A stretch of DNA of 64,000 nucleotides from Podarcis muralis (Eukaryota). The notes beneath the pieces are model-generated. The model worked only from the letters and a program-made list of their open reading frames with translations. It did not search any database and was not told the origin of the DNA. A program made the translations under genes and the position numbers. Where the stretch lies: positions 66,402,001-66,466,000 of the forward strand of contig NC_135657.1 in assembly GCF_964188315.1 (NCBI RefSeq). The letters are read 5' to 3'. Each line of letters starts with the position of its first letter. Within the stretch, counting starts at the first letter, position 1. Positions 1 to 64,000 of this stretch are shown piece by piece.

Positions 1-3000
1 CCGCCAGCCTCAAACAATGATCACAGGTGACTGCAGCAGTAAACCACCGATATCTGGAGCACCACAGCTTCCTCATCCCTGCTATATATGTTTCCTGCAG
101 GAAACCCCCATTGCAGCATTAGTGTAGGTGGTGCAAACATGACTGCTAGATATTGTATGAACAAAGAAGCTCTGAGGGAATGTTTGGAGACTGCCAAGCC
201 TAAACATTGTCTTGGCACCATATCTGAAAGCAATGACCCTGTGGATTCTTAATGATTTTTGAAAATAATTACCATCCTCATTTGGATATCTGTACTGGAA
301 CTAAAGAGGATTGAAATATCTTGCATTTAGACAAGTTTTAAATTTACTCTAATCATGAAGGTTTTATACAGATATGGGTGGGGGTTGACCAAAAGCACCA
401 ATATCTAGGCGTAAAAGTGTTCATCCCCAAATGGACATGGATGGTTTTCATAATGCATATAACATGCATATAAAAAGCGTCCTGTGGCAGAACAAAAAGT
501 ATAAATATAAACATAATTTATAATAATTATACTCAGTAATTTGTACACAAAGTTCTCTCTCTGTGTGTCTCATGTGTTTGTGTGTGTGTCCACACACAGA
601 ATACCTCAACAGGTCTTTGAATGGGTTCTGCAACTCAAAAATAGAACTAAATACTGGATAGAACAAAGCTCCTTCAGCTTGTTTTTATTCACAGAAATAA
701 ATGTAGATATATAGCTCTTTGAAAACTATGTCGTTTTTCAAAGCAGCAGTTGTTAAACGGAGGATGCTGACAGGTTAACATGCCCTTATATAAACTACAT
801 CATATATATGTCACACACAGAAAAACCCTCTTGTAGGAATCATAACATTTGAACGCAGAGTCTAAGAGCTGAAAGCTTAGACTGGGTCCACAAGATATTA
901 GTAAATAAATAATACGGTCATTAAATAATTCTTCTGTTACACTTACATAAAGGTTTCCTTCAGTGCTACTCTCCTACACAAAGCAATAAAAATTATTGAG
1001 GCTTTTTGTCATCATAATGTGAGTGAAAGCAAAAGAAAATCCATCATTCCTATGGAGGAAAAAGAGGGATTTATTGTGTCCTTCATGGCCATGTTTCGAG
1101 GTGAATGGATATTGGAGGGAAACAATAAAATGCTGAGTTGTTGTCCAACCATCTATGTTTAACAGCACCAACAAATAAATATATTCTCAGAAAAAGAAGC
1201 AGTGGGGTACAGGATTGTAGCCGAAGACTTTTACCTGGAAGCAAGCCCAACTGAATATAGAAGGCCTTACTTATGAGTAGGTATGCATAAGGTTGTACTC
1301 TAAAACAACAAGCAAGTACTTAAGAATTGTGTCCAGTGCTGAACATGCATAGTTCTCTTTGCACAACAGGACTCTCTCTTTCTCTCCTCTCTCTGTGTGC
1401 CCCCAAAACAGGTTCTGAAGGGTCTGCCTACGCTCTGGAGAAGATTTTGAGAGGAAAGGAAATGCAGGGGAGAGGGACGACAGGAAGTTCTGTTGTACAA
1501 GCCGAGGTCTGTTGAGCAAGTGCAACTGTAGCATTGGATACAACCCTTAGCTATTTTCTCAACAATGAAATCTTATTTCCAGGTGTCACCTAATCTATGC
1601 ATATTTCCTGGATTCTGTTGCTACCACTACATTTCTGCTCAGCTTCTTAAGCACTGAAGTCACAGCTCTACAAAGTCATTTCCCTGCTACAGATTTATAT
1701 AATTTCTGCTCCACCAAGTCCATCTGCAATCTATTCGACTGGCTAATTTGCAACCACCCCCCACCATGTAATTGTAGTAGGGTTGCCAACAGGCCAGAAA
1801 ACAATTCAGTGTACCTGTCCTCCTCCTCCCCATTTCCTGAAAAGCAGAAGAGGAAAATAGCAATAAAACCCCAATAGTGCATTGTCTGATTGCCGCATAG
1901 TTTCTGACAGCAGGCCAAGCCCCCATCTATAAACCCTAACAGAACAAATTGAATGTTGCCGTCCTTCGTATTTTTCAAAGAAAATCAAACCAAACTTTGA
2001 AACCTATCACTCATTTTCTCCAGATTCCAGTTTTTCTTTTTAGAAATCAATATGCCTGAACGTTGCCTTTTAGGTCAAAGCTACAACAATTCTGACCTGC
2101 TTGCTTGCTTGATTTGGAGGAACTAAAAAAAAAATCATTTCCTTCCCTACAATTGGTTACAAACTTTACTGTCAATTGAGAGAGGTCTCTGTGTGGTGCC
2201 TCCAGAGCAGCAAATCCAATTGTGGAAAGTTCATTAGGTGACTCTTTTTCTTCAGATGGCTAAGAAAATCCAACCAAAATCTGCTCTAGAACCAACATGA
2301 AGCCTAATTTGATCAGTCATTTAGCAGTCAGGAAAGAGCAGGGGGTTGTTTGAATGGCAGATTACTTTTAAAAATTGTCTATTTTCAAGTTTTCTAATGT
2401 ATCTTAAGAACCTACTGGCTGCCCTTTGGAAACATTATGAGTTAGAAAGAAAGAAAAGAAATGGAGCAATTTTGTTCACATAGTTCACAACTATTCGCCT
2501 CCTGCTTTAAGCATCTAAGATCTGTGTTTATTCTCCTGTACCACAATTTAGTGCATGTTTGCATACTAACTGATCAAGGCTCACCATGGTAACTGTCAGC
2601 TTAAGTGAGGAACTGCTTGGCATCCAAGTATACAGAGAACTATGCTGATAACTGACAATATTTCCAGCATTACTCTGACATGATTTTCGTTGCAACTCAA
2701 CATTACCTTAGACCAGAACTGCTAATTAGCCTGGCTTGAATAACAGCCGTTAATGTCATCAGCATGGTTTTTTATGCCATTACAGGAGAACAAGCCATAG
2801 TAATTAATTGCTCATTGACAAGAGTGATGATTACTTCCCTTTCTATTCAATAGACTTGAAAAGAAATGGGAGTTCATGGATGGATGTGTTTGATGATAGG
2901 TTGTCACTGGACAAAGATAAAGATGCAGGAACCCTTTTCAAAATTATATACCTTATCATATCAAAACCAAGCAAGTAAAAGCAATGAAGGTTTACCTTAG

Positions 3001-3878
3001 ACAAACATGAATACAAATTGAATAGCTGAGATAAAATACAGATTCTTTCCCATTGCCTATGCCAGCCTTTTACAAAATCATTTTGGGGAATAGATAGAAC
3101 TATATTTACACAAAAAAAGGCTCAAAATGTAGAGAAAGCTGCTGTAAGTGCAAACTCAGACAGCCCTTCCTTGTCCCTCTCAGGCATGAACAATACATTC
3201 TCCCATCTGTCAGCATACAAATGAAGAGCTGCAGTATTGTACCACTGTGCCTACTTTGGTTTTGGTTTTTAATCTGATGCAGCAGATCCCAGAAAGGACT
3301 TCACCAAATGACAACACTGGAAAGCTTAGCTTCTTAAAAACAAACTTGCTCTATTTTTCTAATACATTTTCTGTGACTCAAATTTAAATTGCAGCTTTAG
3401 CATTTCTCTAGTTTCGCTGTAAGATACTTCCAAAGAGATGGAATAATAATAATTTTAAAAAGAACTTCTGGCATTTGCCTTCTGCCTTTGTGTAACATTA
3501 AATTTGCCCTTAAAGAGAGCAAGTTCCCCCCCCCCAACATGTGTTTCCAAACAAAGATGTAAAAAACAATGATTCTGTCTAGAGAGTCCACCCACGATCA
3601 ATTTATAACACCTAGAACATCCCCTATTTTCCCTTCCCTCATTTGAAGTGATTTTTTTTTTAAAGTAGTCCTATCACATGATTTATTTACACATCCACAA
3701 CATGCAATTCTATGCATGTTTGCTCAGAAGAAAATCCCATTGTGTTCAGTTAGGATTGCTCCCTTAGAAGGATGGCAACCAGAACTGGATATCCTTCTCC
3801 CTCCCCCTCCTTTTACTTTGCCTCAAATAGTTAAATATCACCGTGACACAGACATGTTAATTATGTGGCACTCTGACT

Positions 3879-4857
3879 NNNNNNNNNNNNNNNNNNNNNN
3901 NNNNNNNNNNNNNNNNNNNNNNNNNNNNNNNNNNNNNNNNNNNNNNNNNNNNNNNNNNNNNNNNNNNNNNNNNNNNNNNNNNNNNNNNNNNNNNNNNNNN
4001 NNNNNNNNNNNNNNNNNNNNNNNNNNNNNNNNNNNNNNNNNNNNNNNNNNNNNNNNNNNNNNNNNNNNNNNNNNNNNNNNNNNNNNNNNNNNNNNNNNNN
4101 NNNNNNNNNNNNNNNNNNNNNNNNNNNNNNNNNNNNNNNNNNNNNNNNNNNNNNNNNNNNNNNNNNNNNNNNNNNNNNNNNNNNNNNNNNNNNNNNNNNN
4201 NNNNNNNNNNNNNNNNNNNNNNNNNNNNNNNNNNNNNNNNNNNNNNNNNNNNNNNNNNNNNNNNNNNNNNNNNNNNNNNNNNNNNNNNNNNNNNNNNNNN
4301 NNNNNNNNNNNNNNNNNNNNNNNNNNNNNNNNNNNNNNNNNNNNNNNNNNNNNNNNNNNNNNNNNNNNNNNNNNNNNNNNNNNNNNNNNNNNNNNNNNNN
4401 NNNNNNNNNNNNNNNNNNNNNNNNNNNNNNNNNNNNNNNNNNNNNNNNNNNNNNNNNNNNNNNNNNNNNNNNNNNNNNNNNNNNNNNNNNNNNNNNNNNN
4501 NNNNNNNNNNNNNNNNNNNNNNNNNNNNNNNNNNNNNNNNNNNNNNNNNNNNNNNNNNNNNNNNNNNNNNNNNNNNNNNNNNNNNNNNNNNNNNNNNNNN
4601 NNNNNNNNNNNNNNNNNNNNNNNNNNNNNNNNNNNNNNNNNNNNNNNNNNNNNNNNNNNNNNNNNNNNNNNNNNNNNNNNNNNNNNNNNNNNNNNNNNNN
4701 NNNNNNNNNNNNNNNNNNNNNNNNNNNNNNNNNNNNNNNNNNNNNNNNNNNNNNNNNNNNNNNNNNNNNNNNNNNNNNNNNNNNNNNNNNNNNNNNNNNN
4801 NNNNNNNNNNNNNNNNNNNNNNNNNNNNNNNNNNNNNNNNNNNNNNNNNNNNNNNNN
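3879..4857. other. Assembly gap (979 N) inside a CLVS2 intron
   Basis: Run of N. The ORFs 3716..4912 and 3861..4892 are artefacts of it. Confidence 0.99.
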
Positions 4858-5359
4858 CCTTTTACTACACTGCTACCTTCACAGAAATCCATTCAGTGTG
4901 TTGACCTCCTAGCTCATCTCTAGCCTTTGATTCTGTGACATAATGTGAGCGACAAGCCAGTAAGCTCAGCAAAACCAGTTGAAGGAGAAAGAGAGAGAGC
5001 ACAGAACAGGCCTGGCTGCCCCCTTGTCCCAGCCATCCATGAACCAAAGCATCATGCTGAATGCTATTCTCTAAGGAGGCTTTCAAATATCAAACTTATC
5101 TGGACAACATAATGGCGGGAAAGCAGGTGTCAGGGGTGAGGGGGAAGTATAAATGAATCTCGTCAAGATGCAGAGAGGTACCTGGGAATCAGTATGATGC
5201 TAGACAATTCTCAAATAACCCATCAGTCCCTGGGAATATAACTACTAAATACTGGCCCTGCGGGAGATGCCAAGCACTCAGCACTGAGAGAGAGGAGAAG
5301 TGGGGATAAGTTATTATGCTTGTATGCAGGAAAGGGGAATATGGAAGCAGATCAGGGAT

Positions 5360-5690
5360 GATGGGGAACTTCAGGCCCAGGGGCCAAATGTGGCCCTCCA
5401 AGCCTCTCTGTCTGGCCCTTGGGATTCTCTCCAGGCCACACCCTTGTTCCCATGCCACACCCCTTACTGGCTATGCTTTTGTATCCTCTTTGAGTGCCCT
5501 GTTTTCTGCAGCTGGAACACTTCTTGCTCGCCTGGTTGCAGGATAGGGAGGGGTGTGCAAGTGTGTGAAGAAACAAAAATCACATTCCCATTTGTTGCCC
5601 CTGGCCCTGCCCACCACTGGCATGTGGCCCCCGGAAGGTTGCATGGAAGGGAATGTGGCCCTTGGGCTGAAAAAGGTTCCTGAGAACTGG
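5360..5690. mobile_element. Degraded non-autonomous hAT-like DNA element
   Basis: Ends resemble hAT MITE subtermini (gggaacttcaggcccaggggccaaatgtggccc ... tggcccttgggctgaaaaaggttcc). Boundaries approximate; no TSD confirmed. Confidence 0.4.
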
Positions 5691-6067
5691 AAGAAAATTC
5701 TAGTATTCCCGGTAGCTAGGGTGTTGGAAGTGTGAGGCAGGGGGGAACAGGGATCATGGTGTCAAGTCCCTGTTCTTCACTCGGTTATACTGACAACACG
5801 AAGCGCCATGACACACAGAGCTTCTCCTATGCGTGTGAAATTATGGACGTGTTAATTAACATCACAATATTTTCATGCAAGGAAGAGCTGTATGTTCTTA
5901 AAAGGATCCCTATTAAGTAATTTTTGCTTTAATTAATTAGCAGACTTCCTTGGAAATGCTCAGCGATGTGTGAAGGCCAATTACATGTAATAACATAAAA
6001 AGGGGAAAGGAAACAGGGACAGATTTTTAAACACTAGGCTTGTTAGCCGTTGGGTGCATTAATAATA

Positions 6068-6293
6068 CAGTGGTACCTCGGGTTAAAAACTTAATTCGTT
6101 CCAGAGGTCCGTTCTTAACCCGAAACCATTCTTAACCTGAGGCGCACTTTCGCTAATGGGGCCTCCCGCTGCCAGCATACTGCCGGCGCGCGATTTCTAT
6201 TCTCATCCTGGGGCAAAGTTTGCAACCCGAGGTAACTACTTCCGGGTTAGTGGAGTTTGTAACCTGAAGCGTTTGTAACCTGAGGTACCACTG
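6068..6293. mobile_element. Tc1/mariner (Tigger-like) MITE, family 1
   Basis: TIR CAGTGGTACCTC / GAGGTACCACTG with TA on both sides; same internal sequence as six other copies in the window. Confidence 0.9.
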
Positions 6294-9200
6294 TACAAAC
6301 AAGAAGACCTCCTTCACTAATCCCTGAAAGTCACGGGAGCTGGGCAAGAGGGGACTTGGGAGCCCAATCCTGTGTAACGACCACTGCGACAATGTGGAAC
6401 TCCTCAACATCAGATCTGTCTGGCTTCATTGTCCCCTGCTCAGGCAGCAGTAAGTGCTTAAGACTTTTACACTATTTGAAAACTATTTGCTACAAACAAA
6501 CAAGCTCCAGTGTGATTTTTGTTTCAACAGTAGAGCCGCCACACTTTCAATCCAGGTTACCTACAAAGTTTCAATACAATTTGATATACTTTTCTTTCTT
6601 TTTTTTTGCAAAAGCACTGCTTCAGAGTCTTGTGGTAGGTTTTTACATGAAAATGCACTTTATTATAATCCCTATGATGCAGAAGGAGACACAATGAATG
6701 AGTTTTCCCATACTGACTCAACTCTACAAGCTCCATAGCACTGAGCATAGCGTAAGCCCAACATTCGACCTCTTGCATCTATTTATGTTGACTTCTCACC
6801 TTGCCCAGCACTGGTATAAGACAGCCTAGAAGAAAATGTGGCCCTCAGTCTTCACCTCTGACCAACATGCCTGTTGTTTTTGAGAGAACAGGGTTCAAAT
6901 CCCCATATTTCTTTATCACAACACTCAGAATCTGGCTTTCTATGCAGCTCGACTACCAAAATTGATCAGATTAATGGCACTGCTTACCATTCTACACCAA
7001 GAGCAAGATTTTTCTGAGCTAAGCAATGAAAATGAAGAACCATGAAACAAGAAGCTGTCCTTCAAAGAAGAGCACCAAACTCTACCATTTCACTTGTATT
7101 AAATTATTTTTCAACTCATGAACTGTTTCTGGAATTCAAATGTCATCCGTACAACGTAATCAGGTAGAGGTGGACCAAATATTGCCTAATGACATCCAGA
7201 GGGAAATCATGCATGTGGGTCCAGAAAGTGAGACAAGACAAAAGGGCATCCTGGAGGACTCACATCCATGTATTTATCCCTTATCTCTCACACACAACCA
7301 AGGTGCTTCTGTACCTTGCAGGAAAAAAGGTCACCAAAGAATCACTCAGTATGCATTCCAACCATTTTTTGGAATAACAGTTCAATCCTCATGTGCACAA
7401 TCAGAAGTCCTCAACGGACCTCACTTCCAGGTTAGTGGGGTTAGAACTGCAGCTTAAGGAGCTATTGTAGACTGCTCTCCACCCAACACCATCTGGTCAC
7501 TGCTGAACAAGGACTGGCAATGTGGTGACCTCCAGATGGACTCCAACTCCCATCAGCCCCAGCCAATATGGACAACAATCAGAGATAATGGGAGTTGTAG
7601 TGCAACGTCTGGAGTACAAAATGTTGGCTATCTTTAAGCAGGCTGATTTGGTATACAGGTGTACTTAGTGTTAAACAGCCTGTGCTAGTCTATTGGAGTC
7701 GCCCATCCACCCATCTCTATGTCTTTTTTCTTTTTCTGTAAAAGCAATTAATTTACTAGAGTGCTAGGTTTTTTTTCTTCCTCAGCTGCCATGTGATCTC
7801 GGCAAAGTCTTGTAAGCCAAAGCAAATACAATCCCACTGATTAAATAGCGTAGCTGTTTATCAAGACAGCAAGTACGCCGTGTGTACTTATTGGTTACGC
7901 TCCTTTTTCAGTACCTCCCATCTGTACTTTTCTAACCTGCTCTGTAACTCAGATAGACCAGTTTCTGATGTGCACATCACATGGCAAGAAAAGGAAAGGA
8001 ACCAGTTTATAAATGTTCTTTTTTTCTGACTGTCACCTGAAGGTTTTCATTCAGATTCAGCAAGTGGCCTCCCAACACAACACTTGAGCGCATTCAGGGC
8101 AGTCATCATGAGTCCTGAATGGCTCCTTAAAATGTTTTGGTGGGTGCTGCTGAATTAATATTGCAGTGTACAAAAATGCTTTAACACTGATAAATAGGAA
8201 CATAAACAAACAGATGATTTGTAGAACAACTGACGGCCCCCAAGCCAAATTCCAATGTATCTCAAGGAAGTATAATACCCCCAAACAAATCCACATGTGA
8301 GGTGTCAGGAGAAGGGCACTGAAGGCTGCAGTCCTATAGCCACTTATCTGGAAGCAAGCCACAGTAAACACAATGGGACTAACTTCTTCTGAGTAGACAT
8401 GTAATGGATTGCTCTATAATTAAGTCTACCTCCTTAGATTAGTTTTTGTTTGAAAAACCTGTGGGATGTCTTTATCCACTCCAAGGGTGGGCATTTTCAA
8501 GGGAAGAGTAACCACAGCTCATGTGGAATGGAAGAGGAAAACAACATACATAAGAGGCAGATTTAAGTTCCAACTGAACATTTCCATTGTTTCCATGCTG
8601 CTCCTTTTGGTCTTCTGGTTGTTTCCGGAACACTATTTCCTTTCTGATTTTCTCACAATGTCATTTAAACTTATGGGCTCGGGTGATTTTGTTTCAATGT
8701 GTCTGTGGCATCATCATGTCAGAATACTATGGTGATGTCACATGGCTTACCACCACCAACCAGATTAAACAACCGGGTGGGCAAACAGGGCAAAATACAG
8801 TAGCCCCCTTCAGGCATTCTAGCTCACTCATGCAGTGACACAGGAGCAGGAACAGGCCAAGTAGTATCTCCCTCCTAATATCATGTGTTCTGGGAAAGCC
8901 CTCTCCCAACATCTGTGCAAACAGTGAGAACATCTGTAGATGTTTGTACATCCAGCTGTATGCACGGGGGGCACTTTCCCCACAGACATCTACTCTCTCT
9001 GTGTGGATGCCAGCAGACTGGCTTCTCAGTTTGCATCATGTTAGAGGCAGGGCTACTGAGTGCAGCTCTGCTCCTATGTTCTTCTATGCAGAAGCTAGAA
9101 GACCTGAAGAATGTGCTATAATGGGCACATTCCTGCACAGAAGCAGGAAAATGGTGCCCAGAAGAACAAATAAGTGTGTCTAAAGTTTCCAGAAATGGAA

Positions 9201-10667
9201 AGTGACTTTCTGCACTCAGGGATGAGGGTAAGAAATGAGTCATTTTTGCCCCAGCCCTAAAGAAATGTTCATTTCCTCAACCAACCTGGCATTTATCTAA
9301 CAGTCTTGTGTCAAGTCCAGGGACATGTGAATCCATTTCATTAGCCTGATATATATTGGGTGTAGAATCGACATGGGAAAGTAGCTTTAGATCATAACTC
9401 TACAGAAGAACGATGAAAATTCTGGCAGGCCCTGCTAAAATTGACTGCAATATCAGAGCGCATAAAAGCTCATAGAGATGGTTGCTCATTTGCTTTATAG
9501 GAGTCATAAAAACATTTCAGAGCTTGAAATGTAAGGGAATGAAAGCATTTCCTCGAGTAAAAGCAGAACCGACTGCAGTAAGAAATGAGGCAAAAAACCT
9601 CAATATTTGGATATAAAAATTCAGTTCCCTCTTAGATAAACATTTGCTTTAATGAAGATAGTTTTGCATTTATTAAATACAACATAAAGCACTTATGTAC
9701 CATGATTCAATGATTTAACATTGCAAGAGAAGCACTTTAACCTATAGATAACTTTAATCAAGTATGTAGTTAATGGCTAAGAAAAAGCTCACAGCAACCT
9801 CCATTAAGCATTAAGGTATCAGCAAACTCTCAGGGTTGAATCACACAACCATTTACTGCATAGTGGCCTCTGAAAACATTGTGCTGTGGTGCCTCTAACC
9901 ACACTAATGAACTCATTTTCTGTTGCCCTCAGGCCAAGAATCACCCCACTCCTAAACATGGTAGAAAATTGAGAGAACTGGGTGTGTGGTGACAGCCAGT
10001 TTACTGTATAGCCTGAAACTACAAACAATAAGCTCTCCATGTGGTTTGTGAACTACTGAGGCCACCTCAGAACTCTATCCTGAGGACATGAAGATATGTT
10101 TTAGCCAATCTAGACATTACTTTCACCACAGCGGTCAATGTCCCAGTAGCAAATTTCCTACCTCCCAAATAAATGCTGTGAAGCATTTATTCACCACATG
10201 AAACAGGGCCACTGTGCATTACTCAAGGCCATGGTGGCAGCTGGCAGGGCTGTGCAATACACACACACACTCAACTCATGTGCTGAGCAATGCTTAGAAA
10301 CAGACAAGGTGGGAAGTTTGCATAGGAATGACATTTTGCATACTGAAAGTAAGATCTTCACTATCTCAGAAATGCATCTCCATAGTCCTGCGGTGGCCAA
10401 AGTGTGGCTAGTGTAAAATTAATTCTGCAATCATTCATACAAGCATGGATATCCAGTTATGTGTTCTGTCTCTCTCCTCACAACACACCAGAAACCTAAT
10501 ATAGCACATCTATTACATTATAAGTTTGTTGGGGGGGTTAATTTCAGTTTTCTTACATGTGATACATAGCAACTAGTACAACCAACTTATTCTGTGTTAT
10601 TAGAAAAGATATCAGTGAAAAAACATGAGTTACAGAAGGAAGAGGCCAAAATGCCATCTACTCCACC

Positions 10668-10910
10668 CACTGGCAGAAGAACAGGGGTGCGGGGGGAGCG
10701 CACCGCCTCCGGTGGAACAATCCTGGTGAGGGGCCATCGTGGCTGGCCTCTCCCCCGCGCTGGGCACCACACCCCCACAGGCGGCACGCCACGCCCCCAG
10801 GACATGCGCTACGCCCCTGCAGGTGGCATGCCACACCCCTAGGATGCACGCCAGCCATGCCCCCACCTGTTCTCTGCCCCACCCCGCCGGAGCTTGAAGC
10901 TCCGCCACTG
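10668..10910. mobile_element. GC-rich hAT-type MITE
   Basis: Imperfect TIR CACTGGCAGAAG / GCTCCGCCACTG and a perfect 8-bp TSD ACTCCACC (10660-10667 and 10911-10918). Confidence 0.85.
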
Positions 10911-11461
10911 ACTCCACCTCCCTGCATTTAGATGCTCTTCCCCACCCACAAGAGGTCAGCTGCTGCAATCCAGACTAGTGTGTGCCCCAGGCGAAGGTGA
11001 GACAGACACAACACAGAGGGACGACTCCAAACAAGTTCATAGGGAATGAACTTATACTCCACATTTGGGAATCCCAAAGTTAATACCACTATTGAAGAGG
11101 AACTTGCTTTGGCTGGACAACACACAACATCCATCAGGAATCCAACTCTGCCTCCTTTGGGAGTTTTTGTTACTTCTCTTCCCTCAATAATAATTTAGAG
11201 CTGATTGATTTGAGGCAACCATCAAATATGAGACTCAGTTTCTCAGCCGTAAAATAAACAACCACTTGATTATTCTTCAGTTAGGTCACAAACTGAGAGA
11301 AATGAATATACATCCTAACATTTCAATTACTGGATTGTTTGAATTTATATTCTTCTTGTTCTGTTTTTAGCATGGAACCACACCAACTGGGGGCAGGGGG
11401 TTGCGGTGAGGAGGAGGGAAGATTAGGAGATATACGAGTAATGCTTTAAAAAAGTTTTTAC

Positions 11462-11636
11462 CTGAAGGCCTTCTATGGCTAATCGAAGCATACTTGGTGT
11501 CAGTTTAGAAGCCTGTTTGAAAGTGAAGTTGCTCCAGTCTATAATCAAAACAAATCCATTTACTTGAAGTTCAGGATCCTCAATCATGGCTTCTAAGGAA
11601 AGAAGTATGGCACGCAAAATATCCACCAGTGTGTAC
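11462..11636 (-). CDS. CLVS2: Clavesin-2, second coding exon (175 nt; (R)[17 protein letters not shown]...LAIEGLQ), CRAL-TRIO domain
   Basis: Translation matches clavesin-2 as recalled. Acceptor ...gcag at 11638-11637 and donor GTAAAA at 11461. Phase joins the previous exon (AG+G = Arg). Confidence 0.96.
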
Positions 11637-12252
11637 CTGCCAACAAAGACAAGATCGTATTAAGCTAACTAACAATATTCCGATGCTAGAAGAAAAGATA
11701 TTATTTGCAATCTGCTGTCAAAGTATCCATTTTGCACATGATAAAGTATGGCAATCACAGCTTCACTATACGTGGTCAGATAAATACACAAACCTTTAAG
11801 ATTGGGGTGACACTGCAACACAGCAATATTTGTATGAAACATGAAACTATGTGGCTGAGTCTCAATGAGTCCGAGTGAAGGGTCAGGTTTGTATACTCCC
11901 ACCCCCCTTCTTAGTTTATAGTTTCAGTTTTAAAGAGTCTGATCTTAGTCTTACTTGGCTTGCAACAAACTTTGCCTAGCTTAATAATAGCCCAAGCTTT
12001 GAAGTTGGCTTCTTGTAAACTGGCTAGAATATACTGTATTTTAAATTAGGATTCCTGGCTGGTACATAACACTAAGGCAAGAATTTTTGAATATGAAACT
12101 AAACTTAGCATAATTCCTTACTCCAGTTTCAGAGGAGGCAGAGGGGGAAGGGAGGGGAGAGTCTGCAAGCCCAGCACTTTGTTCAGGCTCATTGAGCCTC
12201 ATCCACACAGGAAGGTGTTTACACCTAGTCAGACCATTGGCCTAGCTTAGTA

Positions 12253-12486
12253 CAGTGGTACCTCAGGTTAAGTACTTAATTCGTTCCGTTCTTAACCTGA
12301 AACTGTTCTTAACCTGAAGCACCACTGTAGCTAATGGGGCCTCCTGCTGCTGCTGCACCACTGCTGCACGATTTCTGTTCCAGTCCTGAAGCAAAGTTCT
12401 TAACCTGAGGTAATATTTCTGGGTTAGCAGACTCTGTAACCTGAAGCGTATGTAACCTGAAGCATATGTAACCCAAGGTACCACTG
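12253..12486. mobile_element. Tc1/mariner (Tigger-like) MITE, family 1
   Basis: CAGTGGTACC TIRs and TA TSD. Confidence 0.9.
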
Positions 12487-12614
12487 TACTAGGTTCAAGG
12501 GTCTGGAAACCAGGGCCCCCCGGATGCAATGGGACTTCGCTCCCATCAGCCACAGCCAGCTGGCCAACTATCAGGGTGCAAACAATATCCAGAGGTTTCC
12601 CATCCCTTTCTCGT

Positions 12615-12745
12615 CCATACTGACTGGCAGTGGCTCTCAAGGATTTGGGGAAGGAATCTTTCCCAACCTACTTGGAGATGCCAGGGATTGAATCTGGAAT
12701 TATTTGCATGCAGAGTGTATGCGCTACCACTGAGCTATGTTCCTT
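12615..12745 (-). mobile_element. tRNA-derived SINE (Squam3-like), 5' part
   Basis: Reverse complement reads ...tagctcagtggtagcgcatacactctgcatgcaaataattccagattcaatccctggcatctcc, with pol III A/B-box-like motifs; similar to 23970-24158. Confidence 0.7.
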
Positions 12746-24717: not shown

Positions 24718-26822
24718 TCCTAAGACTAAATTCATTTTCTACCTTTGTTAGCAATGAGTTGCCCTGAACTACTCTTTTAGCTTGAACAATATTGTTCACA
24801 TTTTCATCTGTTGTTGCAAGCATAGCCTAAATCCCTCCTCCCTTTGATCCAATTCTAGTTTTCTGCAGTATTAGATTTAGCATTCCATTTTATGAACAAT
24901 TTCTGGAAATATCTAGGATAATCCCATACTCACATGTTTTTCTTCAATTTGACATTAGTTTCAGTAAAGCCATCTTCTTACAATGCAAGACAGGAAATTT
25001 GAACATTGTCAGCATGTTTTCATATGCTTAGACACATCTTTTGCCATTGAAAGGAAATTGTGTTCTCTTGTGTATTCAGAAATGCATGGTCTCAGAGGAC
25101 CTTATGTTATGACCTCACATGGGCCACCTTCTGTGTGCTACCTGGCCCACAGTTATCTTTTTCACTACCCATGGCCAGTTAAATTGTGTCCCATGAAACT
25201 CTGGAAGCCCAGATCTCTGCAACAAGCACAATTCTGGGTGTCTTTTTTTTTTTTTTTTAAGTATTTCGAGAAATTCAGTGACAGTTCTTTGATTGCAAGG
25301 AGATTGTTGCCTTTCCCTCGGCACAATTTGCTAAGCAAATCCTATTGCATTGGCTGGTACAATCAGTGGTGGCTAGTGCCATTGGGACTGGTGGGGTGGG
25401 AGGCTGGGAGGCCAACAGTAGATGGCGCCAGAGCCAATGACAGGCAGAGCCAACTAATTCTGGTTTTGTCCCTGCCCTCCTCCCTAAGGAGGAAGAATCC
25501 AAGGCCACTCCCTGTACTGGAGGTAATAAATAAGAAAGTGGGCACGTAGAGGCTGACTGAGGGCAGACTAAGACTGGTTGGGTAGTGCCTCACTTGCCCT
25601 AATGGACTAGTCTCTGCCAATTGTAATACAAACCTCTTTCAGCTCTGTTGAATCTGAACGAGCGCTTTTGCTGCCCAACACCTCAAATTTAAGGACTCCA
25701 GTTGAAACAGTTTTGTGAATTATAGCTTTGTGACCTTGCTGGAGGCTCTTACCGGTCTCCTGAAATCCATTTCCCTATCTTTAAAATATGCACAGTAATA
25801 TTTAATTAACTTCCTCACACTGATATTTTGAGATTAATGAGTTAAGATCTGCGTACCACTTTGAAGTTGCAAAATGTTATATAAGTAGGGGGCATTTGTT
25901 ATCTGGATGTTTTTAAATTCAGCAATTAAAAGTACTGATTATTCTTTCCCGTGTTCGGAGCATTAAAAGTGGGGAAGAAGCAATATGTCATCACGCATGC
26001 AAGCCAGGAATAAAATTAAACAATATACTAGAGAATAAAACCAAGCCACTGTTTCTGCAGTGCTGTTCTCTACATGACTTTGTACTTGTAAGTCAGTTCA
26101 GAAGCTGTCTCAGGAATCACGACTGAAAATGCAGTGGTCCCAGGACTGGTGATTTCTTACTCTTTCCCCCTTGATCACCTATTCATTTTCTAGGAAAAAG
26201 AGGGGGGGAAGTATTTGCACTTTTTAATGTAAGTAAACAGCTCGCCATAAAATAATAATTACTGCAAGATGAAAATAAAACCCACAAAATGTATTGTTAT
26301 GAGTTTGGGCGGAGGGGGGGGGCGCTGTGTGCCCGAAAAACACTTTTAATTCCGGGATCCAGAATGGATTCCATTGCTGGAATAGCCAGGCCAGTCTGGT
26401 AATGGCCCACTAAAGATGAGTCTTTAAGCGAACAAAGGGGGTGGCTCTGTGGGAAAATCCCTCCATCCCTCAATTGTCTGTTAGAAAGACAAAAGGCCAG
26501 AGTTGAGTGGTCTGAGCTAGAAGCTGGATGCAAAAGCTGCAGGCTGCAAAGGCAGAGAGAGTGAGCCAAGGCTGGTTTCTGCTGGAATCCTGGGTCAGTG
26601 TCTGGTACCACTGGAATCTTGTGCTGCTCAGAGATTGGGGTAGCATGGAGCAGTTTAATAGAATTCACAATATCCTTAAGGGCATCACCAGACTCAGTAT
26701 TTTGCAGGAGGAATTTGAGAACAAATCAGGATGTATAGATTTGGATAACTGGAGTGAATTAAAGCACTCTGCTGCCCTAGTTCAACAATTATTTTTGCTG
26801 TTAGGAAACTGACGGGGAAGTA

Positions 26823-27064
26823 CAGTGGTACCTCAGGTTAAGTACTTAATTCGTTCCGGAGGTCCGTACTTAACCTGAAACTGTTCTTAACCTGAAGCAC
26901 CACTTTAGCTAATGGGGCCTCCTGCTGCTGCCGCACCACCAGAGCACGATTTCTGTTCTCATCCTGAAGCAAAGTTCTTAACTCGAGGTACTAATTCTGG
27001 GTTAGCGGAGTCTGTAACCTGAAGCACATGTAACCTGAAGCGTATGTAACCCGAAGTGCCACTG
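26823..27064. mobile_element. Tc1/mariner (Tigger-like) MITE, family 1
   Basis: CAGTGGTACC TIR (right end slightly diverged) and TA TSD. Confidence 0.9.
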
Positions 27065-27524
27065 TACATTGAAAATGCATTGAAGAATGTGGAACGAACA
27101 AACGTATAAACACCATGCAAGCAAATCAAGATGAATGCTTACGGTCCTATACTGTAACCTCCCATCAAACAAATCAGAGTGAATGCTCAATAAAGCTCAG
27201 GTATGGTCTAACCTCCAAATAAGCTATGTGCAAATAAAATAAGGATAACTTCTCGATAAATGTGTTGTCTATAGGCATTGTCAGAGCTCATCACTTATGC
27301 GTCAGCTAAGTACTCAGAGTGGCAAGTACACACATCGTTATTTCTTCCTGGTTTTGCACATAATGGATTAGAACTTGGCCACCAATCCTCCAATCTAGCT
27401 CACATAATTGTAGAGTTGGAAGGGTCCGAAAAGGTAATCTAGTCCAACACACAAACACCCTGGTAATGTACACAGGAATCACACCTAATCAGTTTTGTCT
27501 GCGTTGACTGACGGTGGCATTCTA

Positions 27525-27630
27525 GAATTTCAGGCAAGCATATTTCCCAGCCTTACCTGGCTGTGTCAGGGACTTAACCGGGGACTCTGCATGCAGTGCA
27601 GATGCTCTCCCACTGAGCCATGGCTACATT
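27525..27630 (-). mobile_element. tRNA-derived SINE fragment (Squam3-like)
   Basis: Reverse complement begins tagccatggctcagtgggagagcatctgcactgcatgcagag. Confidence 0.6.
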
Positions 27631-28256
27631 CATTAGGGACTACACTTCTAACCAGCTGTGCCCTGTGCAGATCTTACAAATGAGACACACATTAAAGCCA
27701 CATGTAAAAGAGATTAATGTGTTCCGCAAGGTGGCAGCCTAGATAAGCCCCGTATTTTAGAACGTGAAAAATCAGTCAGTTTGCTTAAACCAACACAATT
27801 TAAGTATTCCCTTGAAAACGACTTACTGCCTTGATCAGTGATAGAGCAAGGTAATTTTAGACTTTGGTCTTAATGCTTCCTTTTAGGTGGTCATGTGTTT
27901 TACTTAGGTTGTGAAGCACCCAGTTAATATTTCTCTTCTCTCCCCATAATCCCGCAACCATTCCATAGTTTACAACTGCTGCTGAATTCCTGATTCTTAG
28001 AGTGAAACACAAAGAAAACACAGTTTGCCAACAATGAATTTTAAGAATAATACTCTATGCATGTGTGGTTTTGAATTTTAAACCATAATAGAGTTTGATT
28101 CTGGTGTCTTGATATTAAGCACATGTACTTGGGGGTGAGCTTAATGTTGTTGTAGAAAAGAATTACCGTATTTTTCCATGTATAAGACTAGGTTTTCCCC
28201 CCTAAAAAATAATGTCCAAAATTTGGGAGTGTCTTATAATGGAAAAAAAAAAAACA

Positions 28257-28308
<52 letters not shown>

Positions 28309-29776
28309 CTCCATATATATTGTTGTTATTCTGTCTCTCACAGCTACAATAAACCTACGATTAAAATTATGGACTGGTCATTTCTTCGTCAGAGGGCAAA
28401 CGGGCAAATTTAGCAGGGGATCAAATACTTTCCCCCCCTCACTCTGTGTCTGTGTGAAAGTAAAATGCGGACATATAGGAACCTTCCTATATTGAGTGAA
28501 ATCACTGGTCCATCTAGCACAGAATCTGCACTAGGGGTGAGGCATCTATAGCTGTGGGCATACCAGGAGGTCCAATTTGGCCTGTGAAGCCATTTCCCCC
28601 AAACCACACATCTGCTCTGTGCCCTGTTCCCAGCATTGGAGGATCAGAGCAAGTCTTCAAGTCTTCTCAAAAGCACATCTCTTCAGCATCCTCTGTGAGT
28701 GAGAGAGCAAGCAGCAGCAGCAGCAGCATCCTCTGCCAACACCCTACACTTATAGTTTGTTTAAAGCATGTGGCTTCCTCCAAAGAATCCTGGGAGCAAT
28801 AATTTATCTCACCGAACTTTGATTCCCAGCACCTTTAACAAACGACAGGTCCCAGGATTCTTTGGGGGAAGTCCTGCACTTTTAGATGTCTGGTGTGTAT
28901 GTATATAACCAACAGCACTCACAGCCTGGCTACTGGAAATGGAATGATACATGATCAGCTGGAAATAGCAAGTATATTGCAAACTGGGATACTATAAAGC
29001 TACACTCATACTTTGTATTTAATAACAGCTTTATGTAACATAAACTGCTCTACAACAGGAAGACCTTCCTGCTTTGTTATTGCCGTTAAGACTTTTTTCA
29101 GAAAATATGAGGGAGCATTAGAAACATAAGACTGAAATGCTCCCGCACTGAACATAAACTGAAATTTCATCCTTCGGTAATGATTGCAAACTGCAGTAAG
29201 AAGGAAATCTCTCTGCCTTGTGTGCATGTGTTTGGTGCTGGAGGAGTGAAATGAAAAAAGGTCATCAAGATCAAATAAGAAAAGGAAGAAGAATAAACAG
29301 GACTCTATAAAAATTAAATAGCCTTGTAAGTCAGCATATGAAGCTACTGAATTCTTTGGTTTTGCTGCTCTCTCCGTTATGTAAAATTTGCCTTTGCCAC
29401 TGGGCAAATAATATTGCACTGATGGATGTATAAATCTTCCCTTGATATTACTTCAAGATGGGAGGGTTGGAGGGGAAATCATTACATGTTTGATGACAGT
29501 TGCAATATCAAACTGATTTAGACGACACTCTAGTTCTTGCACCATAAAGCAAGAATGATAAAAGGAGATCAATAAAACTGTGCTTACATCTATCAAACAA
29601 AAGGAAATAAAATGCGGGCATGAAAGAAATATTGGAAGGAAAACCGAAACTGAGTAGCATAGCACAGTCAGAGTATATATATATATATATATGCTTTCGT
29701 AGATTTTCACGGGTACAGGAATGCAGGTTTTGGTGTCCTCGGGTATCTTCCCGTGTAAAAGTTGGGGTGTCTAGGC

Positions 29777-29810
29777 GACGTTTCGACGAGGTCTCACTCG
29801 TCATCTTCAG
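29777..29810 (-). ncRNA. Minimal type I hammerhead ribozyme motif (A1)
   Basis: CUGAAGA-U-GACGAG(UGAGAC)CUCGUC-GAAACGUC on the minus strand. Confidence 0.75.
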
Positions 29811-29861
29811 GCTGGTGCTTTCGGCTTCTTGTTCCAGTAACAAGAAGCCGAAAGCACCAGC

Positions 29862-29897
29862 CTGAAGATGACGAGTGAGACCTCGTCGAAAAACGTT
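29862..29897 (+). ncRNA. Mutated hammerhead motif (A2)
   Basis: Same core but GAAAAACGUU: a 2-nt A insertion plus C17>U. Probably impaired. Confidence 0.55.
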
Positions 29898-30046
29898 GCC
29901 TAGACACCCCAACTTTTACACGGGAAGATACCCGAGGACACCAAAACCTGCATTCCTGTACCCGTGAAAATCTACGAAAGCAAATATCTCACCTCTACGG
30001 GGAGGAAACCTTCCAGTTCCAGTAACAAGAAGCCGAAAGCACCAGC

Positions 30047-30080
30047 CTGAAGATGACGAGTGAGACCTCGTCGAAACGTC
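30047..30080 (+). ncRNA. Minimal type I hammerhead ribozyme motif (A3)
   Basis: Intact 34-nt core identical to A1, A4, B1 and B2. Confidence 0.75.
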
Positions 30081-30131
30081 GCCTAGACACCCCAACTTTT
30101 ACACGGGAAGATACCCGAGGACACCAAAACC

Positions 30132-30178
<47 letters not shown>

Positions 30179-30722
30179 CCCTCCCCACAAAATCTGACAC
30201 CAGATCCAGAGGCACACAGAACGCCATCACCAATCAACCACACCAGACCCAAACCCAGACCCTCTCCACAGATGAATTACAGATACCATCCAGTAGCCAA
30301 ACCATGGTGGCACCTCCGGATGCTGCACCCCCCTGCAATCCCTACACAGATCTGGCTGGCACAGGCCACAAAACCACAGCTCGCCCCTATACACGAAGCC
30401 AAGCCAGAGCACAACCAAATGCAGTACAGCCATCTTCTCAAAAAAACTCTTCACAAAGTTCAAGAGTTCAAGACACAAAGGCTTGAGCAACTAATCCACA
30501 CCTAATGACCCACCTAAGTGGGATTCAGGATATCGCTCAAGAAATCACTCAAGATATCCCTCAAGTAATTAAGGAACAAAAGAAGAAAAGGCACACTAGC
30601 CTGGGAACCTCCTCTCTGCCCAAAACATTGGAGGCTATACACCACACCTTCAACAGTATTTATAGGAACTCAAACACTGAGATCCTGCTCTGTTCCAGTA
30701 ACAAGAAGCCGAAAACACCAGC

Positions 30723-30756
30723 CTGAAGATGACGAGTGAGACCTCGTCGAAACGTC
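30723..30756 (+). ncRNA. Minimal type I hammerhead ribozyme motif (A4)
   Basis: Intact 34-nt core. Confidence 0.75.
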
Positions 30757-30810
30757 GCCTAGACACCCCAACTTTTACACGGGAAGACACCCGAGGACAC
30801 CAAAACCTGC

Positions 30811-30873
<63 letters not shown>

Positions 30874-32608
30874 CTTCCACCATGTGCATTATTTCCGCAG
30901 CAAGCAAAACAGCCTGCTAATGAAGATATGACACCTTATAAGCCATATTCACAGATGAAGGGATCCCACCTTTCTAAGCACAATTTCATGCCTCTTTGGA
31001 AACACCCCTAAAAAGGCACAAAGATGACAGATTTGCAAGGCAAGATATACCTCCTACTTTAAACCTCTTCAACTCCCGTCAACTCCTTTTGCTACAGCTT
31101 GTGTGAGGTCATGCCTTGGCAGAAACCAGGCCAAAATGGATACTGAATAGAATGATAACTTTATTACTGAGATTGAGGGAGAATTACAGCAATTACCTAG
31201 TTGGCTGCCTGGTTCTGGAAACGGAATCGCCCGTTGCTGGAAGAGCAACTTTGTTAAATTACGAGTTTACATTACGCCAAACAAAATATGTCACAGGGAC
31301 ATAAGAGGAGCTCAGATGAGTCAGGTCAATCACAGGACTACCACTATCCTGTTTCCCACGGGGGCCAACTTGAGATCTGTGGGAAGCAAACAGGCAGGAG
31401 CTTTCCATAGCTAACTGTGCCTAGTTCAAGCTACAGTTCCCAGGATTCTTTGGGCCAGCCATGACTGCAAAAGTGGCTCCAAAAGGTCTTTAGATGTATG
31501 GTATGGATGTCATCCGTGTTCTGGTCCTTCCTGAATGTTCCTAGCCACCCAGATGCCTCAGTCCTTGATGGCGTGTTGCGTCTCCTTGCCTTAGTAGATG
31601 TAACAGCTTCCTTTCATAAGCACTGAGGAGTGTGAATCCATCATCAATATTAAAAGTCATACTCAAAGATAGACTATGCAGCTCAGAAATAATATTCTGT
31701 GAGAATGCTACCTAAAAAAATTGAAAAAAGGTTATGATTTATTGATACAATATGGGATGTCATGGGTTTTATAACAGGAGCTGGATATAATAGGATGATT
31801 AAGGAGCCTGCAACAGAGCAAATGCTTAGTTTATCCAGAATAACTAGAAACACACAGTTATTTTGTATTCTCATTATATGGTGACTACTTCTCAGCTTTT
31901 CTTGCTAGGTATAATCATGTCTATTTGACCAGAAATGATTCTTAATTTCATTATACCTAGCCTACACATTTCCCATAACATAACTATAGCTGTTTCTTCC
32001 CTGCGAGGTTTTGGCGCTATCTAGCATGAAAACAATAAATCCTTTTCTATCAGCTACTGATTTGCCAAACATTTGGCTGGACAGATTAAAGTTTATGCTA
32101 TATAACCAGATGGCCCTATAGCTGTGAGTTTTCTCCTGGGCAAATTCAGCTGTCACAACTGAGCATCTGCACAAAGCCACGAGGGATTGATGTACTTTTC
32201 ATTCATTTCACTGGGACAGACATCATTAGCATTCAGAGAAGGAGGCATCAGACCAGAGAATTAGTCCTAGCCTGTGTTAACATGCCGCCTTGTCAATCAT
32301 GTACCAATCATTAAACATACTGTCTGCCAAGCTGGATTTAGAAGAACTGCGATACTGTACTGAAGAGGGTGGCTTGAGTATTTGTGTCTTGTCCAATCAT
32401 CCTCAGTGCAGTAACATAATTAGATCTTTTTCTGCCTTCATTGATGGTCCAGTTGGACTTTCTTGAGCATCCAGGTTTGTTTTAAGGGGGGTGGGGGTGA
32501 GGATCCAGGAAATTAAAGACCAGCTAGCTTAATGTCTGTTCTGGGTAAATTGATGCAAAGTATTATTAAAGATAATATTATTTTAATAATATTATTATTA
32601 AAGATACT

Positions 32609-32962
32609 GGGACACGGGTGGCACTGTGGGTTAAACCACAGAGCCTAGGACTTGCCGATCAGAAGGTCGGCGGTTCAAATCCCCGCAATGGGGTGAGCTC
32701 CCGTTGCTCGGTCCCTGCTCCTGCCAACCCAGCAGTTCGAAAGCACGTCAAAGTGCAAGTAGATAAATAGGTATCGCTCTGGCGGGAAGGTAAACGGTGT
32801 TTCCATGCACTGCTCTGGTTCGCCAGAAGCAGTTTAGTCATGCTGGCCACATGACCTGGAAGCTGTACGCCGGTTCCCTTGGCCAATAAAGCAAGATGAG
32901 CGCCGCAACCCCAGAGTCAGTCACGACTGGACCTAATGGTCAGGGGTCCCTTTACCTTTACC
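32609..32962 (+). mobile_element. Sauria SINE
   Basis: tRNA-like head gggacacgggtggcactgtggg, (ACCTTT)n tail, and 14-bp TSD TATTATTAAAGATA (32593-32606 and 32963-32976). Confidence 0.93.
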
Positions 32963-33369
32963 TATTATTAAAGATATAACTATCAAGTATATGGAAGTAC
33001 AAATATTGCTGAAGAAGAATCAATATGGCTTCTGCAAAAGTAAGTCCTGTCTCCTTTCCTTTCAGAGTTCTTTGGGAGTGTTCACCTGACTTTTCAGAAG
33101 ACATTTGGCAAAGTCACTTGCTAAGGACTCCTGAACTTCTGAACTTGGCCATCATGTCATAGAGAGAGGACATCTTAACAATAACAAAACTAAATAATGA
33201 AGCAGATCTATTGTGCTCATGCCCTACTTCTGGACTTCCATAGGCATCTGGCTGGCTACCAAAAGAACAGGATTCTGGACTAGATAAGCCTTTGGTCCGA
33301 TCCATAAGGGAATCAGAGAGTACCAATAAATGGATAGCTCTTGCTATGGAGGAATGTAAATAGTAGTGT

Positions 33370-33790
33370 ACCCTACGGATCTGCATTGGGACTGGTGCTT
33401 TGTAACTTGTTCATAAATGATCTAGAGCTGGGGTAAGCAGTGAGGTGTCCAAGTTTGCTGATGGAACCAAATTGTTTAGGGTGGTTATAACAAGAAGGGA
33501 TAGCAAAGAGCTCAAAAAGGATATCTCCAAATGAGCAGTAAATTGTAATGCAGTTCAGTGGAAGCAAGTGTAAACTTATGCACATCGGAGCAAAAGAATA
33601 TCAACTTCACATATACACTGCTGACGTCTGAGCTGACAATGAATGACCAGGGAAGGAATCTTAAAGTTGTGGAGGATAGCTCAATGAAAATTTTGACCCG
33701 GTGTGTAGCTACTGTGAAAAAGGCGAATTATCACTTGCAAAGCGATTGAAAACAAATCTGGCGGTAACATACTGCTTTTATATTTCTGTG
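33370..33790 (+). mobile_element. Decayed CR1 LINE reverse-transcriptase fragment
   Basis: Frameshifted remnants of GSxLGxxLxNLFINDLELG...SKFADxTKLFR. Confidence 0.8.
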
Positions 33791-34189
33791 TTTCTATGGG
33801 CAAATCTGATTGTGTTTGGGGGGGTTTGCATGTATCAGCATCATACATTTAAAGCTCATGCAACACACATTTGAAGCATGTGTCTTTGGAATTCTAAGAA
33901 CTGTAGTTTTAAGTATGCTGAGAAAGGGTCTCCATGAGGGGAAAACCATGGGGGGGGGGGGAGCCACATGCTTTAAATGTGTATTAGAGGTACTTGAAAT
34001 GTATCTATGTTTTTATTATTATTTTAATAAGACTTCTGATTTTTAACTCAACAGAAAAAGCATGGAAGTTGTGGCCAGAAAATCACAAAACACCAACAAA
34101 TTCTGATTATTATGTAAAATAGATTCCACTTAGCAAAGTGACATTTAGATAGTAGGAGCTGTATATTGCTGATTCTCTTTTTGACTTTC

Positions 34190-34248
34190 TCCTTCCTTCC
34201 TTCCTTCCTTCCTTCCTTCCTTCCTTCCTTCCTTCCTTCCTTCCTTCC
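34190..34248. repeat. (TTCC)n microsatellite
   Basis: Direct reading. Confidence 0.95.
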
Positions 34249-35109
34249 AAGTTGCTTTAGTCCTGGGGCAGAAAGGTCAGTACTTTTGAAACAGAAAAAT
34301 GGGAACCGTCAATGAAGTTTTAGCGCCAGTTCCCTTCAGGATTCTTCACCTTGAAAACCATCATCTGTCTTCACAGTGATGATGCTGTGAAGTCAAATGG
34401 TTGATGAGGAAAACTGTGGAACTAGCACATGCTTTGTGAAGCCTGCATAACTAGTGCCCTATTGCTGTCACTGGAGCGCCTCAAAAGAAGTGTCTTCTCC
34501 TAAATTGTGTCCATTCAGACATGCCTAATGATGTAACATGTGGGAAGAATTTGTGTCAGAATGAAATTCCTCTAGAAGAAGAACAGCAAAAAAATCGGCA
34601 GTTGTAAGTAACAGCATAGATGTGATAAAGGTTATTACAAAACATATTATACCATTAAAAATACTGCCACATTTAGATTTAGGTTTCCAGAGAAATTAGG
34701 AGAATTAAGTTATTTCTCTCAGTTTAATTCCCAGATTGGTGCACTTCCAATGGCCCCTTAGTGCTCTCTACTGGACTCTCTGTGGAATATTTCTTACACA
34801 TGAATTCCTCCCCCCCCCCCATTTTTTATTTGAATATTCGTTACAGAATCGTACAAGCAAAACATAAAAGAGGGAGTGGTTATAACTGCATGAAAACTAG
34901 ACTTCAGGGGCAAAATGAATAAATAGGTAAAGGACATTAGAGAAAAATAAGAAAAGGGGTGGAGGGAGAAGGCAGACTTAAAACAAACCATGGCTCCCAA
35001 TACAGCATGAAACATAACCTGGCAATGGAGTCATTGACACGTGGAAGTTCCCTTAATGCAGGAACAGGGAACCTGTGGTCCTCCAGGCATTGTCATATTG
35101 CAATCCCCA

Positions 35110-35596
35110 ATCTATGGTAGTGAAGAACCTTGATCTATTTTGACATATTATTTGATATTACCAGCTGAAGAAGGCGTTCACTCCGAAACAGGGCCCTGTC
35201 CTGGTCACCACTACTGAGTCGTACATCTGATTCACACTCCGGATACTCCTTTTGGCCCTATTTGATTCTTTATTCTTTATTCTGATTTTATATAATATGG
35301 ACTCTTTTTGACTGCCATTGAGACTTGTATAAAACAATTGTTGTGTACTGGTATTTTATGTACCTTTATACTATATCACTGCATATTTGAAACTACATTA
35401 TTTCTGCACTTAAACGTTGTATCTAAATTTACTATTACCTTAAAACTATCGTACTTACACGTTGTGTTTAAATTTACTATTAGCTTCAAACTGTTATTCT
35501 TAGCAGAATATACACGTTTTTCTTTTCAACTCTCGAGTAGGAATTATTCCTTATATTGAAACTTGTGGCCAGAGCTCTTAGTATATGCTTTTCAGT
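35110..35596 (+). mobile_element. Unclassified 487-bp retro-insertion carrying a hammerhead motif, inserted into a short palindromic MITE
   Basis: 15-bp direct repeat ATATTGCAATCCCCA at 35095-35109 and 35597-35611. Removing the insert restores the common ~130-bp MITE seen elsewhere in the window. Confidence 0.7.
35160..35205 (+). ncRNA. Type I hammerhead ribozyme motif, second family
   Basis: ACCAG-CUGAAGA-A-GG(cguucacu)CC-GAAA-CAGGGCCCUGUC-CUGGU: 5-bp stem I, complete catalytic core, palindromic stem III. Confidence 0.75.
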
Positions 35597-37375
35597 ATAT
35601 TGCAATCCCCATCATCCCCAGTCACCATAGCTCATGCTCAGGGGTGATAAGCATTTTAATCCAGCAATATCTGGAAGGCCAGTTTCTCCATCCATGCCTT
35701 TATGAAACTGTATTTACGAATGTTCACAGAAGTAACAAAGGTTGTTTCCAGGCAACCTGTTATAATGATCATTCAACTTTATTGGTTTATGGAGTTTAGG
35801 CAACACTGGCTATTTAAAACAAATCCATCCTGATTTGTTTGGGGGATATTAAACAATGTTACACCAAGCAAGTTTTATCCCCCACTTTCCAGTGCATTTG
35901 TTCATCACTTTCCTTATCCCGAAATAATCATTTTGGGGGAGGAGGTTTGTTTCGTAAGGGCTCCAGGACAGCTTTAATTGCCCAGCCTGAACTTGTTGGG
36001 ATGTGACTGAAGCCCACATGAGAATAGTGAGAGTCTGGAAGTGCCCAAAGGCAACCAACCAATAAGTTTTGCAGTTCTCCTAATCTTTCCCCTTATAAAA
36101 TAGGTGCCAAATTTTTGCCTATCATTTATTTTCAATTGGCAAATCCTTAGCACCTCAACTCACTGTCACTTTGCCTGAAATGCAGTGAGCAAAAAGGACA
36201 CAGAGATCTGAATGCAATAGTGGAGTCTTTATAGCAGTCTCACAGTTAAATGGGTCCTCAGGTATCACAGAGAAATTTTGCTAGGAAATGTCTGGGCAAA
36301 ACGGCTAATCCTATGATATGTTACTAAGGCAGAAAATTAAACTTTAAATTCAATTACAATTATGTTCCTGGTAAATGTCTTCCTGCGGCATATGGCTCTT
36401 TCTGCAGCTTGCTGAATTTCCAGTTGTTACTGAAACAAATATTTGAAGCAGCCAGGATAACGTACTGGCACCATGTAGACACATTTTCTTTTCTGTCTTT
36501 TTTTAGTAAGGGGAATTTCAGTTTGTCTTAGCAAATGTGCCCATCAAATGTATTACCTTACCAAATGGAAAGTTGAAATTCAGACACACACACACACACA
36601 CCACACACACAGTATGGGCTATATGAAAATAGCCCATTCAATTGATCAGCCTACCCACTGCAATATGAAATAGTCCCACAGAAAAATGGCTGCCACACAA
36701 CAGTATGAAGGTGCACAAAACATGGTAAAATGAAATAATAGAACGTACACCATGGCAATTTACTATCTTATCCACCCATAGCTGCAGAAAAAAAATATGC
36801 AACAATCAGAAGTCTCTGGACTTTCTCGCTCTTAGGTCTTTCATTCATTTTCTTCTGTTGCTCTTGTAATCATTTGGAATAAGATTATGCATCTAACCCA
36901 ACCCCACTTCTTCAGAGGCATAAAGATCAATTGTTTAAACTTTCTCACATACTGTGGTGTCATGGCACCCCAGCTGCACCCTGCACCCAGGACCATGAAG
37001 GGAAGGGAGATCTGGCCAAAATAATGTGTTCTTCTCTACTTTGCCTTCCCTTACAATGGGCTGTCCACAGCCACCAGGTCAAAAGTCTGCTTTTCCCTGG
37101 CTACCTTAACCTTCCTTCCCTTTAGCTAGAATGGTGTTTGTTGGGTGGTTTAAAATGCAGGGTGGTTTAAAATAATGGAGACCACAAGGTTTTATGAATC
37201 ATGATTAAATGTTTACTAAAACGGTAAGTTGTTCTTAGAAGGGGAGGAGGCTTAAGCAGATGAGTGGTTATGTGCATACAAAGCAATTCCCAAAATGAGC
37301 GGAAATACAGAAATCAACGTAGGAATAAACACATCTGGTTAGCCCATAATTAGACAGTCCCTAACATTTAAAGAC

Positions 37376-37731
37376 GGGACGCAGGTGGCGCTGTGGGTAA
37401 AACCTCAGCGCCTAGGACTTGCCGATCGAAAGGTCGGCGGTTCGAATCCCCGTGGCGGGGTGCGCTCCCATTGCTCGGTCCCAGCACCTGCCAACCTAGC
37501 AGTTCGAAAGCACCTTCAGGTGCAAGTAGATAAATAGGGACCGCTTACTAGCGGGAAGGTAAACGGCGTTCCGTGTGCGGCTCTGGCTCGCCAGATGCAG
37601 CTTTGTCACGCTGGCCACGTGACCCGGAAGTGTCTCCGGACAGCGCTGGCCCCCGGCCTCTTAAGTGAGATGGGCGCACAACCCTAGAGTCGGACACGAC
37701 TGGCCCGTACGGGCAGGGGTACCTTTACCTT
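37376..37731 (+). mobile_element. Sauria SINE (lacertid-type)
   Basis: gggacgcaggtggcgctgtggg head, ACCTTT tail, and 14-bp TSD TAACATTTAAAGAC (37362-37375 and 37732-37745). Confidence 0.95.
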
Positions 37732-38035
37732 TAACATTTAAAGACTTGGCAGAATCTTGTTAGGTCAACTTTTTTAAGCCCTCTGTGAGATCCTTCCTGA
37801 CCTAAATGTCGGTGCAATAAACCAGCTAGTTATAGCCTGGATTAAGCTGTGATTTACATTTAAATCCACAAATATTTCAAAACATTGAAGAAAATACAGT
37901 TGTATCGATCCTATGGCACCAAACCATAGGACAAAGCTTTCCAAACTGTGTGTCACAACATATTAGTGTGTCAGCTGCATTGTGTAGGTGTGTCACATAA
38001 ATGCTCCGGCTAGTTTAACCTCCAGTTTGCTAGTA

Positions 38036-38715
38036 CAGTGGTACCTCAGGTTACATATGCTTCAGGTTACATATGCTTCAGGTTACAGACTCCGCTAACC
38101 CAGAAATAGTACCCTGGGTGTCAGGGAACTGACATCGGAGCCAGAGGCGGAGGCAAGGCTCCCAAGCGATGCTGGAGAAGGGCCCAGCAGGAAGAGAGGC
38201 AGCTCATCAGCTGGGGAAGGAAATGAGTGTAACACCAGGGATAAAGGGGGGCAGATGGGAGAATCGGCGAGGGGGCTCCAGGACTCCTTGCCGGAGACCA
38301 GCGGGGAGAGCACAGGTCCTCCGCTACCCACACCCTCTCTGCGCAGAAGACTTCCGGGCAGAGAGAGTAGGAGGAGACTTGGAGTCAAACAGCTTTTATA
38401 CTGGAAAAGGTTTAAGAAACGCCCACTGACGGATTCTGCTAGTGACTGAAACAGCCACGAAGTGAAGGGCTGGCCAGACAGAAAAGGCTTAACCAGGCAC
38501 ACTAGCCAGGAGTGGCGGCAACTTACACACGAGCAACCCCTATAATCATTACACTGGGTTAAGAACTTTGCTTCAGGATGAGAACAGAAATTGCACGGCG
38601 GCACCGCAGCAGCAGCAGCAGCGGGAGGCCCCATTAGCTAAAGTGGTGCTTCAGGTTAGGAACAGTTTCAGGTTAAGAACGGAATGAATTAAGTTCTTAA
38701 CCTGAGGTACCACTG
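38036..38715. mobile_element. Tc1/mariner MITE, family 1 (opposite orientation), interrupted by a solo LTR
   Basis: CAGTGGTACCTC TIRs and TA TSD. Confidence 0.9.
38119..38553. mobile_element. Solo LTR (435 bp; Gypsy- or ERV-type)
   Basis: TG...CA termini (TGTCAGGG...CATTACA), 5-bp TSD CTGGG (38114-38118 and 38554-38558), and TATAAAAG on the minus strand near 38393-38400. Confidence 0.85.
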
Positions 38716-39061
38716 TAAAACTGAATTACTGTGTTGCGAAATGATGCATGTCTAAAAAGTGAGTCACCAACAGGAAAAGTTGGGAAAGCTCTGCCATAGG
38801 ATCTGCACCAAACTTTGCTAATTAAATTATAATACCTTCCAATTTGATTACTTGAGAGGCAAGGCTTGATAACAGGAAACAAATTAACCCCTTAAATCCA
38901 AACCAACCTCCTATAGGATGCTTATTCGTTTTTGAAACAGCCTGATTCCTGCACATGTGGTAATACTTGGTATATTTATCATCTTCTCAAGAGGACAGAA
39001 AGCCCTTTCAAGCGATCTTAATGAGTTTACACCCTAGTCCAGTTATCTAGATTTGATGGTA

Positions 39062-39626
39062 CAGTGGTACCTTAAGAACTTAATTTGTTCTGGAGGTCTG
39101 TTCTTAACATAGCTGTCAACCGTCTCTTATTTGGCGGGAGACTCCCTTATCCCAGCGCCGTTTCCCGCTGCTGTCCCGGATTGATGATATCCCATAAATT
39201 TCCCGGGTTTTAAAGGAAGCAGCTCCTCTCCCTCCCTCCCTGCCGGCCAGCGGAGAGGTGACAGTGGTTTTCCTTGCTGCATCCCCTTTGCCGGGTTGCT
39301 GCGCTGTGGGAACCACCGCTTGAGGCTTTGTTTGGCTGCTGGTTGACTAAAATCCCTTATTTTGGCTGCTGATCCCTTATTTTTGAGGCTGCTGGTCCCT
39401 TATTTTCAAATCTGTAAGTTGACAGCTATGGTTCTTAACCTGGAACTGTTCTTAACCTGAGGTACTTTAGCTAATGGGGCCTCCCGCTGCCACCGCGCCG
39501 CTGGAGCACGATTTCTGTTCTCATCCTGAAGCAAAGTTCTTAACCCGAGGTACTATTTCTGGGTTAGAGGAGTCTGTAACCTGAAGTGTCTGTAACCTGA
39601 AGCATCTGTAACCCGAGGTATCACTG
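39062..39626. mobile_element. Tc1/mariner MITE, family 1, interrupted by a hAT element
   Basis: CAGTGGTACC / TATCACTG ends and TA TSD. Confidence 0.85.
39108..39430. mobile_element. hAT MITE (323 bp)
   Basis: Perfect 13-bp TIR CATAGCTGTCAAC and perfect 8-bp TSD GTTCTTAA (39100-39107 and 39431-39438). Confidence 0.93.
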
Positions 39627-41099
39627 TATGAGGAACTATATCTTCTCAAAATAGCTTGTCAGCACTCATAATTTTTAATTAAAGGTCAAAATGAGACCCA
39701 GCAATACATTAAAAATTAAAAAGCAGTAGTTTGCATATTTTAACTTACTGCATAAAAAGCAGGTGCTGTAATTCAGTTGTAAATAAAGTCCTCTTCAAGC
39801 ATTCAGTCAGTGAAGAGGGCAGCAGGGTCACATATGCAAGCCTGGCCTCTAACATCCTTCTCCCACAGAAACCTTCATCGGAAAGTGCTTAGAAGCCTCC
39901 TTCAGAGTATGGTGAGGCTGAATCAGTGCCGTTTGGTGCTGCTACTCCGGAGCAGGTGCAAATGGACTGGTGATGCAGTAACACATATCTCAAAAATCAG
40001 TGTGGCTTATAACAGCACAGAACACAGTGTATGTCAGGGTGAAAGCACCTTGCATACAAGTAAGCTGCAATGCAATGTGAACTGCAGGGGCTGGTTGCAC
40101 AAGCTCTTCCAGACATAGCCTTATCTTTGGAAACTTCACCAACACCTTCCAGATAAACTGAGATGACTGTTCAGCTACTAAATTGTGACATTTTAAAGAT
40201 TTGCCCAAAGTTGTTCAGCTTTAAAAAAAGAAGTTTTTGGGTTGCCATACACCCAGATTTTCTTTCCTGATCCAAGTCCAACACTTTATCCGTTACTATA
40301 CCACACTTGATCTTTTGTCTGCAAAAGGCTGCCAACAGTATTTAAAAATGCACATTTGCTATGTCTGAGAGTTAAAACCCACTGCATTCAATAAGGCTTA
40401 CTTTCATGAGGATTGCAGCCTAAAACACTGTAATCCTGTGACTTCAATAATCCTGGCTGCAATCCAATGCACGCTTACTTAGAAGGTACCTTGAACTTAA
40501 TGGGGCTTGCATAGGAATATGGTGTTAACAGAGATGTAGGTCACTGAAAAATTCATATATTTAGCATTATAGCTATATTTAGCATAGCATTATGTATCCC
40601 ATTAAGTCGCTGCACAAAATTTAAGTCTCTCTCTAATACCACTTGGGTTTACTCAGGAAAGCATCCCAGATTATCCAAACTGCTTTACTGTGCAATGAGT
40701 TTTCTCACTCTTGCCTACAAATGTTCATGTTAAAAAGCTATATGATATCGTGTCAGACCACATGTGCCTGAAGGCAGAGGGCTTCCCCTGAAAAATCCTG
40801 GGAAGCGAGGAAGTCACTTAACAAAGTTATTAAGTGTAATTTTCAAAAAGGCTATGATTTATGTTTGTTTGTCTTATGTGTTTGTTTGTTTATAATATTG
40901 TGAAAACTAATAAAAAAAATTGGAAAAAAAGAAAAAAATCCTGGGAAGTGTAGCTCGGTAAACTACACATGCAAGGTGTTTGGTGCCCCCCAGGACCGAA
41001 TTGAAGGCCGCCAAAGAAACAGTGGGTTGAACGCAAACTTGGGGTGGAATGACTTCATTCCTCCCATTGGTTTCAGCGAGAACAAGCGCGCGTCTGAAG

Positions 41100-41517
41100 A
41101 TAGCGCCAAGGAAGAGAGGGAGGACATGGCGATGGGGGCAACCGCGAGGCCGGGTGCGGAACAAGCCAGCGTCAGGGTCCCCGCGCGGGCGGGCGGGCGG
41201 GGTTGGGCGGAGGGCGCCGGCGGGCCGAGGCAGCTGCGGCCCAGGCCCTCCCTTGCCGGGCATTGTGACGCGCGCGGGCGCCGACTGTGCTGCTGCGCAG
41301 CCGGGGGCGGCGTGCGCCAGGGCCCGAGGCCACATCGGCCATGAGGCGGCACCAGCAGCGGCGTCGGCCGCGGCGCGGGTCGGGCCAGTACCTCGGGGCG
41401 GAGCCCGGGTGGCGCGTCTCCCCGAGCGACCGAGGCGCGCCCAGCGCCAGCAAGGGCCGCAAAAAGGCGCCCGCCACGTCGTGCTGCAGCTTGTCGGGCG
41501 CCGAGACCCCGCGCAGG
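41100..41517 (+). promoter_or_regulatory. CpG-island promoter/5' leader of the CCDC185-like gene
   Basis: Overlapping GGGCGG boxes at 41187-41210 and CRE half-sites CGTCA (41170) and TGACG (41266). CpG-rich sequence continues into the CDS. Confidence 0.65.
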
Positions 41518-43425
41518 ATGGCGCGGCGACGCAGCAGCCCCGGCCGCTTCTCCCCGCCGCGGCCCTTCCCGGACGCCTACAGCTCGGAGCCCGAGGTGGC
41601 GGGCGGCGAGGGCGGCCTGCGGCGACACCTCCTGGCGCAAGCGTACCGCGACGAGGGAGGCCTGCTGCTGCCCCCGCCGCGCAAGGGCAAGGGCTGCTCG
41701 ACGGCGCCGCGCGGCAAGCGGCCCGCCGCGTCTGCCTCTTGCGCGTCCCCTCTGCGCCTGTCCGCTTGGCAGCAGCAACACCTGGCCCCGGCGGGCGAAG
41801 GCTGCGCCACGCCGTGCACCACCTCGTGCACCACGCTCTACGGCGGGGACTTCCCGGGGCACCCCGATCTCCCCGCGCGCTCCCCGGTGGGCAGGTGCAC
41901 CCGCGTGGAGGAGCTGCTCCGCGACGACCAGTGGGCCAGCCCGGTGCCTCGACCCTTGGAGTATGGCACGGATCTCCCCACCGACGCCAGCAAGCCGCCC
42001 TCCATCTGCCCCTCTTCCTTCTCCTTCGCCCAGTTCGACAGCAAGGCCTCCCCTCGCCTGGAGAAGGAGCCCCCCCGGAGAGACTGGCAGGAGCCCTGTG
42101 ACAGCAGCCACAGCCTGGCAGACCTCATGCACAGTTTGGCCAGGCCCTATGAGGACGAGGAGCCTCAGGCCTACCTGCCCCGCGACCCCAGCGCCCACCT
42201 GCACCAGCGTCTCCTGGGCCGCAAGCCCCGCCGCAAGCCCCGCAAGGGAGACCCGCAGGTCAGCCTGCAGGACCTGACGGACAAAAGGTACGAGGACCTG
42301 ATCCCCGCAAGGGACAAGAAGATCGCGGCCCTCATGCTCGCCAGGCACCAGGAGGAGGAAGAGATGAAGGACCGCCAGCTGCAGGTTTCCGACGCCTGGG
42401 ATAAGATGAGGAGGAAGGAGAAGCAGCACAAAGCCCGGGCGGAGAAGGAGAGGCAGTACCAGTTGGTCGACAGCCTGGACCAGTGGCAGAGGGACCGCGA
42501 TCAACGGAAAGCCAAGCTCAGGCTAGAGGAGCAGCAGCTGTTGGCAGCCCGGGAGAGGGATGTGATGCTTCGGGACAAGAAGTGGAAGAAGCTGGCCAAA
42601 GAGCAGGATTGCAGGCGGAGGGAGAAGCTGGAGAATGCTCGGCTTCAGGCCGAGTATCGGAAACGGTGCCAGGAAAAGCAGCTCTGGGACAAAAGGTTAA
42701 GCGACAGGCGTACCAAAGAGCAGAACTCCGCTTTGTACAAGGAAAGGATGCTGCAGGCCCTGGAGAAGAGGCTGATCAAGGATATGGAAAGGAAGAGGAG
42801 GAAAATAGATATGAATGACTACAAGACCAAGCACATGAGCGCTAAGGACCAGGTGGAAGATCGGGTCAAAGCCGACGAGCTGTACAAGAGGCTGTGTATC
42901 GAACAAAAGCTTCAGAGGTCCCAGGAAATCCTGGAGCAGCTGCTTGAAGAAAGGAACAGGGAACTGAAGGAGAAGACTTTAAAGGAAGAAGAGCAGGGCT
43001 TGATAGCCAAGGTAAGAGCCAAAGAGACGGAGGAAGAGAAGAGGAGGCGCAAGGAGATGTTGCTGCAGATAGCCGAGATGAAGATCCAGCAGGCCAGAGA
43101 AATCATGTCCAAAAATATCCGAGACAGATCGCAGCGCGTGAGAGAGCTGAACTGTATGAAAGAACGGAACCACCATTTTCGCAAACAGAAGCTTGATTAT
43201 GACGAAAAATGTCACCTACAGGAAATGCAAGAAGCTTTAAGAAGGAAAGCTCAGAAAAGCAATCAGATTCTAAGGCACAAGGACGCAGCTATCGACGAGT
43301 CTAGGAGAATAGCCAAAGCATCTTATGACCTTAGAGAAAAAGTGAGAGACCTGATAAATCGCAATTCATTTGACCAGATGGCTTTAGATGCGCAACGTAA
43401 TGCAAGCCTCCTTAGAGGCCTGTAA
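41518..43425 (+). CDS. CCDC185: Intronless coiled-coil protein of the CCDC177/CCDC185 family, closest to CCDC185 (635 aa from ATG 41518; 694 aa if ATG 41341 is used)
   Basis: Uninterrupted ORF with an R/K/E/Q coiled-coil C-half. Motifs recalled from human CCDC185 align: ENARLQAEYRKRCQ ~ EKARAQAEHRKQCQ; RELNCMKERNHH ~ RELNHLREKNHH; EKCHLQEMQEAL ~ EKCHIEGIKEAI. DKKIAALMLARHQEEEE is CCDC177-like. ATG 41518 has a strong Kozak context (aggATGg). Confidence 0.82.
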   Translation: MARRRSSPGRFSPPRPFPDAYSSEPEVAGGEGGLRRHLLAQAYRDEGGLLLPPPRKGKGCSTAPRGKRPAASASCASPLRLSAWQQQHLAPAGEGCATPCTTSCTTLYGGDFPGHPDLPARSPVGRCTRVEELLRDDQWASPVPRPLEYGTDLPTDASKPPSICPSSFSFAQFDSKASPRLEKEPPRRDWQEPCDSSHSLADLMHSLARPYEDEEPQAYLPRDPSAHLHQRLLGRKPRRKPRKGDPQVSLQDLTDKRYEDLIPARDKKIAALMLARHQEEEEMKDRQLQVSDAWDKMRRKEKQHKARAEKERQYQLVDSLDQWQRDRDQRKAKLRLEEQQLLAARERDVMLRDKKWKKLAKEQDCRRREKLENARLQAEYRKRCQEKQLWDKRLSDRRTKEQNSALYKERMLQALEKRLIKDMERKRRKIDMNDYKTKHMSAKDQVEDRVKADELYKRLCIEQKLQRSQEILEQLLEERNRELKEKTLKEEEQGLIAKVRAKETEEEKRRRKEMLLQIAEMKIQQAREIMSKNIRDRSQRVRELNCMKERNHHFRKQKLDYDEKCHLQEMQEALRRKAQKSNQILRHKDAAIDESRRIAKASYDLREKVRDLINRNSFDQMALDAQRNASLLRGL

Positions 43426-44150
43426 TGAAGTTTAAGGAAACATTCCAGACTGTGTTGTGTCAAAAAAAGATGGTTGTAATGCGTTCGCTCTGCATTGCTG
43501 TACACTAAAGTGATTTGAGCCTTAATTACTGTTTGACTCATAAGTGTTTGGTTTACAAACATTTACTGTTTATACTAAAAATCTATCACTTGCATTTGTG
43601 ATTTGATCGTGAAGAGAAAGAATTGAACTTTGGCCCTGTGCTACTCTTTATGGGATGTGGCCTTGGCTTAATGCTAGGCACTTTGAACTGAGTATTCTTG
43701 TAACAAATTATGATTTTGTAAAATTCTATTTTACAATGAATATCTGAAGTGTTCACAAATTATGGAGTTTACACAGTTTGTGAATGGTTCATGACACATA
43801 CTTCATTTCAAAGTATGTAGCAGTTCATCATACATCAAGAATAGAATCATATTTCAAGATACTCCAATAATTTATTATCTAAAGAAATACTATTTTTATA
43901 GCTAAATAACCTAAGCAGTTGCCTGCAATCTGCATAGTCAACCATTTACACTAGTCCAATTTATTTCGGCTGAGGACATGTCCTTATCACTGTGCACGCA
44001 CAATCACCGTAGTTTGGCAAACATAATGAATATATTGTTTTAGCATATGGCTATGATGGCTCTGTCAGGTTTGTAATGTAGTGAATTAGAAACTTTTTTA
44101 TGAAGGAAACTGCAGGAACAAACCATGTATAATTTATAAAGTATTCTTAA

Positions 44151-44156
44151 AATAAA
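44151..44156 (+). terminator. Candidate polyadenylation signal of the CCDC185-like gene
   Basis: First AATAAA noticed downstream of the stop codon, after an AU-rich 3' UTR. Confidence 0.5.
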
Positions 44157-45532
44157 GTTTGATCAGTATATTTCCATATTTTGAAAAGTAGGAATTGTAT
44201 TACTTTATGATCAATAACAGTGACTAAGTTGGGAATGTGGAGACAATTCTACTGTCATATCCAACTCTGGGCTTGAATTTGCAAGGCAGAAGTGAGAGCG
44301 AGGGGAATACCCTACATTTCTATATACATTTTTCTGCTTTAAAAAAAACCCCTCCTCTCTCCCATTGAAAGCAGTGGGGGGGGGGATTTAGTCATGCACA
44401 AGAGTATAACTAAATAGCTACCTGGAAACCAGGAGGATTTGGAAACTTAGACCAACCTGCTTCCCAAATCATTCCCCTTTGATCTCCTCCAACCTGGAGC
44501 TCTGATGTTGGTTGGGGCACTATTGCGGAGGAGGGACGTTCTGATACCAGATTTCTCTGTCTTAACATCAGAGTTATATATGTGACCTATCCTGTGTCCT
44601 CTAGGATTACCTTCCAGGAAACTCTCATTACATCATTCATATTCTGGGTTGATCTGTGATCTGAAACAGATAATAAACAATTAGAAGTATGGTGAATTAA
44701 TTACCCATCTTAATGTAATTCAAAATTTAATAAGCATGTGTGTTATTTAATAGGTTGGTTGGAGAGAATAAAATGACAGAACTTGAGGAACAATAACTTC
44801 ACTTCTATTGCCACAAATGCCCAAAACATTCAAGATTCACACATCTGATACTTGACTGAAACGGGGTCAGAGCACTTGGAGCCCAAGGTTTGGACTTGTA
44901 ACCAGACGGTACAACAAACAGGACCACCTGGCTTCCTTTCCTCCTCCATAGAAGTTCTAAAACTGGCCTAGATGCAGACCAAGTGAACCCCACTACCATC
45001 ACATGACACAATCTTGCCCCAATCACTTTTGTCTCCTCCACCCTGGCTGACGTGAATGGCAGGACTGTGGATATGACCCTGGCCCTGCCAGCAGCTGACC
45101 AAAGTTTGGATTTCACAGTATATACCTAAGACACTCTGGAAAGTATAAGAACTGGTGTATCACTGAAATAAATGTTCTCCACTTGGGTGCTGCAATCTTA
45201 CTGCCACCACATTTTAATCTTAGAAAAGTTGCTATGCTTATATTTGGATATAGGAAAGGCTACTTTTTGCATAACACATAGCTCACAATATTTCTTTTGA
45301 GGGGAGTAGATGCTTCTTTCCAGAAAATTAAGATTCCTCACCAGAATGTAGCACTTCTAAAATGGACCAGAGGAGGGCACTAAAGAGTTGCACAATGATT
45401 TCTCATATGGAAAGAGCTGTTAAAATAGATTTTGGAGCTGAAATCATTTTATTGGCCTTATCATGTATACATGACAAGTGCAAACCTCTCATTCAGAAGC
45501 AAGTCGCAACTCATTTAATGGGGCATACTCTA

Positions 45533-45665
45533 AAGCAGTGCTTTTTTCTGGGGGGACACACGGGTACGCATACCCCTAAACATTTTGTGAATCTAAGTTT
45601 GGCCTCATTGAGGGGCAGTATTTCAATATGAGTAGGAAAATGAGAGTACCCCTAAACATTTTTGG
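45533..45665. mobile_element. Truncated hAT-like MITE
   Basis: Starts CAGTGCTTTTTTCT with an internal repeated tacccctaaacatttt; right TIR not recognisable. Confidence 0.45.
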
Positions 45666-45940
45666 GGGGAGAGGAAGTACTACTATAAAGTATCCTTATG
45701 GGCCCAGTCCAATCAAGGTAAATTTGAAAATCCCATTGATCCTAATTGAAGAGTTAAGCAAATGTTTGACTGTTATCTGTTGGAATTAATGGGAAGTCTC
45801 TTGTATATTTGTTAAATTTGTATCTTGCCTTTCCACCAGATGGTGCTCATTTAACTGCTCAGATTATGCCCTGTCTGCTGTAAATGCTGGATCCATTGTT
45901 CTCTATCAGCTACTATAGCCTTCCCCTGCATATCGAGGGA

Positions 45941-45982
<42 letters not shown>
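45941..45982. repeat. (GTCT)n microsatellite
   Basis: Direct reading. Confidence 0.95.
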
Positions 45983-45983
<1 letters not shown>

Positions 45984-46424
45984 ATTAAAGGCCAGTTAAC
46001 AGTTACTAGACCTCCAATAACCTATTAGAGGCAGAGAGAGAGGATATTCTGTTTGTGTCACAGAGTACTTTTAGAGGTCACTTGCTCATTTCTGCTTTTA
46101 AATGGTTCCTGCTATCAACTGTCATTACATCAGATTTGACCTGAAATAAAGTTACAAGAGGTGAAATGTGCAGGCATCTCATCTCTTCAAGAACTTCCCC
46201 AGCAATTTCAAGAATCTATATGAAATCTCTTGAGTGAAATTGGGGGCACAGGGACTGTTGTCATCTGTCTGCTGATGATAGTGCTTTTTTCATCATCTGT
46301 TTATCTAAGGGCAATGGTATTGGCTGTGAACTTGCATCTCTACACTATAATGAATGGGTGGTGGTGATGGGTGGGCTGTTTGATGTATGGAAGATGGGAT
46401 TGGCTGTTATAGATTGGGATGAGG

Positions 46425-46560
46425 GAAAGCCACACTCCCTCAGAGCTTGTGTTTGCCACAGTCCTCGCTTGAGTTGACTACTGTAATGCGCACTATGTGA
46501 GACGCCCCTTGAACACTGTCCAGAAGCTTCAGTTGATCCTGCACCAGGTTGCTTGCCTTG
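46425..46560 (+). mobile_element. Decayed L2-type LINE fragment
   Basis: Remnant of ...DYCNA.Y...PLxTVQKLQL (gactactgtaatgc...actgtccagaagcttcagttg). Confidence 0.65.
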
Positions 46561-46637
46561 CCAATATTATATACTCAGAGAGTATATAATAGTGGTCTCC
46601 CAGTGCCAAAGTAGATATCTTAAATATGGGCATGTGG

Positions 46638-46704
<67 letters not shown>

Positions 46705-46787
46705 CTTTCGTAGATTTTCACGGGTACAGGAATGCAGGTTTTGGTGTCCTCGGGTATCTTCCCGTGTAAAAGTTGGGGTGTCTAGGC

Positions 46788-46821
46788 GACGTTTCGACGA
46801 GGTCTCACTCGTCATCTTCAG
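46788..46821 (-). ncRNA. Minimal type I hammerhead ribozyme motif (B1)
   Basis: Intact 34-nt core on the minus strand. Confidence 0.75.
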
Positions 46822-47395
46822 GCTGGTGCTTTCGGCTTCTTGTTACTGGAACAGAGCAGGATCTCAGTGTTTGAGTTCCTATAAATACTGTAGAGGAGGT
46901 ATGGTGTATAGCCTCCAATGTTCTGGGCAGAGAGGAAGTTCCCAGGCTAGTGTGCCTTTTCTTCTTTTGTTCCTTAATTGCTTGAGGGATATCTTGAGTG
47001 ATTTCTTGAGTGATATCCTGAGTACCACTTAGGTGGGTCATTAGGTGTGGATTAGTTGCTAAAGCCTTTGTGTCTTGACCTCTTGAACTTTGTGAAGAGT
47101 TTTTCTGAGAAGATGGGTGTACTACATTTAGTTGTGCTCTGGCTTGGCTTCGTGTATAGGGGCGAGCTGTGGTTTTGTGGCCTGTGCCAGCCAGATCTGT
47201 GTAGGGATTGCAGGGGGGTGCAGCATCCGGAGGTGCCACCATGGTTTGGCTACTGGATGGTGTCTGTAATTTATCTGTGGAGAGGGTCTGGGTTTGGGTC
47301 TGGTGTGGTTGATTGGTGATGGCGTTCTGTGTGCCTCTGGATCTGGTGTCAGTTTTTGTGGGGAGGGCTAATTTCCAGATGTCTGGCAAGCGGGA

Positions 47396-48121
47396 CACGA
47401 AACAGGACACGAAATTAATTTTGCAGATTCCAAATTGCTCTCTAACATGGAACATCACCACAAGAGAATAATCATGGAAGCCATCGAGATAGAGAAACAC
47501 CCTCACAACATGAACAAGCGTGACGACACATCCCGCTTGCCAGACATCTGGAAATTAGCCCTCCCCACAAAAACTGACACCAGATCCAGAGGCACACAGA
47601 ACGCCATCACCAATCAACCACACCAGACCCAAACCCAGACCCTCTCCACAGATAAATTACAGACACCATCCAGTAGCCAAACCATGGTGGCACCTCCGGA
47701 TGCTGCACCCCCCTGCAATCCCTACACAGATCTGGCTGGCACAGGCCACAAAACCACAGCTCGCCCCTATACACGAAGCCAAGCCAGAGCACAACTAAAT
47801 GTAGTACACCCATCTTCTCAGAAAAACTCTTCACAAAGTTCAAGAGGTCAAGACACAAAGGCTTTAGCAACTAATCCACACCTAATGACCCACCTAAGTG
47901 GTACTCAGGATATCACTCAAGAAATCACTCAAGATATCCCTCAAGCAATTAAGGAACAAAAGAAGAAAAGGCACACTAGCCTGGGAACTTCCTCTCTGCC
48001 CAGAACATTGGAGGCTATACACCATACCTCCTCTACAGTATTTATAGGAACTCAAACACTGAGATCCTGCTCTGTTCCAGTAACAAGAAGCCGAAAGCAC
48101 CAGCCTGAAGATGACGAGTGA
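47396..48121 (+). pseudogene. 5'-truncated Penelope ORF: GIY-YIG endonuclease C-terminus plus a low-complexity tail
   Basis: ETGHEINFADSKLLSNMEHHHKRIIMEAIEIEKHPHNMNKRDDTSRLPDIWK fits the PLE pattern H...GH.I.F.....L......KR...EAIEI......N.......L...W. Confidence 0.82.
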
Positions 48122-48138
48122 GACCTCGTCGAAACGTC
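48105..48138 (+). ncRNA. Minimal type I hammerhead ribozyme motif (B2)
   Basis: Intact 34-nt core. Confidence 0.75.
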
Positions 48139-49665
48139 GCCTAGACACCCCAACTTTTACACGGGAAGATACCCGAGGACCATGAAATGGTCTCCCTCCA
48201 ATCTGCCTGCAGTCAGAATTCTTTTTGCAAAAATGTGGAAATCAGCTTGTACTCTGCCTATTAAAGAAAGGATAGAAAAAAACTATGGGAAAACACTGCT
48301 ATGGTTAAACTGAAGAATTGAATCAGATTTAAAGGAAAAACCAAAGGTATGTCACAATAATAGTGCATGACTTGTTGGATTGTGCTTGGATTGACTTGTT
48401 GGATTCTAGTGATTCTACTTATTCCACTGGGCTCCTTTGGGAGGATGAACAGGGAATTATTATTATTCAGATAACTCGTATCAGGTCCAGTGAGCATGGC
48501 CAATAGTAAGGGATGATGGGACTTGTAGTCCACAATGTCTAGAGGGCAATGTGTTGTCCACCCCTGGCTTAAGAAAGGTTTGTGTGTATTGGCTGTTTCC
48601 TTCCCCTCACTCCTCTCAACCTAATCATTCCTAAATACACAAATTGTAAAAAATTAAAAACCAAAACAACAAAAATCTGTAAGAGTCTCATGATCTCTCT
48701 TTCAAAGAACGCAGAACCTACCATTGCTCAGGAAATGTGGAGAAAAAAATGTGTCATATTTATGTGAAGATATGGCATCAAAATGTTTTCAGGGGGAGGC
48801 CTTATTTGATTTTGAGCTATAGCAGGACTAGAAACGAGTGTTACCTTTATATTTGCTTAACACCAATGTACTAGTTTACAAATGATCCCTTTGATCACTT
48901 TTTATTTTCTGTTGCTTGCTCATGGTATTCCTACAGAAAAGTTTATTAAGAGAGTAATGAAACCAATATCCCTTATTTATCCCTTGGATTCTCTTCCAAT
49001 AAATTATATTGTGGAATTGTGAAGACATTGCTTCCCAACATTTCTCTGTCCCGTTCCCCACTCTGAAGCCACTTTGTGTAAATTTAGAATATGATGTTTC
49101 CAACTTGGTTTTCTTTATTACCATGCAGACGATATTCAACTATTCTTCCCCTCACCAAAAAAGAAGTCTGGGGAACCAGTGTTTTTTTCCTCCCAGGCTT
49201 TCTTCTTAACTTAAAAAAAACAAACCCACCTCGCACAAGCTGAAGTCTGTTTTGCGTTGTTAGGCCAAGCCATCGTCTGATGGTGATGTAATGGAGAAGA
49301 TCCACGATGACTGGCTGCAGCCAAACTGGTCATGTTTTGTCCACACATGGCAGAGCAGTCGGTGTACAACACTCACACTGAAGCTAAATCTGTCCTTACA
49401 AAAGACGGCTAAAGAAAAAGCATTCACAGCCTAACAAAGCACCAGCCGAGCATGAAAGCAAAGGAAATCTTGCATTCAGTAGAGAGACAGTTGCCAGCTC
49501 TTTCAGTTAAAGGCTGGCGACTATGCCATGTGGTAACAGGAGGCGACAATTTTTTTCTGCTCCTTGTGATATGCAAGCTGGATCTTCAGGTGGGAGACAG
49601 ATGAAGATAGCTGAGTGAAACACTTCCGTGATACGTCGTTTGGCTGCTGAAACCCTCAGAAAATA

Positions 49666-49810
49666 CAGTGGTACCTCGGGTTAAGTACTTAATTCGTTCC
49701 GGAGGTCCGTTCTTAACCTGAAACTGTTCTTAACCTGAAGCACCACTTTAGCTAATGGGGTTTCCTGCTGCTGCTGTGCCGCTGCCACCCAATTTCTGTT
49801 CTCATCCTGG
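49666..49810. mobile_element. Tc1/mariner MITE, family 1, truncated
   Basis: Left TIR and about 145 bp of body; right part missing. Confidence 0.85.
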
Positions 49811-50734
49811 TTAAAAGGTTTTTTTCTAGTGCTTGTTCCATACTGTTTTAGCAGCTATCAATATATCCCTAACATACGGTTTCACCGTGCTGGGTAAATT
49901 AACTTCATTAACATGAAACAATTATCATTAAATGCTAGAAATTCGAAGGTTACCAAATTACTTGCAAGATAGTGAAAATGGCCAAGGTTGAATTTGGCTA
50001 TGCAGAGTGTGGAGTGGGGCCTCCTTGCCAGCTGTAGTCACACGAGATCATTTCTTTGACCCTTTGGAATGGTAAAATACTCCATATGCCCATAGAGAGT
50101 GCTGGAACTTCTGGGTGAGATTTGCTACCTATAAATGAAAATCCTGTAATGAAAGCTGAGTGCTTCATCCCCAACACACAGAGGAGAGCGATCCATCTAA
50201 TTTCTCTTCCTTACAAATTGCCAGAGGGGTTACTACAGTTCAGGCAGGCTCATTAAAGGCAGTGCCAAACGTGTTGAGAATGGATGGACGCGGATTCAAT
50301 GAAAAGGAGCCTGAAAGCCTATTCTACACAATCCAATTGTTACTAAGCTCCTACCTAACAAAGGGTTGTATTGTTTGAGGAGTGATTTCTGCCAGGGTGG
50401 GAAAAAGCCTTGAAATGTAGTGCCAAATATATTTTAAAAGGGAATATTGTACAGTATATGACCCAATGAACTATGGCTCTCTCTTTCTCATATAGACACA
50501 TTGGATAATAAAACATGAATGTTTCAGAGAGAGAGAGATATTCTTCTTTCTAACCTTTGAACTAGCTCTAGTCTCATCCACCTCCAACCCTCCCAATTTT
50601 CTGTTTCAGGAAAAAGAGCAGAACACTATGATTCACATTTCTTCCTTCTCTATAATTTCTGAAGTGTGACCCACAAATCCCAAATAGCTTTGAAACGCAC
50701 GGCTCATTTTGCATATTAATGGCAGTAGATAAAT

Positions 50735-50900
50735 ATACAGACAAAAGGGCTTCTTCACACAGTGCTTAGTTAAATTATGATTTTTGTTCTCATCGGAGGC
50801 ACCAACTTGAATGGCTTTAAAAGAGGATTAGACAAATTTGTGGAAGGTAAGTTATCAATGGCTACTAGCCAAAACGGCTACGTTATGCCTCCACTGTTAG
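50735..50900 (+). mobile_element. CR1 LINE 3' end fragment
   Basis: ttcttcacacagtgc...ggctttaaaagaggattagacaaattt...tcaatggctactagcc is typical of CR1 3' ends. Confidence 0.7.
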
Positions 50901-51539
50901 AGACAAGCACGTCTCTTAATGCTAAGAGGCACAAGAGAGTGTGTTGTTACTGTAAAATCTCTGGCTAATCTAGTGCAATAGTATCTTAGATATCTACTGG
51001 GAGGTCCTGACCAACCTTCTGTTCAACACTGTCAAATTTGGTCAGTGCTTGAATTGGAGACCAATGTACATCACTACAAACCTTTAAGTACAATAAACAT
51101 ACACATACGGTTTCCTTGTGTTCTTGTTACATGGCTCATAGTTCTGTGGGACCAAGTTGTTTTGGTCTTTATGGTGGGTGGAGGAGTATTTGTGAAGGTA
51201 CCGATTTTGTGACAGTTTTCCTCAGTGTACACAAACATCACAGCAGAAGGTTATGAAGCTATAAGTAAATAGCTAATGGCATAAAATGACAACTAATTCT
51301 CCTAATAATCCACATCAGTCTTCAAATCACTGGGTTGTGAATGTAGCGGTAACTTGAATTCTTTTCTGTGCTTATGTTTTGAAACTTGCAAACGTGCTGT
51401 GTTTGGTGTGGCTTCTTCCCTCTCACCAGTGAAGCCAAGCCAAAATTGATCGTTAGCAACAGTAATTATTTCTTAATAGGAATAATGAAAAATGACACAC
51501 CTAACTAACTCTGGCTTCATGCCTACCACAGAGCCTCCA

Positions 51540-51660
51540 TTATTTGGATGAGGTGGAGTTCCTAGCTCCATTTCAATTAGATTTTATGCCTGGGTTTGGC
51601 TTTGAAACTGCTTTGGTCACTCTGACAGATGGCCTATGCTAGAAGAGAGACAGGGGGAAT
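51540..51660 (+). mobile_element. Decayed L2 RT fragment
   Basis: Remnant of LDE..FL.PFQ..F.PGFG.ETALV.L.D. Confidence 0.65.
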
Positions 51661-53131
51661 CATAGAGTTGAAGGACTCTTGTAGGCTATCCTGACCAGCC
51701 TCTACTTGATGCAAACAAGTCAGCACCAAGTCATCCCCAGGAAATGACTCATCAAGTGTTTGCTCGAATACCACCAGAGAGGAAGTTCCCACAGCCCTTA
51801 TTGGTATTTGGTTCAAACTTCTCTTATGGTCAAATTTTCTGTCTTGCAGATTCTTCTGGATTGTTCAGCAGCTTCGAAAACCATCGACCATGGAACTTTC
51901 TGGACAGGCTTGGACTGATTAAGGATTGGAAGTGCTGCCCTATGTATCAATTAAATAATCTATTACGTGTTATAATGAAGCTGTTTATTTAAAAGCCTTT
52001 GCACATAATTCTAAACCAATTTTAAATGTTAATCGTTGTTAAGCATCATTAAAGTTGAGGCATCTAGCAATCACTTAAATCTTGGTTTATTACATCATAA
52101 ATTCGTGGAAAGCACTCATGGTTAGTCCATTATTTACCAGATGGAATCTTTGGGATTGCTTTTCAACAAAAACATTTTGCTTGTGTGACCTACTTCAAAC
52201 TATATTTGTCATTAATAATGTTTTCTTCTTTTAAAAATTGAAACCGTACCTTCAAGGACGTATGCAGAGGGACATGTTTGCAATGACTGTGAACAGTCGA
52301 TGGAACACTTTTCTATTGTGTCACTTTTCCTCCCTGCTAAGCTAGCAAATTGCTGCCAGGAGGCCTCAAGAAACCATAGCAACTATCTAGTGACAACCCT
52401 GTGTAGTTTTTGTTCCACAGTAGAAGGATCCATTAATCACATTGATTTCTGCCAGTGTGATTTTGGATACTTTTAAAGCTCTTAGCTAAAAATTGTACCA
52501 CATGTGTATGTGGTGAAGTAGCTTCTCTGCATAATCATCATCTTCATCTTAAAGTTCTATGGAAATGTTGTGGCTTTTTATACAGCTTTGGTATTTTCTC
52601 ATATTCAGAGATGAAGTTGTGCATGGAAGACAACAGTGCCACATTTATTGTGACCTTTGGAATATCTGAGCACAGATATTACTTAAGAGCATATTGTTGG
52701 CTATTTGCAGATTAGTTGCGCTGCAGAAAGCTTTCTGGGGAGACCACACATTACAAGGAACACAAAATAACTTTAGCTAGGTTTTAATAACAAAAAAACA
52801 ACCTCCTTTTGCAATAAAAATACCAATAAGCATGACCCATCCACCAATCCAACCCCCAGGGTACTGACAGAGCTAGGTGCTGCTCTTTATATACTATACC
52901 CAATTGCTGACACAGCTTAATTAACACAACTTAGCAGCACCTGCAATACTGTTTCACAGCTGTAAAACTAGGTCATGTTATTTGCTCTGGCCCTTAAAGA
53001 CATACACATCTTGTGGAACAAGAATGAACCTTCAAATTTAAAGAGACCATTCAACACACATCACCATTATGCATATTTTAAAGTCAGCCGTTCACTTACA
53101 AATTTTAGTTAATTCATTTTTGTACTATGTA

Positions 53132-53395
53132 CCGTATTGGCCTGAATATAAGTTGCACCTGAATATACACCTTTAAAATTCTAAGGGGGGAAAGAAGAAA
53201 AGACAATACCGGAATATAAGCCACTCCCTTAAAATTCCGCAGGCACGAACACCTGTTCCATTTTATTGTATGTCAGTTTCACCAGCAATATTGTAAAAGT
53301 CAATTTTTGTAATTTTTGTTGCAAATTTAAGCCACACTTTAACTTTTCTTGGTCGGAATTTCTAAAAAAAGTGATTTATATTCAGGCCAATATGG
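53132..53395. mobile_element. Tc1/mariner-type MITE, family 2
   Basis: TIR CCGTATTGGCCTGAATATAA / TTATATTCAGGCCAATATGG and TA TSD. Confidence 0.88.
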
Positions 53396-55164
53396 TATAT
53401 ATGGATTTGCTATCTGCCACCCTGGCCCCATTTGCACCAGTCCAGCCCAGAACAGAGCCATACCTCATTGGGCTGGAGGGGGTGGGAGGAGGCACATGTG
53501 TCTTTGCTTATATGAGGAGCATTTTTCTTCCACTGGAGGAACTGGAGGTCTTTTTAAATGGAAAAGGTATATATGTACATGACAGATCTCCTTTGTCTGG
53601 TAATCATTGGATTGGGATGCTGGTGTTCCAAGTATCACTAGGACAGAGTTGGGGGACATATGGTCCTCTTGACGTTGTTGAATTTAAGTTCCCAACTGGC
53701 CCAGACAGCAGGGTCAATGGTTGGGGCTGATGGCAGTTGTAGTCCGACAACATGTCCTACTTTTGCACTAGAGAATATTGCTTAATGTGCAATAATCCAT
53801 TGCACAAGCATAAAGGTGGAGTTTCAGTTTCACTTTCTTTTGTGATGCTACGAGTTTTCCATGTTAGGTAAAAACATTTTGGGCCAGATTCAACTACCCC
53901 ATTGCTCTAGAATGCAGCGACTCTTGCAAGTGTAACATTAATTCCCCAAGGGCTGGGAGAATACCCAGAACAGTGAGCAGGAGAAAGAGGGGAGATATTG
54001 TTCCATCTGGCAAGCAGAAATGCTTGAGCTGGTGGACTACTAACATTCTCATGATCTTGAATTCCATCCAAAATTATTATTATTCACACAGCCTTTCAGA
54101 ATCTCCGGTTTTTGAGTGATGAGTTTTTTTAGGCTCATCTGCCATGATCTTCTTGTGCCTTAAGAATCTTTACTGATTCTGTTGCATTTTCAACCCACTT
54201 TGGGAGACTGTTATGTCTGAAAAACTATATATAACACCTTAAAATAAATATAGCTTGGATCACAGAACAATTTAAAAGCACATGAAGCCATCGCTTTGCT
54301 GAAGTTACACGTGCATGGGTCTGTTCAGTGCCTGGATGGATCACTGGTAGAAGAAAAATAACAAACATAATCTTGAGCAGGTACAAATCAAGCACAGGAA
54401 TGAGTAAATTTAGCCTGTTTTAAGCTGTTCATTCATATATACACATTTATGATCTTTAGAAGTTTCATTTTCTTGATTGCAACAATAGTATAGGTAGCTA
54501 AAGGGCATCTTTCAATTCTCTCTGCTTTCTAGGCTATTCTCCAGGAATTGTCTAGGCTGTGTTTATGTTTGATGAAAAATGCAGATATCTTAAAGTCCAT
54601 CTACATAGGAAATCTGCATCAGTTTCCAATGAATGAGAGCATTCTGCTGTGGAAGTGATTTGAATCTTAAGAGCATAGAGTGAATACAACAGCCTGCTTA
54701 AAGATTCTTCTAATTCACTGCATTCTCGCATGGCCATTTGAAGGATTAGCACAACGTTCCTAAGAAGCCCTAGTGGCAAATTAAATCTGTGCCCATGCTA
54801 CAACTATGTTAGTGATGTAACTACTCAGGCATTACAGCATCCACTCCTTCTCAGTGTTAAGAGATTTTTTTTAAAAAAAAGTGGTTTGTATTTTTCCTTT
54901 CGAATAAAAATAAATGGAACAGGTTCCTATTCTGTTGCCATTTCACTAATGCTGGGACATCCAGCACTAGTTACTCATTTCTAATGTGCCTTGCAGTACA
55001 GAAATGACACTCAACATGTGTTCCCAGGCATGTAGGAAGCTAATTTCTCCATAGTACAAATAGGCCCAAAGGGAACTGCTGCTTTATCCTGAGTTGTCAT
55101 CATCTGTATAGTTCAGTAATTTCCAGTGATTGGGAGCAACTCTCCTGCTAGGGGCATTTCCCAC

Positions 55165-55250
55165 CAGTCCTATCTGGAGATGCCAAGATTAAGCTTAGGA
55201 CCTTGTGTGTGCAGAGCATGCACTCTCCCATTGAGCTTCAGCTGTTTCCA
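55165..55250 (-). mobile_element. tRNA-derived SINE fragment (Squam3-like)
   Basis: Reverse complement tgaagctcaatgggagagtgcatgctctgcacacac...ggcatctcc. Confidence 0.55.
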
Positions 55251-55499
55251 AAGACTCCTCAATTTCTTGGAAGCCTGAGAGATTCTGCAGTGGGAAAACT
55301 GGTAATTGCACAAACGTTCTCTAAAAGACAACTTGCCCACTGCTATCCATCTTCCCTTGAAACATCCAGCTGCAGCTGTGTGTTCTGGAATGACAACTGG
55401 AGTCTCCAAAGGCAAAAAAAGCAAGAGGCTCAAATCTCTCCAGAAGGCTTAGGAGTTGTTTAATGACACAATATTAGAAGCTCAGCTGGAATATATACC

Positions 55500-56010
55500 G
55501 CAGAGCAAAGCAGGTACCGACAAGGCCAAGAGGATGCCAGCATAGTCAAAGACCAGAGGCTAAATGGAATTCTTAGTTTAAATAAGGAGGGAAAGGAGCT
55601 TTGACAAAAGAAATGCAAGCAGGCAAAAAGGGATGCTAAACAAAAGAATTTGAGGAACACATTGCTAAAAACATGAAGAGCAAGATCCAAAAAAATATTT
55701 AAATACATTAGTAGCAGGAACAGGACTAGAGAGGCAGTTGGGCTTTTGGAGTCAAAGATGTGCTAACAGAGATTGCAAAGAAACTGAATAAATGTTTTCC
55801 ACCTGTCTTCACAGGGGAAGATATAAGGTTGACCATGTGCTTTAACCAACTTTTCACAGGGAGCCTGAGTAACTGAGACAAATAGTGGTGATAAGTACTA
55901 GACTTTATTGACAAAACAAAAACTGACAGGGGGCATCCACCAGAAAGTTCCCAAATAACTCAAAAGTGAAATTGCTGATCTGCTAACAAAAAATATGTAA
56001 CTTGTCCCCA
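55500..56010 (+). mobile_element. Decayed CR1 ORF2 fragment
   Basis: Remnants of ...RDAK..FEEHIAK...K..FKYI.S...REAVG.L...EIA.KLN..F..VFT.ED. Confidence 0.75.
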
Positions 56011-57159
56011 TCTTCTCCACTGGAGCTTTTCTTATAGATCTTCTTTTATAAACACCCAAACATTTACACATACACATTTTTAGCAGATCTACTTGGAATG
56101 AGCAAGTTTTATTTTAACACAATGAAAAATAAGATTGTGAAAGTCCCTGAGCTAGTACACCACCAATTAATTTCTGCAAGCCTGTGTGCAATAGAAGTAA
56201 ATTATGCTTAGGATCAAGCCATATTATTTATTCCAGGGTGAAGGGGAACCCACACCTAAAAGATTCATAAAACCAAATCTTTCTTAAACACCATGACTTG
56301 GATCCTAACTTTCTTTCCATAAGTGGAACAGAGTTCGCATTCACAAAACAGGGATTTGAGGCCTCACCCCATCCACCTGCAGCCCCTGAACTTTTGCTCC
56401 TGGAGGTTGTGGGATTCTTGGATATGGCATGAGTGAAGGGCTACAGACAAAGAGGAAATGGTCAAAAATCTGCCCTTTACATGAACTGAGAAGCAACTTA
56501 GGATCCAAGCCTATACAAACAGCTAGACAAAGCCATTCATATAAATCAGCAAGAAAAGCAAATATATAACCCAAAATCTTCATTTGAAAGAAAATGTGAA
56601 ATTTTGTTGAACCTGAGATATGAAGCAAATTGTGCAGCCTGTGTTCTTATTTTCATCTTTTATTTGTGGTAAGAAACTAGACTGCTCCCTCCTTTCATTG
56701 TTTTACTTTCAACACCATTCCCCATGGATACGGATGATAGACACAGTTGTGTCAGAAAAATAATTATTTTATGGCCATATGAATTCTTGCCTGCCCTTGA
56801 GCAAAATCACAAGTTCTTAAAACTTACAAAGAAACAAAGCCATAACTTTGTATATATACAGATACTTTCCATGATTCGATGTATGACAATTTTACCATAC
56901 AAATTGTACAATTTCCATATAAATATCTCTAAAAATATTTTAAAATGAATCATACATTCAAGAAAAATTTTCTAAAAGGCTTGCAAGATGCAGCTATATA
57001 CGCTTACAGTCACTTGAATGAGATATTTTGTGTGTTTGCATACACTGCAGGAGTTGATTGAAGAAACAGCTAAGCTTTAAAAGTACAGGGAAGCACCCCA
57101 TCCCACCCCTTCCAGTTGATGAAATACCTGGTTTCGTTCTACAACATTCCATTTGATTA

Positions 57160-57796
57160 CCATATTTTTCGTCCCATAGGATGCACCTAGTTTTTTGGGG
57201 GGGAAATAAAAGGGAAAAAATTTCCTTTATCCCCCCCCCCCCAAAACCAGGTTGGGGAAACCGAACCAGGTTGAGGAACAGCGGGATGGCGGCGCTGCGC
57301 CTCTCTGCTGTCCCCCGAGCTTGTGGGGCTGGCCGATGTCTGCCGGGCGCGAGGGCGCTCTGCTTCAGGGCGCCCCTCACGCCGGGCAGCAGGCTATCCG
57401 CAGCGTGGGGAGCCCTACGGGGAACTCCCGCAGGGCTGCCTAGGCTGCAGATGTGTTCCTGAAGCACCGGGTGCTCTGCTTTCAGCGCACCCGGCGCTCC
57501 GGGAAGCAGGCTGCTATCCACAGCCTAGACAGCCCTGTGGGAAGTCCCGCAGGGCTGCCTAGGCTGCGGATGTGTTCCCGAAGCGCCAGGCGCTCTGCTT
57601 TCAGCGCGCCCGGCGCTCCGGGAAGCAGGCTGCGGATGTCTTCCTGAAGCCTGGAGAGCGAGAGGGGTCGGTTCGCACCGACCCCTCTCGCTCTCTAAGC
57701 TTCAGCCAAAGCCTGCATTCGCCCCATAGGACGCACCCAGATTTCCCCTTCATTTTTGGAGGGGGGAAAGTGCGTCCTATAGGGCGAAAAATACAG
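57160..57796. mobile_element. Tc1/mariner (pogo/Tc2-like) MITE with an internal GC-rich ~119-bp tandem repeat
   Basis: TIR CCATATTTTTCGTCCCATAGGATGCAC / GTGCGTCCTATAGGGCGAAAAATACAG, TA TSD; internal repeat period seen at 57429 versus 57548. Confidence 0.87.
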
Positions 57797-57838
57797 TAAT
57801 TTGCAGGCAAAATTAATTTGGCAAAATATTATTTGGAC

Positions 57839-57844
57839 TTTATT
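57839..57844 (-). terminator. Candidate SMPDL3A polyadenylation signal
   Basis: AATAAA on the minus strand about 350 nt after the stop codon. Confidence 0.55.
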
Positions 57845-58193
57845 TAGGCTCAATACAGCAGTAATGACCTCTGCTTATATAAACCATGGTTTTTTGCACC
57901 AAAAACTAATGTTGTGCCTGTGCGTTTCCCCCCAATGCATGTTAGCTTCAGTGTTTCCATTCTGTTTAGTTGAAACCACCATTTCCTGCTACATTTCAAC
58001 TGAGAAACTGTGGTTTAATCATGGCTTGGTAACCAGGATATAAAACCAAGAGCAGTTCATTTGTAATGGAAAACTAAGGAAGAGAGAAGTGGGTAGACAC
58101 CACACTAGTTCTCAGCTGAAGAAACAACGGTTAAAGTTGCTACATCAGAACCAGGCCCTAGAGGACACAATTCTTTAGCGTGAGCGCTACTTT

Positions 58194-58511
58194 TTACCCA
58201 TGTAATTTGCCTTTATGTTCGATACAATCAGTGTAAGAGGTGAGGTCTAAATATTGAATTGCACAGAGTTGGCTGATCCTACAGTGCTCGCCACAGAACA
58301 AGCTTGGATCATCGTAACTCACAAAGTAGTGGCTGTAATATTTTGGGAACAATTTGCTGTGAGGTACACTAAGTTGATTTGCCATTTCATACAAGCTTTC
58401 TGGCGTTAAGTCCTTGATTCCATAAGCTTTGGTCATAACATACTCAAGTTTCCAGACTGATTCATTTTTCACATTGGCTTCTGTGAGGTTCAAGTAGAAC
58501 TGCCAAAGATC
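58194..58511 (-). CDS. SMPDL3A: Acid sphingomyelinase-like phosphodiesterase 3a, last coding exon (DLWQFYLNLTEAN...CAIQYLDLTSYTDCIEHKGKLHG*)
   Basis: Acceptor ttaattccAG at 58513-58512; 318 nt including TAA; matches the SMPDL3A C-terminus as recalled (YLNLTEAN, WKLEY, L.PESLY, YY..YFVSYD...C...C...Q.CAI). Confidence 0.96.
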   Translation of the reverse strand, partial: DLWQFYLNLTEANVKNESVWKLEYVMTKAYGIKDLTPESLYEMANQLSVPHSKLFPKYYSHYFVSYDDPSLFCGEHCRISQLCAIQYLDLTSYTDCIEHKGKLHG

Positions 58512-59259
58512 CTGGAATTAAACGGAAACAAAAAGTGCACAATTGTATCCACTGCTTCATTAAACTTCTAGAGTGATGTATTGATTAAGAAGCCGTCACT
58601 GCCTATTATTCACAACTGAAGAGAAAGGTCATGTCCCACCACAAGACGTGGACTCATATATAGCTCAGTTTCTGACATATGCTAATACTGGGGGAAGGGA
58701 ACGGATGGGAAGAAAAGAGACAAAAACAACACTCTTGGGCATGGCCTGCAGATAAGACAAACAATATATCCAGCTCAAGGAAAATTCACACCAACATAAC
58801 CCATTACTCTCTGTGTCCCATGAGTGTGGAATTGAGCACAAAATAGCTTCTTGCGAACAAAACCTTCAACTTTTTTGCACCACATTAGTGCAAAATTATA
58901 TTTGAATGTGTGCAAGGCCAATGCCTGTTGGCCAAGTAGATTTTTAGTAGGTGTAGTAGGATTTCAGGACTCTTTTTCTCTCTCCATTATGGTAGAATAA
59001 TCTGGGCAAAAGAAGTGAAATTATGCAAATGTGCATGATTGATAAAGGTCTCAGAACCCAATAGTTCATGGTGCTGGCTTCTCACATACTAGTAGAGATG
59101 AGGATGGTGCCAATAAGCTTAAGAGATGCTGCAATCCACCTTCTCGTGATTAAAAATATATATATTCATTTGAGATAGTTAATCTGAACATATATAGTAC
59201 AGTATAAATTTGCCTTCCTCGACCAGAAAGTACCAGACCAACAAAACCTCTTGAATGAT

Positions 59260-60200
59260 AAATATTTTCTAGACCCATATTATAGAAGTTCAGAAAAGGG
59301 TTTGTGACTGAAAGCACCTTAGCTGCTCCAGTCTATTACCTGTGTCTGGAATAGAAAGAGTTATACCTTTGTTCAGTCTCTTAAACCTTTCAGTGGCATT
59401 TGATACTATATAATCAGATATCTCTGTGCTACTTGAGACTGCTGGGAGTTAAGGACACTGCTCTGCAGGAGGCTTCACTCGCACCTGACAGGCAGCTGAT
59501 AAACCCAACAGAACCAGAGATACCAAAGGGTTGTATCTTGGCCCCAAGACTTTTAACATCTACAGGCAACTTTGACAGCATGGAGTGCTGCATCACTCAG
59601 CATGAGCTTTCCTTTCCCAGCAAATCCAGGAACAACAATGGATTTCCTGAACAATTGCCCTGTTGTATGTATGTGCTGGAAGATGGCTAACAAACTGAAA
59701 CTGAATCCAGACAGAACAAGCATCATGACCTTGCGACAGCCCAAAACAGGAAGGGAATGTGGCATTCCCATATGAAGTTAAGACACCCCATGAAGGGCAA
59801 TGCTTAGAGCAGTCTTTGTCAAACTGGCACCTTCTTGGTCTGGGGTACTATTTTCATCAGCCCCAGCCAGCCCATTCTGACCGATACTGATGGGAGGGCA
59901 CTAGGTTGGCAGAGGCTGGCTGAGAGTCTGGTATGCCCATGAATCTCGCTTTAGTATTAGGTTCTTACATGGTGTCAGTGATCAGGAGTGCTACTTTCTC
60001 CAGCTTAGGCTGAGGAGCTGACTCCAACCCCTTCTCTCAAACAGAAAGTCGGCCTCAGTTATCTATGCTTCAGCAATCATCTGTTTGGGTCACAGCAATG
60101 TGGTCGACATGGGCCTGCCTTTGAAGAGGATTCTGCAGCAACAGCCAGTGAAAAATGTGTGACACCAGATGGGAATATCTCATTTACTGTTCTAGTTCTA
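59260..60200 (+). mobile_element. Decayed L2 LINE RT region in the SMPDL3A last intron
   Basis: Remnants P.G.IL.P.LFNIY, ANKLKLNPDRT and the downstream L2 segment. Boundaries approximate. Confidence 0.7.
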
Positions 60201-61567
60201 GCTCAATGGCATGTTTTGTTTCCAGGCCTAGTTGCTGACCTTTAAAGCTCCAAATGCTCTAGGTCTGCACACCTTAGGGAGGGTCTCTTCCTCCCATACA
60301 TCTATTCCCATGTTCTCAGATCCACTGGGGCAAGCCTGCTCTGTGTCCTCCTTTTTAAAAGTGAAGGTGTGGAACCAAATTCTCCCGGTCTCTCTGGCGA
60401 CACATTCCAAACTGTGGAAATGCTTGTCTGGTGGTCCTTGCCTTATGGGTCTTTCAGCAACTGGTAAATGCCTGCTAACAAGCAAGCCCTGCAGATTTAT
60501 TGGCTGCTTTAATTACAGCTTGCATCCCCATCCTGGTCTGTGGCTTGTTTTATCCCATTGTTTTTAGCGATAATAGGGTTCATTAATGTACACCGCTTTG
60601 GATAATGCTTCCAGCAGAACTGTGATTTACACCTCCCTCAATGAATTACTACAAATAACATTTGAACAAGGCATGTTCTCCCCAACCCCAACCCCTCCTC
60701 CTCCTCCTCCTCCTCCTCTTTGCAGAGCTGCCTCATATTGATTGCTGCTCTTCCTTTCCTGCAAATGAAAACAGTTTGAGAAACCAAGGCAGAATGAAGA
60801 AAAAAGCAGTGGAGCCTTCAGGGCAGGAGTCCAGGGCCACACACAGCAGAATGAGCAGGAGGACCCACAAATACAGCAGAGATGGATTACCAAGTTTTAA
60901 TGTAAGTGGAGTAATTTGCACTGCCATCTAAAGAGGGATGCAGGGGGCATAAGACGATTAAGTCCAGAGTCTAAACTGCACCACTGAATGAAAGAGAAGA
61001 CCATTTGTAGGATTAGCAAAGAGAACAGTAGCTTATTTCTAACAAGTGTGGTGTAGAGGTTAGGGTGCCAGACTAGGGCTAGAGAGATATGGGTTTATAT
61101 CCCTACTTGGCAAAAAAGCTCATTGAGTGACCTTTAAGCAACCACAATCCCTCAGCCTACCTCAATAAAGTTGTTGTGAAGTTAACAATGGAGAGTGGGG
61201 AGAGGAGCAACTGAGCTCTTTGGAGAAAAAAGTGTAATAAATAAATAACTGTGCAATCACTGGGGAAGAAGGGAGGAACAAGGGAATTCTAAAGCATGTG
61301 AAACTTGGGAGACAGGTAAGGATACAAAATGTACAGACGTTTCCCCATACTTCTTCATACATTTCTAGCTACTGGTTTCAATTCCGTTCATATACGTTAA
61401 ACATTGATACACAATTATGGAAACATGGAAAATGACTATTTAGGAAGCACAAATGGCTTTACCACTAACCACAGAAGTTAGTGTTAGCTGAAAAACTAAT
61501 CACAAAACCCATCACATTAATTTTTTACTTTCCAGGAGACCTGATTTATTTTTGTTTCTTTACTTAC

Positions 61568-61692
61568 CAGTAGATTATAAGAAAGAGGGTCATACTGATA
61601 TAATCTCACTCCAGGATTGTTTGAGTCTACCTCAAATACGTCCATCACTGGTGTCACAGCAGGTGCCACAAACAAGGAGTTTACTGGCTTTT
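61568..61692 (-). CDS. SMPDL3A: SMPDL3A penultimate exon (125 nt; KPVNSLFVAPAVTPV...NNPGVRLYQYD...LL)
   Basis: Acceptor gttcAG at 61694-61693 and donor GTAAGT at 61567; phase 0 into the last exon; conserved APAVTP and NNPG.R motifs. Confidence 0.96.
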
Positions 61693-63045
61693 CTGAACGA
61701 TTACAAAACAAAAGGTTTGGGGAAATGGAGAAAGGTTTTAATAAGTGGCAATGTTTAAACTTACACATATGTTCACTACATTAGGACATGTACTTTGTGT
61801 CCTGCTCTTCCACCGGCACATTAAAAATCTTTATGCAATAACCACACATGGGAACCCCTCGCCACAATTTCTGATGCAGCCATCAATGCTTGCCAATCAT
61901 TAAAGTTATGCCAACTCCCTGAAGTAAAACTTATTTTGGAGATTTCACATTTTGGGGCAATGGATAGATTTAAATAACAATGAACACAGTTTTGAAATTG
62001 GGAGGGGTGTCTACTGTTCAGAGTAAAAAAGACTTAAAAAGCCACTGAAAGCCCCTTATGTGCACCTAAGCAACTTTTATGACCCTTGTCTTGATCTGAT
62101 TCTGGGTAATCCTCTGAAAGGCAGTCAAGGTATCTCTACAAAAGCCATGCTTAAGAAAGCTTTGTAAAAGCAAGACTTCTTCAGATGAATTTAGGCTGAA
62201 AACCTAAACACGTTTACTAGAGAGTCAGTCACATGTGGGACTTACTTCTAAGTAAACATACACAAATTTGTACTGCACAGTTGTCCAAAAAGAAAAACAC
62301 AATTCAATTTGACTACTTAGGGTTTTAAAAAATTATTTACACTGAGTTTGTCCATAAAGAATACATGGACCGCTTTTTTTAAAAAAAGTCAAATTGCATA
62401 AGCATTCACATCATTAAATTACTTGTATTTCTACTTAAAATGTGGAAATTTCCAGACATTATTAACTAGACTAGTTCAAAGCTTTTGGAACCTGTCACAT
62501 ACTTACTTGGCAGTATGTTCCATGGGAACTAGTCAGGCTTACTTCCAAGTAAACATGGGTAGGATTTGGCTGCATATCAATTAACTGAATTAATCAGCTA
62601 AAGAAGGGATGCTGTTGGAGTCCAACTTGTATCAGTCCCAACCAGCACGGTTAGTGCCCAGGGATAATGGGATTTGTAGTTGAACAACCAGAGGCTCTCC
62701 AGTTCCAGATTCCAGGACTAAAGATTTAATTGCTCACCAATTATCAACAAGCAAAAGGATTTTGGATGCTTCAAAAACCTGCTGTTGTTCAGGTTACACA
62801 AGCATACTGGTTTACATCTACAGATACCAGATTAAATGAAGAGGATAGGTTATCACTATGTGTATAAAAAATCAGTACATGCTCTGCTTTTCTGGGTGAA
62901 ACAATTTTGCTTTCCCTTCTAAGCCATAGGCAACTGAAGCAGACTGTCATCAATTGGAATGAATGCCAGCATGTCTCAAATGTGGATCTTCTACAATACA
63001 GACACTGAACTTGCTTATTTTTTATGTCATTTTGGGATGCTACTA

Positions 63046-63277
63046 CAGTGGTACCTCGGGATAAGTACTTAATTTGTTCTGGAGGTCTGTTCTTAACCTG
63101 AAACTGTTCTTAACCTGAAGCACCACTTTAGCTAATGGGGCCTCCTGCTGCCGCCGCGCCGCCGCAGCTGCTGTGCAATTTCTGTTCTCATCCTGAAGCA
63201 AAGTTCTTAATCCGAGGTACTATTTTTGGGTTAGTGGAGTCTGTAACCTGAAGCGTATGTATCCTGAGGTACCACTG
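63046..63277. mobile_element. Tc1/mariner MITE, family 1
   Basis: CAGTGGTACCTC TIRs and TA TSD. Confidence 0.9.
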
Positions 63278-64000
63278 TATTGGGATTGACATCAAATTAA
63301 AGAACATCCAGTTGGTTAAGCACCTGCTTTTTAATCAATTGACCAAATGATTATATCACTATTGGAAACTCAATATAGTGCCTTACTGAGATAACAACTG
63401 CCTTTGCAAATAACACTTCTGTGATTTGTTCATTTAAACCACAACGTGCCTTGGTTTAGCATGATGTCCGAACCAGCAAATGCAACACTAAGCCAATATG
63501 CTTATAGTTTGTTTAGGCCATGATGTTTAAAGGGATACAATATTTAAGTGGTGTTTCTTAGATTTTAATGCTTCCTGCTGCTGCAAGTTTCTTTGTTCAA
63601 TCTGAAACAACTTTAGAGAAGAATATATAATACTGCATATAATCTTGAAAGTTGGATGTTGGCTACATTTTACAGATTATTATGGGTTAGAAGACTCCTC
63701 TCTCCTTCTATCTTCACTCTCTGTTATTGTCTTAATTAACTCTTAAGCAGCAGGGAGCCCAGTACAGACAGAGACCTAGTAAAGATGCAGGAAACACACA
63801 GAAAAACTGAGTGTATCTAACAAGCTTGAGAACATTTCCTTCTGACACATTCTACAATGGGTAGGAACTGGCCAGTGTAATTTGCGACTGTCTCTGAAGA
63901 AACAGGAAGGAAAGATTTTTGTATAGGATCTGCTATTGTCTTATGATGAAGTGCGAACCTAACAAAAGAGCTGTTATGGCTCGTATTTGAAAATAAAGCA

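Follow-up and report, generated by a model that had tools for sequence, protein, structure and literature searches.

Hammerhead-bearing retroelements

Minimal hammerheads in Penelope-like elements (PLEs) recurrently show one unpaired nucleotide separating A9 from G10.1, a G10.1-C11.1 pair, a palindrome at 15.2-16.2, a short helix I (4-5 bp), and a helix II of 6-8 bp (PMC4209133). PLEs are subject to 5' truncation, have no poly(A) tail, and carry their hammerheads near the 3' end (PMC8557442). The hammerhead of the Poseidon element of Anolis carolinensis (PAc) cleaves experimentally, the ribozyme being protein-assisted, and its targets are AT-rich ATT sites (PMC11167929). Metazoan non-LTR retrozymes are thought to derive from PLE pseudo-LTRs (PMC7229834; bioRxiv 10.64898/2026.07.22.740005). 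They were reported in 4 of the 5 reptile genomes sampled, and solo monomers are common in vertebrate families (Li, Clavereau & Pollet 2026, bioRxiv 10.64898/2026.07.22.740005).

Here, we describe an insertion in a stretch of 64,000 nucleotides of the Podarcis muralis genome (NC_135657.1), hereafter the window. The window also holds seven Poseidon-type hammerheads, with Poseidon-type copies at 29781-30811 and 46792-48134, and these hammerheads match the published description of the PAc hammerhead (PMC11167929). The insertion carries a different hammerhead, and we consider it a second, sequence-unrelated, recently active lineage of hammerhead retroposons in the same genome.

An insertion within a MITE-like element

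The insert spans 487 bp (35110-35596) and has a perfect 15-bp direct repeat on each side. Its features and those of its host are the following.

35067..35094, unstranded: palindromic MITE-like host, arm to the left of TSD copy 1 (inverted-repeat partner at ~35660-35690; the in-window paralogue aligns across)
35095..35109, unstranded: target-site duplication (TSD), copy 1 (ATATTGCAATCCCCA), a perfect 15/15 direct repeat whose segment is single in MITE paralogues
35110..35596, + strand: copy, truncated at its 5' end, of a retroposon family that is young and multi-copy, from contig depth, copy ends, and TSD
35265..35283, + strand: (ATTCTTT)2.7 microsatellite where the base composition switches (TRF)
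35408..35497, + strand: two tandem 45-nt units, 82% identical, in the AT-rich tail (repeat search)
35597..35611, unstranded: TSD, copy 2, 100% identical to copy 1
35612..35690, unstranded: MITE-like host, arm to the right of TSD copy 2 (empty-element fold and paralogue alignment)

The initial annotation had described the direct repeat as splitting a common MITE. The split is confirmed by the 15/15 identity of the two copies and by paralogous MITEs in which the 15-mer occurs once. One of these lies in the window (48440-48600, reverse strand) and crosses the junction, where it has just one homologue of the 15-mer, and many paralogous contigs likewise cross it (loose ends at 35086 and 35608). The host is palindromic, the reconstructed empty element folding at -46.3 kcal/mol. 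At 35612..35690, RNA reads derived from MITE paralogues were found along with many paralogous contigs. That the MITE is common is only weakly visible inside the window.

The insert has a GC content of 33.5%, against 43.1% for the window, and its composition switches internally from 44% (35110-35260) to 28.6% (35261-35596). Family indels, as seen by comparing contigs, are concentrated at 35249-35252. The depth of the family contigs is lower at 35375-35449, from which we infer that many copies may differ in the number of 45-nt units. There is no long ATG-initiated open reading frame (ORF) in the insert and every frame contains at least five stops, in agreement with its earlier description as AT-rich and non-coding. 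The longest ORF (83 aa) has a TTG start, and a search for homologous proteins gave no relatives. No RT/GIY-YIG ORF was found in the 487 bp or linked to the family.

A minimal type I hammerhead motif with a long palindromic helix III

The hammerhead motif begins 50 nt into the insert. Its parts, all on the + strand and all read directly from the sequence, are the following.

35160..35205, + strand: type I minimal hammerhead motif, the sole descriptor match in the window
35160-64, + strand: stem I 5' strand, ACCAG
35165-71, + strand: CUGAAGA core
35172, + strand: unpaired A after A9
35173-84, + strand: stem II and loop, GGCG-UUCA-CUCC
35185-88, + strand: GAAA core
35188-99, + strand: palindromic helix III, 12 nt, loop-less, ACAGGGCCCUGU
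35200, + strand: C17, with the predicted cut between 35200 and 35201
35201-05, + strand: stem I 3' strand, CUGGU

The conserved type I core is present (CUGAAGA, GAAA, U35199, and C35200), helix I is a perfect 5-bp stem, and the G10.1-C11.1 pair is formed by G35173 and C35184. Since CAGGGCCCUG is its own reverse complement, the palindromic 15.2-16.2 / loop 3 feature is present too. The catalytic core, 5-bp stem I, loop-less palindromic stem III, and predicted GUC cut site proposed earlier were all recovered, and four of the five recurrent features of PLE minimal hammerheads (PMC4209133) are found here. The fifth, an enlarged helix II of 6-8 bp, is replaced by a stem II of four positions with a mismatch (G-C, G-C, C.U, G-C, with a UUYA loop across the family).

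The helix III palindrome is much more stable between two molecules than within one: the 12-bp intermolecular helix reaches -24.3 kcal/mol versus -1.8 for a weak 4-bp hairpin, and the dimer cofold -35.7 versus 2 x -10.1 for the monomers. The minimum-energy fold of the monomer differs from the hammerhead fold (z-score +0.6). A descriptor demanding the features of the motif matched this site alone on both strands of the window. No second hammerhead was found at the locus, and exact and relaxed hammerhead patterns gave 0 matches in two metagenome scans.

A young and dispersed family

The summed depth of DNA contigs of the same species is 214-1840 over the insert versus 9-12 for the unique flanks, that is, 21-176 times the unique depth (mean ~86). 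The proposed TSD-flanked retro-insertion therefore belongs to a multi-copy family. Three contigs (35251-35366, 35347-35486, and 35457-35574; depth 214-250, ~20-30 times unique) are identical to this copy, which has 2-4 differences from the family majority (35179, 35487, the polymorphic 35120, and possibly an indel at 35249). The sequence is also present in runs labelled as two other organisms. When the region was compared with the window by self-BLAST (word 7), no second copy appeared.

In DNA contigs of organism A, and in contigs of organism B, the element extends past 35110 on the upstream side, where they share the sequence ...TATATACTTTATTATAT(T)TATG|ATCTATGG. Hence, the 487 bp do not constitute a whole small element, as had been thought. 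The upstream extension has no match to the insert's 3' end. At the other end, copies with three different downstream flanks stop at 35596-35601, and ATATT follows the 3' junction in two of these three cases. The hallmarks of target-primed insertion are all present (TSD, shared 3' end, variable 5' truncation, and many copies), and we read the insert as a recent copy, truncated at its 5' end, of a dispersed lizard family of very roughly 100 copies. The hammerhead lies near the 5' end because the copy is 5'-truncated, and the circular permutation previously invoked for this placement is not needed.

All the family contigs, and organism B as well, retain the motif, and the sole difference within the family, 35179 C>T, falls in loop II. 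CUGANGA, GAAA, and the stems are thus kept in the other copies. As this single difference lies in loop II, a covariation test was impossible; with such a uniform family, the conservation of the motif may reflect youth only. The initial annotation had suggested that an A at position 35175 would restore stem II. We rejected this repair, since no variant at 35175 is listed among the family variants at the reporting threshold of at least 10% and the C.U mismatch is family-wide.

RNA reads over the family

Bulk RNA, of which 12% of the run was read, gave ~14 reads over the family, and no read had at least 99% identity to this copy. All of them have their first mate on the + strand. In most stranded libraries, this orientation corresponds to RNA that is antisense to the ribozyme. 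No pile of read ends was seen at 35200/35201, where the RNA depth was only 3-4, and no circle junctions were found in any of four runs, the RNA depth being very low. The small contig sets X15 and X31, presumed to be RNA, contain the family and not the unique flanks. They were rejected as evidence of expression, since their MITE-to-family depth ratio resembles that of the DNA run, and they may be low-coverage DNA.

Origin of the element

We regard as probable that the insert is a 5'-truncated, target-primed copy of a family that bears a PLE-type hammerhead and has its origin in a pseudo-LTR belonging to a second PLE lineage. Such a derivation is the most likely one because the family carries a minimal type I hammerhead of the PLE type, and the element would be a non-autonomous derivative, or else a terminal portion of an autonomous one. 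The insertion footprint is what we observe of the route, and the steps that follow are proposed from it. The RNA of a longer element would have been reverse-transcribed from a fixed 3' end (35596), with priming at a nick in an AT-rich target (ATATT...) and a second nick 15 bp away. Synthesis would have halted early, at the present 35110, leaving 487 bp between 15-bp duplications within the MITE. As for the ribozyme, helix III would be unstable in the monomer, and the 12-nt palindrome should pair two RNA copies into a double hammerhead, predicted to cut after C35200. Cleavage may require the help of a protein, as was shown for the Poseidon hammerhead of Anolis. The present locus is solo, with no partner in cis, and its ribozyme would be a passenger.

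Several observations do not sit easily with this explanation. The full-length element was not recovered and no RT/GIY-YIG ORF is linked to the family. The 3' end lies 396 nt past the cut site, compared with 63 nt in the Poseidon-type copies of the window. Stem II is short and mismatched, RNA reads are very few, and none of them end at 35200/35201. Finally, the insert has two compositional halves, and the AT-rich tail could have its source in a different retroelement, mobilized by an enzyme of a LINE.

This last point leads to a chimeric, SINE-like origin, in which a fragment with a PLE hammerhead (~35110-35262) was joined to an unrelated AT-rich module (~35263-35596) and mobilized by a LINE RT (e.g., RTE/BovB or CR1-like) that recognizes the end of this module, the ribozyme being inert. 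We find it unlikely. The sharp switch from 44% to 28.6% GC occurs at the (ATTCTTT)n, ~62 nt past the cut, which is the distance at which Poseidon-type copies end, and the hammerhead module has ~2x the depth of the stretch that immediately follows it. The lack of poly(A) together with a 15-bp TSD suits RTE-type elements as well as PLEs. However, no LINE tail was identified and nothing else in the window matches the tail. Its depth, ~20-150 times unique, does not exceed the depth over the hammerhead module, whereas a higher one would be expected of an abundant LINE 3' end, and contigs at ~30 times the unique depth pass straight through the boundary between the modules. We deem quite improbable that the 487 bp are a complete, small, non-autonomous retrozyme-like element, whose hammerhead would be near the 5' end by circular permutation of a circular or multimeric template. 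The insert does resemble metazoan non-LTR retrozymes in being non-coding and of low GC, with a type I hammerhead whose helix III suits a dimer and a TSD longer than 4 bp (PMC7229834), and the frequency of solo monomers in vertebrate families (Li et al. 2026 preprint) would accommodate a single unit. Yet the locus has a single hammerhead and no tandem unit, and no run revealed a circle joint, so that the label "retrozyme-like" of the initial annotation was not retained. The upstream extension of other copies, which does not resemble the insert's 3' end, and the common 3' end beside unrelated flanks also indicate linear, 3'-anchored reverse transcription rather than permuted circles.

The remaining alternative, a chance or decayed look-alike of a hammerhead in an ordinary retroposon without ribozyme ancestry, seems to us very improbable. 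It would account for the monomer fold, the mismatch in stem II, and the lack of covariation and of read ends at the cut site. It would also agree with the Rfam hammerhead search, which had no match at the gathering score over the window nor at E<=10 over 34900-35800. This search says little, since it also missed the seven Poseidon-type hammerheads of the window, a weak control, and these match the PAc motif, for which there is experimental cleavage. Moreover, the descriptor had 0 matches in 300 resampled first-order Markov windows (~38 Mb over both strands), four features that lie outside hammerhead search descriptors are nonetheless recurrent in PLE minimal hammerheads, and the motif is kept in all the family contigs and in organism B.

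A bolder proposal, which we view as rather unlikely, combines some of these elements: a recently active retroposon in which a PLE hammerhead module was fused with an AT-rich 3' module unrelated to it and spread as ~100 dispersed solo copies, the 12-nt helix III palindrome being an RNA-RNA dimerization signal that forms double hammerheads in trans between loci. If true, the ribozyme would act between loci and not within a tandem array. In any case, a hammerhead that combines the hallmarks usual for PLEs with a dimerization palindrome of unusual strength and a minimal stem II offers a natural test of whether PLE-type hammerheads act as dimers, and of whether they are needed for mobility or are passengers.

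Comparison with described systems

The closest match is with the PLE minimal hammerheads, whose small palindromic helix III is known from Drosophila, rotifers, shrimps, and mosquitoes (PMC4209133). The motif shares their type I topology, the CUGANGA...GAAA...UH core, the unpaired nucleotide after A9, the G10.1-C11.1 pair, a helix I of 5 bp, and a palindromic helix III that implies a dimer. As here, they are mostly solo motifs in truncated copies. It differs from them by its short helix II (four positions with a C.U, versus 6-8 bp), by the unusual length of the loop-less helix III palindrome (12 nt including A15.1/U16.1), and in having no linked RT/EN ORF or pseudo-LTR.

With PAc (PMC11167929) and the Poseidon-type copies of the window, the insert family has in common the AT-rich target, the 5' truncation, the lack of poly(A), and the unpaired nucleotide after A9. 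As in PAc, ACCAG(C) immediately precedes CUGAAGA. Local alignment of the hammerhead module, the post-cut stretch, and the AT-rich tail with the Poseidon-type copies of the window showed that nothing is shared except ACCAG(C)CUGAAGA, which upholds the earlier claim that the insert is unrelated in sequence to the Penelope family of this window. In PAc, stem II begins with the start codon of the ORF, whereas the insert family has no AUG there. PAc also has a 6-bp stem II and a 2-nt helix III (ACGU), versus 12 nt in the insert family, and 63-100 nt between the cut and the 3' end.

Retrozymes differ in their organization: neither the locus nor the three other copy ends seen have tandem units or a second hammerhead. 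In place of a canonical hammerhead with loop-loop contacts, the insert has one of the minimal PLE type, and no circular RNA was seen. The Schistosoma SINE-like retroposons SM-alpha and Sj-alpha are, like this family, short, dispersed, and non-coding, with one hammerhead. Their head contains a pol III promoter and their hammerhead is canonical, and neither trait is seen in the insert family, known from its 3' part. The feature described here is real and adds a member to an already described kind of hammerhead-bearing retroposon. The current picture, in which minimal hammerheads reside in PLE pseudo-LTRs and their non-autonomous derivatives, is left unchanged.

A MITE split by a young insertion

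The 15-mer ATATTGCAATCCCCA stands at 35095-35109 and again at 35597-35611, and a repeat search of the region returned this pair and an internal 45-nt duplication as the only long direct repeats. The two copies enclose 487 bp (35110-35596, + strand) with a GC content of 33.5%, compared with 43.1% for the window. This segment has at least five stops in each reading frame, and a homologue search of the protein collection found no relatives of its longest ORF (83 aa, TTG start). Both flanks belong to a single palindromic MITE-like element, which folds at -46.3 kcal/mol once the insert and one repeat are removed. At 48440-48600, on the reverse strand of the window, a diverged MITE paralogue spans the junction with a single homologue of the 15-mer, and 8-19 paralogous MITE contigs of X1, a DNA run of the same species, likewise span it (loose ends at 35086 and 35608). 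Since these empty paralogues carry one 15-mer where our locus has two, the 15-mer is a target-site duplication and the 487 bp are an insertion, as the initial annotation proposed.

Parts of the insert, and the Poseidon-type hammerhead family of the window
35110-35260, + strand: hammerhead half, GC 44%
35160-35205, + strand: hammerhead motif
35261-35596, + strand: AT-rich half with the 45-nt tandem duplication, GC 28.6%
35265-35283: (ATTCTTT)n microsatellite, site of the GC switch, ~62 nt past the cut site
29781-30811 and 46792-48134: seven identical or nearly identical minimal hammerheads of the Poseidon/PAc type (PAc, Poseidon of Anolis carolinensis), head-to-tail and inverted, CUGAAG-AUG-ACGAGUGAGACCUCGUCGAAACGUC

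The hammerhead motif and its predicted folds

The motif reads ACCAG / CUGAAGA / A / GGCG-UUCA-CUCC / GAAA / CAGGGCCCUG / U C / CUGGU, letter for letter as first annotated. The core is complete, helix I pairs perfectly over 5 bp, G10.1-C11.1 is present and an additional unpaired A follows A9; helix III is the loop-less palindrome ACAGGGCCCUGU, A15.1 and U16.1 included. C17 is position 35200, which places the predicted cut between 35200 and 35201. We searched both strands of the window with a descriptor combining the core, G10.1-C11.1, at least 3 of 4 pairs in stem II, at least 4 of 5 in stem I and a self-complementary helix III of any even length. It matched this site alone, and nothing in 300 first-order Markov resamples. 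Rfam reported no hammerhead, either at gathering score over the window or at E<=10 over 34900-35800, a negative of little weight because the seven Poseidon-type hammerheads go unreported as well.

The folding model predicts that the monomer does not take the hammerhead fold, its minimum energy being -10.1 kcal/mol versus -6.0 for that fold (z-score +0.6). It predicts strong pairing of two RNA copies through the palindrome, with -24.3 kcal/mol for the 12-bp duplex versus -1.8 for the hairpin, and -35.7 for the two-copy cofold versus twice -10.1.

Copy number and uniformity of the family

Four runs supplied Logan contigs and raw reads, which were placed on 35000-35720 at a likeness of at least 80%. 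Contigs of X1 bridge the junctions at depths of 11.7 and 9.2, so the insertion is present in that individual too. Those within the insert have depths of 214-374 each (214-1840 when summed), or 21-176 times the unique level with a mean of ~86, taking depth as a rough proxy for copy number. The insert is thus multi-copy, the outcome for which the initial annotation had proposed a check. Three of the high-depth contigs are identical to the copy studied here, which departs from the family majority only at 35179 (C instead of T, loop II), at 35487, at the polymorphic 35120 and perhaps by an indel at 35249. Such identity and so few differences indicate a young insertion of a recently active family. 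The sequence also occurs in runs labelled as two other organisms, B and C.

Across the family, 35179 is the sole variant position in the hammerhead at the reporting threshold of at least 10%. The family as a whole shares the C.U mismatch of stem II (35175/35182), and the A at 35175 that had been suggested to mend the stem does not appear as a family variant at that threshold. Conservation of the motif is inseparable from recent common descent, the family being too uniform for covariation.

Copy ends and internal structure

Other copies run upstream of 35110. Homologous sequence is present there (...TATATACTTTATTATAT(T)TATG|ATCTATGG) in a contig from organism A DNA and in one of 807 nt from organism B, and a 180-nt contig of X15, a small set guessed to be RNA, carries 97 nt upstream of 35110. 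Downstream, a contig of X15 matches to 35601 and continues as TTCAACAAG..., one of organism B matches to 35596 and continues as GTAGGTTAAAACC..., and our locus continues into the MITE. A fixed 3' end, with differing downstream flanks and varying 5' extents, is the pattern left by target-primed reverse transcription when copies are cut short at the 5' end. Hence the 487 bp are not the whole element, and the hammerhead lies near the 5' end because this copy is truncated. Circular permutation, offered earlier for that position, becomes unnecessary; we found no circle junctions in the contigs and reads of the four runs on 35000-35720, and no second hammerhead or tandem unit at the locus.

The AT-rich tail may belong to the family itself, as a long stretch separating the hammerhead from the point where reverse transcription begins. 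Alternatively, the element may be chimeric, a 3' fragment of a PLE (Penelope-like element) joined to another 3' module. The GC switch lies at the distance from the cut at which the Poseidon-type copies of the window end, and the depth of the hammerhead module is ~2x that directly downstream; yet contigs at ~30x unique depth span the boundary.

A frame begins with an ATG at 35585-35596 (ATGCTTTTCAGT), 12 nt short of the 3' end of the element. The PAc ORF starts upstream of its unit's 3' end, and by analogy an ORF running into a next tandem unit is conceivable here, as pure speculation.

Expression

In the bulk RNA run X23 (12% of the run read), ~14 reads fall on the insert. They are 95-99% alike and therefore come from other copies, apparently two source loci. 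The first mate is on the + strand in all of them, which in most stranded libraries would mean RNA antisense to the ribozyme. In this RNA the cut site is covered at a depth of 3-4 and shows no pile of read ends, which neither supports nor argues against cleavage. The small contig sets tentatively taken for RNA (X15-X20, X31-32) contain the insert and lack the unique flanks, and MITE and family depths stand in a similar ratio in them as in the DNA run. They may be DNA at low coverage and hence were not counted as evidence of expression.

T>C changes at both 35271 and 35293 occur in 4 of 6 bulk RNA reads and in no DNA contig (depth 568-780). They may reflect an unsampled paralogue, or could be A-to-G editing, provided that the RNA derives from the minus strand. 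A paralogue of the host MITE is the source of ~75 stranded RNA reads at 35608-35648 (first mates on the minus strand, at least 5 differences), so at least one MITE copy lies within a well-expressed transcript.

Other features of the window

23973-24044: tRNA-like, 32.5 bits with several mispairs, the only Rfam match at gathering score in the window; probably the head of a tRNA-derived SINE, not a tRNA gene
41287-43425, + strand (that of the insert, ~6 kb downstream of it): 712-aa ORF containing the complete DUF4659 domain (E 2.4e-95), a probable single-exon host gene
3879-4857: 979 N, an assembly gap or masked stretch

Proposed mechanism and comparison with known elements

We infer that the family would have arisen out of a pseudo-LTR belonging to a second PLE lineage, with a PLE-type RT/EN moving it into an AT-rich target, ATATT. 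ATATT follows two of the three observed 3' junctions, and PAc prefers ATT (PMC11167929). The ribozyme would act only once two RNA copies pair through the palindrome, possibly aided by protein, as shown for the PAc hammerhead (PMC11167929). At this solo locus, with no partner in cis, it is best seen as a passenger.

The motif is of the PLE type. Cervera & de la Pena 2014 (PMC4209133) list five features of PLE hammerheads not imposed by search descriptors: an unpaired nucleotide between A9 and G10.1; G10.1-C11.1; a palindromic 15.2-16.2 or loop 3; a helix I of 4-5 bp; and a helix II of 6-8 bp. Ours has four of these and departs in helix II; variants with a small palindromic helix III are also described there. 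The Poseidon-type family of the window agrees with PAc (Frangieh et al. 2024, PMC11167929): its 3' end lies 63 nt past the cut site, within (TA)n, and the copies end at that distance (~100 nt with the 'tail') in (TA)n/(CA)n microsatellites, as do published PAc copies. Local alignment with shuffling leaves ACCAG(C)CUGAAGA as the sole sequence common to the two families, bearing out the claim of a second family unrelated in sequence. Earlier publications already describe minimal hammerheads in truncated PLE copies and their dimer logic, as well as the additional nucleotide following A9, non-autonomous derivatives of PLEs and solo monomers of retrozymes. Particular to this young lizard family of roughly 100 copies is the combination of a long loop-less palindrome with a minimal, mismatched stem II.
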